This document shows positions 1 through 64,000 of a DNA stretch of 64,000 nt, one piece after another (within the stretch, counting starts at the first letter, position 1; the number at the start of each line of letters is the position of its first letter). The notes under the pieces were generated by a model. The model saw nothing but the letters and a program-made list of their open reading frames with translations. It ran no database searches and was not told the origin of the DNA. The DNA is taken from assembly GCA_976226885.1 (NCBI GenBank), contig OZ320323.1:29140001-29204000 (forward strand), given 5' to 3'. Made by a program: the position numbers and the translations under genes. Source of the DNA: Iphione sp. A-MEVVRFRX5 (taxonomy: Eukaryota).

Positions 1-77
1 AGGTTTTGGCCTCTGGATGATTTTGTTGATAGCCCTGTAAATAGAACTTACTCATTTCAAGTTTTAATAAATTGCAG

Positions 78-2320
78 ATAACGTTGTGAAAGCTCCGGAC
101 TTGGCAGAGGAGGGCCTGTTGTGGTTTCCCAACCTACTCCTGGCTGATTCCACGTGGATCCTACCCGTGACTGTCGGCTTACTCAACCTCGCCATTGTGG
201 AGGTGATCTTTCAAATTGACTATCCCCCACCTCTACGAGAAGCGGGGGCGGGTGGGAAGGGACCGTAGGATTGATGCTGTCTAACCGTCGGACCTTGGGT
301 TTGTCTCCTCATTAAGTGCAGATAGGAGTCCGTTGTTGACTGGCAGCATAGTTTGACACCACGGACATCTTTAGCAACCACACTTCTGCAGGTGGTCTAC
401 TAGACACGTGTCTGGTCTCCCCCAAAAGTTATACTCAACATTATTCACATCACCTGTTCATATTTCATGTCCAGTCCCCCAGACTCGTGCGAAAAGGGGG
501 GAAATGATTGTTCTCAAGCAACCAAATTAACCCCTTTTACTGATCTAGGACCAAAGAAATCACCCTTTTCAGTAAGAGGCTGACATGTTGGCATTCAAAA
601 ACTCTCCCGATATGAAAATAATGTTGACCTTTGCTTTTCTGGTTGAAAAAAGGGCCCCTTTTAACCCAATCCTAGGGCAAACACCACAAAAAGAACCCTT
701 TTCCCTAAAAATCAAGGGCATGTGAAGTAGGCAGAAAAGGCTACGCTCTCGGTGATTTTCAGAACCAGGATGATTGGACTGGGATTTCTCCAGTCTTTTT
801 GTAATAAGTTTTATCGAGGTACATTAAGAACAAACTTACCGGATGAGATTGGTAGGCAAACAAAGAGATAGTAGAGAAAGCATTGTTGAGAACAGAAAAA
901 AAATTGCTGAGATACAGGTAAACAGCTAGACGAATTATAGAGAGACAAACGATGGCCAGGCCAGGCTACATAACACTTTAAATTTGTTAGTCCGTATTCC
1001 GCCCGATGGCGCCACAGCTGATTCAAGACCGTAGATAAGAGAGCTGCCAATCTCTGTTTTGTCGTGGTCCAAAAATAACGTCTTTTATAGATGCTGTTGG
1101 GGGGGGCAATATAGGTCCTTCCTTTCTTTGCCTTTGTAAAGAGGCTGGACGGCCCCCCCCCCTTTTTTTGTTCCTGTTATCTAGTCTGGGAGAGCTATAT
1201 TAGGTGGCTCCCCCAGTTCCCGGGGACCAGTACAGGCACCCTGGTGTGCAAGGTGGGCCCTAACCCCCTCCCAACCTATACAAGAGAGTGGCATGGGAGG
1301 CGTCCTCCTATTCTCTGTTTTTCTTTGTAAACTATTCAGTTCTAAACCTTCAAAAGTATTTTGATCATGTCTTATCTCTGGAGCAGTCAACAATACATCC
1401 ATATATGCTTTCAGTTTGACTGCCTCCTTAGAGTCTTTCTAAGTACTGATGCGATTGACCAACTGATTACTGTATTTCCTTAACACCCCACTTTATTGAA
1501 GCTGACGTCTACCGTAAATTCTGACATATACATGTACATGCACATATCTTTAGCTATCGCATTGTTGCAACTTTATTGATCTACCTTGTGTCCGCCATAT
1601 TTTCAAGATGCATGCGCTGCATGACGGGAAGCCGTCGCGTCTACAACTGATATTGACCAATGGGCTTCGAGGTCTCTCTCTCCTCATGATACCGATAGCT
1701 GCTTGTGTGCCCAGCGTAAGTCGATTAATACACCTTAGTTGATGCCCTCAAAAATATCAACAAGCTCTAGAACATAATACTCCAAGGGCTAATTTTGTGA
1801 TCTCAAAAGCTATATCACAGATGCTAGACAAATATGAAACTGGTATCTCCATGTTAAACATTACCTGTATGTACTTTGAGGCAAAGTCTAGATTCTGAAG
1901 TTCAATTTTCTCCTATGTTATGAGTGCTCTCTTCTCTCCCCCCCCCCTTTCTTCCTCACAGCCGGTGTTCGCTATCATATTAAATGTAAACATGTAATTA
2001 TAACTTCTCTTCCTGCTTCTTTTCTCTCTCAGTATATTCTCCTCATATTGAACATAAACATGTCATGATAATGCCTCTCTCCTTCTCCTTCAAACTGTAT
2101 ACTTGTAGCCTCTCTCCCTTCTTCGCAGTGTATGTCCTTTTACTGGGCCTGCTCCAGTCTCTTCGGTCTTAGTCAAAATCTCGTACTAAGATTGCCCTCA
2201 GTTCGACAAGCATGTGGACTGACAGTGGAAAGTGAGACACCGCTAAAGGACTTGGCACGAAGGGGCCGGAATAAGTTTTCCAGAATCCGGAAGAATGCGA
2301 AATCAGAAGAGAAGTCATAG
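78..2320 (+). CDS. COX18: Mitochondrial inner-membrane insertase COX18 (OXA1/YidC family), last three coding exons; the 5' part lies upstream of the window
   Basis: Exons 78-202 (GLLWFPNLLLADSTWILPVTVGLLNLAIVE), 1608-1715 (MHALHDGKPSRLQLILTNGLRGLSLLMIPIAACVPS) and 2129-2320 (CMSFYWACSSLFGLSQNLVLRLP...stop). All have AG/GT boundaries and matching phases. Motifs match recalled COX18 (WFPDLTAPDSTWILP; MIPIAATVPS). AATAAA at 2456-2461. Confidence 0.9.
480..760. repeat. Interspersed repeat with repeated ACCC(C)TTTT sub-motifs; related copy at ~8545-8730
   Basis: Several ACCCCTTTT/ACCCTTTT motifs at short spacing at both loci. No clear TIR or TSD. Confidence 0.35.
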
Positions 2321-4066
2321 CAGCTGATGACATAATTGGCTTTACAAGTGGAACAAAACGTTTCTTTAACTTATTGTTTAATATTAAACTTTTTATACGT
2401 CATTGCTTGCAAAAATGTGTATGATATGCCTTTAGACACTGTGATCATATAAGAGAATAAAGATTTGTATGCATGTATAGAGGAAATATATCATGCATAA
2501 CACTTGTTACTGACAGAAATATCTCTACTCATCCATTCGTTGCATATCATTGACATATTGGATAAAGTGGCGATTGGCACAGATTTCTAATATTTTGAGG
2601 CAACGAATTATATTGGCTTGCAACGAAGAACATTCCTAAGCTGATAAATGTATTATATTCCTGAAATCAATAATTCAGTTTATGACGATGCCGAATTTAA
2701 ATTAGTGCCCATAGATAAATCAAGTTAACAAAACAAAGTGTCTGCTCAGCCTTTGACATGTGTCGTTTGATGGTGCTGTCATCCCTTGAGAGACTTTGAT
2801 GTTTTAAATTTTTGCACATAAAATATGTGAATATCTTTTGCTGAAGTGCAATGTTTTGGCTGGAGAATGGCATTGTATTTATGCGATGTAAAAAGGGATG
2901 CCGTTTTGTGGATCGTTTCCTGCTATTATCTCATGTGCAGGAGGGATATCTTAAACAAAAAATAGGTACAGAATCCTGCTGAGAGGTGATGGAATCCTCT
3001 TTGCATATTTCCAATAAAGACGTATCTATCGAAATAAAAAGTGAAATACTTGATCATAAAAACAAAATCTCAAGAGCATGTTAATTATCCGGTTTGACTG
3101 ATTACCAGGTAGGTATCCACCGTGGTAATTATTCGATGGAACACCCCAATGGTTGCCTGAACACTTTAATGAATACTGATGAGAAGTTATGTCACTAGTG
3201 GGTGTTTCATGCTTGGAGCCCGCCGAGGAAGAGCAACTGTGCATTTATAACCAGGATAACAAGACAGAGCAGAGAGAGAGAGAGAGTGGCAGTGTGTGGG
3301 TGTGGGTGGACGTCCCATTGTCAGACAGCTGCCCATTAAAGCCATGATATGCATGACCAACACATTGATGAGAAATATACCAATTTGACTGGTTTCTCCG
3401 TTTTAACACTAGCTTCTCCACTGGTTTATCACGTTGACCCCATACATTATAGTACTCAATATGGTACTCAATCAATTTTCCTTCAAGAAAATAAACAATT
3501 GTCGGTAACTAAACTCTGGCCTTCTCTTGTCTTGCTTAGGGAACGTTTTGTTCCCTCTCCATTTACCATAGAGACTCAGTTAAAGACCATTTTGCAGGAG
3601 AGAGCATACAGTGGTAGAGATCAAGTTAAGCCCGAACCAAAATAAACGACCTTAGAAGACAAGTGTTTCACAGGAGAGACTACCTCTTAGAAAAGCTTGG
3701 TCTCCTAAGCGAGGCTCTACTGTAGTAGGTAGGAATGGGGTTAGTGACCTTTGTCTACATTGACAAGGCTTACAGAGAGTAGAAGGCATGGTAGTGAATG
3801 AACAAAACTAACAGGAAAGAAAGCATGGAAAGCTACTTCTCTAAGATTGGAAGAAGTGACAGCTATCATAAAGTGTAGAATGAGTGACATCTGATAGACA
3901 AGGCTCTGAGATTAGAAGGAGTGACATATAATAATAATGTAGGAGTGATAAAGCTCGTTTTAATTATAAGCGCCAAATGTTATCTGATCTCAACATCTAG
4001 CGGCAATCTTCATCTTCTTCAAGACCCTTACATCCAACGTCCATCGTTCAAATTCTTGGTGAATAT

Positions 4067-4215
4067 NNNNNNNNNNNNNNNNNNNNNNNNNNNNNNNNNN
4101 NNNNNNNNNNNNNNNNNNNNNNNNNNNNNNNNNNNNNNNNNNNNNNNNNNNNNNNNNNNNNNNNNNNNNNNNNNNNNNNNNNNNNNNNNNNNNNNNNNNN
4201 NNNNNNNNNNNNNNN
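4067..4215. other. Assembly gap (N run)
   Basis: Run of N in the sequence. Confidence 1.
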
Positions 4216-4689
4216 CTGATCCCTGTGCTACTTTCTTTCTTGTTTCTCTGCTTTGTATATTCCACCAATTGTTTCTCCTATTATCCTCTCTATCACTAGG
4301 CCATATTAATCTTTCATCCCTTCTCTTTTCTTAAAATTCTCTACCCCTCCCAGTAGGGTAGGGTTGGGTAGGGTAGGGTCGGCAGCGTGTCTCGCTCTTT
4401 CTTAACCGATGTTTCTTAACCGATGTTACCTTTGTGTCCCCCTCTCTATGTGCCCCTCTGTGTTTCTCACTCTACCCGTCTGTCTCTCTATCCCTCTGTT
4501 TGTCTCTTTGTTTTTGCACTGTCCGTCTGTCCGTTTCTCTCTTGTTGCCTCTAGGCTCTCTCTCCTGCAATATTCTCTTAGAACTTCGTGTCTGCCGTTG
4601 TCTTGTTCACGCGTCGTTTACCCGTCTCCTCTCATCACCTTGACTTGACTTGTTTTGGCGTATTGGAGACGCCGGGGCTTCGCCGATGA

Positions 4690-5270
4690 GGCAGCCCAAT
4701 AGCGTGTGACAGCATGTGCAGTGTACCGAAGTGCACGTGCACTCACCCCCTCTCGCCAGGGTTACAGTGGGTTGGGATACCCACCGGTGTGCTGCACACC
4801 TTCTTCGCCGACCAGGTCGGCATGGGGACCGAAGTCCCAGGGAGACTCACTCGCAGCCGGACGTTAGCAGGAGGATGGCTGGCTTGATCTAAACTTTCCT
4901 CGCCCACCACAAACGGGACGTCCTCAGGGCCCCCCCCGGAACTATATTTTACGTCGGGCCGGGGGAAAACGACGGCGGGCCAACTCGGAAGTGGCTCAGG
5001 CGTCCGTGACGATGATTGGCAGGTGTCAGTGAGTATAGAGTGGGTGGGTGCTCAGTCAAGCGTGACGTCAGAACGGGGTCCAAGTCCCGGTCGGCAGCCG
5101 GTTCCAGCCCCTCTCACCCCAGTCCGACCTGGCGACAGCGGCTCGGTGACCGCCGGTGCTACTATGACGTCACGATGTAAACCAGGCGTGGCGAGTTGCC
5201 CGTGCGTCTCCCGCGCCACTCACCCCCTGGCAACAGGGTTACAGTGGTTTGCTAAGACCACCGGTGGTCC
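4690..5270. promoter_or_regulatory. CpG/GC-rich putative promoter or enhancer upstream of the mosaic protease-like gene
   Basis: GC/CpG-rich against an AT-rich background. Two perfect TGACGTCA (CRE) palindromes at 5063-5070 and 5165-5172, a CCAAT near 4696, ATTGG near 5015 and CGGAAGT (ETS-like) near 4985. Confidence 0.4.
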
Positions 5271-5944
5271 GGTCTACACAGTAACAACGTACATGTTCAC
5301 AGAAATAAAGGTTCCCACACCAATATAACTGAGAACTAGCACCACAAAGGGTTACAGGCTGGTCAAACCAACGGCCCTGCTTTGTACGTGTTACACTATA
5401 ACTGAGTCCTGCCCACTCTCTCTGCTGAACACCTACCTCTCAAAGCACGTCCGCACAGCTCCACTCCCGAGAGGGTCATCACCTTCTTTCATTCGCCCTT
5501 TTATCGTCCGGCCCTTGCCCCGCCCTCTGTCCCATTGTTTGTTTTGGCTTTGGTTTCACCCCTCGCCAAGCAGGAAACTGAAGTTGCCATGGCAACGCAC
5601 AAAAGTCCGGCCGCAGCTATCAGGGATGCTGCGGGGATGGTGTGAAATGGGTAGCGGGGGGTACCAATGTTTAAGGGGGTGGCTTGAGGGAGGGCGTTCT
5701 CGGGCGGAGCAGGCGGAGAGAGGAGATTGATTTTCCGCTGCTGATGACAGCGCAGTTAGTAGTAAGCCGTCGATCGTGCAACAGGAACTATCACGACCGT
5801 CAGACGGAGTTTTCCAACAGACGGCATATTAATGTAGGCAGGACAGTCCAAGGTTCACATGCAAGCCAATGCGCACATCTACATACTATATTCATACAGT
5901 AGAAATCTGTGTTTGTACACAGCGGGTAGGGAAAAAATATACCA

Positions 5945-35274
<29,330 letters not shown>

Positions 35275-36386
35275 CAGGAGTAATATACACGTGCACGAAC
35301 TCATCATCGCAGAACACCCCCCCCCCCCGGCCCACTGTACCCACTCTAGGGTACAAGACAATCCGACGCTTATGGTATCGGGCGATGGGTCTCGGGGATG
35401 CAGTTCGAGCCCCCACCCCCACCCCCTCTTCTGGAAGAGATTAGACTTTCCTTTAACTCAACTTCTAGGTATGGCCCATATACGTGTATAAGCTGGAGCA
35501 GGTTTAATTCTTCATCGCACATACTTCAGTCGTTCGGGGAAGACTGCTGCCATGTGTGCAATCGTCTACAAAAACTTGCTCATCGTTCTGATGAATGTGA
35601 GCTAATTTTCAATCTTGGACACCACTACCAAGATCCCACCTGGAAATGCATATTCGTAATTCAATATTTCGGAGTCCGCAAAACTATACAGTATTTATAC
35701 TCGAGCGAGACATGTGCCGAAACTCTTTAAGAATTATGTGGCATTAAATTAAAGTGAAATTAGGTCCATAGTTAAATCTCTTTCCTCGTCTTGACCAGTT
35801 CGTCTATTATCTGTATTGATTAACTGCTACATGTAATATTTCTTACTCTTATAGGCCAAATGGTTAATTTTGGCAATACCGATTTAAAGGTGTAAGTAAC
35901 GTATATCGGAGGCCTTCTCATTTAAATTGCACGTCGCCAGTATTAAGGACGTCATTTCCTGTAGGCACTGCTACATCGAAAGGCCTACTCGTGTCTCTGG
36001 TTGATCGTGATGTAATATCTCTAATATCATTGAGCCAAATGGATAACTGCCGATATTGTCAGCAAAGGGAAAGGACGAACCATACACGTGTACAGTTTCA
36101 CATCGTGAAACACTGTCATCCAACTGGTGCTTTCTGGTATGCATTTGGTCCCTATCAATGTGTTAACTGTATATCACTTTCAACAAATAAAGCAAAGGTT
36201 TCCTTTTCCACTATGAGCTGGCTTTATTGTAATCTGTACATGAGTCTTAAGGTGAATAAGACGATAAAGTTCCCTCGTAATGAAGTCGATGGCAGTCGTC
36301 TTACTGCAAGAGAAAAAAAACAATGGGTCAGTTTATGCAAACAAAAATTCAAACAAAAACATCACACTATATGCAAGGCCCTCTTG

Positions 36387-36689
36387 CAGGGTCCCCACCC
36401 AAATTTTATTTTCAAATTCCCTGTGTTTTCCCTGTGCCATGGCAGTTTTCCCTGTGTTGGTTTCTGTACAACTTTATAAGACAATGCTTTGAATTATATA
36501 TAGATGATCTTCTAACTAATAATGTTGACCTTGTCTTGAAGGAAAAATGATCTATGACTTGTTTTACTGATTTTCAGAATTTTTTTCCCTGCGTTTTCCC
36601 TGTGATTGGTCCAAATTTTCAAATTCCCTGTTTTCCCAGACGGAATTTTTTTTGCCATTTTCCGTTTTCCCTGTGCAGTGGGGACCCTG
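36387..36689. mobile_element. hAT-like MITE (CAGGGTCCCCAC TIR), copy 1
   Basis: TIRs CAGGGTCCCCAC/GTGGGGACCCTG with internal TTTTCCCTGTG repeats. Inverted homolog of 52545-52842. Confidence 0.8.
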
Positions 36690-37414
36690 GTCTCGATCCA
36701 TTGTCAATGGTTACAGTGAACTTTATCCACATGTGCCTGAGAATTCAATGCATCAAGTACGGTGGTTCTCTCTAAAAGCGTCACCATTTCTGAATGCGAG
36801 GAAGCTCCAGGGTGTCTCAACTTCAAGCATGTAATTTACTTTCATAAAGACAAAAAAGATTTAGTTAATTTGGATACAATTAACATGAAATCAAGAAAAT
36901 AATTGTATTGATCACAAATAAATGTTGGTTCCATGGGGGATCTGGTTAAGTGAGCACCGATTCACCAGATTTGCCCATCTCTGAATTCATCCTCTACTCA
37001 AAGAAATACGGACTTTAATAATGGTTGTCCATGCGGAGGATCCACTGTTTTAGTTGTTCAATAAAAGAATGAATTGATATTATTGTCATATCACCATTCA
37101 AGTTTAACCAATTCGACGTTGAGGCCCACAACAAAACGTGGTTCATATTAGAAACCCGACCCTTTTTAACGTGCTTGAAGTTGGAAGTTTAACCCATTTT
37201 AGAAGAATGTACGGGTGGTCTTCATACACAGATAAGGAACGCGGTCCAGTTAGAATGGGGAATTTCAACAGGTTCTAATCCAGAAGTGGGGTTGCTAAGG
37301 ATGACAGTTGTGGCAAACATTGCTGTTAGTCAACTAACTTCTCTCATCACCGATAAGAGACTATCATCCACTCTGTGCAGGTCTGATGTTGGCAATAGGT
37401 CGCCATGGTGATTA

Positions 37415-40400
37415 TCATTTCTGCAAAGATGCTATCGTAATGGAGTCCAAATGGAGGGGATTGCAGGGTGGAGGGCTGCGTTTTGCAGCCCGTCTATGCA
37501 TAAGGATAGGTTTTATGACTGACAAATGACCACAGTTTGCAAAAATTACCTCCGAAGTAGTGACTACAGCATAATTAAAGAGAATCTAGCACCCTATGGT
37601 TTGTTCCTCCAACTTCAGGTACGACACAAAAAAAGTAACACATCGACATCAAAGCACTGCCAACACATAGACCCCCCTTCTTGCATCCAAGCGCAATGCA
37701 GTCAGCATTCATCCACTGTTACTAGGACTCATGTCCACAAGCGCGGAATAACAGAAGCGGCAGCAAGGCAGATTAGGAGGGAGGTAGTTTGTATACGATT
37801 CCCACTCTTCACACGTTAGAAAAGCGTTTGTCAGTTGCACCTGTTTTCTGTGTAACTGACTCCAAATCTAAGAAGCACCAATCATTTCATTCATTCTTCC
37901 CAAGTGTAGCACGCCGGCTAGTGCTATTAGTGAAAAGCAGAACTACCATCATGACGCTGTTCTGCTCAGAAGGTGAAAAGCATAACCACACACATTCAAT
38001 GTCTTAGCCACTGAAAATTACTGGACAATGATGTTACTTCTTTCAGTCATTGTGCCCAAATTATAACGCACGTAAAATAAAGGATAGCAATGAAAATGCG
38101 CTGGACAGGGAGGGGATCAGAGATGTGAAAAGGAACTGGAGGATGACAGCAACAGCAGGGGAGACATGATAGGTCTGGGCAAGGGTACAGACAGAAATAG
38201 GATGCAGGGTACGAGGCAACAGGATGTCAAGACAGAAGGACAGAAATGGAAATGAACAATGGTAGCAGGTCTGGACAAGGGTAGAGAAGAAATAGGGCCA
38301 CAACAGGACAGATTTGGAAACAAAGGGAGGGAGATATCGAGAGACACATGAATGATGTAAGATGAGGATATTATTCCATCAATGAAGAATAAATTACGAA
38401 ACGGTTAGAGCACTGTTTTTTGTTGTTTGTTTTTTAATACGACACAATGGCAAAGACATCGAATTCAGGAAACATCTTCGGCTTAACTCACATACTTACG
38501 CCACAAGCCCGATGCATATGATGAATTTATCTTCCCTGAAAAGTATTGTGTTAAATATACTGGATACGGCACACAAGATAGATCAACCTGCGTTCACACA
38601 TGTACCTTGTCCTCTACATGTATATAATAAAAACAGAAATGGGAAATATGAAATTCGTTGGCAATAACACAATAAAGGAGATGAAGGACAAGGGAAAGTA
38701 AAACAGACAGGAAATCAGAGTGAGTGAGACCGTCTATGAGAGTGTGGGGGAGAGACTAGGTGATGGAGCTGTCAATTTTATATGACGTCGTATTTGAATT
38801 CAACATGACTACCTGATTATACTTTTCATCCGAAAACTCTACACTGGTCAATGTGGAAAAAAAACCCACGATGGTTTCTGCATTCTTTTCTAAATCACAA
38901 CAACGTAGTCCCCAATACGATAAGCAATCCTGACCTAAGATAAACAACTACTACTGCACACTAATGAATCCAAATCATAATGTCTCCACCCACCTTCTTG
39001 CCAGCTGCGCCGACCTTCGCCTTCGCTGTTCCCCGGACTTTCTTTTGCCTGTTTTTGCGTTCCTTACGTTGCTTTCGCGATGCCCGCTTGATCTCCATCA
39101 GGCCGTGCTGAAACGGGGAGGTGGAAATACATATGGAAATACATATGACTACAATATATCATTTTAGACTCACCTCAGAACGATCCTTAACAGGGAAAAG
39201 GTATAGAGGAGGAAGAAACTAGTACTTGCTACTCTCATCAACACAGAGCTGCAGGAAAACCCATGCAGGTGACACGAGAACAAAGATATAACAACGCAAC
39301 AACGCCGTCTTCATCTTGTCCCTTACATTTGCTATTTGTTTACATGTTAAAACTATATGAAGGATGTCACAATCTTAATACCAGGATACATCCCAAATCA
39401 GTGAATATATCCAACGATGCGATAATTGCTTTTTTCTGTAGCACTGAAATTTCGACCACAAAAGGGGACCACACACCCCGCAGGGAGATACCACAGTGCA
39501 CATATTTTCTTCTGAATTATTTTTCTTAGAACACTGCTACATCCTTTATCCCTCCTCTCTACACACACCCAGTAAAAGATATACTCGTCTATCCAACTCT
39601 TACTTTAAGAAATTAAGAAAACATAAAACGACAGAATTAGCAAACAAGTGGCCACAATGGTGTATCAGATATGGAAAAATCAATGCAGGTCCAGTCACCC
39701 CCATTCGACAGCTGGTTTGTGTCCCTGTCACCAGCCCTCATCTTTGTAGTTCAACCGGTTCCAGTTACACTTACAGTAACCAAGTGTTTCACCAAAGCCA
39801 GTCCTTTAAGCCAGTCTTCAGAATATCAAGTAAATACTAAATTTCAAGCTCTACAGTGGGCACTACCTGTGAGAGGTAGCTTATTCCTTTACTTCAAATT
39901 ATGGGCTTGCCTCTCAGATAAAACGGGCCTACTGAGCTCATTTATAAGGTAACCAATACAAATGAGACTACAAGGCTTCCTCTACCTGTAACAAATCCGT
40001 AGATTACATTAATTTACCAATGAAATGTGATCATGACTTTGTACCAGCGGGTATTTGCCACCTGGACCACCTCTGGGAGACACCTGGTGTCTGCCAATGA
40101 CAGAAGTCCATGTGTATATAAAAGCTGTAAATATTCTACAACTCTTGTCTTGTCTATCACTCCATATGGAGTAAGTTGTCTACATTCTAAAAGTTCAGGT
40201 CACTTCAAACCTATCTGAGAGATGTCCCAACCTTAATACCAGGATATATCACAAATCAGTGAATATATCCAACGATGCGATAATTGCTTTTTTCTGTAGC
40301 ACTGAAATTTCGACCACAAAAGGGGACCACACACCCCGCAGGGAGATACCACAGTGCACATATTTTCTTCTGAATTATTTTTCTTAGAACACTGCTACAT

Positions 40401-43400
40401 CCTTTATCCCTCCTCTCTACACACACCCAGTAAAAGATATACTCGTCTATCCAACTCTTACTTTAAGAAATTAAGAAAACATAAAACGACAGAATTAGCA
40501 AACAAGTGGCCACAATGGTGTATCAGATATGGAAAAATCAATGCAGGTCCAGTCACCCCCATTCGACAGCTGGTTTGTGTCCCTGTCACCAGCCCTCATC
40601 TTTGTAGTTCAACCGGTCCCAATTACACTTACAGTAACCAAGTGTTTCACCAAAGCCAGTCCTTTTGGCCAGTCTTCAGAATATCAAGTAAATACTAAAT
40701 TTCAAGCTCTACAGTGGGCACTACCTGTGAGAGGTAGCTTATTCCTTTACTTCAAATTATGGGCTTGCCTCTCAGATAAAACGGGCCTACTGAGCTCATT
40801 TATAAGGTAACCAATACAAATATGACTACAAGGCTTCCTCTACCTGTAACAAATCCGTAGATTACATTAATTTACCAATGAAATGTGATCATGACTTTGT
40901 ACCAGCGGGTATTTGCCACCTGGACCACCTCTGGGAGACACCTGGTGTCTGCCAATGACAGAAGTCCATGTGTATATAAAAGCTGTAAATATTCTACAAC
41001 TCTTGTCTTGTCTATCACTCCATATGGAGTAAGTTGTCTACATTCTAAAAGTTCAGGTCGCTACAAACCTATCTGAGAGATGTCCCAACCTTAATACCAG
41101 GATATATCACAAATCAGTGAATATATCCAACGATGCGATAATTGCTTTTTTCTGTAGCACTGAAATTTCGACCACAAAAGGGGACCACACACCCCGCAGG
41201 GAGATACCACAGTGCACATATTTTCTTCTGAATTATTTTTCTTAGAACACTGCTACATCCTTTATCCCTCCTCTCTACACACACCCAGTAAAAGATATAC
41301 TCGTCTATCCAACTCTTACTTTAAGAAATTAAGAAAACATAAAACGACAGAATTAGCAAACAAGTGGCCACAATGGTGTATCAGATATGGAAAAATCAAT
41401 GCAGGTCCAGTCACCCCCATTCGACAGCTGGTTTGTGTCCCTGTCACCAGCCCTCATCTTTGTAGTTCAACCGGTCCCAATTACACTTACAGTAACCAAG
41501 TGTTTCACCAAAGCCAGTCCTTTTGGCCAGTCTTCAGAATATCAAGTAAATACTAAATTTCAAGCTCTACAGTGGGCACTACCTGTGAGAGGTAGCTTAT
41601 TCCTTTACTTCAAATTATGGGCTTGCCTCTCAGATAAAACGGGCCTACTGAGCTCATTTATAAGGTAACCAATACAAATATGACTACAAGGCTTCCTCTA
41701 CCTGTAACAAATCCGTAGATTACATTAATTTACCAATGAAATGTGATCATGACTTTGTACCAGCGGGTATTTGCCACCTGGACCACCTCTGGGAGACACC
41801 TGGTGTCTGCCAATGACAGAAGTCCATGTGTATATAAAAGCTGTAAATATTCTACAACTCTTGTCTTGTCTATCACTCCATATGGAGTAAGTTGTCTACA
41901 TTCTAAAAGTTCAGGTCGCTTCAAACCTATCTGAGAGATGTCCCAACCTTAATACCAAGATATATCACAAATCAGTGAATATATCCAACGATGCGATAAT
42001 TGCTTTTTTCTGTAGCACTGAAATTTCGACCACAAAAGGGGACTACTCACCCCATGGGGAGATACCACAGTGCAGATCATTACTCCCAAATAGACATAGA
42101 TGGACTTTTCAAAACACTAGTGCATACATGAATTTGCTATTTACTTCTACCACCAATGTAAAAGAACGGACACAAACAGAATAGGGTAAAGTAAACACGG
42201 CCCTTATGGTGATACCACAGTACATTCAAGTATAATATGGCCTAATACCCCATCTTGAACAAAGGAAATGTACAGTGAAATTCAATTACATGCCCGGATG
42301 CGCGGTCGTAGCAACATACCATCCACTAGTTAACAAATTTAGCATTTCATAAACAATCTTCCGGTATTTTTCCTGTTGTTCTATAATCCCCCTCTTAAAG
42401 AAACACAAACGTCAAGTCGTATGGGATGCAACACACTGATTAGCAGGAACAAGACTATTTACAGACATGCAACTTCTGTCGGATACGACGAGTGGTTTGT
42501 CCAACTCAAGCCCATGCCCTCTGTCTCCACAATCATTTTTTAGCCTCCTACATAATATACACTACCCTATGTAACCCCCCCCTTGCATTCATGTTTCTAG
42601 ATGCCAGCCACACACCCCGAACGAGTTAATGCAAAAGGCAGACTTACCCTGACAAGTCTGTATTTGGGCTCCAGCTTCTTGGCCTGGTCTAGATTGTCAT
42701 AAATTAGAGCAAATCCAATGGTCTTGCCACCTCCAAACTGTGTACGGAATCCAAAGCAGAAGACTACATCTGGTGTGGTCTTGTACATGCGTGCCAGCTT
42801 CTCACGGACTTCTGTCTTGGGCACAGTGGCACGTCCAGGATGCAGGACATCGACGACCTGGTAGACATCATTAATACGTCAAATGAGCTTGGGAGGGTGC
42901 TATCAAACAGGCCCGTTACTTTCAGTTCAGTTAAATTCAAATGTCTACATTTAAAAAAAAAACTGCAATTCGCATAGTACCTTGTGTAATTACTACAAAA
43001 TTCATACATGCTTGAAATTATTATTTATATTTGTTTCTATAATATGAATCACAGTATTGCAAACAGATACTGGTTGCCACTTGAGAGACCCGGCATTTGC
43101 AAGGAAAAAAGCAGAATGCATACTGTACTACAAATTGCTAACTACTTCTCAGATGACTTCCATTCAAAACTACTTTTACTTGACATATCCTCAAGGTAAT
43201 TGCTAGAAATAGTCCAATTGGTCGCATAGAGGAGATGGATATATGGATTATTTTGTCCCCATCGACAGAAAACAACAGAGACTGAATATACCCACAAGAA
43301 GATCATGGGTAGGCTTCTGTCTTCGACTGCCAAAGGAGGTAGAATGCTTTTACACACCAATGACTCAAGCACTTCCGATGGTACAACCGTTAAAGTTGCT

Positions 43401-44253
43401 GGACTTCTATCGCCAGAACAAGCAGACAGACTGGTCCCAGAAGTGGATCTAAGGGATGTGTATTGTATATTCAAACATTCCTCTAAAAATTACCTTACGG
43501 AATAGCTGTTCCCATGGACGGCTCCTTTGATTCTAAATATACATCAAGCTCTATCAAAAAATTCCTCAATTACCGTATATACCATCATTTTCAATATTAT
43601 CACGGGAAAATATGTCATCACTGATTTAAGAGTAAAATAAATAAGGTAAGCCATTCAGACGTGGGTTTAAATGCACTTGAATTCGTCATACCATCTGCTT
43701 CCTGCTTAACAGACGATTTGTCAGGAATTTCCTGGTGCGCAAGGTTACGACTCCCTCGCTCTGAAATAAAGAAAAGGGCACAATGTGCAAGAAAAATTGA
43801 ACGCACACCAAAAGTTGCAGCACATATACATGGGCATACAACGGACCGGAGTTGGGAGCATTAACACATGTAACCTGTCGTCACTGTCTTGTCAGTTCTA
43901 AAATGTTGGTCTCTGTTCGTCCGTCTACGATACACAATCTTGACTGCTATTGAATCTTTCTTTTATTTCAATCCGTATGAAATATTTTTTAGTAATGACC
44001 ACTACCATATCCCTAGACTATCATCCCTTGCTTCTTGACAGCGTGCTGAACCGATGAGGGTCCGTCAAACTAGTATGGAGTCGCCTTGTTTACGTTCAGT
44101 TTCGAGGCCAAATAATGGACCCATGAACCAAAATCTTAACATAAAGTCCTTTGCTATATACCATAATTTGTCAATCGGGAACATCTAAGGCTCGATGAAA
44201 AGTTAAGGATCGGATACAGGCAGATAATTGAAGCAAAGTCTGAAACCTACCAT
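37415..44253 (-). CDS. RPS24: 40S ribosomal protein S24 (eS24)
   Basis: ATG-only exon at 44253-44251 (donor gtaggt). Exon 43760-43692 ([23 protein letters not shown]), exon 42857-42648 ([46 protein letters not shown]...RLVR), exon 39107-38994 ([38 protein letters not shown]). The terminal exon is inferred at 37420 (AAA TGA), or alternatively 38535-38500 (GGA AGA TAA). Confidence 0.95.
39362..39500 (-). ncRNA. SNORA8: H/ACA snoRNA, SNORA8/ACA8-like, copy 1 (3'-most in the transcript)
   Basis: Minus strand reads: hairpin CACTG...CAGTG, H box ACAGAA, hairpin CAAT...ATTG with upper stem GGATATA/TGTATCC, then ACA 3 nt from the end. Pockets TGGTATCT/TCG and GCATCGTT/TGGT complement the conserved 18S segments CGA-UC-AGAUACCG and ACCA-UA-AACGAUGC. 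In copies 2-4 both pockets are 16 nt from their box. Confidence 0.85.
40220..40358 (-). ncRNA. SNORA8: H/ACA snoRNA, SNORA8-like, copy 2
   Basis: Same boxes and guide pockets as copy 1, offset by 858 bp. Confidence 0.85.
41078..41216 (-). ncRNA. SNORA8: H/ACA snoRNA, SNORA8-like, copy 3
   Basis: Same boxes and guide pockets, offset by 1716 bp. Confidence 0.85.
41936..42074 (-). ncRNA. SNORA8: H/ACA snoRNA, SNORA8-like, copy 4 (5'-most in the transcript; variant 5' hairpin)
   Basis: Same boxes and pockets. The 5' hairpin reads CCCCATGGGGTGAGTAGTCCCC, keeping the GGGG/CCCC stem while the loop differs. Confidence 0.85.
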
Positions 44254-44263
44254 GGTTGCGGCT

Positions 44264-44308
44264 CAAGATGGCGCTGAAAAAGGCCGGAAAGGACGATGTC
44301 TCGCGAGA
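44264..44308 (-). promoter_or_regulatory. RPS24 core promoter: TCT/5'TOP initiator, YY1-type site and TCTCGCGAGA palindrome
   Basis: Minus-strand cCTTTCC at 44292-44286 fits YC(+1)TYTYY and is followed by a pyrimidine tract. CAAGATGGCG at 44264-44273. TCTCGCGAGA at 44299-44308. Confidence 0.75.
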
Positions 44309-47082
44309 TTGTGAATGAGTGCAATCTGAATCCGCCTTATTATCACTCAGTCATGCTCGCTCAGTCAAGAGGATATCTAAAGAGCCTCCTACTATCAAGT
44401 AGATCCAACTGAGCCCTTAAAAGACTAATTCTGTCGTTGAAACAAACAGTAGATATTTTGAAGGGATTAAAATTTTTCAATGTGACTTTATGTTTTCGAC
44501 ATCTTGGCTGCGTGATGTATATTCAGAAAAAGTGTTTACTTTTGTAAACAATGAAGTAGGGCAATGCATTTACACGCCTCCTTTGAGTGAGATCCATTTT
44601 AAAGACTATAGGCTGTGTCTCATAACTCATTAAGTGTCAGTTACACATCCACTATGCGTAGCGAAACAGTTTTTTGCCTGCACATTTGGTGTTCAGAAAT
44701 ATTTTCTGTTGCACAGTTGCAAAGAGTTACCACGAGTCAAACCGAAAGTCTTGGGGCACTAGTTAGGCTGTTTGTGCACAAGGCATGCTGGGACAGTCGG
44801 TAACATCACCATTTATCGCTCGCAGAGATGTAAACACTGTTCAGTGTTGAAATTCACTGTTCGGTTGTGAAACTGAACTATCACAACTGGTAAGATGAAT
44901 GCTTCGTATTGTTATGGCCTTCATTAGTATTTTTGTAGGTCTCACAGTATGATACGAAGTGTTTAATTGTTTTTCATACTTTGCTGTTTAATGTAAATAG
45001 CACGGGGCTACTGTTGTGAAACACTGGTATTGCCCGTTTTTCTCCCACACATCAGTTACAGGTACAAAAAAAAAGCTCAGGCAGCCCTACGGAATGTGGG
45101 CTCTTCTGTCAGGAAAGAGAATTTAAAAAGAGTACCACACATATACCATCCCAAAGTAAGTAGTTCATGCATTCTACCATTTGCGGCCATAAAACATATA
45201 AAAACTAATTCCTAGTACGTGTTACTGGTGCCACTGAGACCTTTTTTTTATCACCACATGTGAGCACTGGGACGCTGGTCTCAATGTGTCGGTCTAATGC
45301 AGTGAAATTGTCGGCAGGCATCAACTTGTTACGTTGTAGCTACAACCTAGGTGTGTGCTTCCACATCCTCAATTCAAGAGAACCAATTTGCATACTGTGA
45401 GTTTGATCTGGCACTCGAAGGTAATCAAAGATATTCATCAGGACATCCCCCCCCCTACCATCTGATCGAGTCTAGGAAGGTGGGCATTGTGATTGACAAC
45501 TCTCCTAATGTGGCATTGATTGTACGGTATGTGACAAGAGTGCTGAGCACACGCATGTGTGACAAGTTCACTCAGTCCCCACCTGGGCCCCCACCTGGGG
45601 TTACAACTTACAGTACCGGTACTCAGGCCACCAGTGTCTAGGTGCTCGGGTATGCACATCATGTGGCTTGCTTCGAGGCCAGAAGAGGGTCACTATTCCC
45701 TCAGTCCATCTAACAAGCCTAGGCTCCTTTTTGGGATTACAAGGTATTTTACCCACCTTAGGACCTGTGGGCACTGTCTAGGAGGCAGGAAACCACTTTT
45801 AAACCTCAGAGCCAGCCCTCAGAAGAGTTAAAGGCTGGTCATGCCATCGGCCCAGCTGACACAGAATGGTACTAGGGTTGCACACTCACACTCACTGTTG
45901 CTAGCAGGCCATATAATTATTAGAACAGTAGAGGTGCAAACAACCCTTTATTGCGGTGGATTGTCTAATGTTTCAAGGATCAGAATATATAAAATGTGTT
46001 GTCTAATAATCTGAGTTTACAAAGAATTATAGAAAAAAATATGCTATGTATGAATACATATTTAGGCTGTAAAAATCTAGTTTTTGCTTATCTCACTTTT
46101 TAAAAGTATGCTTAATAATAATAAATTCAGTTTTTGACACTTGAATCATTTGGTTGCACCTGCTGCTATATACATCACGTGGCCAGAAAAAATGACCTGT
46201 TCATTTCCTCTTCTTCTGTTCTCAGTTGCCGTTGGGCAAAGAAAGGTGCCCTGTTGTCCATCCACCTCAGAGTCTAGACAGTGCAAATTAAGTATAGTTG
46301 AATGCCAGTTTGTGACCATATCGATGAGTGACCAAAACCACCAATGTGACCATATAAGCTCGGAACGGAAAAATTCATTTCATGAGCAGGGGTGTGGGAG
46401 CAAGCATCAAAGAAGGGTGCATAGACGTGTATCTACAGAGGCCAAACCAGTCTGCGACCACCCTCTGTAGGGTCGTTGTTGTACTTTCATAGCTGCAGAG
46501 CCTCAGAAGTCCTGCAACCTCAGGTGTCACTGTAACCCTTAAGATGTTCGAGCACAAAGAGTTTAAGTGTTATTCATTAATTTATTGCCTAGTGATCAAT
46601 ACCACCAATGCGACCACTTGGGTTGGGAACGAAGGGGTAGTCGTAAATTGGCACTAGCCTGTACTCATTTGCTATGCTTTTAGCATTGAAATCATGGTGA
46701 AAACATATGTCTGTACTGTGAGAAAGTGTGGACAGATTCAAAAGGATTAAGACCAGTCTGAAGCCAATAATCCCCGCTCTTCATCCATATAAGATATTTG
46801 TGTACAGTCCTGATATTTCCTGAGTTTCAGTAACTGGAATTTGCCACAGGAAAATTGTCTGGTGGCAGCCGTTTTACCCTCCTAGAGACTGCAATTCCAC
46901 ATATGCAAACTGCCAAATGAGTACAAGCTATTTGACCAAGCAGTGTATCGGTGCATTTTTATCTTTTCACTTGTTTTGTATTTACTGAAGTGAACATCGC
47001 TGGAAGTATTCATTACCGGGTACAGCGGTGGCGGCAAGTGGGGGAGATTTGGTGAGGGAAGGTGGCTGCACCTGTGGGGACC

Positions 47083-61578
<14,496 letters not shown>

Positions 61579-64000
61579 TGGCCAACTGAGGGATTAACCA
61601 CACCGACAATGTTGAGGCTTACCAGGGTGATACAACTTGGCTGGGCAGTCTGCTTTACACTAGCCAACCCCCCGCCCCCTTCCATCTCTGACCCCTGGGC
61701 AGGTATAGGACCCACCGCAATAACTCCCAGGACATGAGTGTTGGAGAAGACAGTGGTATAACGTTGCCAAGCAGTGTGTCCCAACGCTCACATACCGCAG
61801 TGAATCACAGCAGAAGATGTCAGGGACAACAGGAAGGTTGAATATATGCTTCAAGGTGACACAGCATCAAAACTCCGCCACCACCAGCACAGTGGCTCGC
61901 AGTAGAGCACTCCAGCTTGGCAGAACGGTAGAATAAACACAGTATTGCACAGCAAATGTATAGTAAGACAGAATTGCAGAGTTCTTGCAAGATTTTGAAT
62001 TCAACCACGCAGTTTCATAGGAGACAAGTTGAAGGTAACAAATTAAGAGAACTTAGTAGCTAATATAATTCTCAGTTACTTTCTGACAGAGTCTACTTAC
62101 ACTGGTGTGTGATTGTACAGACTGCCATGGAACATAATGACATTATTGAGCAAGGAAAGACGTCTTCTTTGTTCAGGATTCACACCTGACTTTCAGTCCT
62201 GATGTTCTTCACAGGTGAAGTGTGCTAGACTAGATGGCAATAGTGATATTCACTGAAAACGGAATCATTTTTGGATGTACATGTACATGTACCTGTATAT
62301 AGATTTCCATTATTTACTTAATAGGTAAAACACAATTTACTATGTGGTTTGGTAGGAAAACTGCTTAAATGTTGGATTTGAGGCGAAATTGCGATGACAC
62401 GTAAAAAAAGGAATGCTGTACAAATCGTTTAACTGATTATTCATAAGGGAGCGAAAAGAGAATGCAATAAATAGCATAAGGGAAAGTGGGTTGGTTCGTT
62501 TCAGTAGACTAAGACCAAACTTGATTTGGGATCGTTGGGAAAGTTTCACTCAGTAAAATAGTAACGGCATACTTCCTGTATAAATGCATCAGGAAAATCA
62601 GATTGCTTTGGACAATACAGACAGGAGACAGTCTGCTACCATGCTCGACAACGTCTGCATACATGGAGTCCCACCATAGGAACACCTAGGGCTACAACCG
62701 GTAAGAGTTCTGTGGTCTCCCCTGATATGTATCGAATTGGGTTTTCCCAGAAAACTTCACTGCAAATGTCATACACAAGGGTCGACCATAGATATAACTT
62801 TTAATTTTTGCCGACATACATGTACGTACATATATTCACTGAGATTCTTGAAGGGGTAGCTTTGTTTTATACATTATACTTTCAATAAGTGTTGAACTCC
62901 TCCTCTGTTTCGACACTCACAACAGGAAATTAAGAAGATCGATATTGTGTGTTTTCGTAGAAATGCCTAGTGGTTTATACTTGGGGCCTTTATCAGAGCA
63001 ACTGGTTTCTCGCACTTTCATTTCGTTGAAGTGACTGTGAGGATTTTAGCCAAAGTTATATAAAGAAAAAGAAGTAATTGACCCTACGCCAAGTTGACAA
63101 CCATCCAGTTGCATCGCAGTACGTTTTGCTCTTCCTGACGTTTAAACAGGCCCTCTTCCAATCAGAATGCATTATTTTACAGAAGACGGAAAAAACAGGC
63201 CACGTCACCTGGTAACGGCCAAAGATAGCTCAAGTAATTTAGTTATATCTGCGCCCTAGAATCCTCACCAGTCATAGTGTCCCCAGAAGGATTCGATTCA
63301 ATCCTTCTATGAAGCAAATGGATCTTGGAAAGCGTATCACTGAGGTAGTACTCTCCCCATGCTTTATTTTACTGCTGATATCTTATCATATTGTTTATGT
63401 GAGGATAGTGTATTACGTTTTTAAGCGTTTTTCCATGCAGCTGATACGAGTAAGATTTTGTGTTCTCATTGAAGCCAAAGTGAAAGTTCATAGAAAAAAA
63501 TATTACTGTAATTACATTAAGTGATGTTATCTTAGACGTTGGGAATTCGTTTTGTTTGTCAAATAGATACTTAACACTCCAAAGAAATGCAAAGAAAGCT
63601 CGAATAATCCTTTAGCTATTCCACCCATGATGAGAAATGCAGTTTAGCTAATCTGCTTACAGTGCTAGATACACATGTACTGACGCGCTGTACGCCGACA
63701 CCAATACAGGCGCTGTGTCTAGGAGGTAGCACTGTTTTCTGGTTCATCAATCATGCCTCTCACATTTAGTGTGCACACCTCAGGCATAGAGATGAGGACT
63801 CCGTGGAAATTCTTGGCGCTGGTTTATTTTTTTCTGCTAACACGAGTTCAAGCATAATTTAAACATGAACCGAGGGTTAGAAGGCATTCACAAAGGAGGA
63901 TTTTTTCCTTCGGTCACAGTAGATAATCCAGATGTTTTACTGTTTATATCTTGCGAACATGTTTGTACAACGTAAAAGAAAGATGGGGTTTGCAAGTCAT

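What the first reader, a model, noticed from the sequence alone, without database searches (positions are those of the whole stretch)
39362..42074. Possible ~2.7-kb H/ACA-capped sno-lncRNA (SLERT-like) from the RPS24 intron
Established: when one intron holds two snoRNAs, exonucleolytic trimming can stop at the outer snoRNPs and leave a stable lncRNA. Examples are the C/D sno-lncRNAs of the Prader-Willi locus and the H/ACA-ended SLERT from TBRG4, which acts on Pol I transcription. Seen: copy 4 would cap the 5' end and copy 1 the 3' end. Between them lie two more H/ACA modules and three structured spacers, each with hairpins TGGAC...GTCCA and ACAACT...AGTTGT. Inference: a multivalent nucleolar RNA whose output is tied to RPS24 transcription, and RPS24 is itself required for 18S maturation.
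Basis: inference. Interest (0 to 1): 0.75.

Follow-up and report, generated by a model that had tools for sequence, protein, structure and literature searches.

The report
Tandem snoRNA gene array in RPS24 intron
One intron of the ribosomal-protein gene RPS24 carries four tandem copies of a real, conserved H/ACA guide RNA, an arrangement shared by two related species; whether the four stay joined as one 2.7-kb RNA could not be tested, and the comparative evidence points to ordinary small guide RNAs as the selected product.

Summary
Intron 3 of a minus-strand RPS24 gene (42647-39108) contains an 858-bp unit repeated about 3.15 times. This gives four intact 139-nt H/ACA modules, with outer ends exactly at 42074 and 39362.

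The modules are genuine snoRNAs:
- A covariance model finds 6, 7 and 8 copies in the same RPS24 intron of two related species.
- 20 of 27 base pairs show compensatory changes.
- The invariant pocket strands complement two neighbouring 18S rRNA segments.
- The closest family is SNORA8, but the score is below Rfam's threshold.

The sno-lncRNA reading could not be tested, because no RNA run was listed for this DNA. Indirect evidence leans against a spacer-dependent, SLERT-like function:
- Spacers share no similarity between species.
- Within the relatives, spacers have decayed to about 55-65% identity while every module, inner ones included, stays 95-100% identical.
- The spacer hairpins fold no better than shuffled sequence.

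My best reading is a recently expanded intronic H/ACA gene cluster, a layout already known from Drosophila and rice, with long multi-module RNAs as processing intermediates.

First-reader notes exist on this same stretch. A three-snoRNA intron (eIF3b) was noted on another piece of this genome.

The parts
41936..42074 (-). H/ACA snoRNA copy 4. It is 5'-most in the transcript and is the outer paralog, with its own hairpin-1 apex.
   Evidence: Model R1 scores 130.6 bits, E = 1e-31. H box, ACA box and stems read.
41078..41216 (-). H/ACA snoRNA copy 3. Inner copy, identical to copy 2.
   Evidence: R1 scores 136 bits. Its 5' hairpin matches copy 1 and its 3' hairpin matches copy 4.
40220..40358 (-). 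H/ACA snoRNA copy 2. Inner copy.
   Evidence: R1 scores 136 bits.
39362..39500 (-). H/ACA snoRNA copy 1. It is 3'-most and is the outer paralog, with its own hairpin-2 changes, which keep pairing.
   Evidence: R1 scores 132.6 bits. Fold.
41217..41935 (-). Spacer 1 (719 nt), between copies 4 and 3.
   Evidence: 99.0-99.9% identical to the other two spacers and has no match in relatives' spacers. Fold z = -1.5.
40359..41077 (-). Spacer 2 (719 nt).
39501..40219 (-). Spacer 3 (719 nt). It carries the few unit-specific substitutions.
39108..42647 (-). RPS24 intron 3 (3540 nt), which holds the whole array. The array lies 573 nt from the 5' splice site to the first module and 254 nt from the last module to the 3' splice site.
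   Evidence: GTAAGT at 42647 and TTTCAG ending at 39108. Exons placed by translation and Pfam PF01282 hits.
42648..42857 (-). RPS24 exon 3.
   Evidence: The ORF search gave 1212 Ribosomal_S24e hits. Sequence.
38994..39107 (-). RPS24 exon 4.
   Evidence: Translation [38 protein letters not shown]. tblastn matches in relatives.
43252..43462 (-). SNORA53 in RPS24 intron 2. It is a second intron-hosted H/ACA snoRNA of the same gene.
   Evidence: Rfam RF00563 scores 71.4 bits against a gathering score of 38.

Best explanation
This is an intronic tandem cluster of genes for one H/ACA pseudouridylation guide snoRNA (SNORA8-like), hosted in intron 3 of RPS24.

In this species an older pair of paralogs (copies 4 and 1, 92.5% identical, one 719-nt spacer apart) was recently expanded to four copies. 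The expansion came from unequal crossing-over within the snoRNA sequence, so the inner copies are copy-1/copy-4 chimeras and the spacers are 99-99.9% identical.

The array is transcribed as part of the RPS24 pre-mRNA and spliced out. Each module assembles a dyskerin-type snoRNP. The selected products are the roughly 139-nt snoRNAs, whose two pockets pair with neighbouring 18S rRNA segments (...CGA-UC-AGAUACCG... and ...ACCA-UA-AACGAUGC...).

Releasing the inner copies requires at least one endonucleolytic cut per spacer, followed by exonucleolytic trimming. Multi-module RNAs of about 1.0, 1.85 and 2.7 kb are therefore expected as intermediates.

Shown here: the gene structure, the array, the reality and conservation of the snoRNA, the constraint on every module, and the lack of constraint on spacers. 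Inferred: expression, snoRNP assembly, the rRNA targets, and the cleavage step.
For: 1. The snoRNA is real. Model R1 finds 4 copies here and 6, 7 and 8 copies in loci L001, L002 and L003. On the wider family alignment, 93.9% of cells are paired, against 34-43% when the partners are slid. 20 of 27 pairs have compensatory changes, and 0 of 500 shuffles reach the covariation score (narrower set).

2. The location is shared. In L001-L003 all copies lie between RPS24 exons 3 and 4.

3. The guide strands are invariant. GGUAUCU, GCAUCGUUGG and CUGGU are unchanged across species while the stems change. Both pockets sit 16 nt from their H or ACA box. Their complements occur about 20 nt apart in 18S rRNA (strings confirmed in PMC8125830 appendix E and the 18S primer in PMC11311268).

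4. Modules are constrained and spacers are not. In L001 and L002 module pairs are 95-100% identical while most 150-nt flanks are 52-66% identical. There is no spacer similarity between species at E <= 1.

5. The inner copies are chimeric and the spacers are near-identical. In one sample, two contigs carry 7 and 8 copies (L002 and L003), which shows ongoing unequal exchange.

6. There is precedent. Intronic snoRNA gene clusters are described in rice and Drosophila (PMC2780460; Huang 2004 and 2005 as cited in PMC2246290).
Against: There are no RNA data of any kind: no run was listed.

In mammals, an intron with two snoRNAs yields a stable sno-lncRNA by exonucleolytic trimming alone (PMC11028025, PMC5054931). 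No spacer-cleaving endonuclease is established for animal intronic clusters.

Homogeneity of the modules could also come from gene conversion rather than from selection on released monomers.

The hairpin-1 target pairing is weak on one side (2-3 bp).

Rfam's SNORA8 model does not reach its threshold.
Confidence: 0.6

Rival explanations
1. After splicing and debranching, exonucleases stop at the outer snoRNPs. A stable 2.7-kb RNA with H/ACA ends and two internal snoRNPs (possibly also 1.0- and 1.85-kb forms) accumulates in the nucleolus and acts as a multivalent, SLERT-like regulator coupled to RPS24 transcription.
For: The prerequisite is met: four intact snoRNAs lie in one intron in the sense orientation. 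The trimming mechanism is established in mammals and works with H/ACA ends (PMC11028025, PMC5054931). Among the RPS24 loci sampled, arrays of 4-8 modules occur and no single-copy state was seen. That pattern would fit selection on valency.
Against: Spacers are unconserved between species. They decay within arrays and fold no better than shuffled sequence. A spacer-borne function such as SLERT's DDX21-binding internal sequence is therefore unlikely.

The strictly conserved parts are the rRNA-complementary pocket strands, as expected for working guide snoRNAs.

Drosophila and rice intronic clusters are a described gene layout for snoRNAs.

No RNA evidence could be obtained.
Confidence: 0.2
2. 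Each unit is an independent transcription unit with its own promoter in the spacer, as for many nematode and plant snoRNAs. The intronic position would then be irrelevant to processing.
For: The unit (spacer plus snoRNA) is duplicated as a whole. The sequence just upstream of the inner copies is A-rich.
Against: The 5'-most copy has a different upstream sequence. The sequences upstream of the copies in L001, L002 and L003 share no motif with the window or with each other. All copies in all three species are in the sense orientation inside the same host intron. No T-run terminator follows the ACA box.
Confidence: 0.05
3. The copy number is an assembly artefact: a two-copy locus mis-expanded, or a larger array collapsed, in a near-identical 858-bp repeat.
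For: The units are 99-99.9% identical. Repeats of this kind are error-prone in assembly.
Against: Unit-specific substitutions distinguish the three units, and the outer snoRNA copies are distinct paralogs. Independent long-read contigs of two related species show arrays of 6-8 copies at the same place.
Confidence: 0.05

Closest known systems
Intronic snoRNA gene clusters of Drosophila melanogaster (box H/ACA) and rice
   Same: Several snoRNA genes, often isoforms of one snoRNA, lie in tandem inside a single intron of a host gene, here a ribosomal-protein gene. The arrays arise by local duplication.
   Different: This is a different phylum, host gene and snoRNA family. The array here is very young (99% identical units). 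It is shared, with different copy numbers, by three related species. Processing is unstudied in both this case and in those clusters' animal examples, as far as the papers I could read show.
SNORA8 (ACA8), Rfam RF00393
   Same: Both have a two-hairpin H/ACA architecture of about 139 nt and start UGCACUG. The Rfam consensus shares the pocket elements GGUA.CU, GCAUC.UUGG and CCUGGUAUU.
   Different: Scores are below Rfam's gathering threshold: 22.6 bits against 38 for the metagenome homolog L053, and no hit at E <= 10 for the window copies. The host gene also differs.
SLERT and the Prader-Willi sno-lncRNAs
   Same: Two or more snoRNAs share one excised intron, which is the stated prerequisite for a snoRNA-ended lncRNA. 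The ends here would be H/ACA, as in SLERT.
   Different: SLERT forms by exon skipping between two snoRNA-bearing introns, has two snoRNAs only, acts through its internal non-snoRNA sequence, and is human-specific. Here the intron is constitutive by sequence, there are two extra internal modules, the internal sequence is unconstrained, and no RNA has been observed.
Polycistronic snoRNA clusters of yeast and plants
   Same: Several snoRNAs come from one precursor and must be separated by cuts in the spacers.
   Different: Those clusters are mostly independent, non-intronic transcription units. In yeast they are cut by RNase III (Rnt1p) at spacer stem-loops (Qu et al. 1999, cited in PMC2780460). 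No conserved spacer stem-loop was found here.

Membership tests
Box H/ACA snoRNA | Hairpin, H box (ANANNA), hairpin, then an ACA box three nucleotides from the 3' end | tested here: met
   The H box is ACAGAA in the window and AGAGGA in the relatives. ACA is followed by 3 nt. Seen in all 25 copies of the three species.
Box H/ACA snoRNA | Helices supported by compensatory changes | tested here: met
   20 of 27 pairs have changes on both sides. 93.9% of cells are paired against 34-43% for slid partners, and 0 of 500 shuffles reach the score.
Box H/ACA snoRNA | Pseudouridylation pocket whose top lies 14-16 nt from the H or ACA box, with both strands complementary to rRNA | tested here: met
   Both pockets are 16 nt from their box (counted). 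Hairpin 2 pairs 8 + 4 bp with ACCA-UA-AACGAUGC. Hairpin 1 pairs 7-8 + 2-3 bp with CGA-UC-AGAUACCG. Both are 18S strings. The hairpin-1 assignment is tentative.
Box H/ACA snoRNA | Association with dyskerin, NHP2, NOP10 and GAR1, and accumulation as a small RNA | not testable with these tools
   No RNA run was listed.
SNORA8 (RF00393) | Score at or above Rfam's gathering threshold (38 bits) | tested here: not met
   The window copies give no SNORA8 hit at E <= 10. The homolog L053 scores 22.6 bits.
SNORA8 (RF00393) | Same guide elements and hence the same target | tested here: inconclusive
   The consensus printed shares the hairpin-2 pocket strands and the 5' end. The human target could not be verified from the papers held.
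sno-lncRNA | Two snoRNA genes within one intron | tested here: met
   Four modules lie between the splice sites at 42647 and 39108.
sno-lncRNA | A stable uncapped, non-polyadenylated RNA whose two ends are the snoRNAs | not testable with these tools
   The look-up of sequencing runs listed none, so read laying could not be run.
SLERT-like regulator | Function carried by the internal non-snoRNA sequence | tested here: inconclusive
   The internal sequence is not conserved between species, is unconstrained within arrays and is not unusually structured. SLERT itself is species-specific, so non-conservation does not exclude this.
Intronic snoRNA gene cluster | Several snoRNA genes in tandem in one intron of a host gene, in the sense orientation | tested here: met
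   Window: 4 copies. L001: 6. L002: 7. L003: 8. All lie in RPS24 intron 3.

The most novel reading that the evidence does not exclude
The 4-8-module arrays kept in RPS24 intron 3 of three species are matured as long multi-snoRNP RNAs. In this species that would be a ladder up to 2.7 kb with ends at 42074 and 39362. This would be an invertebrate H/ACA sno-lncRNA in which selection acts on the number of snoRNP modules rather than on the spacers, and whose output is tied to a 40S ribosomal-protein gene.
Probability: 0.15. Interest if true: 0.65.

Novelty: new member of a known kind. Interest (0 to 1): 0.35.

Why it matters
Animal cells are usually described as following 'one snoRNA per intron'. 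In mammals, two snoRNAs in one intron give a snoRNA-ended lncRNA.

Here a highly expressed housekeeping gene carries 4-8 intact copies of one guide in a single intron, in three related species and with copy-number differences between haplotypes. This makes it a clean natural substrate for asking how, or whether, invertebrates cut such introns apart.

It also links a 40S protein gene with a guide predicted to modify 18S rRNA. By itself, however, the layout is a known kind of gene organisation.

Tried and rejected
Looking up an ORF that overlaps a module in L001 returned only the same genomic contig. A second look-up failed on frame.

2. Rfam. Only SNORA53 in the neighbouring intron reaches threshold. 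The modules give SNORA54 at 15 bits, which I treat as noise. Metagenome homologs give nothing at gathering score.

3. A hidden cassette exon in each spacer, which would restore one snoRNA per intron. The window spacer has donor-like ACTGTAAGT and AAAGTAAGA, but no acceptor with a pyrimidine tract passed my simple filter. The relatives' spacers have no consistent splice-like sites. Rejected.

4. Transposon origin of the spacer. The only other match in the window is 29 nt. Not supported.

5. A conserved spacer hairpin as an RNase III-type site. No spacer similarity exists between species, and the fold z-scores are unremarkable.

6. Mapping the predicted sites to numbered pseudouridines in yeast or human. 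The table in PMC5699541 gives 18S Psi999/snR31, but I could not place the numbering on the sequence reliably, so no numbered site is claimed.

The three N runs (4067-4215, 15623-15750, 48942-49090) were left alone.
Full report
**What is there**

On the minus strand the window carries an RPS24 gene.
- Exon 1 ends with the ATG at 44253-44251, after a pyrimidine-rich leader.
- Exon 2 is 43760-43692. Exon 3 is 42857-42648, ending AGG|GTAAGT. Exon 4 is 39107-38994, preceded by TTTCAG.
- The exon-3 open frame, searched by reference, gave 1212 Ribosomal_S24e proteins.
- Intron 2 holds a SNORA53 at 43462-43252 (Rfam 71.4 bits).
- Intron 3 (42647-39108, 3540 nt) holds the feature in question.

**The observation**

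An 858-bp unit is repeated in register four times. The aligned units are nearly identical from the start of the snoRNA-like segment in the top copy to the end of that segment in the bottom copy.

This gives four modules of 139 nt at 42074-41936, 41216-41078, 40358-40220 and 39500-39362, with three 719-nt spacers. The finding's coordinates are exact: 42074 is the U of UGCACUG and 39362 is the third base after the last ACA box.

**The modules are real H/ACA snoRNAs**

Single-sequence folding is not distinctive (z between -0.5 and -1.0), and Rfam gives no hit at its thresholds. The comparative evidence, however, is strong.

Through the exon-3 frame I fetched RPS24 loci of related organisms from public long-read assemblies. 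Locus L001 has six matches to the module in the same intron. A covariance model built from the window and L001 copies then found seven copies in L002 and eight in L003. These are two contigs of one sample. tblastn with the window's exons, one exon at a time, places all of these copies between exons 3 and 4.

A pattern made of the two invariant blocks, scanned over metagenome contigs and filtered with the model, added fourteen or so more distant homologs.

On that wide alignment:
- 93.9% of cells are paired, against 34-43% when partners are slid.
- 20 of 27 pairs show changes on both sides.
- No shuffle out of 500 reaches the covariation score (for the three species alone).

What stays invariant is what should in a guide RNA: the pocket strands GGUAUCU, GCAUCGUUGG and CUGGU, and the boxes (ACAGAA or AGAGGA, and ACA). 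Both pockets end 16 nt before their box.

The complements of the pocket strands are ...CGA-UC-AGAUACCG... and ...ACCA-UA-AACGAUGC.... These two strings lie about 20 nt apart in eukaryotic 18S rRNA. I recalled them and then confirmed them in printed 18S sequences and an 18S primer. Hairpin 2 pairs 8 + 4 bp. Hairpin 1 pairs 7-8 bp on one side but only 2-3 bp on the other, so that second target is tentative.

The nearest Rfam family is SNORA8. A metagenome homolog aligns end to end with its model at 22.6 bits (gathering score 38), and the printed consensus shares the 5' end and the hairpin-2 pocket strands. I therefore call the RNA SNORA8-like and do not file it as a member.

**History of the array**

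Copies 4 and 1 differ from each other (92.5% identity). The two inner copies are identical and combine the 5' hairpin of copy 1 with the 3' hairpin of copy 4. The spacers are 99.0-99.9% identical.

This is the expected product of unequal exchange between the two outer paralogs of an original pair, repeated once. It agrees with an earlier first-reader note on the same stretch.

L002 and L003, from the same sample, differ by one unit (7 versus 8). Such exchange is therefore still going on in a relative.

**Distribution**

Nine further RPS24 loci were examined: L004-L009 and L130-L133. They come from seven samples. Two of them (L132, L133) share the window's neighbouring genes. None has a module within 10 kb, and their intron 3 is mostly 0.5-0.8 kb.

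The three array-bearing species are also the three closest to the window in exon-3 nucleotide identity: 84%, 82% and 82%, against 80% or less for the others. The insertion into RPS24 therefore marks a subclade. In every member sampled it is multi-copy.

In L001-L003, intron 2 also carries two SNORA53 copies. Multi-snoRNA introns seem routine in this lineage.

**What the comparison says about the sno-lncRNA idea**

When two snoRNAs share an intron, exonucleolytic trimming leaves a snoRNA-ended lncRNA, and SLERT has H/ACA ends (PMC11028025, PMC5054931). The DNA-level prerequisite is met here.

The product cannot be checked, because no sequencing run was listed for this stretch.

Three observations bear indirectly on the question:
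- Spacers of the three species share nothing detectable. Since the rest of the intron is equally unalignable, this only shows absence of constraint.
- Within the older arrays of L001 and L002, module pairs are 95-100% identical while most flanking 150-nt pairs are 52-66% identical, that is, essentially unalignable. Every module, inner ones included, is held constant while spacers drift.
- The window's spacers fold no better than shuffled sequence (z = -1.5). The named hairpins are unremarkable, or are not even used in the best fold.

A function resting on spacer sequence or structure, as in SLERT or the Prader-Willi sno-lncRNAs, is therefore unlikely. The constraint on rRNA-complementary strands points to working guide snoRNAs.

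Tandem H/ACA clusters inside single introns are a described gene layout in Drosophila and rice. This makes release of monomers the default expectation in a protostome. That step needs an endonucleolytic cut in each spacer, which nobody has shown here. Long multi-module RNAs must therefore exist at least transiently.

**Other readings**

- Independent promoters per unit are unlikely. The first copy has a different upstream sequence, and no upstream motif is shared within or between species.
- An assembly artefact is unlikely. There are unit-specific substitutions, and arrays appear independently in the relatives.
- A hidden exon in each spacer was considered and dropped.

**Verdict**

The interpretation as a stable, functional 2.7-kb sno-lncRNA is untested. 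I put stable accumulation at about 0.2 and a spacer-dependent regulatory role well below that. The best-supported reading (0.6) is a young expansion of an intronic snoRNA gene cluster, which is a new member of a known kind.

RPS24 was searched exon by exon by reference.

Noticed in passing
window 43252-43462 (-); L001 9050-9178 and 9698-9826; L002 9159-9289 and 9669-9797: SNORA53 sits in RPS24 intron 2. The window has one copy. The three relatives each have two copies in that same intron, so a second multi-snoRNA intron exists in the same gene.
   Followed up: partly
L002 10366-13227 and L003 10366-13715: Two contigs of one sample carry 7 and 8 modules, with two alternating spacer types (about 300 and about 340 nt). 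They look like haplotypes differing by one unit, with a dimeric higher-order repeat.
   Followed up: partly
L053 1659-1806 and 2258-2406 (-): A metagenome contig has two tandem homologs of the snoRNA 600 nt apart and not next to RPS24. The same metagenome also yields an RPS24 locus (L009) whose short intron 3 lacks the snoRNA. The family therefore has other hosts and duplicates in tandem elsewhere too. The host gene was not identified.
   Followed up: partly
window about 44251-44295 (-): The RPS24 leader is pyrimidine-rich (CCTTTCCGGCCTTTTTC...) and exon 1 ends exactly with the ATG, a typical ribosomal-protein gene start.
   Followed up: no
L132 5875-6003 and L133 14703-17734: Gene order around RPS24 (PARG upstream, trypsin/SRCR protease downstream) is kept in more distant relatives whose intron 3 has no snoRNA.
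   Followed up: no
window 41490 and 41319 region (spacer positions 448 and 619, repeated every 858 bp): There are donor-like motifs ACTGTAAGT and AAAGTAAGA in every spacer. No matching acceptor was found and they are not conserved in the relatives.
   Followed up: partly
window 4067-4215, 15623-15750, 48942-49090: Three runs of N (149, 128 and 149 bases). They were left as they are.
   Followed up: no
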